In this document: positions 1 to 38,163 of the stretch, one piece after another | Layout: each line of letters begins with the position of its first letter | Numbering within the stretch: position 1 is the stretch's first letter | IMG/VR virus record: IMGVR_UViG_3300025035_000051 | Coordinates: 1 to 38,163 of that record | Strand: one strand, 5' to 3' | Length of the DNA stretch: 38,163 nt | DNA from: a virus | Taxonomy: Duplodnaviria; Caudoviricetes | The notes under the pieces: model-generated | The model's database searches: none | The model's input: the letters and a program-made list of their open reading frames with translations, nothing else | Told to the model about the DNA's origin: nothing | Program-made: the position numbers and the translations under genes

Positions 1-35
1 TTCTCAAGAGAAGTAACTATGCTTTCTAGATTCAT
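1..35 (-). CDS. 5' end of a hypothetical protein running off the window (MNLESIVTSLE...)
   Basis: ATG at 35-33 overlaps the TGA of the upstream gene (ATGA coupling); frame open to the window edge. Confidence 0.55.
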   Translation of the reverse strand, partial: MNLESIVTSLE

Positions 36-466
36 TCTTCAGATTCGGGAGTAAGTTTTGAATTAGGGGCGTTAAATAAAAATAATAAATTTTCTAAATT
101 TGTGGATTTTCTATCCGAAGATATCCTAACAAACGAATCACGCTCCACTAATATCAGTCTACTAAAAAAACTAGTCCCATTTATTACTACAATATCTTTC
201 TTGTCCTTAGTGACTTCCACAGTTATTCCTAGTCTCTTGGGCAAGTGTATTATACACGAGGAACTTACAGGAATAAATCCTGAATGTTCTGTAGAAGGAA
301 CAAAGTAAATTAATGACTGAAACGTGGCAAATCCGCCCTTGCTAAACTGTGAGATTCTCTTAAATATTTTAAGATCTATCGGTATAGAATTATCAGATTC
401 CTGAAGACCTGCAAAAATCTTTTTTGAATAGCAATATTTAGAATGTTTTATAAAATTACTTGACAT
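32..466 (-). CDS. hypothetical protein (144 aa)
   Basis: Co-oriented ORF overlapping both neighbours; no recognisable motif. Confidence 0.7.
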   Translation of the reverse strand: MSSNFIKHSKYCYSKKIFAGLQESDNSIPIDLKIFKRISQFSKGGFATFQSLIYFVPSTEHSGFIPVSSSCIIHLPKRLGITVEVTKDKKDIVVINGTSFFSRLILVERDSFVRISSDRKSTNLENLLFLFNAPNSKLTPESEE

Positions 467-785
467 TATTACAATAATTATGTACGTCTTTACGTACCAA
501 TGTTATGTCCAAATTAAATCCTAAGCCCTCGTCCTCTACTTCAGATAATTTTATTACTCCTATCTTGGATTCATTTAATATCTCTCTTACTCTAGTCATA
601 ATGAATTCTATCTTTTCAGCAGAGTTAGAACTCACCGATAACTTATTGTCGTAACAACTAAAAAATACATTTTTGAATTCGGAATCTAAGAATAAAGAAT
701 TTACTGCCCTGAAAGGATTCTCCCGGAGCTTATTTACAACTTCTAGGATACTGAGAGGGGATTCCAAAACCGATTTTATTTCCAA
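456..785 (-). CDS. hypothetical protein (109 aa)
   Basis: Co-oriented ORF overlapping neighbours; no recognisable motif. Confidence 0.7.
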   Translation of the reverse strand: MEIKSVLESPLSILEVVNKLRENPFRAVNSLFLDSEFKNVFFSCYDNKLSVSSNSAEKIEFIMTRVREILNESKIGVIKLSEVEDEGLGFNLDITLVRKDVHNYCNNVK

Positions 786-1765
786 GGTTCATACAATTTT
801 GAATCTCTCTCTATGGAAAGCAAGGTATCATAATTTTCAGAACGTAACTTGTCCGACAACTCTATATCAAACAGGGGCTTTAACCCCTTAAGTCCCATCT
901 TTAAATCGGGATTCATTATAACTACAAACTTTTTGGTATCCTGGTTAAAGCATATGGCGTGATCTTTACTAGCAGCATTTCTGACTACTAATAGTCTATT
1001 GTACTTGTGTGATGCCATTGGATCGTCCTCCTTCATTATCAACAAATCACCGTGTTTTAAGTCCTGAATACTAGACGGAATATCCTTATCTATTTCAAAT
1101 AATCTCTTTCTCTTGACAAATTCAGAAATTATCTCTTCGGGAAATTCAACTCGTTCTAAAATGCTCCTCATTATTGTTCCCTCTAATCCTAGGGACTCTT
1201 TTACAACCTTGTAATCATTATCCTTAGCCTTATTCATAAAATCTATCATTTGGGGTTTTAGTGAATCTATGTGAGTTAAAATGTGACCTATGTGTTTACA
1301 CACTGTGCCCTTCATATTAGGATTTCTAATTACAGGGGGTCGATTCTCCTTTCTAGTTGAATAATCTAACTGGGTTCCCATATACTTAAAACCAAAAAAT
1401 AAGAAATCCGGACACTGACACATTACTTTTATCTCTCCCCTTAGAGCCACATCTAACTTGTCAGAATATGAACCCTTCAACTTACTTATAACAGGTAAGT
1501 CTTCCAACCTTATATCTACATCGTAGTCCTTTATATGAAAGGTAAAATTCTTAGTTCGATGCAGGTACTTTACCAATTTCAAATTGGAATATTCAGGAGC
1601 TGTTAAGTTTACCTTTCTAACTGTAAGACTAGTTAAATCCTGTAGTGTGGCTTCTTTCAAAACTTTTAAAATAAAAGTGTTACTGGATCTTGAATAGTTC
1701 AGACGTGAGGCTAGCTGACGGTCTGAAGGATATCTCCCACCTTGTGGGAAGATATATGTCCTCAT
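776..1765 (-). CDS. SWIM-type zinc finger protein
   Basis: CQCPDF...RNP...CKH fits the SWIM CxC-xn-CxH pattern; true start may lie downstream of 1765 given the 86-nt overlap with the HU-like gene. Confidence 0.7.
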   Translation of the reverse strand: MRTYIFPQGGRYPSDRQLASRLNYSRSSNTFILKVLKEATLQDLTSLTVRKVNLTAPEYSNLKLVKYLHRTKNFTFHIKDYDVDIRLEDLPVISKLKGSYSDKLDVALRGEIKVMCQCPDFLFFGFKYMGTQLDYSTRKENRPPVIRNPNMKGTVCKHIGHILTHIDSLKPQMIDFMNKAKDNDYKVVKESLGLEGTIMRSILERVEFPEEIISEFVKRKRLFEIDKDIPSSIQDLKHGDLLIMKEDDPMASHKYNRLLVVRNAASKDHAICFNQDTKKFVVIMNPDLKMGLKGLKPLFDIELSDKLRSENYDTLLSIERDSKLYEPWK

Positions 1766-2012
1766 TCTTTAAATTAGGGAGATTTACATGCAACTTACGA
1801 GCAGGTCTCCTTTTAAAATAAAAGTATCCTACCCTAGGAAATACCACCCTGTCATACTTTCGTTGTAGTATAAGATCTCTGTAAGTGGCTGTCAATTCTT
1901 CTAATAAAATTTGAACTAGCCCTGCATCTAAATTGATTCCGTGCTTCAGAAGTCTACTCTTAAATTCTGAAACCACCTCTTCACTATTTGCTCCGCATAT
2001 CCTTGTTTCCAT
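1680..2012 (-). CDS. HU/IHF-family DNA-binding protein
   Basis: VVFPRVGYFYFKRRPARK...LP...ISFRPSASL matches the HU/IHF beta-arm signature (G.F....R.AR...IP....F.P...L). Confidence 0.75.
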   Translation of the reverse strand: METRICGANSEEVVSEFKSRLLKHGINLDAGLVQILLEELTATYRDLILQRKYDRVVFPRVGYFYFKRRPARKLHVNLPNLKNEDIYLPTRWEISFRPSASLTSELFKIQ

Positions 2013-2364
2013 CAGATAAACTCTTTAGCATTTCTTGGCATAAAATTCTTAATTGCATAACATCATTATTATATACTCTAGATAGAATCTGATAAAACTC
2101 AAATACCTGCTCTGGAGTATAAGAATCTGCATTCTCCTTTATCTTGGTGGCTAGTATATCTAATGCACCATCTATCTCATCAAATCTATTTATCTTCCTC
2201 TGAAGTCCCTGTAACAATATAAATTTCTTTTTCATTATAGAGGAAGATAATACCTTATTTACAAAAGACCTGTAATCATCTGTTTCGTCTTTACTATCAA
2301 AGTCTATTAAGAATTTGTAAATAGCGTCGTCCACTACGACAACATTATTATTTCGTGTAAGCAT
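1984..2364 (-). CDS. hypothetical protein (126 aa, probably helical)
   Basis: Co-oriented ORF overlapping neighbours. Confidence 0.7.
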   Translation of the reverse strand: MLTRNNNVVVVDDAIYKFLIDFDSKDETDDYRSFVNKVLSSSIMKKKFILLQGLQRKINRFDEIDGALDILATKIKENADSYTPEQVFEFYQILSRVYNNDVMQLRILCQEMLKSLSDGNKDMRSK

Positions 2365-3424
2365 CTCTAAGTATTGAATTTAATTTATAATCTACTTTTG
2401 ATTTTATTGCTGTTATGGAACTCAAGGTTGTTCCAGATATTCCTTCTCCCTTAACAGCTGTTATTTCCTGGACTGTATCTGACCCTAAAAATGACACATA
2501 AGTGTCTACCTCATCAGATACTCTTTTAACTTCGGATATCTTAGGTATATTTACACTCAACCCTCCAAATATCTTTAGAAAATCAAAGAACTTATCTGTT
2601 CCTAAAACTGCTAGCATCTCGGTCAAGAATGGGTATCTGTCTAAACATGCCAGTACTAGAAAAAACTTATCAAAAAATTCCTTTTCCCCCCTGGAAGTCA
2701 CAGGAAATTTCTTTAGGGAAAAATCTTCGTTCATATTGTGCATAAGGGACATTTTAAATATTACTTTACTTACTTTATCTAACTCTTTAATACGTATTAT
2801 AGGATACTCTAAATCTTCTGAGTATTCTGCGTGGAGGCATTTAAATTGAGGATCTCTATCCTTTTCAGATAGAAAATCAAAATAAAACCTGCGAAGACAA
2901 ACCATCTCTTTCCAGGGATATATCTTGGTTAGGTGTAGGTAAGTCTTTGTTATTCTATCTTTATTTAAAATAAAATCATCAGTATCTCTAATATCTACAG
3001 TGATAACAGATTCAGATTCTTCAAATTCGTTAAAAAAGTTCTCCTCTCCTAGCCCAGAATCTATAATATTAGATTCTTTTTTTAAAGCCCCCCTCTCAGT
3101 TAAAATAATGTTTCTAGCATCAAACCAGCTACTGGATTTTATATAACTGTAAAATGCCTTGTGGTTAACAAAATCTTCAGGGTCTCTCCTCTTTAAACAG
3201 TTCAGGCAGGATAAGATTGCTGCTGAAAAGAAATCCTCATAATCCAAATCGTAGTCAGTGGATAGTTTTATATATAAATCCCCTGCTATTAAATTAGACA
3301 GGGGAATCAATTTTTCTTTTAAAGAATTAGATGTTTTATCTTGCTTGAACAATTCAAACAATTCTTCTATGTATTCATAGGTAACTTCTGTTCTACGAAG
3401 TTTATCCAACTTTTTAGTGCTCAT
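2348..3424 (-). CDS. sigma-70 region-2-like transcription factor with C-terminal Mor/C-like motif
   Basis: DYEDFFSAAILSCLNCLKRRDP...FYSYI resembles sigma region 2; C-terminal LGTDKFFDFLKIFGGLSVNIP resembles the Mor-family FGG..hYIP motif. Confidence 0.55.
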   Translation of the reverse strand: MSTKKLDKLRRTEVTYEYIEELFELFKQDKTSNSLKEKLIPLSNLIAGDLYIKLSTDYDLDYEDFFSAAILSCLNCLKRRDPEDFVNHKAFYSYIKSSSWFDARNIILTERGALKKESNIIDSGLGEENFFNEFEESESVITVDIRDTDDFILNKDRITKTYLHLTKIYPWKEMVCLRRFYFDFLSEKDRDPQFKCLHAEYSEDLEYPIIRIKELDKVSKVIFKMSLMHNMNEDFSLKKFPVTSRGEKEFFDKFFLVLACLDRYPFLTEMLAVLGTDKFFDFLKIFGGLSVNIPKISEVKRVSDEVDTYVSFLGSDTVQEITAVKGEGISGTTLSSITAIKSKVDYKLNSILRDAYTK

Positions 3425-4170
3425 CGGCTAGCATAAATTCTTTCCTCAAAACACAATTGAGCAGGTTTCCACAAAGGAGTTATCATGTTTTCCTTAATTC
3501 CGATATCTTTTAAGGCAAAAGATATTATTCTACGGAAACTATACAACCTATTTCGAGACTCTCCAAGGAGTTCTAAGAGAACTGTTGGAGGTATGGTAGT
3601 GTTTCCCACATTTCTGAGGATTCTGTTGTCTTCTCGGAGAGAATTGATGTAAGAATCGTATTTACTTAGGATAGATTCACTAGGACGTAAAGATTCTTTA
3701 AAGAATCTTGTTATCCCCGGATATCTCTTCTCATACTTAGTAACTTCCAGGGTTATCCTAGTCTCGTAGATGGAATCATCTATGGTTTTTTCAGGGGATT
3801 CGTCAGATGTCGAATACCCTAATAAACCGTTTTCAACTATATTTTCAAATTCTTCAGGAAATCCTGATTCTTCTCTTACTGAAAATGCATCTCTGCGACG
3901 ATTTGAGATGTAAGGTCTTTGCGAAAGATAGTGCAGCCTTTCGATACTCAAAATTTTAATACAAATAGGGAGTAAATGAGAAATCTCTCTTTGTTCGAGG
4001 GCTAATTGTTTATAAACTCTACATAGTTCTAGATTCATCTCCTGTGTGTAGTCTTCAGGGAGCATCTCGGGAAGAAAGGTCTTGTTCGCTTCGTACATGT
4101 CGTTAGCGTGTTTTCTAATTAGGAATTTTAGGTCTTCTAAGACTACTTCTAAATTTGTTTGTACTTTCAT
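3421..4170 (-). CDS. putative divergent sigma-factor-like protein (249 aa)
   Basis: LIRKHAN...PEDYTQEMNLEL weakly resembles ECF sigma region 2 (EDLxQE); possible C-terminal HTH; ORF is solid, function tentative. Confidence 0.4.
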   Translation of the reverse strand: MKVQTNLEVVLEDLKFLIRKHANDMYEANKTFLPEMLPEDYTQEMNLELCRVYKQLALEQREISHLLPICIKILSIERLHYLSQRPYISNRRRDAFSVREESGFPEEFENIVENGLLGYSTSDESPEKTIDDSIYETRITLEVTKYEKRYPGITRFFKESLRPSESILSKYDSYINSLREDNRILRNVGNTTIPPTVLLELLGESRNRLYSFRRIISFALKDIGIKENMITPLWKPAQLCFEERIYASR

Positions 4171-4171
4171 A

Positions 4172-4195
4172 AATTGGACTTTTAATTGGACTTTT
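4172..4195. repeat. tandem 12-bp direct repeat (aattggactttt x2) just upstream of the start codon at 4170
   Basis: Exact copies at 4172-4183 and 4184-4195. Confidence 0.9.
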
Positions 4196-4213
4196 TGTTT
4201 GTTAAAAGAAGCA

Positions 4214-4256
4214 GCTAATTTCGAATTATTTTTTGGAAAAACAAAATTTTTCCAAA
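4214..4256 (-). promoter_or_regulatory. putative Bacteroidota-type sigma70 promoter overlapped by a 10-bp inverted repeat
   Basis: Minus strand TTTG (4245-4242)-N19-GAAATTAG (4222-4215) versus consensus TTTG-N19-21-TAnnTTTG (2 mismatches); perfect inverted repeat tttggaaaaa/tttttccaaa at 4232-4241 and 4247-4256; lies in the largest core intergenic gap. Confidence 0.45.
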
Positions 4257-4369
4257 TTATTTTTTGTTTATTTTTGGTTTTTTAGTACTTACTAGGGTTA
4301 CAAAATGTATAGAGTCTTTACAAAATTAAAAATTAAGCCTTAAATTTCGTATCCCATCATAATTTAATC

Positions 4370-4909
4370 CTAATTATCTTGTCTAAATTGGGAGACTGCA
4401 TAATAAGATATCAGGGCAGAATCAATTAAACCATCATGGTAATTTTTACACCTGGAAGAAGCCCTAAAATCCTCGCTAGGAAATTTATTCATCGCTGCCA
4501 ATAAAGAAGTGGCTTTAGGGTCACTAAGATTCTTGCCATCTGAAGACTTTCTAGTTTGCCTAATGACATTCTGCCATGCTACACGTTGCCATTCAGCAGG
4601 TCTAACCATTATATACGGCAATCCTAACATGGCCACCATACCCTCTAACATACCAGTGCAATGCGCTAAGGATGCCATAGAGGTCTTTCCTATACCAAAT
4701 ATTATACCTGGATTTTCTACAGCTATAAGGGTATACGGATATTTTTTAAATATAGATACTATGGAAATCTTATCATAATTTTCCTTCTCACCTATAGTAG
4801 GCATGACTATCTTCTCTACTATCTCGTAATCCTTATTTAAGATAGTAAATGCTCCTTGCTTTCCTGGGTCTACCCCTAAGAAATATCTAACATTTTGTAT
4901 GGTTATCAT
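4370..4909 (-). CDS. RuvC-like Holliday junction resolvase
   Basis: GVDPG, IAVEN, VRPAEWQ and DGLIDSALI carry the RNase H-fold acidic catalytic residues of phage RuvC-like resolvases. Confidence 0.85.
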   Translation of the reverse strand: MITIQNVRYFLGVDPGKQGAFTILNKDYEIVEKIVMPTIGEKENYDKISIVSIFKKYPYTLIAVENPGIIFGIGKTSMASLAHCTGMLEGMVAMLGLPYIMVRPAEWQRVAWQNVIRQTRKSSDGKNLSDPKATSLLAAMNKFPSEDFRASSRCKNYHDGLIDSALISYYAVSQFRQDN

Positions 4910-4913
4910 TAGT

Positions 4914-4994
4914 TTTATTTAAAGGGGAAATATAGAGTTATACCATACCTCCAGGTTTTTACACATTAATTTATATTTATTCGAGTTATCCATG
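4914..4994. repeat. 81-bp exact direct repeat, copy 1 (duplicate of primase 3' end)
   Basis: Identical to 6230-6310 (offset 1316 nt). Confidence 0.95.
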
Positions 4995-5017
4995 ACTAAA
5001 TAGTCTTTTGTTTTCAT
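4919..5017 (-). pseudogene. chimeric mini-ORF: MKTKDYLV fused in frame to the last 24 aa of primase
   Basis: Manual translation MKTKDYLVMDNSNKYKLMCKNLEVWYNSIFPL*; ATG overlaps the TGA of the upstream pseudogene. Confidence 0.6.
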
Positions 5018-5281
5018 TTTATCAGATTTAAAAGTTCTTTTTCTAATTCGGGAGAAATCACATATTTATTTTTCACAACCTCTAAAATGTAAGTCTTTTT
5101 TAGTCAACGCATCATTACTGATTTATAATGAACATGCTCTTTAGTCAGCACTTCTTTGACCTTTTTAGGCTTTTGTGCCTTCATAGGCGTTTGCACCCGT
5201 GCCAACGCGACTGTTTTTTCCATACCTTTTACGGCATTCATCACATTAATAACCGCAAGTGCAAGGTTTTTAAAGTTCCAT
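5014..5281 (-). pseudogene. frameshifted, internally deleted relic resembling an ERF-family ssDNA-annealing protein
   Basis: Pieces across 1-nt shifts: MEL/KNLALAVINVMNAVKGMEK/NSRVGTGANAYEGTK then KPKKVKEVLTKEH...TYILEVVKNKYVISPELEKELLNLIK*; recalled resemblance to termini of Bacteroidota phage ERF-like proteins, unverified. Confidence 0.5.
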
Positions 5282-5326
5282 ATTATCGTTTTTAGGTTAA
5301 AATATTGTACTAATTTGTAAATAAAA

Positions 5327-5668
5327 TTATTTACTTTTTAACTGCATTATCTTTAAATCTTTTTTATTATAAATTGGCTTATAATCTTTCATACAAGCAT
5401 CTAAACTGTAAGTTCCACTTGCTTTTGGGTTTGGAATGTATCTTGGCGTTCCATCTGCAGATACATCTAGTTCAGATTTTATAAATACTTTATTTTTAGG
5501 AGTTAAAAAAGCGAGTGGGAATATCTCTTGCCTTAATTTAATTTTATAAATATTTTCTTTATGATACAAATTTGCAAAATGAAGCAGTGTACTTTTTAAA
5601 TCTTCTCTTGTCAATTCTCTATTTTCGTACTCATTTAAGAGTAATTGTAAATAATCTTTACTTCCCAT
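5327..5668 (-). CDS. hypothetical protein (113 aa) in insert
   Basis: Intact ORF with an AT-rich leader shared with the ERF-like relic. Confidence 0.7.
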   Translation of the reverse strand: MGSKDYLQLLLNEYENRELTREDLKSTLLHFANLYHKENIYKIKLRQEIFPLAFLTPKNKVFIKSELDVSADGTPRYIPNPKASGTYSLDACMKDYKPIYNKKDLKIMQLKSK

Positions 5669-5710
5669 ATTATTGTTTTTTAGGTTAAAAGCATACTATT
5701 TATACATTTT

Positions 5711-5816
5711 TTATAAGCCCTTTATTAAAACGTGAATAACAATAGCTAGCCACAAAGTTGTAAAAAAGTCAAAATCCCAGCTTTAAATATTTTTTAGTTA
5801 ATATTTTTAAATTCAT
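5711..5816 (-). pseudogene. frameshifted small membrane-protein relic
   Basis: MNLKILTK.../IFKAGILTF/FTTLWLAIVIHVLIKGL* reconstructed only across shifts in homopolymer runs; 106 nt, not a multiple of 3. Confidence 0.35.
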
Positions 5817-5831
5817 TTAAAAGTTCTTGAT

Positions 5832-6221
5832 TTACAAATTATCAGCCTCTAATAATACTGTTAAAATATAGTCAATAGCTGCTGAGCAAGCTTCTTTTCT
5901 ATTATTAAAGCCATTTTTAATTTTAATAGTGTCATTATTTTTATGAATACAGTATTCAAAATTATCTCCTCTTGTACTATTAATACATTTAGTATCAATA
6001 TAAATTTTAAATACTAGTTCAAACCACTCAATAACTTGCCATTGTTCTGGTGCTGAATAATTATCAGTTAATTTATTCATAGAACAAAGCAAATCATTTC
6101 TATTTAATTTTTTAGTACCTTTATGATACCAATTTAATGTAGATACATTAAAGTTTTTCTTTTTAAGTAATTTAGCCTGAGCTAAAGTTACATAAGTTGG
6201 AGTTATACTTTTAGTTTCCAT
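5832..6221 (-). CDS. hypothetical protein of a family recalled from Bacteroidota phages (129 aa)
   Basis: YVTLAQAKLLKKKNF...YSAPEQWQVIEWF...EA..AAIDYIL resembles the YV....AKLLKEKGF...SAP....V..W pattern. Confidence 0.7.
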   Translation of the reverse strand: METKSITPTYVTLAQAKLLKKKNFNVSTLNWYHKGTKKLNRNDLLCSMNKLTDNYSAPEQWQVIEWFELVFKIYIDTKCINSTRGDNFEYCIHKNNDTIKIKNGFNNRKEACSAAIDYILTVLLEADNL

Positions 6222-6229
6222 TTTTAAGG

Positions 6230-6310
6230 TTTATTTAAAGGGGAAATATAGAGTTATACCATACCTCCAGGTTTTTACACATTAATTTATATTTATTCGA
6301 GTTATCCATG
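6230..6310. repeat. 81-bp exact direct repeat, copy 2 (primase 3' end)
   Basis: Identical to 4914-4994; includes the primase stop codon. Confidence 0.95.
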
Positions 6311-7182
6311 TCTAATAAATCTAGCTGAGTGAATTGCTTAGAGCTATTATAGGCTAAAATCTTATTATCAGTTGTCAGATTGTCTGCATCAAATTTAGGT
6401 ATTCGGGGTATAGGAACTAGGAATACCCTCTCTCTATATCGTAAGAGCATACGTATATTACGAAATATAATCTCTGGAGAAACGTCCCCATCAGGGCACA
6501 AAAATACTTCCTTCAATATTGAGATCTTCATAGCCTGCGCTCTGGTTACTATTGAACTTAGATAGGCTACAAAATTATCTCCAAAGGAAAATCCGGTAAA
6601 CCATCCCTCACACACAAAGTTTATATCATAACCCACAGCTCTATCAAAATTCATTAGGATACTTATCCTCTTTGAGGAGGGATTTCTGTATTTCATCTTA
6701 CTATTTCCAACAGCTCTAGATATGAAATAATCACATTTTCCAGTACCTAATTCAAAGTTAGGTACTACCAATCTCCCCTTGTAATCACCGATACCTTCTC
6801 GTATCGAATATCTATTTATTGTATCATCTGTTAATCCCCTCTTGTAGGCGTAATCTCGTATTTCTCCCTTATCTGAAATAACCCTAGACACCTCATCCAA
6901 ATTATAATACACCTTATCTTCTCTTTCCAAATATTCTAATATATCAGACTCTGAAAAGAAAGGGTCATACTTTAATTCCGGGATTGCAGAATATATGTTC
7001 TGTCCATAGGTAGAACATCTGTGACAAATGTACCTGTGGGTAACCAGGTTTATGTATAGATGCCCTCCGTCGTCTTTGGTCTTACCATTCCTTTCACAAA
7101 AGGGACAATTAGTAGACACCTCTTTACCAGAGGTACCTGAGGATCGGATATCTTTAAAAATTGAACTCAAACTCTTCCACAA
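6235..7182 (-). CDS. DNA primase (DnaG/T4 gp61-like)
   Basis: Zn-binding CPFC...HLY...CHRC; GRLVVP; KYRNP; TOPRIM VCEG and DGD. Confidence 0.88.
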   Translation of the reverse strand: MWKSLSSIFKDIRSSGTSGKEVSTNCPFCERNGKTKDDGGHLYINLVTHRYICHRCSTYGQNIYSAIPELKYDPFFSESDILEYLEREDKVYYNLDEVSRVISDKGEIRDYAYKRGLTDDTINRYSIREGIGDYKGRLVVPNFELGTGKCDYFISRAVGNSKMKYRNPSSKRISILMNFDRAVGYDINFVCEGWFTGFSFGDNFVAYLSSIVTRAQAMKISILKEVFLCPDGDVSPEIIFRNIRMLLRYRERVFLVPIPRIPKFDADNLTTDNKILAYNSSKQFTQLDLLDMDNSNKYKLMCKNLEVWYNSIFPL

Positions 7183-7747
7183 TTAGCATCTCTGACACAG
7201 TTGAACTCAAGATGTGCAAGGGAAATTTTTGTATTAAACTCTTACAATTATTTACAACTGCCCTATAGCTGCCTCCTGGAAATTTAGACTTATTACAGTG
7301 TGTCCAAAATAGTAATTCTAAGTAATCACAGATTTTTATAATCTGAAATTCGGGTGACATGTCCTCTTTCCATTCATTATATTTAGTGTGGAAGTCTAAT
7401 CCGATTTCTTTGAAAGCTGAGAATGTCATATCCTTAGCTACAGAATCTACAGTAGACATTATCTCCCTACCTAATCTTAATTTTAGAGGTAGTGGAAAAT
7501 CTGTAGTAACGGTTTCTTCAAAATCATGAAATAGAGCGCATTGTAACAAATTCAGTCTGTCTAAAGAATACATTACTTTAGTTCTAGCCATACCCTGCGC
7601 TATCTCATTCCCAATTAGAATGGCAAGAGCTGCTACTCCAAAAGAGTGTTCAGCTAAATTTTGTCTGTCCTTAAACGGCATATTGTTAAATCTAGTAGTA
7701 TACTGCATAAGGAAAATTTTCGATAAAGAATCATTCTTTGCTATCAT
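7154..7747 (-). CDS. HD-domain 5'-deoxynucleotidase (YfbR-like)
   Basis: R..., QNLAEHSFGVA, ALFHDFEE, KICDYLE motifs. Confidence 0.88.
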   Translation of the reverse strand: MIAKNDSLSKIFLMQYTTRFNNMPFKDRQNLAEHSFGVAALAILIGNEIAQGMARTKVMYSLDRLNLLQCALFHDFEETVTTDFPLPLKLRLGREIMSTVDSVAKDMTFSAFKEIGLDFHTKYNEWKEDMSPEFQIIKICDYLELLFWTHCNKSKFPGGSYRAVVNNCKSLIQKFPLHILSSTVSEMLIVEEFEFNF

Positions 7748-8019
7748 GCTATAAAGTATTTTTTGTTTATGTAATAAATTGTTGTTTCAAATATTTTACC
7801 CTTTCTAACACCCCTTAAGTCCCAGATGAGGTTGTCTTTTACAATCTTGAATAACTCCACTTGAACTTTGTCTAAGTGCTCTTTAGGTATACTTCCTCCG
7901 TCAGAAAAACTAGATACTCTTATATCCCTGATCTCTAACGTCTCCAGAGATAACTTGAATCCCTGCGGATAAATTAAATTACCTAGGTAATTTCTAAAAC
8001 GGTTAATAACTGTCTTCAT
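7744..8019 (-). CDS. hypothetical protein (about 91 aa)
   Basis: Fills the gap between DnaB and HD genes; ATG at 8019 (MKTVIN) preferred over 8070 because it reduces the overlap with DnaB. Confidence 0.6.
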   Translation of the reverse strand: MKTVINRFRNYLGNLIYPQGFKLSLETLEIRDIRVSSFSDGGSIPKEHLDKVQVELFKIVKDNLIWDLRGVRKGKIFETTIYYINKKYFIA

Positions 8020-9364
8020 ATATTTTGGTTCTTGAATAATCTGCTCTACAGGTTGTTGTAGTAGGTCCATAACCTACTCTCTTTCTTAATTTACACTCAT
8101 TCACTATTATTCTGGGCATTAAACCCTCCTCTACTTCATGTTCAGGTCTAATCTTGGGGTTTAGCGAAAACATGCCGTCCACTATGTGGGCTTTCATGCT
8201 ACTTCCTTCTACGTGCTGCATCCCAATTAATTCGGCACTAAACCCGTCTACCTTTGTTTGAGAAGCCGTTAATACAGGTATGTACAAATTAACAGCAGAT
8301 TTCTTTAAGTCCTTATAGGTATTGCCTTTGTCTTCGTACATAAAATCAGTTAAACCCTTTAATGGGGCTAGATAATCAGCATAGTCTACTGCCATAAAAT
8401 CTACAGTCCTATTACTTACTAATTCAATTTGTCTACAGAATGAGGATAAAGTGTTAGAATTGGCTTCGTACTCATTATAGTGTTTTATTACCAGACTAGG
8501 AGAATACAGAGCTTCAAATTCTAGTATTCTAGGCTGCAGTATCCTAGGGTCTGACATCTCTTGTTCGGTAAGGTTAAATAAGTTAGCTACAAATCTAAGG
8601 TAAATCTCTGGTTCCGTCATTTCAAAAGTAAAGTACACTACTGAATACCCCTTACGTATAGCGTGACAACTCTCCGAAACGAGGATAGTAGTTTTACCTA
8701 CTCCTGGAGGAGATACCCAAGAATACAACCCTCCCTTTCGATAACCGCCCCCCATAACTGCATTCAAACTGGGAAGACCTGAAGGGACTCTCATAACGGT
8801 AGACTCTGACTTTAATAATTCTGAAATATCTCCCAATGCCTTAGCAAAACTAATCCCTAAATCTTTGTTATAACCCTTTGACATTAAATCCAAGAATTGG
8901 GAATCGATAGAAGCTAACAGCTTGTTATCAGCTTCAAGATTAGATATATCCTCAAAATCCTTCTCGTAACTATTTATCTGTCTGTAAGACCAGTCAATAA
9001 ATTTTATGTACTCCTGCTTCTTGCAAAATGTTACTGCAGATTTTCTAATAAAGTCCGCATCGGTTAATTCTTTTGTGTAAATCTCTTCTATTCGGACTTT
9101 GTACAAATAAATTATTTCCTCGTCTAATTTCTCCCGCTTCAATAACTCATTTACCAGAGTGCTAAGAATGTCCTTTGTGGGTGGCTTCTTATATTCTATG
9201 TAATACTCGTATATTTTTCTTAGAATAGTACGTATATAATAATTCTTGAAGTATTCAGGCTTTACCAGGGTGTGATTTACCGCTAAGAAATTATTGTCTC
9301 TGACCATTAAGCCACATAACTGAACCTGATAATCTAGGGAAAACACATTTGAACTCTCGCTCAT
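8003..9364 (-). CDS. DnaB-like replicative helicase (T4 gp41-like)
   Basis: Walker A SPPGVGKTT, YFTFEM, VDYAD, TASQ. Confidence 0.92.
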   Translation of the reverse strand: MSESSNVFSLDYQVQLCGLMVRDNNFLAVNHTLVKPEYFKNYYIRTILRKIYEYYIEYKKPPTKDILSTLVNELLKREKLDEEIIYLYKVRIEEIYTKELTDADFIRKSAVTFCKKQEYIKFIDWSYRQINSYEKDFEDISNLEADNKLLASIDSQFLDLMSKGYNKDLGISFAKALGDISELLKSESTVMRVPSGLPSLNAVMGGGYRKGGLYSWVSPPGVGKTTILVSESCHAIRKGYSVVYFTFEMTEPEIYLRFVANLFNLTEQEMSDPRILQPRILEFEALYSPSLVIKHYNEYEANSNTLSSFCRQIELVSNRTVDFMAVDYADYLAPLKGLTDFMYEDKGNTYKDLKKSAVNLYIPVLTASQTKVDGFSAELIGMQHVEGSSMKAHIVDGMFSLNPKIRPEHEVEEGLMPRIIVNECKLRKRVGYGPTTTTCRADYSRTKIYEDSY

Positions 9365-9365
9365 A

Positions 9366-10946
9366 TTAATCTCTGTTTAAAAAATCTGTCAGAACACTAG
9401 GATCTGAAAACTGGTTATAGCGAGAATTCTCATAAATATCTTTTCGAGACCTAGAATGCTTCATGGTTACTGGATTAAGTTGGTCAACAAAATCCACTAT
9501 GTACCCATTGTTATCCTTCTTATCCGGAGATAATACTCTACTAGTTCGCTGCTTATTCAAGATGTCATTTTCAAATCCTTCTCCGGAGAGAAGTACCATC
9601 CATTTACACCCTGGAAAATCAACTCCCACATTGTAAATGTTTGTTCCTATCAAGACGTCTATTCCACCCGAATTAAATTCAGATACTACATCACTGATAG
9701 ACGTTCTTGAAGACTTCCCATACTTTAATTCCCATGTCTCTTCGGCTGATGAAAATACGCATCTCTTGTTATAAGGGATATTTTTTAGCATGTCTAAAAT
9801 TATCTTACCGTGATTTATTCGGTTTACTAATACCAGGCATCTCTTGTTAAAAGAAACAATCAGAGATATACATTCTACCGCCCTAAAATTTCTAGCAAAA
9901 TTAGCCACAATAAAAGTCTTATAAATTGCCGTATAATTACTCATAGTAAACTTAGGGTATTCCATCTTGTACGCTAACCATATAACATTTCCCCTAGATT
10001 TATAACCCTGCTCTATCAAGTACTCATCAGATATTCTCTTTATCACTTGTCCAAATACTTGCTGTATATTCATGTCTCTAACATGCTCGGAGGGGTTACT
10101 CTCATTCATGTAGGGAGTACCTGAACATGCTACTGCAATATCAGGATAATTTATGTCCATCATCCTAAACAGAGAATACTGGAACATATCTGCAGATCCA
10201 TCCTGTATTTCATCTACTATAAGAAAATCAGTAGAAGTTATTCGGTTAAATAATACCAAATCCTTCCTTCTCAGCCTACCAGATTCTTCTTTCTTTAAGA
10301 CGTTAAATACAGAATTTACAACACACACCAATATATCACAATAATAATCCGCCCTACCCCCATATAATTTTCCCACGGACTCAAATCCACGTAGTCTAAA
10401 CCTATCAAACATGTTATCAGCTAGGGGGCTCTTCCTTACTATTATTGTAACTTTACCTCTGGAATTCTCATTGTCTAAGTAGTTCTGAACTGCACAAATT
10501 AGCATCTCGGTCTTTCCCCCACGTGTAGGAACAAAGATTATGCCTCTTCTCTTCTGCAGAATGGTTTCTACTACTGGAGTTTGATAATCAGGTCTTAGAC
10601 GGAGGGTATCTGTTATCCAATCAAAAATTGGATAAGTAAGTTCTTTGGATTTAGTCTTTACCCTAAAGTCTCTGTAGGTCAACTGATCCTGAGTGTATCC
10701 CATTTCTATGAGGTACTTATTTAAGTAGTGTAACAATCCTGAATAAACCCACAGTACCTCGTCGGAGGTAGTCAGATAGATCTTCTTCTTGGTGCATCGT
10801 ATAGTGGAAACGTCTCCTGTCCTCTCGTCAACTATGTCCTCCATTTCTTCGAAAGTTATAGTAAAAAGTTCTTGCAGAAGATACACCTTATCATTTGGCA
10901 TACCCTCTACAAAAGTTTTTAGGTCGTAAACAGATATATATACCAC
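9366..10946 (-). CDS. superfamily 2 DNA helicase (UvsW-like)
   Basis: PTRGGKT, VDEIQ, SGTP, GVDFP, QRTSRVL; GTG start overlapping the upstream TAG. Confidence 0.9.
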   Translation of the reverse strand: MVYISVYDLKTFVEGMPNDKVYLLQELFTITFEEMEDIVDERTGDVSTIRCTKKKIYLTTSDEVLWVYSGLLHYLNKYLIEMGYTQDQLTYRDFRVKTKSKELTYPIFDWITDTLRLRPDYQTPVVETILQKRRGIIFVPTRGGKTEMLICAVQNYLDNENSRGKVTIIVRKSPLADNMFDRFRLRGFESVGKLYGGRADYYCDILVCVVNSVFNVLKKEESGRLRRKDLVLFNRITSTDFLIVDEIQDGSADMFQYSLFRMMDINYPDIAVACSGTPYMNESNPSEHVRDMNIQQVFGQVIKRISDEYLIEQGYKSRGNVIWLAYKMEYPKFTMSNYTAIYKTFIVANFARNFRAVECISLIVSFNKRCLVLVNRINHGKIILDMLKNIPYNKRCVFSSAEETWELKYGKSSRTSISDVVSEFNSGGIDVLIGTNIYNVGVDFPGCKWMVLLSGEGFENDILNKQRTSRVLSPDKKDNNGYIVDFVDQLNPVTMKHSRSRKDIYENSRYNQFSDPSVLTDFLNRD

Positions 10947-11299
10947 TATATTTTCTTAAATTGCTTAAGTAATTCTGGATTCTTGGTCAACATAAAATAT
11001 ATGTATAAGGAAACATAGTTACGTAAATCCATCAGAGTATCCAGAACTGTCTCATCCTTTACCTCAATGCTAAATCCATTCTTAAACAGATTCTGTAACC
11101 TATCCCATTTTCTAGCTGAATTTTCGTTTACAGACATTATACCTCTCTTCTGCCAACTTCCTCCGTAATCCCTGTCTTTTTTTATCATCAATTGAGAACA
11201 TTTTACTTCCAGCTCACGAAGTAACTCTAACGCCTCTTCATCCAGCTTATAATTTTCTATAGGTTCTAATAAATTTTCGTCAAATGCAACTGTCTTCAT
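10946..11299 (-). CDS. nucleotide modification associated domain 1 (Nmad1/DUF1599-like) protein
   Basis: KKDRDYGGSW...KWDRL.N...ETVLDTLMDLRNY matches the K..DYG.SW / K..RL / DT..DL.NY pattern. Confidence 0.8.
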   Translation of the reverse strand: MKTVAFDENLLEPIENYKLDEEALELLRELEVKCSQLMIKKDRDYGGSWQKRGIMSVNENSARKWDRLQNLFKNGFSIEVKDETVLDTLMDLRNYVSLYIYFMLTKNPELLKQFKKI

Positions 11300-11301
11300 A
11301 A

Positions 11302-14172
11302 CTAAGGTATTTGGGTTAATCTAATTTTCTGTTTTATTCTGTGCGTAGAAGTCAGGTGTATAACTCCATTAAAGGCTCGAGTCTTATCTACTTCCCATTC
11401 TTCCTCAACAGATTCTTCTTCCAAAACCTCTACAGAAATATATGCGTTTCGGGCAAACAGCGTATTTAGTCTTTGAACTCCAATATCTCTTCCAGATATT
11501 TCTAGTTCTACCTGGGTCTTAGAATCATTATGACTTAGTATTTCTACTCCAACACAACTGCCCCAACTCATCCCCATATCAATATCTATTCTGTAAGGGA
11601 CGTCATTAAGCCAGTTAAATCTGCTCTCCAACTCATCCTCGCATTTATACTTTATAAGGAATATCATCTTTATTATCTCTGATGGGTGTACAGAAAATTC
11701 AAGTGAATCATGTACGGTGCCCATAAAATGAGAATAAAATTCATTATCTATAAGGTATTTGTGTATAGAGATAATTGAAGACAGGGTAATGTCACTGGCT
11801 GAACTCTGGATAGGAGAATTCATAGCTGCTCTAACTGCAGAATTATATAAAGATCGCTCTCTTTTATCCTTACTGTACTTGTATTTCTTCAATGAAGACA
11901 GGTAACGTCGTCTTCCAGTAGCAGAGTCAACATAACCATCTCGCTCTCCCATAGCTACTGTCTTGTCTATCCACTTTTTAACCTTAGGGAATCTCTTGAA
12001 TATGGAATCTTGAACTGCTTGAGCTTCTTCGACTGAACCCCCCAAAATTTCAGATAGTGTATAAACACTCTGGCCATACAACATGCCAAAGATAACTGCC
12101 TTAGCATTTGACCTCTGTAGTTTAGATACTTCCTCATAAGTTACTCCAAATGACTGGCTAGCTACAAATTTATGTATGTCTAGACCGTCTTTGTAAGCTT
12201 GTCTTAAATGCTCGTCTTGAGATAAAGATGCAAACACCCTCACCTCAACCTGAGAATAATCTGGAGCCATTATAACCCCGCCCTCAACAGCCCATTCACT
12301 AACAAAACAAAACTTAATATCTCCGAAGGATGGAAGCATGTGAAAATCTCCACTTATACGACCTGTCGCTACTGCAGCTAGATTATAAGAAGGAAAATAC
12401 TTTCCGTATTTTTCATAATGGTTACGCAACACATTTAAATATTTAGATATCTGACTTTGAATTTCTAGCTCCTCTCTTATATAAGATACAATCTCTTTCT
12501 GATATTCAAATTTGGCATTCTTTACTATATTTTCCTTGGCATCTACGTTAAAAGAGGGAAGACCTGTTGGGGTAGTTTCCAGAGAATCACACTTTAAAAA
12601 ATCAAATACGTACTCTTTTACTAGATTACCCCTAACAGTCATGTCGTACTTAGATGCTTTATCCCTTATATCTTCTTCATCAGCTTCTGGATACTTCTCT
12701 CGCATCTTCTTTTGGTAGAATTTCTGGGTCTGTGGAGCTAGATTAAATTTCGCATGGGCATCCGAAACCCTTTTTACATATAATTCCTCTAGATAAGATA
12801 ACAATGGTTCATTTATAACTACACCTCTAGATTCTATATCAACAAATGTTTTAGTTGCCTCCAATAGCAATTGATAACTCCATCCCATATTTGAATTCTC
12901 AGGCTTAGCAAATTCTCGTTTAAAGTATTCCCTTAGGTACAGCATAACTATAACATCCATTCCAGCGTACTGGCATAACACCTTAAAGTCTATGTTTATC
13001 AATCTTCTGTCTTTTATCTTAGAAAATTTAGCGAATTCTATATCTCTAGATTCATCCCAGTCTTCCTCAATGTCAAAATACATTTTACTTAGGGATTTTA
13101 GACTTAAAGAGATACCTGTATCTCTCTTCACCCCTATCAGTAGATACGCCATAAGTAAAGTGTCATCTATGAGAACTACCTTACGTAGGTCTATCTTCAA
13201 TTTTTCAAAACACCACGATATATCATACTTAGCATTGTGACAATAGAACGGGATCATTTCTAGCAATTCTACAAGAATCTTCTTAACCTTTCCCTCCTCC
13301 CATCTACTCTGGTCTTCTCCTCTAACTTCAGCCAGTCTTGGATGATATAAATTTATATAATAGCCTGTTAGCTCTACTTCATCAGCTATGCTAAACCCTG
13401 TTATATATTCCTCGCTCTCCTTTAGGTCAACAACTGAGGAATCCTTAGAATTAGTAAACACCGAAGATGTCTCTATATCAAACGAAATATCCTTTATCCT
13501 ACCCGACTTATAATAATCCTTCAACCTTTCAGCGTATTCAACAAATTCCAGATAAGACAGATACCTGGTATTAAACTTAATTGCGTTAGGGGAAGCTCCT
13601 CCGGAAATTGCTTTGTAAGCCTTAATGAATACTTCTAGGAACTTAGCCTCATACATATCTGGGCTGTAATTAACAGCAGCTGCAGAGAAATTAGGAAGTA
13701 TTATTACATTTCCAAATCCAAAATCTCTCCTATACGTCATCCCGACACTCTTGGTTATAGTAAGTTTATCTTCACAAAAGAAATCTCTGGCTTCAGAACC
13801 TAAAGGTATTATAATCTTTAAATTAGGTAACCGTGCTAAAGATTGGTACATATTTTCTGAACACAGACTTATCACAGTTCGCTTATTTTTAGCAGATGAT
13901 AATTCCTTATCATTCTTATCCAGTCCGCACCTAACTAACGATGTAAATCCTATCTTAGTTCTATTATCCATCAACTTAGACTTTACTAGAGAGGGGAGGA
14001 GGGTCAATCTGTCTGAAGACTCTCCAAATAAATTATTACCATTATCACAATCCTTGGAGGGGATACTCTTTACGATAAGAACTTCTACACTAGGGTTAGT
14101 GTATTCTGCCAGCATTGGCATTTTACACCTTATGCCTAAGGGACATTCTCCAATAAAATCACAATTACTCAT
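11302..14172 (-). CDS. polA: family A DNA polymerase with 3'-5' exonuclease and N-terminal uracil-DNA-glycosylase-like domain
   Basis: Exo I FDIET, Exo II HNAKYD, Exo III YAGMD; TGRIS, motif A DYSQVEVR, motif B RSNAKAVIFGMLYG, motif C TVHDS; first ~190 aa follow the family-4 UDG pattern. Confidence 0.95.
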   Translation of the reverse strand: MSNCDFIGECPLGIRCKMPMLAEYTNPSVEVLIVKSIPSKDCDNGNNLFGESSDRLTLLPSLVKSKLMDNRTKIGFTSLVRCGLDKNDKELSSAKNKRTVISLCSENMYQSLARLPNLKIIIPLGSEARDFFCEDKLTITKSVGMTYRRDFGFGNVIILPNFSAAAVNYSPDMYEAKFLEVFIKAYKAISGGASPNAIKFNTRYLSYLEFVEYAERLKDYYKSGRIKDISFDIETSSVFTNSKDSSVVDLKESEEYITGFSIADEVELTGYYINLYHPRLAEVRGEDQSRWEEGKVKKILVELLEMIPFYCHNAKYDISWCFEKLKIDLRKVVLIDDTLLMAYLLIGVKRDTGISLSLKSLSKMYFDIEEDWDESRDIEFAKFSKIKDRRLINIDFKVLCQYAGMDVIVMLYLREYFKREFAKPENSNMGWSYQLLLEATKTFVDIESRGVVINEPLLSYLEELYVKRVSDAHAKFNLAPQTQKFYQKKMREKYPEADEEDIRDKASKYDMTVRGNLVKEYVFDFLKCDSLETTPTGLPSFNVDAKENIVKNAKFEYQKEIVSYIREELEIQSQISKYLNVLRNHYEKYGKYFPSYNLAAVATGRISGDFHMLPSFGDIKFCFVSEWAVEGGVIMAPDYSQVEVRVFASLSQDEHLRQAYKDGLDIHKFVASQSFGVTYEEVSKLQRSNAKAVIFGMLYGQSVYTLSEILGGSVEEAQAVQDSIFKRFPKVKKWIDKTVAMGERDGYVDSATGRRRYLSSLKKYKYSKDKRERSLYNSAVRAAMNSPIQSSASDITLSSIISIHKYLIDNEFYSHFMGTVHDSLEFSVHPSEIIKMIFLIKYKCEDELESRFNWLNDVPYRIDIDMGMSWGSCVGVEILSHNDSKTQVELEISGRDIGVQRLNTLFARNAYISVEVLEEESVEEEWEVDKTRAFNGVIHLTSTHRIKQKIRLTQIP

Positions 14173-14338
14173 TTACTGTAGAAGTCACTATAACAGGTAT
14201 AAACTTTTGCAGTTCAATAACATCTGAATGATTAAATGTAGAAATAGGTACTTTCACGTACACTGTAACTAAAGTAGGAGTTTCCTCTACCCTAAATACT
14301 TGTGGGTCTCTTCTGACTTTGTTGATTAGTTTTTTCAT
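14165..14338 (-). CDS. small hypothetical protein (57 aa), absent from the ORF track
   Basis: Manual translation MKKLINKVRRDPQVFRVEETPTLVTVYVKVPISTFNHSDVIELQKFIPVIVTSTVNE*; ATGA-coupled to SbcC stop and overlaps the polymerase start, exactly filling the gap. Confidence 0.7.
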   Translation of the reverse strand: MKKLINKVRRDPQVFRVEETPTLVTVYVKVPISTFNHSDVIELQKFIPVIVTSTVNE

Positions 14339-16149
14339 GATTCAATTCTTGTTAAACCGCCCTGTTTTATGACAGTTATTGTTCCTCCGTTAAAATGATT
14401 AATCTCCCTATGAGAAATTATATAAATTGTTGTGTCTGGATTTGATACTTCGTTTATTAGTTCCATCACATTGTAAGCTCCTTCTCCATCTAATCCGTCA
14501 AATATTTCATCTAAACTAAAAAGATTGGTGTCCACATTATAGATTCTGCGAACAAATTCTCGTATTCCTAATTGGATACATATATCAGCTCTCTTCTTCT
14601 CTCCTCCTGAAAGAGCGTTGTATAGCCTCTCCTTACCCGAACTACACATTGCTATAACATCTATTGAAGTTACCATCCCCTCATTGTTTAAGCTAGGAAA
14701 TAATTGTATAAGCATATCTGAGAATAAGAAAGTGGAGAACTCTCGCATCTTCTCATTTAAGAATTCTATATCGTTATTTATTAAGTAACTACGTATTCCC
14801 TTAAATGAAAATATGTTAACTAACTCCTTGTAATAGGGCAATTCCGCGGTTAGGGAGACAACCTTAGACTCAACTTTCGTGTTAGATTCTCGCAGGGATG
14901 AGACATCTGAATTTATAGATACTATGCTACTTCGAATAGTCCTTTCCCTTTCTGCATACAAAAGTTCCCTCGTCTTAGATTCCTCTAATTCCCTCCGTAG
15001 TACCTCTAATGCAGCTAGACTAGAATTAAATTTAGATTTAAGATCTGAGATACTTAATGATGAACTAGTGTACTTAGATAACTCTGTATTATACTTTTCC
15101 AGAGCTTCCCTAGAAGACTCAGTTAGAGGTTCCAGCTCTGCGGTTATTCTAGACACTTCAGAATTTATATGCTTTTCAGATTCCTCCCTGTTATCAAAAT
15201 CTCTTCCACAAGAGGAACACGATAAGCTTCCTAAAGTACTCTGTATCTTAGTTAATTCGGATTGTTTTAAAATAACCTTTGTCTTCTTTTCAGTTAAGGA
15301 TTCTCTTAGAGAATCCACAATATCCTTTAAGGATTTAGAAGACTCGTCTAAACTCAATATAGATTTCTTGGATTCTGCCAATTCTGCAACTCCTGAGGAA
15401 TATCTCTCCAACTTATTTGCGGAGCCACTATTCTCGTGGGCAATTCGTATTTCTTCCTGTATTTCAGCCACAGTGGTTTCCAATCTAAAGACCTCCTGGG
15501 TCTTAGAATTTATTACTGCGGTATTCTGGTCACGAATACTAACTACTGTCTGCAATTCCGTAGCTAAGGCTTTAACCCTTGCCCCTGCTGAAAAATACCC
15601 GTGATCCCATACTTTAACATTTCTTAAGGATTCAATATAAGACTTACTATCCACATTTGACATGGACGTAAATTTACTGTTTAACCCCTGCTCCATTAGG
15701 TACACAGAGGAAAATACTGAAATAGGCAATTTAAATAACGCTTCTATCTCCTTCTGTGTGTCTACCATCTTCTGCTTAGTTTCTATCCTGCCATCTACCA
15801 GTAATTCTAAGGAATTTGAATATACTGAATGCATTCTGTATCTGCGTATTTCTACCTCTACAGTATTCCCGTTGTCCTCGGTTATACTAGCCCTTAGCAT
15901 ACCCATACAATCTTTACCTACGGTATCATTTACTACTCCGTCAGAAGAAAGTTTTTTAGAAGTACTTCCAAATATTATCCACCTGAAAGACTCAGAAAAT
16001 ATGGTAGACTTCCCAGAACCATTAGACTGTGAACTTGAATTGTCCTCGTTTATTCCCTTTATGTGGAATATTCCTGGAGTCAGGGAAAATTCTGTGTGAC
16101 TTACACTCCCAAAGTTAGTAAGTGCTATTTCTTTGAATAGAATATACAT
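14335..16149 (-). CDS. SbcC/Rad50-like ATPase (T4 gp46-like)
   Basis: Walker A NGSGKST, coiled coil with CSSC zinc hook, LSGGE signature, LDEIFDGLD, IISH. Confidence 0.95.
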   Translation of the reverse strand: MYILFKEIALTNFGSVSHTEFSLTPGIFHIKGINEDNSSSQSNGSGKSTIFSESFRWIIFGSTSKKLSSDGVVNDTVGKDCMGMLRASITEDNGNTVEVEIRRYRMHSVYSNSLELLVDGRIETKQKMVDTQKEIEALFKLPISVFSSVYLMEQGLNSKFTSMSNVDSKSYIESLRNVKVWDHGYFSAGARVKALATELQTVVSIRDQNTAVINSKTQEVFRLETTVAEIQEEIRIAHENSGSANKLERYSSGVAELAESKKSILSLDESSKSLKDIVDSLRESLTEKKTKVILKQSELTKIQSTLGSLSCSSCGRDFDNREESEKHINSEVSRITAELEPLTESSREALEKYNTELSKYTSSSLSISDLKSKFNSSLAALEVLRRELEESKTRELLYAERERTIRSSIVSINSDVSSLRESNTKVESKVVSLTAELPYYKELVNIFSFKGIRSYLINNDIEFLNEKMREFSTFLFSDMLIQLFPSLNNEGMVTSIDVIAMCSSGKERLYNALSGGEKKRADICIQLGIREFVRRIYNVDTNLFSLDEIFDGLDGEGAYNVMELINEVSNPDTTIYIISHREINHFNGGTITVIKQGGLTRIES

Positions 16150-16159
16150 TTTAAAATAT

Positions 16160-16489
16160 TTAAATTTGTTTTCTTAAAAGACCTCCGTTTACAACGTGTT
16201 TTACAATATTATCTAAATGAAGAATTTTTCTCAATTCTATAATAGTAGGTCTGTAATAGGTAAAGGTGATTGGCAGCTCCTTAAATTCAGGAGTTTCTTC
16301 TCCTACAAATGCGGACTTACCACACTTACTACAAGGTTCTGAATAAGGAATATAGCCTTTAACTTCAGTAGAAGACTTGTCTGCATTACGACATTTCTCA
16401 CAAACATGAACTACTGTTCTGAGTACACCCTTTCCCTTATGAATAGTTTTCATTTTAGAAAACCTTAAATCAAATTCAGACCTTTCCAT
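16160..16489 (-). CDS. putative zinc-ribbon protein (109 aa)
   Basis: Two CxxC pairs (CEKC, CSKC). Confidence 0.65.
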   Translation of the reverse strand: MERSEFDLRFSKMKTIHKGKGVLRTVVHVCEKCRNADKSSTEVKGYIPYSEPCSKCGKSAFVGEETPEFKELPITFTYYRPTIIELRKILHLDNIVKHVVNGGLLRKQI

Positions 16490-16494
16490 AGTTT

Positions 16495-16917
16495 CTACTT
16501 ACCTGTACTTCCGAATCCTCCTGAACCTCTTTGGGTATCGTTTAGGGTCTCTACTTGATTCCATTTTATAGGATGCCTGGTTTCTATTTCTAGTTGGCAC
16601 ACTCTGTCCCCAACCTCATAGTTGGGCAACGAGGGAATTATGTTATAAAATACTGCCATGTATTCACCTCGATAATCTGGGTCTCCTAATCCAACCCCAT
16701 TAGCTAAGCTCAATCCAGTCTTGTGTATACTACTTCTAGATTTCATAGTTACCTTGAATCCCTTTGGGTCTAAGGCTATGCCTAATCCGTATATTAATCT
16801 ACCATCTCCTAAATCTGTTTTAGAAGTGGCCACCAAGTCTACAGCTGCTGAACCCTCAGTGGCTAATTCTGGTATACGGGCTAAGGGGGACATTAATTTA
16901 ATATCTATTACGTTCAT
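16495..16917 (-). CDS. dut: trimeric dUTPase
   Basis: All five motifs: AAVDL, SRSS, GLGDPDYRGE, GDRVCQL, RGSGGFGSTG. Confidence 0.96.
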   Translation of the reverse strand: MNVIDIKLMSPLARIPELATEGSAAVDLVATSKTDLGDGRLIYGLGIALDPKGFKVTMKSRSSIHKTGLSLANGVGLGDPDYRGEYMAVFYNIIPSLPNYEVGDRVCQLEIETRHPIKWNQVETLNDTQRGSGGFGSTGK

Positions 16918-16924
16918 GCTTATC

Positions 16925-17125
16925 TTATGATTTAGAATTTTCTTCTTTGGAGTATCCTGTTCCGTCTGAATTACAGTAATCCGGAGGGTATCCCTTGTTA
17001 ACTATAGTTCTATGGCGTATCCACAGTGATATTATTGATCTTAACCATTCTGATATATACACCAATACAAGGAATGAGAGCAAGGCAGACCACCATGAGC
17101 TAAATACAATTTGTAAAATATTCAT
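16925..17125 (-). CDS. small membrane protein (66 aa)
   Basis: Hydrophobic N-terminal segment WWSALLSFLVLVYI; fits exactly between neighbours. Confidence 0.65.
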   Translation of the reverse strand: MNILQIVFSSWWSALLSFLVLVYISEWLRSIISLWIRHRTIVNKGYPPDYCNSDGTGYSKEENSKS

Positions 17126-17126
17126 A

Positions 17127-18158
17127 CTATATATTTAATAGTTCTCTGCCCCTTTCAAGTAACACAGATTTATCCAGGGTAGTTTCGTAGAAATCTGTTA
17201 TAAAGGAATGCAGAACCTCTTCTGGGGAATCTCCCTTTAATTTATTCTCTATATGCTTCATCTTTATAGATGCGCTAGACCTGTTGATTATTATCCTAGC
17301 ATATTTATTCAACTCGGCATCTAACTCCTCTAAGTTTTCTGCGGCAGGGTTATAATCAATATATACATAAGAAGAAACAGGTATTTCCAATTCTCTGAGC
17401 TCTTTTGTAGAATTAACCTTTACTAACCAGGGAGACACAGTATTCTGTATATGTTCTGTATTTAAATCTGAATCTATCCACAAGATACCCCTTTTCTTAG
17501 AAAATTCAGAATATTTATGCTGTATACATGAACCTACACAAGTTACATTTCCGATTACCTGGGGAATATGGTAATGGCCATTTATTATCTTAAATCCCTT
17601 TCGGAATGAATTAGGGTTCAATTCGGCTTCTGAAGTCTTGAAATTATTGAACTTGAATCCATTAAAATCTAAGTGAGTAAACGCTAAATCTGCTCTGGAT
17701 TCACTGGCTTTGAGGGCAGCAGATGTAAAATTCTTATCGTGACTGTATGGTATTAGGGAGATGAGTTTACCTTCGAGTTCAAATTCTTCGGGTTCTCTAA
17801 TTATCCTAGCCTCAGATAAGGAGCCAAAGTGGTCTACTGAAGTGACAGCATTGGATAAGATTCCCATGTCGTGATTTCCCAGTATTATTATATGCTCAGC
17901 ACCTACTTCTTTGCAGGCTTGGGTTATTTTAGATATACAAACTCCCATAGCAGACAATACCTCTGAAGAAACAATCCCGATACTGTTATAAGTATCTCCG
18001 CCATTTATGACTGCTCTAGGTTTTCTTTCTCGTATCTGGGAAGATATCCAGTCGGCACACTGTATAATATTATCCAGCCTTAATCCGTATCCACTCTTGG
18101 TTTTCATGTCAAACCTAGAATACTTATCTCCCTGTATATCGGTGTAGTATAATATCAT
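17127..18158 (-). CDS. SbcD/Mre11-like metallophosphoesterase nuclease (T4 gp47-like)
   Basis: TDIQ (variant of DxH), GGD, GNHD, FTH, GHYH; SbcC nearby. Confidence 0.9.
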   Translation of the reverse strand: MILYYTDIQGDKYSRFDMKTKSGYGLRLDNIIQCADWISSQIRERKPRAVINGGDTYNSIGIVSSEVLSAMGVCISKITQACKEVGAEHIIILGNHDMGILSNAVTSVDHFGSLSEARIIREPEEFELEGKLISLIPYSHDKNFTSAALKASESRADLAFTHLDFNGFKFNNFKTSEAELNPNSFRKGFKIINGHYHIPQVIGNVTCVGSCIQHKYSEFSKKRGILWIDSDLNTEHIQNTVSPWLVKVNSTKELRELEIPVSSYVYIDYNPAAENLEELDAELNKYARIIINRSSASIKMKHIENKLKGDSPEEVLHSFITDFYETTLDKSVLLERGRELLNI

Positions 18159-18895
18159 AGTTTTATGGTAAGTAAGTCCGTGAACTCTGTTAAATTGTTT
18201 ATCTTGACAAACGGTTCGAAGAAACTAATCTTCTCAAATAAAACGATAGAGGAGTTAGTGAATGTCTCTATGTGAGATATTCGCCATTCAGGGTATTCTC
18301 TTTTATAATACTCATAGGTGCCCTCTAGGAATTCTTTCTTAGAGCCAACCTCAAAACCTAAGAGTCTGCTATACACCTCATAAGATTTCTTACCCATTTT
18401 TAGATAAAAAACAGAACAGTCGTTAACTACAACATACTTTCGGGTATTCCTAAAGACATTATCTAGGACTTTCTTATACTTCTCCTGGTATTTCTTTAGA
18501 GTAAAATCATTAAAGTCTACCAGAGTTACGTCAGGGATTCCGTGTATGAATTCGTAGTCAAACATATCTTGGGCAGTAACTAAACTGGCAGGATTATTGG
18601 CTTTTAGGATTTCCCTACATTCAAGATTCAGATCATTGAATACGCATTGCACTCCAACCTCTTTGAATATCCTACCCGTTAATCCTACTCCACCCAACAA
18701 ATCTAAGTAAGTGTTGTACTCTCCTGATATTACCTTATGAATATTTGAATAGGCTGTCAACCTGAACTTAAAGTCAGAATCTACATTACCCTTTAAAAAT
18801 TCGTTGGTGTAAGGGGTGTCGTGAATTCTCTTCCTTTTGTCCTCTCTGAGAGAGGAGATAACAACAGGAGATTTCCCCTTGATTATTAATTCCAT
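18155..18895 (-). CDS. putative class I SAM-dependent methyltransferase
   Basis: Motif I YLDLLGGVG, acidic motif II FNDLN, QDMF, strand-4 LVDFN; lacks DPPY/NPPY or PC motifs of canonical DNA methyltransferases; starts 2 nt after the hypermodification fusion gene. Confidence 0.65.
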   Translation of the reverse strand: MELIIKGKSPVVISSLREDKRKRIHDTPYTNEFLKGNVDSDFKFRLTAYSNIHKVISGEYNTYLDLLGGVGLTGRIFKEVGVQCVFNDLNLECREILKANNPASLVTAQDMFDYEFIHGIPDVTLVDFNDFTLKKYQEKYKKVLDNVFRNTRKYVVVNDCSVFYLKMGKKSYEVYSRLLGFEVGSKKEFLEGTYEYYKREYPEWRISHIETFTNSSIVLFEKISFFEPFVKINNLTEFTDLLTIKL

Positions 18896-18897
18896 AG

Positions 18898-21800
18898 TTA
18901 GTTATTTACTTCAATATGACAAGACACTTCTTCAGGTCTAGTTATTCTTCTTTTAGCTCTCTTTACTTCGGGATTTTCAGCGTAGTGATTAACAAACACC
19001 GGAAAATCCTTATCCATCATTATAACCTCTCCAGTCTCTCTAAACCAGTTCTGTTTTAAGGGATGAATGCCTAAATCAGTTTTTACTGACTCCATCCTAA
19101 GATAGTCAGGTAATGTAAGGCTTCTAGCATCCCAAAAATCTTGGAAATCCACGTGATCCCATTTCTCTGATTCCGCATTGACAATTCTGTCGTAGAACAT
19201 ATCCTGATAAATATTAGGATATCTTCTATTCTTTCTAAACCACGACTTATAACAGCATAGGGTGCTCTCCAATGTGAAGAAATTTACATCCTTGCTGAAA
19301 GTTCTATCGTGAAATCTCAATTGGGCTTCTGAAAGTAATATGTGAGATTCCTTCTCCAGCCATTCCATCACTACTCTTCCGTACCCCTTAAAGTCAGGAT
19401 TTCCCTTATGCCAGTCTAAATCATCTCTTCCTAAGACTTTACATAACCCATTTCTAGGAGATACTGTTCCGTCTTTCTCGTATAGCATCAGGCTAGGACA
19501 ATTTATATTTACTCCTGCTATTCTTAGATATTCTAAGTAAGAATAAGTAGATAATCTGCCATACCACTTAAACCCATTTATAACTTTATCCCATAGAATA
19601 TTGAAATTAGACATCTGGTCAGTTCCGAATCCCTCTGAAAAGAACTCCACCTGAGTCTTACCGTTAAGATTCTTCATATAATCCTGCCACATTTCAACCA
19701 TGTGACCCTTTTGATATCTTCTGTCTATATCATATTGTAGGCGTTTCCAATTTGCTCTATGCCAACTCTCAAAGTCTTCGAAAGTAATAGCGTACAAGTT
19801 TGGAAACCTGTTAAATATAACCCACGTAGTGCAAGGATTTTGGGTACATCCATTTATAAAACAAAACCATAATTTCTGCTCTTCAGTAAATTTATACTTA
19901 TCCCATAAGTGTTGGAACACATAATACACTGCTCCGGGATGGGATTTATACTGTAGGTGGAATTCATAGAATTTTAGAAATACCTCTCGCCTAAACTTAG
20001 GTTCTCTAAAATCATCTCCAACCTTTAGATTACTTACTTCAATTGCAGCTCTGCCCTCTGGTATACCTGTCTCCCCAATGAACAATTCCTTAGTTAAAAC
20101 GAATTCCTCATTTTTATCCTCTGGGGTAATTAGAGGAGTTCTGAGAGTGTTTTGGACAAAACTACCCAAAGTGCTATTATCTGGGCATTCCGTAGATGTA
20201 GTTCCCCTAGAATTTGCTACAGACTCTGTCTTGACCTCTGCAATATCCTTAAGTTTTCTCTTAACAGAATTGTCTCTGTAAACATTTACTTGTGTCGGAT
20301 AATCTCCAAGTGCAGGCGTTAAATGATTCATACTAGACATTCTGGGCTTAGACCCTATAATCCAAAGCATACTAGTGTCGCTTATCAACGATGGCATTTT
20401 CTCTGTTAGGTACGACATTACTTTACCTTCATAAGTGGGATGAAATTCTAACCCATTATACGTAAACGGCATCTCCTGCTGGTAATCGGTATAGCCCTCT
20501 TCAAATATGTTTACATAATTTAAATTGAAACAGTTAACTTCAGAGTCAGACGTTAAACTAGGACTATCAAAAGTTTTTAAGAAGTTCTTAGTATTAACTC
20601 CAGATACCTTTCGAATTATATTCAGCCTCTCTTCAATAAGCTTCATCTTATTTGGACCTATCCCTATCAAATACACATTCTTTAGGTTAGGAAATCTACT
20701 TATGAATTTTGTTAAACCATAAAGAATAGAGATAGTAGAATTAGTACTCCCTGCAGGTATAATTATGTTCTCTATAAAAACTGGTATGTTCTGAACCTGG
20801 AAAGCCCCTGTTGCGTGAAATCCATGAACATAGTCGTCTGAAGCATCCTTAGGTGGAGTTATTCCATAATTTAGGTAGTAATCTATATTCCCTCGCTCTT
20901 CTAATAAATCTTTTGCCTTCTTCTGAAGATAGGGATTGTATCCCACAGGTTCGTACTGGAATTCAGACCCAAACCACGTAGCCATCTTTACCATATCTCT
21001 ATCAAAAGAACTTTTTGGATTAGTGGCTCCTACAATATGAATGCTCCCCATTCCGTAGTGCTTAGCTACGCAAGTACCCATAGGCAATTGGGGTGACTTT
21101 AAGCTAGCTCCGGATATTAACTTAGATTCAGGTATAGGTTTGAACTGACTTACCATCCAAATACATTGTCTTAACTTAGAACCATTTATTCCCCCGTATC
21201 CTAAAGGGGCAAAAGTATCTTCTCTCTTAAAATACATTTCTCCTACCTGTTGGACAGGAGTTAGGTTATAAAGGTGCTCTTCCCAGTGAATAGAATTTCT
21301 GTCCATAGTTGATGTATCCGGAAATACAGAGTACATTAAGCTCTTATCTAAAAGGGCTACCTCAGGAGTCTTTACTGCAACCGTTTTAGGCTTAGTAGTC
21401 TTAATAACTTCGGTGTAAATACCTTCGGACTTGTCCTCTATAGCTTTTCCGGAATACTTATTTATGTTTATGTAGTCGCTTCTTTCGCAGAACTCAACAA
21501 ATGTTTTCTTACTATCTGGACTGTTGTAAATATCCTCAAAGAACTTCTCTCCTAAATGAGACAAGGGAACACTGTAAGAATTGTAGGATAGAGCACATCG
21601 CATTGAATCTCCTAATTCCTTCTCCTCATCTAGGGACATCTCGAAATCTCTAACCATGCCAGAACGTCCAAGCCACATAGAATCCTTAGCAGGTTCTTTA
21701 CCACTTCTGTATTTAACTCTGGCTAAATATTCTGGCTTGTCTTCTTCTTCGTAGTTGTAATAATAGTTGGCTACTAAATCTAATTGAGGACTGCGAGCTT

Positions 21801-22167
21801 TAAGATAGGCAGGTCTGAATCTAAAAGAACCTGTAATGCCAGCTCCCTCTATTATTAAATTATGGTTTTTTAAAACATCTTCTATGAAGTCACTCCATAA
21901 TTTAGCAGTAGCCTGTCTACCAGATACTGAATCAAAGCCTTGGAATCTAAATACTTCATGCTTCACGTAGTACTTCCCTAGGATAATGAGATTTAACTCT
22001 TTTATGAATAATCCGTGAGGTTCTACCTTTCCATTAGTGCTTTTGTACATAAAATCCTCAAAGGTATACCCTTGATTCTTTAAGAAGTCTAATAGCATAA
22101 ATAATCTGGTAGATTTTCCTGATGCGGATATCCCCTTTACGTTAATCAAATACCTGTACTCTTTCAT
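18898..22167 (-). CDS. three-domain thymidine hypermodification protein: P-loop (5-hmdU DNA kinase-like) + fold-type-II PLP enzyme + clade-2 aGPT-Pplase/amino acid:DNA transferase
   Basis: aa 1-~240 GISASGKST; aa ~290-625 KRED...GGINGSKLRQ, PAGSTNST, HPTYEGK (ACC deaminase/D-cysteine desulfhydrase-like); aa ~715-1089 DFR..RREVF..FY..HL, DRRYQK, YGRLSTYSYLEYL, RNGL, FTLESTLC.YK, RYP. Confidence 0.85.
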   Translation of the reverse strand: MKEYRYLINVKGISASGKSTRLFMLLDFLKNQGYTFEDFMYKSTNGKVEPHGLFIKELNLIILGKYYVKHEVFRFQGFDSVSGRQATAKLWSDFIEDVLKNHNLIIEGAGITGSFRFRPAYLKARSPQLDLVANYYYNYEEEDKPEYLARVKYRSGKEPAKDSMWLGRSGMVRDFEMSLDEEKELGDSMRCALSYNSYSVPLSHLGEKFFEDIYNSPDSKKTFVEFCERSDYININKYSGKAIEDKSEGIYTEVIKTTKPKTVAVKTPEVALLDKSLMYSVFPDTSTMDRNSIHWEEHLYNLTPVQQVGEMYFKREDTFAPLGYGGINGSKLRQCIWMVSQFKPIPESKLISGASLKSPQLPMGTCVAKHYGMGSIHIVGATNPKSSFDRDMVKMATWFGSEFQYEPVGYNPYLQKKAKDLLEERGNIDYYLNYGITPPKDASDDYVHGFHATGAFQVQNIPVFIENIIIPAGSTNSTISILYGLTKFISRFPNLKNVYLIGIGPNKMKLIEERLNIIRKVSGVNTKNFLKTFDSPSLTSDSEVNCFNLNYVNIFEEGYTDYQQEMPFTYNGLEFHPTYEGKVMSYLTEKMPSLISDTSMLWIIGSKPRMSSMNHLTPALGDYPTQVNVYRDNSVKRKLKDIAEVKTESVANSRGTTSTECPDNSTLGSFVQNTLRTPLITPEDKNEEFVLTKELFIGETGIPEGRAAIEVSNLKVGDDFREPKFRREVFLKFYEFHLQYKSHPGAVYYVFQHLWDKYKFTEEQKLWFCFINGCTQNPCTTWVIFNRFPNLYAITFEDFESWHRANWKRLQYDIDRRYQKGHMVEMWQDYMKNLNGKTQVEFFSEGFGTDQMSNFNILWDKVINGFKWYGRLSTYSYLEYLRIAGVNINCPSLMLYEKDGTVSPRNGLCKVLGRDDLDWHKGNPDFKGYGRVVMEWLEKESHILLSEAQLRFHDRTFSKDVNFFTLESTLCCYKSWFRKNRRYPNIYQDMFYDRIVNAESEKWDHVDFQDFWDARSLTLPDYLRMESVKTDLGIHPLKQNWFRETGEVIMMDKDFPVFVNHYAENPEVKRAKRRITRPEEVSCHIEVNN

Positions 22168-23159
22168 TTTAATCTTGTTAATGCTGGACTAACTAGCAAG
22201 TCCGTTACTGACTCTAAGCCATATTTTCTAGAGTGACCCAACGCTTTGTTGTAATCAAAGGAGTGCTCCTTACTCATGCAAAGATCTAAATGGGGTCTAA
22301 GATTCTTCAAGACAGAAGAATTTAACGCCATTAGGTTCATATTTCTCCTAAAATTCTCTCGGTTAGACACAAGTAATTTATAAAGTTTGTCAGAAATAAG
22401 ACCCTGAGAATTATCTACTATGCTATCCACATTTATAGGAAGACCGGGAATCTTAGAAATTCCAGTTATAAGTTTGCGGCAGGTTGCTTCTCCCATTCCC
22501 TTAACCACGCTAGGAATTTTATCTGAGGTATCTCCTAATAGGGCTTTCTCAAATATAAATAATTTCTTGTTTACACCTGTTATTCCCTCAAAGTTCTCAG
22601 GAGTTATATACTGGGGTGCTTTGCCTTTAGAATAAGCATTTGGTCTATACAGATGTGCTCCGTACTCTACCGATTGAGCCCAATCCCAGTCGTCAGTTAT
22701 TAAGATAGTTTGATAACCACTATTTACAGAATTGTATAAGACAGATAAATACATACCAATATCATCAGCTTCAAATCCTGGAGCTGAACCTATTCGGATT
22801 CCTAAATCGGGTAGAATCTCTCTTAATATAGAATCTTGGGTTTCTAATAACTCTTTCTTGGAGAACTCTTCTCCCTTTTCAGGAGTGCAAAAATCGTCTA
22901 AATAAGACTTGTCCTTCTTCTTATACCCAGAATATATTTCCTTCCGGAAGTTGCAAGCCCCTCCCGTCATACAAAAAAAGACTAAGTCAGGCTCTTGGTC
23001 TACAATAATACTTCCTAGGGAAGACAGAACTCCTTTTACTATTCCGGTAGGGGTCTTTACTCCATTTACAGTAAATGATAATTTCCTTAAGGATGCTATA
23101 TGTAGGCACCTGTGCATAAGGTGATCTCCATCAAATATCAATATTTTATAAGGTCGCAT
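22164..23159 (-). CDS. 5'-3' exonuclease / flap endonuclease (T4 RNase H-like)
   Basis: FDGD, FRKEIYSGYK, EADD, TDDWDW, LLGDTSDKIP..KGMGE. Confidence 0.92.
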   Translation of the reverse strand: MRPYKILIFDGDHLMHRCLHIASLRKLSFTVNGVKTPTGIVKGVLSSLGSIIVDQEPDLVFFCMTGGACNFRKEIYSGYKKKDKSYLDDFCTPEKGEEFSKKELLETQDSILREILPDLGIRIGSAPGFEADDIGMYLSVLYNSVNSGYQTILITDDWDWAQSVEYGAHLYRPNAYSKGKAPQYITPENFEGITGVNKKLFIFEKALLGDTSDKIPSVVKGMGEATCRKLITGISKIPGLPINVDSIVDNSQGLISDKLYKLLVSNRENFRRNMNLMALNSSVLKNLRPHLDLCMSKEHSFDYNKALGHSRKYGLESVTDLLVSPALTRLK

Positions 23160-24084
23160 GGCTAAACAGTGTTAGAGAGTCGTAATAATCCGTTAAGTAA
23201 TCTTTATGGTGTTCTTTAGGAAAGTACTTTGCCCTACCATAATTCTTATCTCTCTCACTCTGAGTACAGTACTTATGATACTCACACAAAGAGTGTTCTA
23301 TAAATCTGAGATGGACACTTTTATCAGGAGATAGATACCAAAAGGGTAATCCCGAGGATTCTATGAACTTAGGGAATTTTAAAGTTAAATTGTACAGGGC
23401 TTCTTTACGTGAAGAATCTCCTATCAAGGTATTACCGTAAATCCGCTTTAATCCCTCTACTGCTCCTGGACCTACATTAACGTAGGAGTCAAAGGTAAAT
23501 CCAGTAATCCCTAAATGTACTAAATTGCAATATATCTCGTAAGCTACAAAATTACCTACCCCCTTATAATTTAGGAGATGGTTGACTAGCTTTAACGGAT
23601 CTCCTTCATCTAAAACTGTTAAGGTATCCTCTAAGGTCTTCAGAAATTCATAAAATACTGTTGTTACGTATCCCTGAAGCTTAGGCATTCCGTGTACTAC
23701 AGGGTAAACAAAGTAAGCATTAGTCATCACGGTTGTACCTAGTTTCCTGTTATCCCTCTCAACTCTTATCAAATCCTCCAAAAATTGAGGGTACTCTTCA
23801 ATGTCTAAGGGCATCCCTCCTGCTAGATTTACTGTATTTATGTTGTTTAAAACAGAAAATACTAAAGTATTTAGTACCTTAATAGGGTAATCCATATTAG
23901 AATTGCGAGCTACGTTGATTATAAACCACACTGTGTTTCTATCTAATTCCCTATAAACATTTGTGTATTTAGTAGTCCCTAGAATAGGATCTTCAGTCCA
24001 GGGAGGTTTATTTTTTAAAATAAACCTCTCATGCCAAATGTTGTGTCTTTCTTGAATAAACTTGAAAAATCCCTCTTCAATCAT
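23146..24084 (-). CDS. clade-1 alpha-glutamyl/putrescinyl thymine pyrophosphorylase-family protein (amino acid:DNA transferase-like, HhH fold)
   Basis: ERH.IW..R.....PPWTEDPIL...KYTNVYRELDR, HhH-like KGVGNFVAYEI, VGPGA..GL, IEHSLCEYHKY. Confidence 0.88.
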   Translation of the reverse strand: MIEEGFFKFIQERHNIWHERFILKNKPPWTEDPILGTTKYTNVYRELDRNTVWFIINVARNSNMDYPIKVLNTLVFSVLNNINTVNLAGGMPLDIEEYPQFLEDLIRVERDNRKLGTTVMTNAYFVYPVVHGMPKLQGYVTTVFYEFLKTLEDTLTVLDEGDPLKLVNHLLNYKGVGNFVAYEIYCNLVHLGITGFTFDSYVNVGPGAVEGLKRIYGNTLIGDSSRKEALYNLTLKFPKFIESSGLPFWYLSPDKSVHLRFIEHSLCEYHKYCTQSERDKNYGRAKYFPKEHHKDYLTDYYDSLTLFSHATL

Positions 24085-24096
24085 AAACCCGTAGTA

Positions 24097-25254
24097 TTAA
24101 GGTTTCAGAGTCATCTTCCCCTCTTCAAGGAGTCCTCTAATTAAATCTTCTCGCTCCTGTGCTAGTCTTAAATAGCGTTCAGTCAATGAGGGAAACATCT
24201 CCGCTAGGAATCTATATATCAAAATTACCATCCAATGATAAATTCCATAATTTTCCATACCCTTATAATAAGTGCCAAATAAAGACCTGAGCTGAATTTT
24301 AGGGAAAGACTTATCTCCAAAGGGAGCTACTATTGTAGTCCAACTTCCCCCTCCGATTAGTCTATTCTGAATACAATAGTCATGAACAGCTTTACCCGCA
24401 CTGAAACCTGTTGAATAAAATAAGGGTATATCAAAATTCAAATACGGGGGAGCTTGTTTGTTCTTAACAGTAGATATATTAACTACATTACCAATTACCA
24501 TCTTCTCGTAAGATGGGTCGTATATTTTACTCTTCTGGACTACCCTGATATGAGCAGAAACTTGATGATGTAAACCATGTCCTCCAGAAGTAACTAATTT
24601 ATCAGAACCAAACATTTCTCTATTGTCATAGACTTGAGACAGTAGGACTAAAAATGCTTGATTTCTATTTAGTAAGTGAACTAACTCCTTAAGCTTGGTC
24701 TTTATAACTCTAGCTTCCTCCTGTTGTCCTCCTGCAAAGGGATCCATCTCCTTACGTAAGTCATCTATTCCTCCCTTTCCAGTGATGGTGCTGGCCATTT
24801 GAGCTTTAGTTATTGTACTCTGGAAAGTGTCCCAACTTAACATCACGGGGATGGTAGGGTATGCCTTTTTTATAGCCAGCATAGTATCTTTTAGCCATTC
24901 AAATCCGCCCTCTAAAGTCTGTATTGATTCACTAGAAATAACTAATGCCCCCAAATCAGTACCTAGAGCTTTTGCTCTTTCTAAATCTAAAGTATTTTCT
25001 GACTCAGCGTGAGCGCACAGCCCTCCTATTTCTTGTATACCTATCATAGATTGGTTGAGCAGAGTAGACTTGCCAGAAGACTTCTCTCCAGAAAGTAAAT
25101 ATACTCTTCCAGGCAAAAACCCACCCCCTAAAATTAAATCTAAAGGGTCTAATCTTGAGGGTATAGGGTCAGAACTCAAATACTCTATTCCCTCGGGGTC
25201 AGATGCTACTCTGGCTCCGGGTATATCTAATTTCTTAAAATTTATTTTTTCCAT
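24097..25254 (-). CDS. RecA/UvsX-like recombinase
   Basis: LDLILGGGF.PGR, Walker A GEKSSGKST, ESENTLD, Walker B LSWDT, SGGHGL, VKNKQAPP. Confidence 0.92.
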   Translation of the reverse strand: MEKINFKKLDIPGARVASDPEGIEYLSSDPIPSRLDPLDLILGGGFLPGRVYLLSGEKSSGKSTLLNQSMIGIQEIGGLCAHAESENTLDLERAKALGTDLGALVISSESIQTLEGGFEWLKDTMLAIKKAYPTIPVMLSWDTFQSTITKAQMASTITGKGGIDDLRKEMDPFAGGQQEEARVIKTKLKELVHLLNRNQAFLVLLSQVYDNREMFGSDKLVTSGGHGLHHQVSAHIRVVQKSKIYDPSYEKMVIGNVVNISTVKNKQAPPYLNFDIPLFYSTGFSAGKAVHDYCIQNRLIGGGSWTTIVAPFGDKSFPKIQLRSLFGTYYKGMENYGIYHWMVILIYRFLAEMFPSLTERYLRLAQEREDLIRGLLEEGKMTLKP

Positions 25255-25256
25255 AA

Positions 25257-26357
25257 TTAAAACCCAAAAGGTAATGGGGGTATTCCGTTGTTACCCGAAT
25301 TTTCTGGGATAAACGGCTGAGCTGCCCCAGGCTGTAAAGGTTGTGGTGCAGGAATTGGAGCTTGTGTAGGAGCAGGAATTGGAGCTTGTGTAGGAGCAGG
25401 TGCTTGAGGAACTATAGGCTGAGGCTGAACTACAGGCTGTTTAGGCATAGTATTAAACTCCGCTGCTCTCTCTCTAGACAATGAATTAGAGCTTTCCACG
25501 TACTTAAATTGATTCTCCAATATTGCATCTAAAGTTTCAGCATACTCTCGTATATTTGACTCATAGTACTTATTGGGTCTATACTGTTCAAATAAATTAT
25601 GACTTCCCGCTATAGCTTCTTTTATAGCAGCTACTTGTTCACTGTGAGGTAACCCCTCATACCACATTGGAGAATGGGGGACAATACTTCTTTCATATCC
25701 CACCCTAGTTCCTCCCGAAATAGCTTTTTTTACTTTCTTTATCGAAACCAAAGAACCTTTTAGCGGATGAGTTAAATCAAATTTAGCAAACTTGTTATTT
25801 ATCTGCTCCTGCAAGAATTTTAAAGTTACTACGTTACTCTCCAATATGGACACCGTCACTTTATTTACTAATTTTCCGTTCTCTACAGTCTGCAGATATT
25901 TAGCATGGTCTGGGTCAGGAGAGTCTACTAGCAATACATTAAAGTATGCAGACTCAGAGGATACATTCTCCTTTACGTTGTCTGCAAAACCTTTAGCCTC
26001 CCATTTTTCTATTACTCTTTTCAGAGGATTCTGAACTCCTAGCCACGGAAATGACCCTTCAGCGTCCAGGATAACTCCATTTGTCTTTCCATCCTTTTTA
26101 GGTAGATTCCAGTGGGTCTTAACCACAAGTCCTATTCGTCCTCCGTAAGGAGTCTCTGGAGTAAAATCAACGGTAGGTGGGCATACGAAGAATACATACT
26201 CCCCCTCAACTTTCATTCGTATTTCAGGGATATCCGAATTTGTCGAATTACCTGAATCCTGTCCATAAAATGTTTCTACATCTTTGTTTAAAACCTGCTT
26301 GTTTATAGGTCTCACCAAATCCTGTAATTCCTGCTCAATACTTGTCAATTCTGCCAT
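25257..26357 (-). CDS. putative single-stranded DNA-binding protein (T4 gp32-like) with Pro/Gln-rich tail
   Basis: Directly upstream of UvsX; size, HW, YFNVLL and DLTHP..G pattern; disordered tail ending LPFGF; mostly contextual. Confidence 0.55.
   Translation of the reverse strand: MAELTSIEQELQDLVRPINKQVLNKDVETFYGQDSGNSTNSDIPEIRMKVEGEYVFFVCPPTVDFTPETPYGGRIGLVVKTHWNLPKKDGKTNGVILDAEGSFPWLGVQNPLKRVIEKWEAKGFADNVKENVSSESAYFNVLLVDSPDPDHAKYLQTVENGKLVNKVTVSILESNVVTLKFLQEQINNKFAKFDLTHPLKGSLVSIKKVKKAISGGTRVGYERSIVPHSPMWYEGLPHSEQVAAIKEAIAGSHNLFEQYRPNKYYESNIREYAETLDAILENQFKYVESSNSLSRERAAEFNTMPKQPVVQPQPIVPQAPAPTQAPIPAPTQAPIPAPQPLQPGAAQPFIPENSGNNGIPPLPFGF
25348..25400. repeat. 24-bp tandem repeat x2.2 encoding PAPTQAPI
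   Basis: gcaggaattggagcttgtgtagga at 25348-25371 and 25372-25395, partial third copy. Confidence 0.92.
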
Positions 26358-26371
26358 AACTTGTTATTTAT

Positions 26372-27505
26372 TTATTTTTGTTTATTTAAAAATCCTCCTA
26401 TGAAAAATTTGTCGGACTTCAGCAGCCCCTCCCACAAATGAGAATCCTTTCTGATTACTTCGGGGGATAAAATCTCCATAATTTCGGAGGCAGCTAATTT
26501 ATTTTTTAAAAATGCTAACTGTAAAAGAGGGATAACCAAATAAGAATTCATGCTCCGTGTAAGAGCAAATTCGGATAGAGATTCTTTTAACCTCCCTGTA
26601 AGAGGATTGAGTATTCTATTAAATAATTCAATATAAGCCGAAAGGTTACTATCCAAATTCTTCCATGAAGTTTCATTAACAGGGATGTGCTTGTTTATAT
26701 CGAATTTATTAGGAGACTCTTCTTCGAATAAAATCTTGTCCATCACATCAAAATGTCTCTCATAAATATGGAGAGAACCCGCATTGTGAAAATACGTTCC
26801 CACTTCTACACAGAGAATACTAGCTACTAATTCTTGCAGGAATGTCCATTCAAAGTAATTTATCCCTGTCAACCCAAATATGACATCGTTACTTCGCATA
26901 TTTGTAATACAATGTAATTTGTTATTGCGTATCAAAAATTGCACACTTAATGTGCAAGGAGTATCCAAAGTCTCATTTGTAACTAAGTTATCTCCCGCTA
27001 TGGGTATAACTATGTAAGCTTGTCTACTAGAAGGATCTTGAGTGAGAATATCTATTACATTCTTTACCTGATTTACTTTGAATTTTCTAGAATATACTTT
27101 CGGAAATAGTAAAAAATCTTCTCCCTCACTCCTCGTTACTAAAAAATCCTTAGGAGGATTCACTTCTAAATAAGAGATTCTACCATATCCTGCTCTCCAG
27201 GATATCTGGTCATCAGAATAATTAATAGCTCTAGGTAAAAATGGAGATAAATAAGTGAGGTCTCGGCTTCCAGAAATAACCCACACAGTCTCAGCTATCT
27301 GAGCTACTAGATTATTTTTTCGAGCAGGATTACGAAGTATCCTATCTAAAGGATTATCTGAACTGATTGTGTAACTGATAATTTCTTTAATGGTAGACTC
27401 TGTCCTACTATTAATAGATATTTGTCCTGTAGATTTTAAATCTTTCAGGGATCTCACCATAACTTCATCAATTCCTGAAGCTGGATTAGATTTAAATAAT
27501 GACAT
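26372..27505 (-). CDS. thymidylate-synthase-family enzyme, probable dUMP hydroxymethylase
   Basis: E..W, AGYGR, DPSSRQA, catalytic TPCT, MRSND..FG...IN, SLHIYERH; Asn at the dUMP/dCMP specificity position; hypermodification genes nearby. Confidence 0.82.
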   Translation of the reverse strand: MSLFKSNPASGIDEVMVRSLKDLKSTGQISINSRTESTIKEIISYTISSDNPLDRILRNPARKNNLVAQIAETVWVISGSRDLTYLSPFLPRAINYSDDQISWRAGYGRISYLEVNPPKDFLVTRSEGEDFLLFPKVYSRKFKVNQVKNVIDILTQDPSSRQAYIVIPIAGDNLVTNETLDTPCTLSVQFLIRNNKLHCITNMRSNDVIFGLTGINYFEWTFLQELVASILCVEVGTYFHNAGSLHIYERHFDVMDKILFEEESPNKFDINKHIPVNETSWKNLDSNLSAYIELFNRILNPLTGRLKESLSEFALTRSMNSYLVIPLLQLAFLKNKLAASEIMEILSPEVIRKDSHLWEGLLKSDKFFIGGFLNKQK

Positions 27506-27521
27506 AGGCTTTCTAAGTAAG

Positions 27522-27989
27522 TTAAACTCCCCTAAAAAGGGTTGTTTCTAGACTTAGTAAAGAAGATTGAGACTCTAAAAATTCTTTTGAAGTAAAATCT
27601 TTTCCCGATAAAACTTTATTAACAGAGGCTAAGTTAAAATATAAAAATTCTATTCTCTCCGTAGGTATATCAAATTTTAAAAATAAGGATCTGCCAGCTT
27701 CCGGAGAATCCGATAGGATACTAATCACACAAAACTGACGAAATTCTTCCTTAAATCGATCTATATCAAATAACTGTTCCCTTAGACTACGCTGAAACCA
27801 TACCACAGGATACTTCTCCTTTCTTAAAGAATTGTAAAGTCCCTCATGTAGTGCAGGATTTTCACTTAAATCAAAAACAAAAGACACCCTATTTAGAGGA
27901 GAAAGTCCTACTGATACTTTACTAGGTACTGAATCATTAAATTCAGATACATCCTTCAGGTAAAATTTTAAAAAGTCTAACATAAGCAT
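27522..27989 (-). CDS. hypothetical protein (155 aa)
   Basis: Co-oriented ORF at the structural/replication boundary. Confidence 0.7.
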   Translation of the reverse strand: MLMLDFLKFYLKDVSEFNDSVPSKVSVGLSPLNRVSFVFDLSENPALHEGLYNSLRKEKYPVVWFQRSLREQLFDIDRFKEEFRQFCVISILSDSPEAGRSLFLKFDIPTERIEFLYFNLASVNKVLSGKDFTSKEFLESQSSLLSLETTLFRGV

Positions 27990-27996
27990 TTACTAC

Positions 27997-29685
27997 TTAA
28001 TATATTCTCTTTATCCAAGAAATTACATAAAAGGGATTTAATACGCTAAATGCATTTCCCAATCCTTCCGAAGAAACTGCTATTGGATGCGTATGGCCAA
28101 CTGAATCTGCTACTACTGTTATGGTATGAATATGGTCATCCTTAGACGGAATAGCAATAACATGCTGGTGGCTACCATCAGAGGGCAGGGCATAAGTATG
28201 CTTTATATCCATTTCTAGAGGAGTGCTGTCAAAAGGAGAGGCTGTAGTATCCAAACCCGTAACTTTCGCCATACCTTGCGTAGAATTCGTGGAGTGATTG
28301 TGCAATCCAGCAAAGTCTGAAGAGACATTAAATCCAGCATAGCCTCCTGCCGCTGTTTCACTAGCTGTGTGAGTATGAGTACCCCCATTAGAAGCTGTTG
28401 CGGTATGGGAGTGAGAGGGTAATTCCCCTACCCCTAAAGTCACTGTCTTTGATCCTCCTATTGCCGCCATAGTCCCAAAATCCGGATCCCCTGACTTAAA
28501 TCCCACTAGGTACTTTCCTCGCATGTCATTGGTAGAATTCTGACCATTACAAATAGCCCACCCTGCCTTACCTGCGAACCCTAACCCTGTTCCATCAAAT
28601 TCGGACATGACTCCCTCGTAGGCTATAACACTTCCTACGGGTATCGCTATCTGAGAATTTAATATGTCTGTATTAGAAGTTGAATTTGATGTTAGTTCCC
28701 ATACTCCCGAAACTCGGGTAGTAAACTCTACCCAATTATCAAAAGCTACTAACAAATCAACTCCTCCAGGACATAATAGATTTGCACTATTCTTAAATAA
28801 GACACTTCCAGAACCGAGTAATTTGATCTTTATAGTAGTTCCCACATCTTGAAAACTTAAGGTCTCAACTACCAGTGCTCCAGAAATTATCAAATTGTTT
28901 AGGTTAGTACTACCTAAAATTATCTGCTTTATCCCAGAATTGTAAGTAGCAGCAGTAGGATTATGAGAATTTAAACCCGAAAATGAATTGTTGGTATTAA
29001 TTTTAGCATTTACAGTATCAGCTGCTACCAAAGTAGCTAACAACGAAATATTGTTTGACACCTGCAACGGAAGATTTACATAGTCTAAATCCAGAGTGCT
29101 TAAAGCTGTTCCAAAAAGTCTAACGTGTGTGGTAATAGATTCATCCGATTCTATAGTAGCCAATTTTATATACTGGATATCCGGAGCATCTGGTAAATTA
29201 CCCACACTATCTGGTTGCAGAGAATTATAAACTCCCAAGACTCCCTCATAGATGTATTGATTAGGTCTACTCAAATCCATTCCTCCTATGTTATGCCGTA
29301 TAAACACATTCTGTATAACACTTTCTGAAACTAGGTCATCTGCGATAGTATACCTAGTATTGGTAATTTTCAAATACACGTATTGGGTTGTTCCAAAACT
29401 TCTTGCATTTACTAATTGCGTATTAGCAGGAGTATCCATCATATACTTGCCCCACCAGAGAACTCCCGAAGTTATGATAACGTCATTTCCCAATAAAGAA
29501 ACTTCGTATCCGGATTTTACCACCACACCGAATGTATCCTTAAAAAAAGAATCCATAAATTCTAGAAATAATTCCGTGTTTGTATTAAAATCGCTGGCTA
29601 AAAATACATCAGGTACTGGCAAAATCTCTAAATGAGTTCTTCGGCTAGATAGTCCGTATCTTTTATCTACATAATAATTTGGCAT
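27997..29685 (-). CDS. tail fibre protein with tail-collar domain and HxH repeats
   Basis: IPVGSVIAY...GWAICNGQ...DMRGKYLVG...GGSKTVTL...LPSHSH collar motif; HSH, HTH, HNH, HQH, HIH, HTH metal-binding repeats; P.Y C-terminal motif. Confidence 0.88.
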   Translation of the reverse strand: MPNYYVDKRYGLSSRRTHLEILPVPDVFLASDFNTNTELFLEFMDSFFKDTFGVVVKSGYEVSLLGNDVIITSGVLWWGKYMMDTPANTQLVNARSFGTTQYVYLKITNTRYTIADDLVSESVIQNVFIRHNIGGMDLSRPNQYIYEGVLGVYNSLQPDSVGNLPDAPDIQYIKLATIESDESITTHVRLFGTALSTLDLDYVNLPLQVSNNISLLATLVAADTVNAKINTNNSFSGLNSHNPTAATYNSGIKQIILGSTNLNNLIISGALVVETLSFQDVGTTIKIKLLGSGSVLFKNSANLLCPGGVDLLVAFDNWVEFTTRVSGVWELTSNSTSNTDILNSQIAIPVGSVIAYEGVMSEFDGTGLGFAGKAGWAICNGQNSTNDMRGKYLVGFKSGDPDFGTMAAIGGSKTVTLGVGELPSHSHTATASNGGTHTHTASETAAGGYAGFNVSSDFAGLHNHSTNSTQGMAKVTGLDTTASPFDSTPLEMDIKHTYALPSDGSHQHVIAIPSKDDHIHTITVVADSVGHTHPIAVSSEGLGNAFSVLNPFYVISWIKRIY

Positions 29686-29696
29686 AATATATAAGA

Positions 29697-30344
29697 TTAT
29701 ATTGTTTGGGTTTTCATTAGATTGTAATGTTCATCTACGATGTTTATTAATAAATTTTTATAACTACAAGTTTTAGCTAGTTCATAACGACATATCTCAA
29801 AAGCATAGTCTAGTAGAGAATCCGTGTAAGCATTATGGGCAGAAAGTTGAATATCTAATCTGTCAGATTCAACAAAGTCTGGGGAATATAAATACGTCAT
29901 GGTATCTCCCTCCTGAAATGCTAAAGATAACGACTCGGCATTGGGAAATCCATAAATAGAATTTTGAGTTTGGATAAATCTCTTCTTCCAACTTACGTGT
30001 TGCCATCCGGAAGTTACCAAATCAACCTGAAAAATACTCTTTAAATACATTTCCAAGCCTCTTTGAGATAATCTATTTTCGTGTATAAATTTCCAGTTTC
30101 TCAAGACATCCCTCTTTGAATTAGGAGTCATAGACTTGTGGGTACTAAATCCCTTTTCGTACATAAAGTAATCTAGATACTCATCAGGGCATCTTTCAAA
30201 AGAAATCATTTGGTAGAGATGATTGTTTATTTCTCCCTGCACATATATTCCGTATATTTCATCAAACCACGCTACTATGTCCTTAGCTATATCACTTTGC
30301 TCTTGTATAGCTGCTAGTATGCTGTCTCCAGGTTTATTAGCCAT
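29697..30344 (-). CDS. baseplate wedge / tail protein I-like (P2 gpI, T4 gp7-like)
   Basis: Between baseplate J and fibre; CPDEYLDYF..E.G...KR..L pattern. Confidence 0.65.
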   Translation of the reverse strand: MANKPGDSILAAIQEQSDIAKDIVAWFDEIYGIYVQGEINNHLYQMISFERCPDEYLDYFMYEKGFSTHKSMTPNSKRDVLRNWKFIHENRLSQRGLEMYLKSIFQVDLVTSGWQHVSWKKRFIQTQNSIYGFPNAESLSLAFQEGDTMTYLYSPDFVESDRLDIQLSAHNAYTDSLLDYAFEICRYELAKTCSYKNLLINIVDEHYNLMKTQTI

Positions 30345-31865
30345 CTATCTATATTTAGGGTTACTGAAAAAGTACTTTTCTCTCTTGTCTATTCGTATGG
30401 ATTGAGATTCAGAACTGGGAACCATGGTTAGTGATATAGAACTTCCTATATGAGTTAATATATGGGTATCCAAAACTCTCACTAAAATAGTATTTGTAGC
30501 CGGAACTGGGTCTAATATGGATATAGCTATAACCCCCGGAATAGCAGTCACTTCTTCGTATATATCTGAAATAAGCAGGTCAGTACCAAAACTTATTTTC
30601 TTTTCCCGAGTGGTAGAATAAGCAAAAGGATTCAAGAAATTCGTTATAGCCAGCTGTATGCTGGTTTCCAGCATACTCCTCTCGTAAGATAAATCATAAA
30701 TTATTTCTAAAGATAAAGCTACTGAAACTCTAGTAGCTGTGGCCACCTTAATAGACGCTCCCATTATTAATCGAGGTCTTATATCCTCCTCTAATTGCAA
30801 AATAAAGGCAGCAGAGGGTTCTCCTATCTCGTTAGCTATATAAGCATAAAAGTAATCCATCCCCACCTCTTTCGATTTCCCTAATCCAACTCCGGGATAG
30901 GAATTCAAATACAAATCCACATCCCATCTATTTCCTAAGGTGCCATTTATCTTAGATAGTTTCGGAGCTAACGCTCTAACTTTCTCTAAATCTTCCATGT
31001 CCTGTCCGCCAGATGCTGTATCAGAAGAATTTCTGTTGGAAACTCCAATTACTCTCACAAAAGGAGTCTTAAATACTGTATTTATAAAATAAGTATACAA
31101 ATTTCCTTCACTTCCTTGCCCTATCCTATACTTAACAGAAATTATAGAATCTGTAGGGAACAGTGCTCCATTTTTACCATCTCCCCCCATCACTTGATAA
31201 GTGTTTCTTCCTAAGTGACGCAATTCAAAAACACTATCTGTAGGTAGGGTATTACTGTTTATACTGAATACTTCACTCCAAGCTACTCCATTTACTCTTA
31301 ATACCACTGTACCATCAATAACTGAATCTTGTATTGTGATACTTTCAAAGGGAACTCCAGAGGCATTTACTACCTTCTCGTACGTTCTTCCTTCAGTAAA
31401 TAGCACATCCGCTAGGACAGTTTCAGAACTTGCCGGAGGGATAACAATCGGCTGACTATTTTCAAAATAAATAGATGACCCTGCTGAATTTACCCCCTTT
31501 ATAACCAATTCAAAAGGAGAAATAGTGCCTGCTGAACCTGCAGCTACTGTCAAATTCATTAAACAGGTGGCTGCGGAACGCAATGTTACATTATACCCTG
31601 CTAAAAATGCCTTTTCAAATATTGAATCCTTAGATAATGCTGTAGCTAAGCTAAATTCTTGTGCAATCAAGTTAGCATAATTAGCATCCTTCTCGATAGA
31701 CCGCAAGTATGCTTCCAAAATAACTCCTAGTGGATCATTCGGATTAGACATATCCCAGTCTACTAAAGACGCATACTTATCCTTTATGCTCAGTGCTCCT
31801 GCTAATAAAGTGGCGTAATCTATATTTATTATGTCTACTAATTTTGATTTGTCTACGTTAGCCAT
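30345..31865 (-). CDS. baseplate wedge subunit (baseplate J / T4 gp6-like)
   Basis: DW...NDPLGVILE, ATA...SI...A...GY, FGDG-like GGDGKNG, YRIG.G..GN, GGQDMEDLEKVR. Confidence 0.88.
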   Translation of the reverse strand: MANVDKSKLVDIINIDYATLLAGALSIKDKYASLVDWDMSNPNDPLGVILEAYLRSIEKDANYANLIAQEFSLATALSKDSIFEKAFLAGYNVTLRSAATCLMNLTVAAGSAGTISPFELVIKGVNSAGSSIYFENSQPIVIPPASSETVLADVLFTEGRTYEKVVNASGVPFESITIQDSVIDGTVVLRVNGVAWSEVFSINSNTLPTDSVFELRHLGRNTYQVMGGDGKNGALFPTDSIISVKYRIGQGSEGNLYTYFINTVFKTPFVRVIGVSNRNSSDTASGGQDMEDLEKVRALAPKLSKINGTLGNRWDVDLYLNSYPGVGLGKSKEVGMDYFYAYIANEIGEPSAAFILQLEEDIRPRLIMGASIKVATATRVSVALSLEIIYDLSYERSMLETSIQLAITNFLNPFAYSTTREKKISFGTDLLISDIYEEVTAIPGVIAISILDPVPATNTILVRVLDTHILTHIGSSISLTMVPSSESQSIRIDKREKYFFSNPKYR

Positions 31866-31866
31866 A

Positions 31867-32223
31867 CTACTTTGTGTTTAATTCAAATGTCTTACTCTTT
31901 TCAGATAATTCCTCTTGCCAGAATATTTCTATGTAAAGAACTCTCGGCTTCTCCGGTAATTTAAATATCTTAGCTCTAACTAAGGCAACATTACGAGTAA
32001 ATCTCTTTAACTTCTCTCGCAACTCTAAACTAAATACTGGAATATAAGTCTTAGGATCTACTGAAGCCTGTTGTAAATAGGACATTTCAAGACCATAGTC
32101 TTTTAAAAATGTCCTACTATTGGGAGGTGACAATAATAATAAATCTAACTCTGCCCCCTTGTCCGAAGAAAGTTTTATAGACCCCTGGTCTGTAAATTGA
32201 ATTGGAAATTGTGTTATCCTCAT
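31867..32223 (-). CDS. baseplate wedge protein gp25/GpW-like
   Basis: FP start, LLLSPPNSR.F..DYG motif; directly upstream of baseplate J. Confidence 0.75.
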   Translation of the reverse strand: MRITQFPIQFTDQGSIKLSSDKGAELDLLLLSPPNSRTFLKDYGLEMSYLQQASVDPKTYIPVFSLELREKLKRFTRNVALVRAKIFKLPEKPRVLYIEIFWQEELSEKSKTFELNTK

Positions 32224-32224
32224 A

Positions 32225-32479
32225 TTAGTCTGTCACAAAGAAGTCTCCTAAAGATGCTTCTACCTCTCGCTTGTTATCTAATTTTACTATGTAGGAAGTT
32301 ACTACAGAAGCTATATACCCTGTTTCCCCCTTATACTTACCCTTTATAAATTTAACATTATTTCCAGGGGTTATACCTATTCCTTCTGTAACAGGACTTC
32401 TGTCACATATATCCTTAGATGAAATGTCTTCTGATTCGATTAACCGTCTTATATCTTTCATAATTATAGTACTTTCCAA
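32225..32479 (-). CDS. small KOW-motif protein
   Basis: PGNNVKFIKGKYKGETGYI fits KOW (G..V.h..G..KG..G.h). Confidence 0.7.
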   Translation of the reverse strand: MESTIIMKDIRRLIESEDISSKDICDRSPVTEGIGITPGNNVKFIKGKYKGETGYIASVVTSYIVKLDNKREVEASLGDFFVTD

Positions 32480-32787
32480 TTTAATCCCCTATCCTTAGTT
32501 GAAAATAACTTACTTACCCCCTCATAGGATACAGACAATAGAGAAACTCCCCAAAAATGTCCCACTAAGCATTTTATATCTTTATTTGTTATACACTCCA
32601 CCTCTAAATAATCATTTTTTAACACCAAATTCTTAGGTAAAATAAATTTTTCATTACAGAATTCTTGTAAGAGTTTCTTTCTTAGATAGAAATCTATTGT
32701 ATCTCTCTCAGCAGGAATAAGTATATGTATCTCAGATAAAGTCTTTCCTGATTCAACTAATTCAGTTATCTCGCTTCTTTCTTCCAT
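32464..32787 (-). CDS. hypothetical protein (107 aa)
   Basis: Co-oriented ORF overlapping neighbours. Confidence 0.6.
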   Translation of the reverse strand: MEERSEITELVESGKTLSEIHILIPAERDTIDFYLRKKLLQEFCNEKFILPKNLVLKNDYLEVECITNKDIKCLVGHFWGVSLLSVSYEGVSKLFSTKDRGLNWKVL

Positions 32788-33259
32788 AAAGTATACTTTC
32801 TACAATTCCCTCTATATCTGAATCAGACTCTATATTATCTTTAACATAAGTTATTTCTCGCCTAGGAATAAGATTCAACATTGTTAAAATATCTAGATTT
32901 AAGTTGAAGACATCTGAATAAGGCAGGGTGTCTAAATCAAACCACCCTGAATCACCCCCTCTGACATATTCGTCATTGAATGTAGGAGTGTTGGTTTCAG
33001 TATCTGTTAGCACAACGTAAGCTACAAATGGCTTACTACTATGAACTGTAAATGCAGTATTAACTATCAGGGGAACTACATTAGTCTCCTCTTTAATTTC
33101 ACGGATAGCTGCAGAAAATATGTCTTCACCCTCCTCTACTCCTCCTCCGGGAAAACATAGTTTTCCATTTCGATCGTCATCCGTTAGGCATCTACCTAAT
33201 AGAACTTGACTTTTTGAATTTAAAACAATTCCTACTGCTGAAGTTATATCGTATTTCAT
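32762..33259 (-). CDS. NUDIX hydrolase
   Basis: Nudix box GGVEEGEDIFSAAIREIKEETN preceded by FPGG. Confidence 0.93.
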   Translation of the reverse strand: MKYDITSAVGIVLNSKSQVLLGRCLTDDDRNGKLCFPGGGVEEGEDIFSAAIREIKEETNVVPLIVNTAFTVHSSKPFVAYVVLTDTETNTPTFNDEYVRGGDSGWFDLDTLPYSDVFNLNLDILTMLNLIPRREITYVKDNIESDSDIEGIVESILYGRKKRDN

Positions 33260-33298
33260 TCTATTTAATAAATTAATCTGTTTGATATATTAATATTT

Positions 33299-34012
33299 TC
33301 ATTTACTTAATTTTATCAGTGAACTTAATATAGTTGGTATCTGTGCTTTTAATGCTACAAAACTGGCAGCATTCACAGGAGGGCTTGTTGGCAATCCCGG
33401 AACTGTAGTTGTGTGAGTTGTCGCAACTAAGGCATCTACCAGCTGTTCTAACCACGTTTTTAAGACGTTTCCAAGCACTGCAGGTTCTGTTGAACCAAAT
33501 GCACCCAAAGACAACAATTTATCCTCTAGAATAATTGTTTCGTCTTTAGAAAAATGTATTCCATTGATAGTTCTGTTATTTAAAGAAAAAATCTTGTTAG
33601 AAGAATCTATCTTAAGAGAACTGTAATCTGTTTCCAGAGACTTTATTTCCCATCGTCTCTTGTTTTCTTTACTAGAACATAACTCTATCCAACTTTCATC
33701 AAAATGGAGAATCTTTAAGTACGGGTATTCGTCATCAAATTCCGCATTAAGAGAATTATTTTCGAATAGACAAAATCCTAGCCACCATAGAGTACTTATT
33801 CCTTCTATAATTGATTCCTGAACATATATGCCCAAACTGTCTCCATACTTAGAAATCCATTCCTTTGTAGGTATCCGTATTTCATGAGTATTCAAAACAG
33901 GTCTAGCCCATCTGACTTCATTTCTGAAATACACTGGAATAAATCCCATCTTCTTAGGATCTTGGATTTCCCAGTATTTTGTGTCAGTTATAATTTTGGT
34001 TAGTCGTATCAC
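33299..34012 (-). CDS. baseplate central spike (gpV/gp5-like)
   Basis: DP..MG.I N-terminal OB-fold start, beta-rich middle, C-terminal EPAVLG...TH....G.PTSPP.N; position after hub. Confidence 0.7.
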   Translation of the reverse strand: MIRLTKIITDTKYWEIQDPKKMGFIPVYFRNEVRWARPVLNTHEIRIPTKEWISKYGDSLGIYVQESIIEGISTLWWLGFCLFENNSLNAEFDDEYPYLKILHFDESWIELCSSKENKRRWEIKSLETDYSSLKIDSSNKIFSLNNRTINGIHFSKDETIILEDKLLSLGAFGSTEPAVLGNVLKTWLEQLVDALVATTHTTTVPGLPTSPPVNAASFVALKAQIPTILSSLIKLSK

Positions 34013-34047
34013 GGAGACTAGTTTAAAATAAAAGTTACATATTTAAC

Positions 34048-35127
34048 TTATCTAATCATTTCATAAGCTGTCTTCCAGGTATGCCCAAATGTGTGAGTTA
34101 CCGACTTTATTTGAAAGGGGAAATACAAATTGCTAGAAGTACCTTGTATCGTTAACCACTCCCCTGGAGTAGCCCACATGTTTCCCAGAGTAGTAAAAGA
34201 ACACGACCATCCCTCATAAGGGTGAATAGAGTACCCCTGATCATTAGGATTATTTGAATTATATTCAGGAATTTCTACGTGGTAATAATGCAACCAATCT
34301 TCTAAAGAGGCATTAGTTTTGTCTATTCTGTCAAAAAGGGCTTTCTCTTCTCCCTGTAATGTCCCTTCCTTATTCGCCAAATAGTCCTCCTCCAATTTTC
34401 CTTCCATCAGCACATGCTTAGCTCTTAAAAAAGCACTGAGTCCATCTGGAACTTTGATAACTACTTTAGAAATTCCGGTGTCATCTAAAAATTGTTTTAC
34501 CTGAGGAACAAATCCTGTATCGGAACTTACTTCTATTGAAAAATCTCCTAAGATTAAGAATGTGGGATTTTCGTTGCCCTTTCGGTCTAGGAAATTTAAA
34601 TCAAATATGTCCCCTCCTTCTCCGTTTAGCCCAATAGAATAGTTAGGTTGAGTGTTATTACCATCTGAGGTCTTTATTATGCTAAATACTCTTCCATGGT
34701 CTTCTCTTCGTATCATATACCCTAGATCTCTACACACTTTTCCAATAAATGCCCAGTCAGACCCATCCTGTGTTAAGGGTTTTCCAATAGTGTAGAGTAT
34801 CTTACTCCATTCGTCGGGAAGTCCCTTTATTTCAAATTTATCCCTACCATAGCCTAGTATAATCTTAGTTATAATAAAACTTAAAGACATGGTAGCTAAT
34901 GGATTTCTCACAACACTCCAACTTCTATCTCCAGGGTCAAAAGTATCTATACGGGATTTGGAGCTTCTTGAAAATTCAGCCTCCAGTGCAACATAGTTTA
35001 TTGAAAAGGACTTCTGGACTCCAAAATTAGTAATAGGAATTATTTTCTTGGGAGGATCAACTTTCTCCGTAGGAGTAACTACTTCCTCCCATTTACCTAA
35101 ATCTCTATTAAACTCGTATTTACCCAT
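34048..35127 (-). CDS. baseplate hub-like protein, C-terminal part (gpD/gp27/VgrG-like)
   Basis: Q..SDWAFI..VC...GY and terminal GN...PG..L.I.G...F.IKSVTHTF...T motifs typical of late-control-D hubs. Confidence 0.65.
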   Translation of the reverse strand: MGKYEFNRDLGKWEEVVTPTEKVDPPKKIIPITNFGVQKSFSINYVALEAEFSRSSKSRIDTFDPGDRSWSVVRNPLATMSLSFIITKIILGYGRDKFEIKGLPDEWSKILYTIGKPLTQDGSDWAFIGKVCRDLGYMIRREDHGRVFSIIKTSDGNNTQPNYSIGLNGEGGDIFDLNFLDRKGNENPTFLILGDFSIEVSSDTGFVPQVKQFLDDTGISKVVIKVPDGLSAFLRAKHVLMEGKLEEDYLANKEGTLQGEEKALFDRIDKTNASLEDWLHYYHVEIPEYNSNNPNDQGYSIHPYEGWSCSFTTLGNMWATPGEWLTIQGTSSNLYFPFQIKSVTHTFGHTWKTAYEMIR

Positions 35128-35792
35128 TAACTTCTAGCTATGGCATTAATTATACTATTTATATCTGTTAAATCTAAATCCTTACCTAAATTAGGATAAG
35201 TAGCAGATAAATTTACTCTGGTCATATCCCATCCGACATCTCTAAATTTGTAAGTAACTGTAGGTATTCCGTCTGCTCTGAAGGAGGGAGTCATCCCGAC
35301 ACACATTCCTTCCAAGGTTATAGACTGCTCTGGATTCTGGATATATCCCATTCTCCCCTTTACAAATAGATTTCCCAAGAGAATAGTGTCCATTAGGGGG
35401 TAATAGGGTATACTGTTATTAGAAAAACTAAGTAATTGCTCTCCCTCTCCATCTGCTCTTTCTATTACTAAATTTCGTACTTCCAGGAAATTGGCTATTA
35501 TAGTTATGGAGAATTCATCTACTAAATTAAAATCTTGGGATACTACTATATCTCCACATATAAGCCTAGGAGGGATAAAGAAATAACCATCAGACTTCAT
35601 TTTTTCTGTGGACTCTAATTCTACCGCTGTATCATTTTCAGAAGGACTATAAATAGACTTATTAAACATGCTGTCAATAGATTGTCCTGCATATCTCCTA
35701 GAAACCTGTCCTTTGTTTATGGAGAAGTAAATATCTCTAAAACACTCATAACCTTGTAGTCTGTGATCTCCAATTAATAATTTTTTAGCCAT
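35127..35792 (-). CDS. putative baseplate hub N-terminal part
   Basis: Beta-rich with V.MGY...LEG.....PSF..DG.PT.T pattern; between LysM and hub; TAATG coupling to the next gene. Confidence 0.5.
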   Translation of the reverse strand: MAKKLLIGDHRLQGYECFRDIYFSINKGQVSRRYAGQSIDSMFNKSIYSPSENDTAVELESTEKMKSDGYFFIPPRLICGDIVVSQDFNLVDEFSITIIANFLEVRNLVIERADGEGEQLLSFSNNSIPYYPLMDTILLGNLFVKGRMGYIQNPEQSITLEGMCVGMTPSFRADGIPTVTYKFRDVGWDMTRVNLSATYPNLGKDLDLTDINSIINAIARS

Positions 35793-35798
35793 ATTACC

Positions 35799-36071
35799 CT
35801 AGTTAGAATTTAAATTAGGCAGGAATATAACAAATCCCTCCTGTAAAAAAGAATCATGTATCGGAGGGTTATTCTCTTGTATTATGTAATAAAGGGCAGG
35901 GTCACCGTAAAATTTTCCAGCTAAGTAAGCTAACACATTTCCTTTATCTCTCAATAAATCTTCATCTATCAAAGTGTATTGAGTTCCCTCAGAATATAAA
36001 ACTCTGGTTCTTATGTGAGGTACTGACACCTCTTCTCCAGATAACGCTAATTTTTTAGTTGGGAAGCTCAT
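35799..36071 (-). CDS. LysM/tail-X-like baseplate protein
   Basis: LAYLAGKFYGDPALYYIIQENNP...G..I.LP. Confidence 0.8.
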   Translation of the reverse strand: MSFPTKKLALSGEEVSVPHIRTRVLYSEGTQYTLIDEDLLRDKGNVLAYLAGKFYGDPALYYIIQENNPPIHDSFLQEGFVIFLPNLNSN

Positions 36072-36724
36072 TATAATAAGGGTATTGAAAATGCGAACGC
36101 TCCTTGGAGAGCGTTCGCATTGGGTAAATTAACCAATTGATCTATAGCATTTAGGGAACTCTTTAACAGAGCTAAAGTATTTCTAGAACCAGTATTTAAT
36201 TCATTTATTATACCGTCTTCTACAACTACAAATTCTATAGAAGTAGTAAATTGTGTAGGAAATAAATTCTTGTCAAATTTAGTTTCTACCATAGGAGCTG
36301 AAGATAAGTAACCTTTCCAGAATCTGTATCCCAGTAATAAATATACAGCTGGAGGACTCACAAACTTCTTGCGTCGTATTAAACTCTTCACTGAAAATTC
36401 TTTAGATTTTACAGACACTGCTTGAGGGTATAAAAAGGATTCTATTATAGATTCAGAACCTAAAGTTCCTACGGGGTCAACTACCGAAAAATGTCCTGAA
36501 CTTCTTCCCGCCTCACTCCCATCAAAGAACAAATCGAAACTTATTGTCTTAACTCCCCCAGACTGAAAATAATGGATAGGAGCAGGGAGACCTGGAACTT
36601 CTTCAGTTTCCCAGGTAACGCTTTTAGTGTGTGTTATAGGCTGAGGATTTAGCATAAAGGGAAGCATTAAACCTGCGTCTAAATTAACCATCATACCCCT
36701 CATCACATGATTAGTGTCTTTCAT
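36071..36724 (-). CDS. tail tube initiator (CIS tube/gp48-gp54/P2 gpU-like)
   Basis: FMLNP..I...K...W....VPG...P...F..GG..TISFDLFFD and PP.V motifs; follows tape measure. Confidence 0.75.
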   Translation of the reverse strand: MKDTNHVMRGMMVNLDAGLMLPFMLNPQPITHTKSVTWETEEVPGLPAPIHYFQSGGVKTISFDLFFDGSEAGRSSGHFSVVDPVGTLGSESIIESFLYPQAVSVKSKEFSVKSLIRRKKFVSPPAVYLLLGYRFWKGYLSSAPMVETKFDKNLFPTQFTTSIEFVVVEDGIINELNTGSRNTLALLKSSLNAIDQLVNLPNANALQGAFAFSIPLL

Positions 36725-36729
36725 TTGGT

Positions 36730-38163
36730 TTATGTTTTACTAGTAGATTTTAACGTGCCTCCTCGTGCATCTATATTTCTGACAGCAGCTACCACAACCT
36801 TTCCTACTTCTTTAGGTTCAGTAGCCTTAGTATTTATAGTGATAAACACATCTCTTATACTGGTGGAAACGTCGTCTGAAGATCCATCAGGATTCTTACC
36901 ACCATCTACATGGAAGTGCCCTCTTCCACCAGCTTCTGTTGGTGATTCATAGGCAAGTCTGTATCCGTCTTTATCTATTATTGGATGCCACTTGGTAGCA
37001 TTCACCTGAGTTAATTCCTTAGGGATGTTAAATTTAGCTAATAATTCAGGAGTAGCTTGTATGTCAAACGCTCCTCTAGAACCATGATTAGCTGTGCCTG
37101 GTCTATAAGTTGAATTTATCTGTAGTTGTTCGAGGTTCATTCCCAAACCTGCGGCTGTAGCTCTTAACCTTTCGTTTCCGGCAGAGCTTAAGTCCTCCAC
37201 ATCTTTAGAATTACCAGCTTTAAAAGAGGGAGAAGAAGTTGACAAAAACTTATCGAGTTCATTTTGTATCCTCGCTTCTTTTTTGTCAGTCAAACCTAAT
37301 TTACTATACTGTAAACCTCCGATGACTCTTCTTTGAACTACGTATCCCATAGAGGCTAGTAAATCTCGATTGGATTGAGTGTTATCGGCATCTGACAAGT
37401 CGTAATAAGATTTTTTATATTCTCCAACACTAACATTTCGAGAATCTTCTATAATCTTACGTCTCATTGAAGGATTTAATAGTCTAGACTTAGCTCCCGC
37501 TATATCTGCAGATGTTATATTTTCTAGAGAATGAAACTTCTCATAAGCTGCAGTCTTAGCTGAGAAGAACTCTCCAATCCCTGCTGTTCCCCATCTAAAT
37601 GACCCATCTTCTTTAGTTATCAACGATAAAACTCCCTTTTGGAATTCATACCCAAATATGTCGGATAACTTCTTCCCTAACCACGATATTACATCACTGC
37701 CTATGTCCTTAAATCCCTGCCAAAATTTAGATACCATTCCTGTTTTTCCTCCAAATGCATCTGTCCATAATTTTCCCATGGTAGCCCAAAATCCTAAACC
37801 CTGTTTGCTAGCATCTTTAAAAACATCTTTTATCTTTATAGCCCATAATCCTAATTGCCCTTCAGCCCTTAAAGCCCAACCCTTAAATTGTTCAGCAGCG
37901 TTTTGTATTCCGCCAATAGCTTTCGCCCCATAACTTGTCATTCCTGTAAATAGGGAATAGATAACCTTTCCCACTCCTCCTAATACATGGCTTATGCTAT
38001 TTGCAAAAGAAAATAGTACCGTTTTATTTTTAGCTACCCATCCCTTAATGTCAACAAATACTTGCTGTATATACCACAGTAAATTACCCTCTTGAGGAGC
38101 TCCAACTAAGTCCTCCTTAAATTCACTCCAGAAACTATCTATCTGACTTAAACTTGTAGATAT
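36730..38163 (-). CDS. tape measure protein, C-terminal part, with M15-like peptidase motif (5' truncated by window)
   Basis: Frame is open from 38163 (63 further codons upstream of 37974); Trp/Phe-spaced amphipathic helices; NSTYR...NH..RGAFDI...HFHV Zn-peptidase motif. Confidence 0.8.
   Translation of the reverse strand: MSTSLSQIDSFWSEFKEDLVGAPQEGNLLWYIQQVFVDIKGWVAKNKTVLFSFANSISHVLGGVGKVIYSLFTGMTSYGAKAIGGIQNAAEQFKGWALRAEGQLGLWAIKIKDVFKDASKQGLGFWATMGKLWTDAFGGKTGMVSKFWQGFKDIGSDVISWLGKKLSDIFGYEFQKGVLSLITKEDGSFRWGTAGIGEFFSAKTAAYEKFHSLENITSADIAGAKSRLLNPSMRRKIIEDSRNVSVGEYKKSYYDLSDADNTQSNRDLLASMGYVVQRRVIGGLQYSKLGLTDKKEARIQNELDKFLSTSSPSFKAGNSKDVEDLSSAGNERLRATAAGLGMNLEQLQINSTYRPGTANHGSRGAFDIQATPELLAKFNIPKELTQVNATKWHPIIDKDGYRLAYESPTEAGGRGHFHVDGGKNPDGSSDDVSTSIRDVFITINTKATEPKEVGKVVVAAVRNIDARGGTLKSTSKT

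Follow-up and report, generated by a model that had tools for sequence, protein, structure and literature searches.

What does a small methyltransferase-like gene do directly behind a triple fusion of enzymes for the hypermodification of thymidine in phage DNA? The locus lies on a tailed-phage sequence of 38,163 nt, which we refer to in its entirety as the window. The source record is a linear virus contig that is 28% complete, so further tailoring genes of the same phage may be unseen. The following genes and domains of the window are relevant here.

18155..18895, minus strand: ORF of 246 aa with ATG start, predicted to belong to the class I SAM-dependent methyltransferases
18898..22167, minus strand: predicted triple fusion of 5-hmdU DNA kinase, PLP decarboxylase and AADT, 1089 aa
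21604..22149, minus strand: HMUD2 P-loop 5-hmdU DNA kinase domain of the fusion, residues 7-188 (Pfam, E 1.9e-20)
20281..21318, minus strand: PLP-dependent decarboxylase domain of the fusion, residues 284-629 (phrog_3650; 39% identity to ViI gp226)
18937..20016, minus strand: AADT domain of the fusion, residues 718-1077 (phrog_3271; 34% identity to ViI gp247, a serine:DNA transferase, E 8e-35)
23146..24084, minus strand: HMUDK_hel gene (aGPT-Pplase clade 1; E 3.4e-43)
26372..27505, minus strand: thymidylate-synthase-family gene, likely a dUMP hydroxymethylase (matches M6 gp58, E 6e-19)
10946..11299, minus strand: DUF1599 protein, nucleotide-modification-associated domain 1 (E 1.7e-4, weaker than the curated cut-off)

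In addition, the window encodes a dUTPase and an HD hydrolase amid replication and tail genes. A gap of 2 nt separates the TAA stop codon of the 1089-aa ORF from the ATG of the methyltransferase ORF, just as the first-pass annotation had described, and the stop of the latter ORF overlaps the start of a downstream SbcD-like gene. The annotation had taken the short spacing as a sign that the fusion and the methyltransferase are coupled. We dropped this argument, since short junctions are ordinary in the block between positions 9364 and 36730, where 22 of 29 gene junctions measure at most 10 nt and 16 of 29 at most 2 nt. The case for coupling is based instead on synteny that is conserved in other phages, as described below.

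The amino-acid donor of the pathway had been considered unreadable from the sequence, but it can be inferred from clade membership. The kinase domain of the fusion matches ViI gp243 (E 9e-9), the PLP domain keeps the Schiff-base lysine (K331, corresponding to K92 of gp226), and the catalytic Glu and Cys of the AADT domain are kept as the invariant E967 and C971. According to passages of PMC8989533, the donor of ViI gp247 is serine, attached via its hydroxyl, that of M6 gp51 is glycine and that of phiW-14 gp109 is putrescine. The fusion AADT had no match to M6 gp51 or phiW-14 gp109, which match one another, and the fusion PLP domain had none to M6 gp52, so that glycine and putrescine were rejected as donors by clade. 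Because all three fusion domains match enzymes of the serine route of ViI, serine is the likely donor and 5-NeOmdU is likely formed in this phage. However, the AADT represents a distinct subclade with about 27-34% identity to gp247, and at only 34% identity for the domain itself another hydroxyl donor is possible. The window combines the features of a ViI-type pathway, i.e. a 5-hmdU kinase, a gp247-clade AADT, a gp226-clade PLP enzyme and a likely hydroxymethylase of the thymidylate synthase (TS) family. By contrast, an AADT of the gp51/gp109 clade is absent from the fusion, and a radical-SAM protein, such as the isomerase of M6, was not detected with Pfam among the 42 proteins encoded in this partial contig. 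The kinase-PLP-AADT triple fusion has been noted earlier in metaviromes (PMC8989533), and the passages found in that article make no mention of a methyltransferase partner.

We then characterized the methyltransferase-like protein, for which SAM-binding motifs (DLLGGVG, residues 65-71; NDLN, residues 87-90) and a deviating motif IV (VDFN, residues 126-129) had been proposed. A family profile search, seeded with two independent relatives of about 50% identity, yielded 175 clusters at 50% identity. The alignment derived from it comprises 144 rows, namely 141 of the best 150 clusters, the window protein and three relatives, while fragments, duplicates and one spurious long match were left out. 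All of the proposed motifs are present in the window protein and turned out to be conserved:

18683..18703, minus strand: motif I, D65-LLGGV-G71, predicted SAM-binding glycine loop (G69 in 143/144, G71 in 144/144 members)
18632..18637, minus strand: N87-D88, acidic end of strand 2 (D or E at position 88 in 144/144)
18500..18517, minus strand: D127-F-N-D-F-T132 at the motif IV position (D127 in 142/144), in register with the D of DPPF in RsmD
18419..18421, minus strand: D159, a second near-invariant acidic position, where strand 5 ends (D in 142/144, E in 2/144)

Going by class I enzymes, we take N87-D88 to be the position that binds the ribose of SAM. Across the family, the conserved positions are [DE]xx[AG]GxG, [DE]88, D110, D127-F-N-x-F-T132, D159, Y175 and Y/F189. 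The sequence [DNS]PP[YFW] occurs anywhere in only 2 of the 144 members (the window protein has DFND), a single member (P0109) keeps DPP at motif IV, and the catalytic Pro-Cys of C5-cytosine enzymes is absent from residues 119-140 in all 144. A D12 Pfam match was obtained for one of the 144 members (E 4e-5), and the similarity to C5-cytosine DNA methyltransferases is weak and confined to residues 63-105. The missing (D/N/S)PP(Y/F/W) motif, the missing Pfam match and the missing PC therefore speak against a canonical DNA methyltransferase of the N6-adenine/N4-cytosine or the C5-cytosine kind, in line with what the first-pass annotation had suggested.

The window protein rather heads an unnamed family, whose motifs assign it to the class I SAM-methyltransferase type. 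It belongs to no Pfam and no NCBIfam family, its best PHROGs match is phrog_28702 (function unknown, E 0.005), a phmmer search against the PDB gave nothing significant, and 10 cluster look-ups returned no functional name. A tblastn comparison of four family members with 50,697 phage records gave no match, so that the gene was not found in cultured phages, including those resembling ViI. Scans of viral contigs with single-sequence and three-sequence queries likewise found nothing; the matches described below came from narrower sub-alignments. A GTDB scan with one sub-alignment confirmed 0 of 45 pattern matches, and longer fused forms (595-2000 aa) were not found, which is weak evidence. The pI (median 7.7) is uninformative.

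The structure predicted for the methyltransferase supports this classification. AlphaFold gave a model of high confidence (pLDDT 95.4, pTM 0.92), which displays the seven-stranded class I fold with a glycine loop after strand 1 and an acidic residue after strand 2, as the first-pass annotation would lead one to expect. Foldseek TM values reach at most about 0.6, i.e. the protein is without a close solved relative, and the top match is the amine methyltransferase NmbA, which also leads the sequence-profile search; the small-molecule N-methyltransferases DesVI-type and TylM1 are among the profile matches as well. In the VIA structural comparison, which covered Foldseek's top 1000, the N,N-dimethyltransferase Trm1 ranked first (Z 15.9, rmsd 3.1, 202 aligned residues), followed by RlmO, a TrmM-like protein and RsmD, all within about 1.3 Z. 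However, the structural scores of the model do not separate the possible chemistries: C-, O- and carboxyl methyltransferases come within 1-3 Z units of Trm1, and so do aminocarboxypropyl transferases. The profile comparison with E. coli RsmD runs end-to-end over 130 columns (E 2.5e-4, with an HH probability of only 43%) and lets D127 coincide with the D of DPPF. For CmoM, the match is restricted to motif I (40 columns, E 0.032, single sequence; structure Z 13.6), and the one to residues 1-250 of E. coli MnmC (MnmC2) spans 15 columns at E 0.25, again with a single sequence. Judged from the model and these comparisons, the scaffold is nearest to nucleic-acid enzymes of the RsmD/Trm1 kind. In amino-methyltransferases the first residue of motif IV binds the amine nucleophile, and the two near-invariant Asp residues of the family would suit a cationic amine.

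Next, we asked in which gene settings the family occurs. From the METHYLTRANSFERASE side, five scans yielded 38 loci on 26 contigs, the window's own record excluded, which represent 22 distinct contexts after merging of near-identical copies. Genes in these loci were labelled with Pfam and NCBIfam; HMMs built from the same loci match them by construction. In the clade nearest to the window protein, an AADT is located within 6 kb in 10 of 12 loci and directly upstream of the methyltransferase in 8, which bears out the co-occurrence with hypermodification genes that had been proposed as a check. As for the remaining two loci, one (L020) carries a kinase, HMUDK_hel and TS downstream and its contig ends 122 nt upstream, and the other (L009) shows no modification gene in view on a contig that ends 387 nt upstream. 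One near-clade locus (L003) has the unfused order kinase-PLP-AADT-methyltransferase-HMUDK_hel-TS in another gene setting, and the flanks of the near clade otherwise vary (terminase, primase, PolA, TET/ParB). In the second clade, with 6 loci of which 5 are distinct, the methyltransferase lies between an SPL-like radical-SAM gene and a second one, the first being cut off in L018. These loci include an M6 gp52-like PLP enzyme in 3 of 6 cases and an aldo-keto reductase, without evident amine source, in 3 of 6 (2 distinct); a ViI-type AADT was not found in the second-clade records. Three of the four loci of the third clade combine a flavoprotein, MazG/NT5C, the methyltransferase, a divergent ThyX-like protein, an ArgD-like class III aminotransferase and a kinase. 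In the fourth (L034), the methyltransferase sits among ordinary DNA methyltransferases, and the ThyX-like/aminotransferase cassette was found elsewhere in this complete genome, as had been predicted before the search.

The reverse count started from the AADT. Here, the best 80 of 563 confirmed viral AADT stretches were kept, many of them on short contigs. Among these best 80 loci, 17 contain the methyltransferase, 13 of which have it abutting the AADT, and 46 contain a PLP gene; the methyltransferase-positive loci are spread over several branches of the AADT tree. Taken together, the counts from both directions strongly link the family, on genomic grounds, to thymidine-hypermodification cassettes. 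Both genes are present in 4 of the best 80 loci, the methyltransferase only in 13, PLP only in 42 and neither in 21 (naive p 0.002). For the 46 loci with adequate flanks the corresponding numbers are 3, 8, 28 and 7, and after clustering of the AADTs at 70% they are 3, 5, 20 and 7, which makes the exclusion weaker. The negative association is also visible in gene order, as the methyltransferase in TET-methyltransferase-AADT-kinase cassettes fills the slot that PLP holds in TET-PLP-AADT-kinase cassettes. Nevertheless, the two genes occur together in the window and in L003, L055, L090, L100, L113 and L127, the last of which is the one of four AADT loci in the genome_contigs set that repeats the order PLP-AADT-methyltransferase.

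These data modify the assumption that the methyltransferase depends on a preceding PLP decarboxylation. Besides the presence of PLP in only 4 of the 17 methyltransferase-bearing AADT loci, three complete genomes with adjacent AADT and methyltransferase genes (G001, G003, G005) gave no match to our own PLP profile, PALP, Pyridoxal_deC or PS decarboxylase, and prior decarboxylation was thus rejected as a rule for the family. AADTs that are more than 70% identical occur with PLP alone, with the methyltransferase alone, with both or with neither, which suggests a single donor and interchangeable tailoring. Within the AADT cassette, the methyltransferase therefore appears to be an optional tailoring module, which was repeatedly gained or lost and has no need of decarboxylation.

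For the phage of the window, homology with ViI suggests the following route. The TS-like enzyme would likely make 5-hmdU, the fusion kinase would phosphorylate 5-hmdU within DNA, the AADT would exchange the phosphate for the serine hydroxyl to give O-SerT, from which the PLP domain would form 5-NeOmdU by decarboxylation. Since PLP decarboxylation requires a primary amine, methylation would have to come after it. The kinase, AADT and PLP steps have been demonstrated for the ViI orthologues (PMC8989533, in the passages found). We lean towards the view that the methyltransferase then N-methylates the serine-derived side-chain amine on the already modified DNA, one to three times and with SAM as the methyl donor, which would yield N-methyl-, N,N-dimethyl- or choline-ether thymidine; in PLP-less relatives the target of the enzyme would be the alpha-amine of O-SerT. 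N-methylation is favoured because an amine is most plausibly common to the serine/AADT, the PLP/radical-SAM and the aminotransferase cassettes, and because the acidic motif IV fits an amine, although the aldo-keto reductase loci have no obvious fit to this reading. By analogy, the purpose could be an altered, more permanently cationic group in the major groove that evades host nucleases. That the choline ether, which the first reading of the locus had put forward, is the end product seems rather unlikely to us. A similarly low probability is given to the wider proposal of a processive N,N,N-trimethyltransferase, which would lead on DNA from serine via ethanolamine to a choline ether on the C5-methyl of thymine here, a quaternary-ammonium base with a permanent positive charge, and to serine-betaine thymidine in PLP-less relatives. 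The family would then also complete two pathways not yet described, the first with paired radical-SAM enzymes and the second via the nucleotide pool (ThyX-like protein, oxidoreductase, aminotransferase) to methylaminomethyl-dU.

Two alternatives retain the side chain, or its precursor, as the substrate. Free serine or ethanolamine could be N-methylated first, to N-methylserine or choline, and then be transferred to DNA by an O-linking AADT, with a similar end base. The AADT indeed belongs to the hydroxyl-attacking ViI clade and is the partner that the methyltransferase gene abuts most often, PLP is dispensable, and small-molecule N-methyltransferases are found among the profile matches. However, the scaffold is nearest to nucleic-acid enzymes, the interchangeable partners of closely related AADTs suggest one donor, and the fused PLP domain could, by established chemistry, not decarboxylate a methylated serine, which makes this order of events distinctly unlikely. 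We regard as equally improbable that the enzyme is a carboxyl methyltransferase, so that esterification of O-SerT, in place of decarboxylation by PLP, would take away the negative charge. The negative association with PLP would be explained as well by a carboxyl-methylating or decarboxylase-replacing role, and both the common slot in the TET-[X]-AADT-kinase cassettes and the complete genomes without detectable decarboxylase are in agreement with it. On the other hand, the methyltransferase co-occurs with PLP in the window and the six loci named above, the exclusion is weaker after AADT clustering, the CmoM match does not extend beyond motif I, no carboxylate is evident in the ThyX/aminotransferase clade, and the near-invariant D127 and D159 should disfavour such a group.

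The other two alternatives assign a different target or chemistry to the enzyme. Methylation of an exocyclic nucleobase amine of DNA or RNA (m2G, m6A or m4C type), which would accompany the cassette as an additional modification for defence, is suggested by the nearest folds, which are the base amino-methyltransferases Trm1, RsmD, TrmM and RsmC, by the DPP retained in P0109 and by the position of the methyltransferase in L034. We consider it still less probable than the two preceding alternatives, as the PP(Y/F/W) motif is missing in 142 of 144 members, the gene is precisely inserted in three different base-side-chain cassettes, and the L034 genome has the cassette of its clade elsewhere. Least probable of all appears the use of SAM for non-methyl chemistry, i.e. 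aminocarboxypropyl or carboxymethyl transfer or a SAM-assisted decarboxylation that replaces PLP. TYW2, AzeJ, CmoA, TamK and RdmB have this fold and are found in the structural lists, the gene takes the PLP slot, and CmoX is a known carboxymethyltransferase from a phage (PMC12783734), but no such enzyme ranks above methyltransferases, and in at least 7 loci the presence of PLP would make the activity redundant.

In comparison with known systems, the ViI 5-NeOmdU pathway is matched by all three fusion domains with their catalytic Lys, Glu and Cys, but it ends at the free amine. The acetyltransferase gp48 of PaMx11, which converts 5-NmdU to 5-AcNmdU (PMC8989533, in part), resembles the proposed enzyme in that its last-step reaction caps the primary amine of a side chain of hypermodified T; it acylates and belongs to the glycine route, whereas the window enzyme, of class I SAM fold, is placed in the serine route. 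Trm1 (tRNA m2,2G26) and RsmD (16S m2G966) share the fold or the full-length profile alignment with the motif IV Asp in register, but differ by DPP(F/Y) in place of DFNxFT, by an identity of 9-15% and by serving RNA maturation instead of phage DNA modification. MnmC2 and MnmM are N-methyltransferases that convert tRNA nm5U to mnm5U, and they resemble the proposed enzyme in that SAM serves to methylate the primary amine of a C5 side chain of uracil; for MnmC2, which is the nearest RNA enzyme by function but gave no useful profile match, we take this as an analogy and not as family membership. PmtA (PE to PC) has the fold class in common (8ys9, Foldseek rank 17, TM 0.50) and formally the chemistry, if the choline reading holds; it is no nearer than dozens of unrelated class I enzymes, so the lipid parallel is an analogy only.

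Gene neighbourhoods of this kind were reportedly first described by Iyer et al. in 2013, who may mention a methylase. In the literature that we compared, which includes the parts seen of PMC11472151, PMC12719100, PMC13229309, PMC13697223 and PMC13326640, neither the family nor an N-methylated or choline thymidine was found described. Passages of PMC13229309 mention O-methyltransferases near 5mYOX genes, those of PMC8989533 report isomerisation, decarboxylation, lyase cleavage and acetylation as tailoring of hypermodified thymidine, and a methylation step was not encountered in the literature searched. We conclude that the genomic evidence gives good support to a hitherto unnamed family of proposed tailoring enzymes in the hypermodification of thymidine. 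Given that 17 of the best 80 AADT loci carry the gene, it would be a common, so far missed module yielding several new DNA bases, and the family marks two further cassettes that resemble base-modification pathways not yet known. If a cationic methylated or choline base is indeed formed, this would bear on the resistance of the phages to restriction and type IV nucleases and on DNA packaging, as well as on enzymatic DNA labelling with SAM analogues.

A modular cassette composed of TET/JBP, a PLP-dependent decarboxylase-type enzyme (PLP) and/or the methyltransferase (MT), an amino-acid:DNA transferase (AADT) and a kinase was very common among the loci recovered in our searches (L044-L127), and we estimate that about 1200 of the stored stretches carry an AADT cassette. 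Its genes also occur as fusions, with AADT joined to the kinase in L093, L116 and L119 and PLP joined to the kinase in L122. In L063/L075 (1258-2337) a divergent PALP-family gene fills the slot that is held by the MT in the close relatives L064/L073. The gene order PLP-AADT-MT of the window was found again on a 183 kb MAG contig (L127), which is labelled Victivallaceae and binned with a bacterium, and which is possibly a phage or prophage. Inteins with an HNH endonuclease interrupt an AADT gene (L024:6010-8004) and a 5-hmdU kinase gene (L021:9727-11388).

The MT is also encoded in two other settings. In the loci of a second, distant clade (L014-L019) it is flanked by two PA0069/SPL-like radical-SAM genes, and this set is accompanied by either a PLP enzyme similar to gp52 of phage M6 or an aldo-keto reductase. 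No ViI-type AADT was found in the records of these loci and no classical TS in the genomes G011, G014 and G015; the gene set is a candidate for an AADT-independent base-modification pathway. Polymerase domains fused to UDG were observed in L014 and L016. A conserved cassette common to L029:6112-11588, L030, L033 and L129 (G016, G019) comprises a flavoprotein, MazG or a dUTPase-like/NT5C fusion, a divergent ThyX-like protein, an ArgD-like class III aminotransferase and a P-loop kinase, and includes the MT in three of the loci; next to it lies a large gene for a polymerase, which is of the DnaE type in L033. This cassette looks like an undescribed nucleotide-pool route, the end product of which is possibly aminomethyl- or methylaminomethyl-dU.

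Two further genes of the window were noted:
11302..14172, family A polymerase, N-terminal ~200 aa unannotated
7154..7747, HD/YfbR-like hydrolase (PHROG: dATP triphosphohydrolase)
Genes similar to the hydrolase flank the TS-like gene in the loci L020-L023, so the enzyme probably helps to control the thymidine pool. Judged by eye, the N-terminal region of the polymerase is similar to a UDG-type domain; a Pfam search at E 0.01 returned no UDG match in this protein.

A tblastn search of 50,697 phage records with four MT-family members revealed no MT homologue. AADTs of the window's subclade occur in cultured phages, namely Glutamicibacter phage Montesquieu (L002), which carries AADT, PLP and two kinases, and Mycobacterium phage Zemanar (L040), which carries ParB, the TET-like gp2 and AADT. 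Both phages would be useful test beds.

What the first reader, a model, noticed from the sequence alone, without database searches (positions are those of the whole stretch)
18898..22167. Whole thymidine-hypermodification pathway fused in one 1089-aa polypeptide (kinase + PLP enzyme + amino acid:DNA transferase)
Seen: one uninterrupted ORF with a P-loop domain (GISASGKST, ~22167-21450), a fold-type-II PLP domain with its Schiff-base Lys motif (GGINGSKLRQ, ~21300-20300) and a clade-2 aGPT-Pplase-like domain (~20020-18898), joined by low-complexity Thr/Lys/Ser linkers. Established: in phages such as ViI and M6, a 5-hmdU DNA kinase, an amino acid:DNA transferase and a PLP decarboxylase are separate genes that act in sequence on hmdU-DNA to give aminoethoxy-methyl or aminoethyl uracils. 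Inference: here all three steps are tethered as an assembly line that channels the labile pyrophosphorylated intermediate along DNA. I know of no characterised triple fusion, but cannot exclude uncharacterised database examples.
Basis: partly seen in the sequence, partly recalled or inferred. Interest (0 to 1): 0.92.

Follow-up and report, generated by a model that had tools for sequence, protein, structure and literature searches.

The report
Fused thymine-modifying enzyme with extra methyltransferase
An uncultured groundwater phage joins three enzymes, separate in known phages, into one protein that likely decorates thymine in its DNA with an amino-alkyl group; such a triple fusion is already in print, but the next gene has a methyltransferase fold and would add a methylation step not yet described.

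Summary
One intact 1089-aa ORF carries homologues of ViI gp243 (5-hmdU DNA kinase, 30% identity), gp226 (PLP decarboxylase, 39%, Schiff-base Lys kept) and gp247 (serine:DNA transferase, 34%, catalytic Cys kept). Other assemblies bridge both linkers, and 4 relatives share the domain order. The novelty claim fails: Lee et al. 2022 already report a triple fusion of these three enzymes in metavirome contigs, untested biochemically. The intermediate is singly phosphorylated 5-PmdU, not a pyrophosphate, and nothing supports channelling. Trees point to fusion of adjacent genes from a same-order operon; a second triple fusion in another order arose separately. The likely product is serine-derived 5-NeOmdU (about 55%), though one pocket residue differs from ViI. 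Its relatives lie directly beside the transferase gene in 6 other loci, and no cultured phage record matched it. It may N-methylate the appended amine, up to a choline-like thymine; this is untested. Earlier scan notes found related split cassettes on other DNA, not this fusion or methyltransferase.

The parts
18898..22167 (-). 1089-aa triple fusion: 5-hmdU DNA kinase + PLP decarboxylase + amino acid:DNA transferase
   Evidence: start overlaps the upstream exonuclease gene by 4 nt
21460..22167 (-). kinase domain (residues 1-236), HMUD2 / ViI gp243 type; Walker A G12-T20
   Evidence: PF18747 E 1.9e-20; 30% to gp243; only the Walker A region matches gp67 and PhiW-14 gp37
21319..21459 (-). linker 1, 47 aa
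   Evidence: much longer in relatives, 3 of 4 with a CxxC..CxxC motif
20278..21318 (-). PLP-dependent decarboxylase domain (284-630); K331 aligns with ViI gp226 K92
   Evidence: 39% to gp226, E 2e-88; K92 predicted to form the internal aldimine
20032..20277 (-). linker 2, 82 aa
18973..20031 (-). amino acid:DNA transferase (clade 2 aGPT-Pplase) domain (713-1065); E967, S968, catalytic C971, R982-Y983, D989
   Evidence: 34% to gp247; residue mapping to YuA, 15599 and ViI
18155..18895 (-). 246-aa class I SAM-dependent methyltransferase-fold protein of an unnamed family, 2 nt after the fusion's stop; candidate tailoring enzyme
   Evidence: AlphaFold pLDDT 95.5; Foldseek class I methyltransferases; profile hits KsgA and HI0767; gene context
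23146..24084 (-). clade 1 aGPT-Pplase-type helical protein (Pfam HMUDK_hel)
   Evidence: PF18723 E 3e-43
26372..27505 (-). thymidylate-synthase homologue, likely dUMP hydroxymethylase that supplies 5-hmdU
   Evidence: 33% to ViI orf66, E 2e-34; E 2e-19 to YuA gp17; far below all ThyA cut-offs
16495..16917 (-). dUTPase (likely dUMP supply)
7154..7747 (-). HD-domain 5'-deoxynucleotidase-like protein (candidate for dT-nucleotide removal)
10946..11299 (-). Nucleotide-modification-associated domain 1 (DUF1599), weak hit
   Evidence: PF07659 E 1.7e-4, below cut-off

Best explanation
This phage gene encodes the three post-replicative enzymes of the ViI-type thymine hypermodification pathway in one chain, which likely turns 5-hydroxymethyluracil in the phage DNA into a serine-derived aminoethoxy base that the neighbouring methyltransferase-fold protein would then N-methylate. 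Steps: (1) the thymidylate-synthase homologue makes 5-hmdUMP and the polymerase incorporates it (inferred from homology). (2) The N-terminal kinase adds one phosphate, giving 5-PmdU (shown for ViI gp243, inferred here). (3) The C-terminal transferase attacks C6 with Cys971, expels phosphate and adds an amino acid through its side chain, most likely serine (shown for gp247; chemistry inferred here at about 85%, serine at about 55-60%). (4) The middle PLP domain (Lys331) decarboxylates the free alpha-amine adduct, giving 5-NeOmdU (shown for gp226, inferred here). (5) The adjacent SAM enzyme methylates the amine (guilt by association only, about 45%). The fusion most likely arose when neighbouring genes of a same-order operon joined; it fixes stoichiometry and co-locates the enzymes but need not channel anything. 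The likely purpose is resistance to host restriction nucleases. The confidence given is for steps 1-4 with serine.
For: All three domains match the experimentally characterised ViI enzymes, with the predicted PLP Lys and the catalytic Cys aligned (functions). The transferase pocket is ViI-like: D815 (ViI D128), the GRLS motif and R982-Y983 (ViI R299-Y300). It lacks the glycine-specifying Lys (YuA K248, here C972), and the acidic diamine-specifying D238 is replaced by Arg. A PLP enzyme without a radical-SAM isomerase fits a side-chain-linked adduct with a free alpha-amine (no CxxxCxxC motif in any window ORF of 70 aa or more). Accessory genes are present. In both domain trees the five kinase-PLP-transferase fusions form one clade (FastTree support 1.0 and 0.998). 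In the PLP tree they group with split same-order operons L036 and L043 and the kinase-PLP double fusion P0016 (support 0.955). Methyltransferase: relatives abut the transferase gene in 3 of 64 other transferase clusters found with transferase queries (L023/24, L036, L100/101) and in 3 of 5 new loci found with the methyltransferase as query (L111-L113). A fourth (L110) lies in a kinase-helical-TS cluster cut by the contig end.
Against: There is no biochemistry and no cultured host. Identity to gp247 is only 34%, and the position after the catalytic Cys is Cys here but Trp in ViI. The 2026 paper shows that two pocket changes switch the donor, so serine is not secure. The metal-associated D24/D25 of YuA and 15599 aligns with G745 (N in ViI), in a region where the alignment is uncertain. 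Pfam ADDT and PALP do not hit this protein. The contig is a 38-kb fragment, so other tailoring genes could be missing. The methyltransferase is absent from the fetched DNA of 60 of 65 transferase clusters (many cut short). It occurs without a PLP gene nearby in L023 and L110-L113, without any cluster gene in L109, and 8 kb away on the other strand in L046. Its fold matches are generic (TM at most 0.53). GATC is still strongly avoided in the window (observed/expected 0.35), so T-containing sites are not all shielded.
Confidence: 0.55

Rival explanations
1. Same three-step chemistry, but the transferase uses another side-chain nucleophile (threonine, cysteine, homoserine or lysine/ornithine), so the base is not 5-NeOmdU.
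For: C972 replaces ViI W288 next to the catalytic Cys and could open the pocket. Many Pplase2 clusters are uncharacterised, and donor choice rests on a few residues. None of the four characterised transferases that I aligned falls in this large 'ES(T/A)LC(C/T)YKSWHR' clade.
Against: ViI is the closest characterised relative for all three domains. The PLP domain is 39% identical to gp226, which acts on O-SerT.
Confidence: 0.28
2. The adjacent methyltransferase-fold gene does not touch the modified thymine. It is an ordinary DNA adenine or cytosine methylase, or it methylates a free precursor, and sits here because modification genes cluster.
For: Its best profile hits include KsgA, RsrI and DpnM, and one family member hits Pfam D12. 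L109 and L046 copies are not in a transferase operon. A distant subfamily lies beside radical-SAM genes with no transferase in view.
Against: It is directly adjacent to the transferase gene in the window and 6 other independent loci, whose transferases lie on separate branches. Only 3 of 147 members hit a DNA-methylase Pfam family, all weakly.
Confidence: 0.45
3. One reading: the fusion is a selected assembly line that channels a labile phosphorylated base from site to site along DNA.
For: Triple fusion arose at least twice, in two orders, and the fusion is kept across 57-60% identity. Tethering is therefore tolerated and may be favoured.
Against: The intermediate is covalently in DNA, mono-phosphorylated and was used in two-step assays. 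Domain order is not reaction order. Linkers vary up to fourfold in length and are unconserved. Most relatives are split.
Confidence: 0.15
4. The ORF is a mis-assembly or chance read-through of three separate genes.
For: Neighbouring genes in this operon are packed head to tail, and relatives have the three genes split in the same order.
Against: Contigs from runs X1, X2, X4, X5 and X6 cross the linkers without indels. Four diverged proteins have the same fusion, one in the same gene neighbourhood (L004).
Confidence: 0.01

Closest known systems
Salmonella phage ViI 5-NeOmdU pathway (gp243 5-hmdU DNA kinase, gp247 serine:DNA transferase, gp226 PLP decarboxylase)
   Same: All three domains are homologous (30, 34 and 39% identity), with the PLP Lys, catalytic Cys, GRLS and RY motifs aligned. 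A TS-like gene and a clade-1-type helical gene are also present.
   Different: One polypeptide instead of three scattered genes. No gp67-type second kinase in the window. Cys instead of Trp after the catalytic Cys. An adjacent methyltransferase-fold gene that no record of the cultured-phage collection matched. PolA-type phage with baseplate genes, not an ackermannvirus-type PolB.
Metavirome triple fusion '5-HMUDK + PLP-dependent decarboxylase + clade 2 aGPT-Pplase' of Lee et al. 2022 (PMC8989533, Fig. 2 sequences 14-16)
   Same: Same three domains in one ORF, listed in the same order; also uncultured and untested.
   Different: I could read the text and legend but not the figure, so I cannot tell whether it is this lineage. 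Their contigs were found with M6 gp54, ViI gp67 and PhiW-14 gp37; this kinase barely matches gp67 and gp37, so theirs may be a separate fusion. The sections read mention no methyltransferase in the clusters.
Pseudomonas phage M6/YuA 5-NedU pathway
   Same: Kinase, transferase and PLP decarboxylase logic.
   Different: Needs a radical-SAM isomerase (none on this contig) and a glycine pocket Lys (absent here).
PhiW-14 gp109 and SH-Ab 15599 diamine:DNA transferases
   Same: Catalytic E-(T/S)-x-x-C motif.
   Different: Their acidic pocket residue D238 is Arg here, and they need no decarboxylase.
PaMx11 5-AcNmdU pathway
   Same: Precedent for a last enzyme (acetyltransferase gp48) that caps the amine of a hypermodified thymine.
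   Different: Here the candidate capping enzyme has a SAM-methyltransferase fold.

Membership tests
5-hmdU DNA kinase (HMUD2, ViI gp243 type) | Pfam PF18747 above curated cut-off | tested here: met
   73.7 bits against cut-off 25. Covers model positions 4-182 of 298; stand-alone relatives of 237-241 aa cover about the same part.
5-hmdU DNA kinase (HMUD2, ViI gp243 type) | Intact Walker A and downstream RxxxRSG motif shared with gp243 | tested here: met
5-hmdU DNA kinase (HMUD2, ViI gp243 type) | ATP-dependent formation of 5-PmdU in DNA | not testable with these tools
   needs an assay
Amino acid:DNA transferase (clade 2 aGPT-Pplase) | Pfam PF18724 match | tested here: inconclusive
   No hit for this protein at E up to 1. 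The four 65-70% identical relatives carry PF18724 in precomputed annotation; E 8e-36 to gp247.
Amino acid:DNA transferase (clade 2 aGPT-Pplase) | Catalytic Cys and neighbouring metal-binding Glu/Thr | tested here: met
   C971, E967 and S968 align with 15599 C226, E222 and T223; C971 aligns with ViI C287
Serine-specific transferases (ViI cluster) | ViI pocket residues | tested here: inconclusive
   D815, R982 and Y983 shared; C972 against W288, S975 against K291 and D989 against E306 differ
Glycine-specific transferases (M6/YuA/PaMx11) | K159 and K248 bind the glycine carboxylate | tested here: not met
   S876 and C972 at these columns
Diamine:DNA transferases (PhiW-14, 15599) | G227, H230, D238 pocket | tested here: not met
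   C972, S975, R982
gp226-type PLP decarboxylase | Homology and Schiff-base Lys | tested here: met
   39% identity; K331 aligns with K92. Pfam PALP not hit; ACC deaminase model E 0.006.
gp226-type PLP decarboxylase | Decarboxylation of the DNA-bound adduct | not testable with these tools
   needs an assay
M6 5-NedU pathway | Radical-SAM isomerase gene | tested here: not met
   None in the 38-kb contig; the rest of the genome is not held
Class I SAM-dependent methyltransferase (18155-18895) | Rossmann fold with acidic-x-x-G-G-x-G motif I and acidic motif II | tested here: met
   D/E65 in 146 of 147, G69 and G71 invariant, D/E88 in 147 of 147; model and Foldseek
Class I SAM-dependent methyltransferase (18155-18895) | Acceptor is an amine on the modified thymine | not testable with these tools
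   Gene context only. D127-F-N-x-F after the fourth core strand resembles the DPPY/F motif of amino-methyltransferases (motif recalled, not from a call).

The most novel reading that the evidence does not exclude
The fusion plus its coupled methyltransferase make an N-methylated thymine hypermodification, at the extreme a permanently charged choline-ether base, 5-(2-trimethylammonio-ethoxy)methyl-dU. The 246-aa protein would found a widespread unnamed family (490 representatives at E up to 0.001) of methyltransferases that cap amines on modified DNA bases.
Probability: 0.3. Interest if true: 0.75.

Novelty: new variant of a known kind. Interest (0 to 1): 0.42.

Why it matters
The fusion is a known kind of architecture in a known pathway. 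Its value is practical: one ORF that may install an amine handle on 5-hmdU DNA, and a direct way to test whether tethering matters. The more interesting lead is the neighbouring methyltransferase family. If it methylates the appended amine, it gives phage DNA bases that my literature searches did not find described, and it suggests how phages might vary the modification to evade modification-dependent nucleases. It can be tested on existing 5-NeOmdU phage DNA without culturing this phage.

Tried and rejected
AlphaFold of the full 1089-aa chain with a 5-sequence alignment failed (pLDDT 34.8); no inter-domain contacts can be read from it and I did not search with it. A profile search of the fusion alignment against PDB sequences found nothing at E 0.01. 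Scans with the fusion alignment A1, the single methyltransferase and alignment A4 found no loci in viral contigs. The A9 methyltransferase scan found none in prokaryote genomes, and alignments A5 (genomes) and A8 (viral) were too divergent to scan. VIA-align was busy twice. One RNA run held two short contigs (151 and 211 nt) inside the ORF: too little to show transcription. Iyer et al. 2013, which first defined these families, is not held, so I cannot say whether it lists this fusion or methyltransferase; one search fetched an unrelated paper and was ignored. Literature searches: '5-HMUDK'+'triple fusion' gave only Lee 2022; 'aGPT-Pplase'+'methyltransferase'+'phage' gave 7 papers; '5-NeOmdU' gave 9. 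The N-methyl/aminoethyl query gave only Lee 2022, with 0 'N-methyl' occurrences. The choline query returned 7,152 mostly unrelated papers, and none of the 30 listed contains 5-NeOmdU. One search gave 0 papers. Most subscription journals are not covered. No complex prediction was run, because I do not claim binding. Palindrome avoidance is mixed and was not used as support. Rejected: pyrophosphate intermediate, M6-type product, assembly artefact.
Full report
Observation. The window is a minus-strand phage replication and tail-gene region: PolA, DnaB, primase, SbcCD, RecA-like, baseplate and tail-fibre genes. It is the whole contig held, and the runs that hold it are aquifer or groundwater metagenomes. 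The ORF 18898-22167 is open for 1089 codons. It matches Pfam HMUD2 at residues 7-188 and two unnamed PHROGs at 284-629 and 718-1077. Against the characterised ViI proteins the three parts give 30% (gp243), 39% (gp226) and 34% (gp247) identity. Assembled contigs from X4 and X5 each cross both linkers, X6 crosses each separately, and X1 and X2 (possible sources) hold the whole stretch. None shows an indel, and 9 of 10 X5 variants in the ORF are silent.

Relatives. Of 36 non-self proteins of similar length, domain mapping shows 4 with the same kinase-PLP-transferase order (P0003-P0006, 1278-1324 aa, 57-60% identity). Six more have an N-terminal extension, then transferase, then PLP (P0017, 18, 20-23; 5 of 6 with an AAA_18 P-loop annotation). 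The rest are 10 PLP-transferase, 14 transferase-PLP, 1 kinase-PLP and 1 TET-transferase fusions. Among 101 loci fetched with transferase queries, only the window's own contig (L005) and L004 have the triple fusion, and L004 shares the helical gene-exonuclease-fusion order. None of 384 matching cultured-phage records covers 80% of the query in one place. FastTree trees of 56 transferase and 49 PLP domains (a chosen subset, near-duplicates left out, rooted on ViI) put the five same-order fusions in one clade. In the PLP tree that clade groups with the split same-order operons L036 and L043 and the double fusion P0016, and the other-order triples form a separate clade in both trees. I read this as fusion of neighbours in an operon, happening more than once. 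This is inference; no formal clade test was run.

Literature. Lee et al. 2022 (PMC8989533): I read the introduction, sections 15, 16, 17, 21 and 23, keyword passages and a keyword search of the one held supplement, but not the figures. [quoted passage not shown] It was not assayed. They also show that the kinases add a single phosphate (5-PmdU), that transferases need a Cys and a Glu, and that the PLP enzymes decarboxylate only adducts with a free alpha-amine. So the architecture is in print and the pyrophosphate premise is outdated. Whether their contig is this lineage I cannot tell: this kinase hardly matches two of their three search queries. Li et al. 2026 (PMC13458397; abstract, parts 1-2 of 4 of Results, keyword passages) give pocket residues for glycine and diamine donors. 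PMC13229309, PMC12686479, PMC5889632 and bioRxiv 10.64898/2026.05.19.726188 were seen as keyword searches or passages only, and PMC11472151 as abstract and outline. None of what I saw describes the fusion further or a methylating step. Iyer 2013 was not available.

Product. Mapping (numbering verified on the YuA and 15599 sequences) shows E967/S968/C971 at the metal and catalytic positions. The glycine-binding lysines are absent, Arg stands in place of the diamine-binding Asp, and D815, GRLS and R982-Y983 are shared with ViI. With a gp226-like decarboxylase and no radical-SAM gene on the contig, a side-chain-linked amino acid is likely, and serine (giving 5-NeOmdU) is the best guess. Cys instead of ViI's Trp next to the catalytic Cys leaves real room for another donor. 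A TS homologue closer to ViI orf66 than to any ThyA model, a dUTPase and an HD nucleotidase fit pre-replicative 5-hmdU supply.

The gene that starts 2 nt after the fusion's stop (18155-18895, 246 aa) has no PHROG or NCBIfam hit, no Pfam hit better than E 0.2 and no match in 50,697 phage records. Its family is large: 490 representatives at E up to 0.001, 57 at 1e-30. AlphaFold with 147 sequences gives pLDDT 95.5. Foldseek and a profile search return class I SAM methyltransferases, among them amine N-methyltransferases (NmbA, BpumL, a PE N-methyltransferase, KsgA), at generic similarity; the SAM motifs are nearly invariant. Context, forward: of 65 transferase clusters at 90% identity, 5 have the gene in the fetched DNA. 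These are the window, three with it directly adjacent (L023/24, L036, L100/101) and one 8 kb away on the other strand. Context, reverse: a methyltransferase query gave 6 loci. One repeats L036, three have it directly after the transferase (L111-L113), one is in a kinase-helical-TS cluster at a contig end (L110), and one is beside a terminase with no cluster gene in view (L109). The closest representative in my comparison (P0044, 48%) and the triple fusion P0004 are each recorded on a 6381-nt Logan contig, which suggests but does not show the same contig. Against a strict role on the decarboxylated base: L023 and L110-L113 show no PLP gene nearby. A distant subfamily (6 loci, 5 distinct) sits beside radical-SAM-like genes, twice with an M6 gp52-type PLP gene and never with a transferase in view. 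The simplest shared reading is an enzyme that methylates amines on modified bases, but this is association only.

Verdict. The fusion is real and most likely functional, but it is a further example of a reported architecture in a characterised pathway. The assembly-line idea is unsupported. The coupled methyltransferase-fold gene makes the locus a new variant with a cheap decisive test. Interest 0.42; the novel case (an N-methylated, possibly choline-like thymine) has probability about 0.3 and would merit about 0.75.

Noticed in passing
L114:4114-8135, L115:4874-9164, L116:4925-9491, L118:4904-9180, L119:5731-9564: A distant subfamily of the methyltransferase sits in a different phage cassette: two radical-SAM-like genes, plus an M6 gp52-type PLP gene (L114, L115) or an aldo-keto reductase (L116/L117, L118), with no amino acid:DNA transferase within 6 kb. 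Possibly an undescribed DNA-modification pathway.
   Followed up: partly
P0003-P0005, linker 1 (alignment A1, columns 400-425): Three of four related fusions carry a CxxC...CxxC zinc-ribbon-like motif in the long first linker; it is degenerate in P0006 and absent in the window's protein.
   Followed up: no
P0017, P0018, P0020-P0023: An independent triple fusion in the order P-loop, transferase, PLP (906-925 aa); one member is on a 1.28-Mb contig, so it may be cellular or in a prophage.
   Followed up: partly
L113:6010-8001: Amino acid:DNA transferase interrupted by an intein with an HNH endonuclease.
   Followed up: no
L007:11194-12819: 542-aa PLP protein with a C-terminal extension weakly like a second 5-hmdU kinase (PF18748, E 0.03).
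   Followed up: no
P0038: TET/JBP dioxygenase fused to an amino acid:DNA transferase.
   Followed up: no
window 1-38163: Strong avoidance of GGCC (0.22), CGCG (0.26), GATC (0.35) and GCGC (0.53) against Markov expectation, and CpG ratio 0.53.
   Followed up: partly
window 25257-26357 (-): 366-aa gene between the RecA-like and TS-like genes with a Pro/Gln/Ala-rich tail and no Pfam, PHROG or NCBIfam hit; its position suggests a single-strand binding protein (guess).
   Followed up: no
window 18155-27505: None of the eight starts checked has an obvious Shine-Dalgarno motif; upstream stretches are AT-rich. This may point to a host group that does not use one.
   Followed up: no
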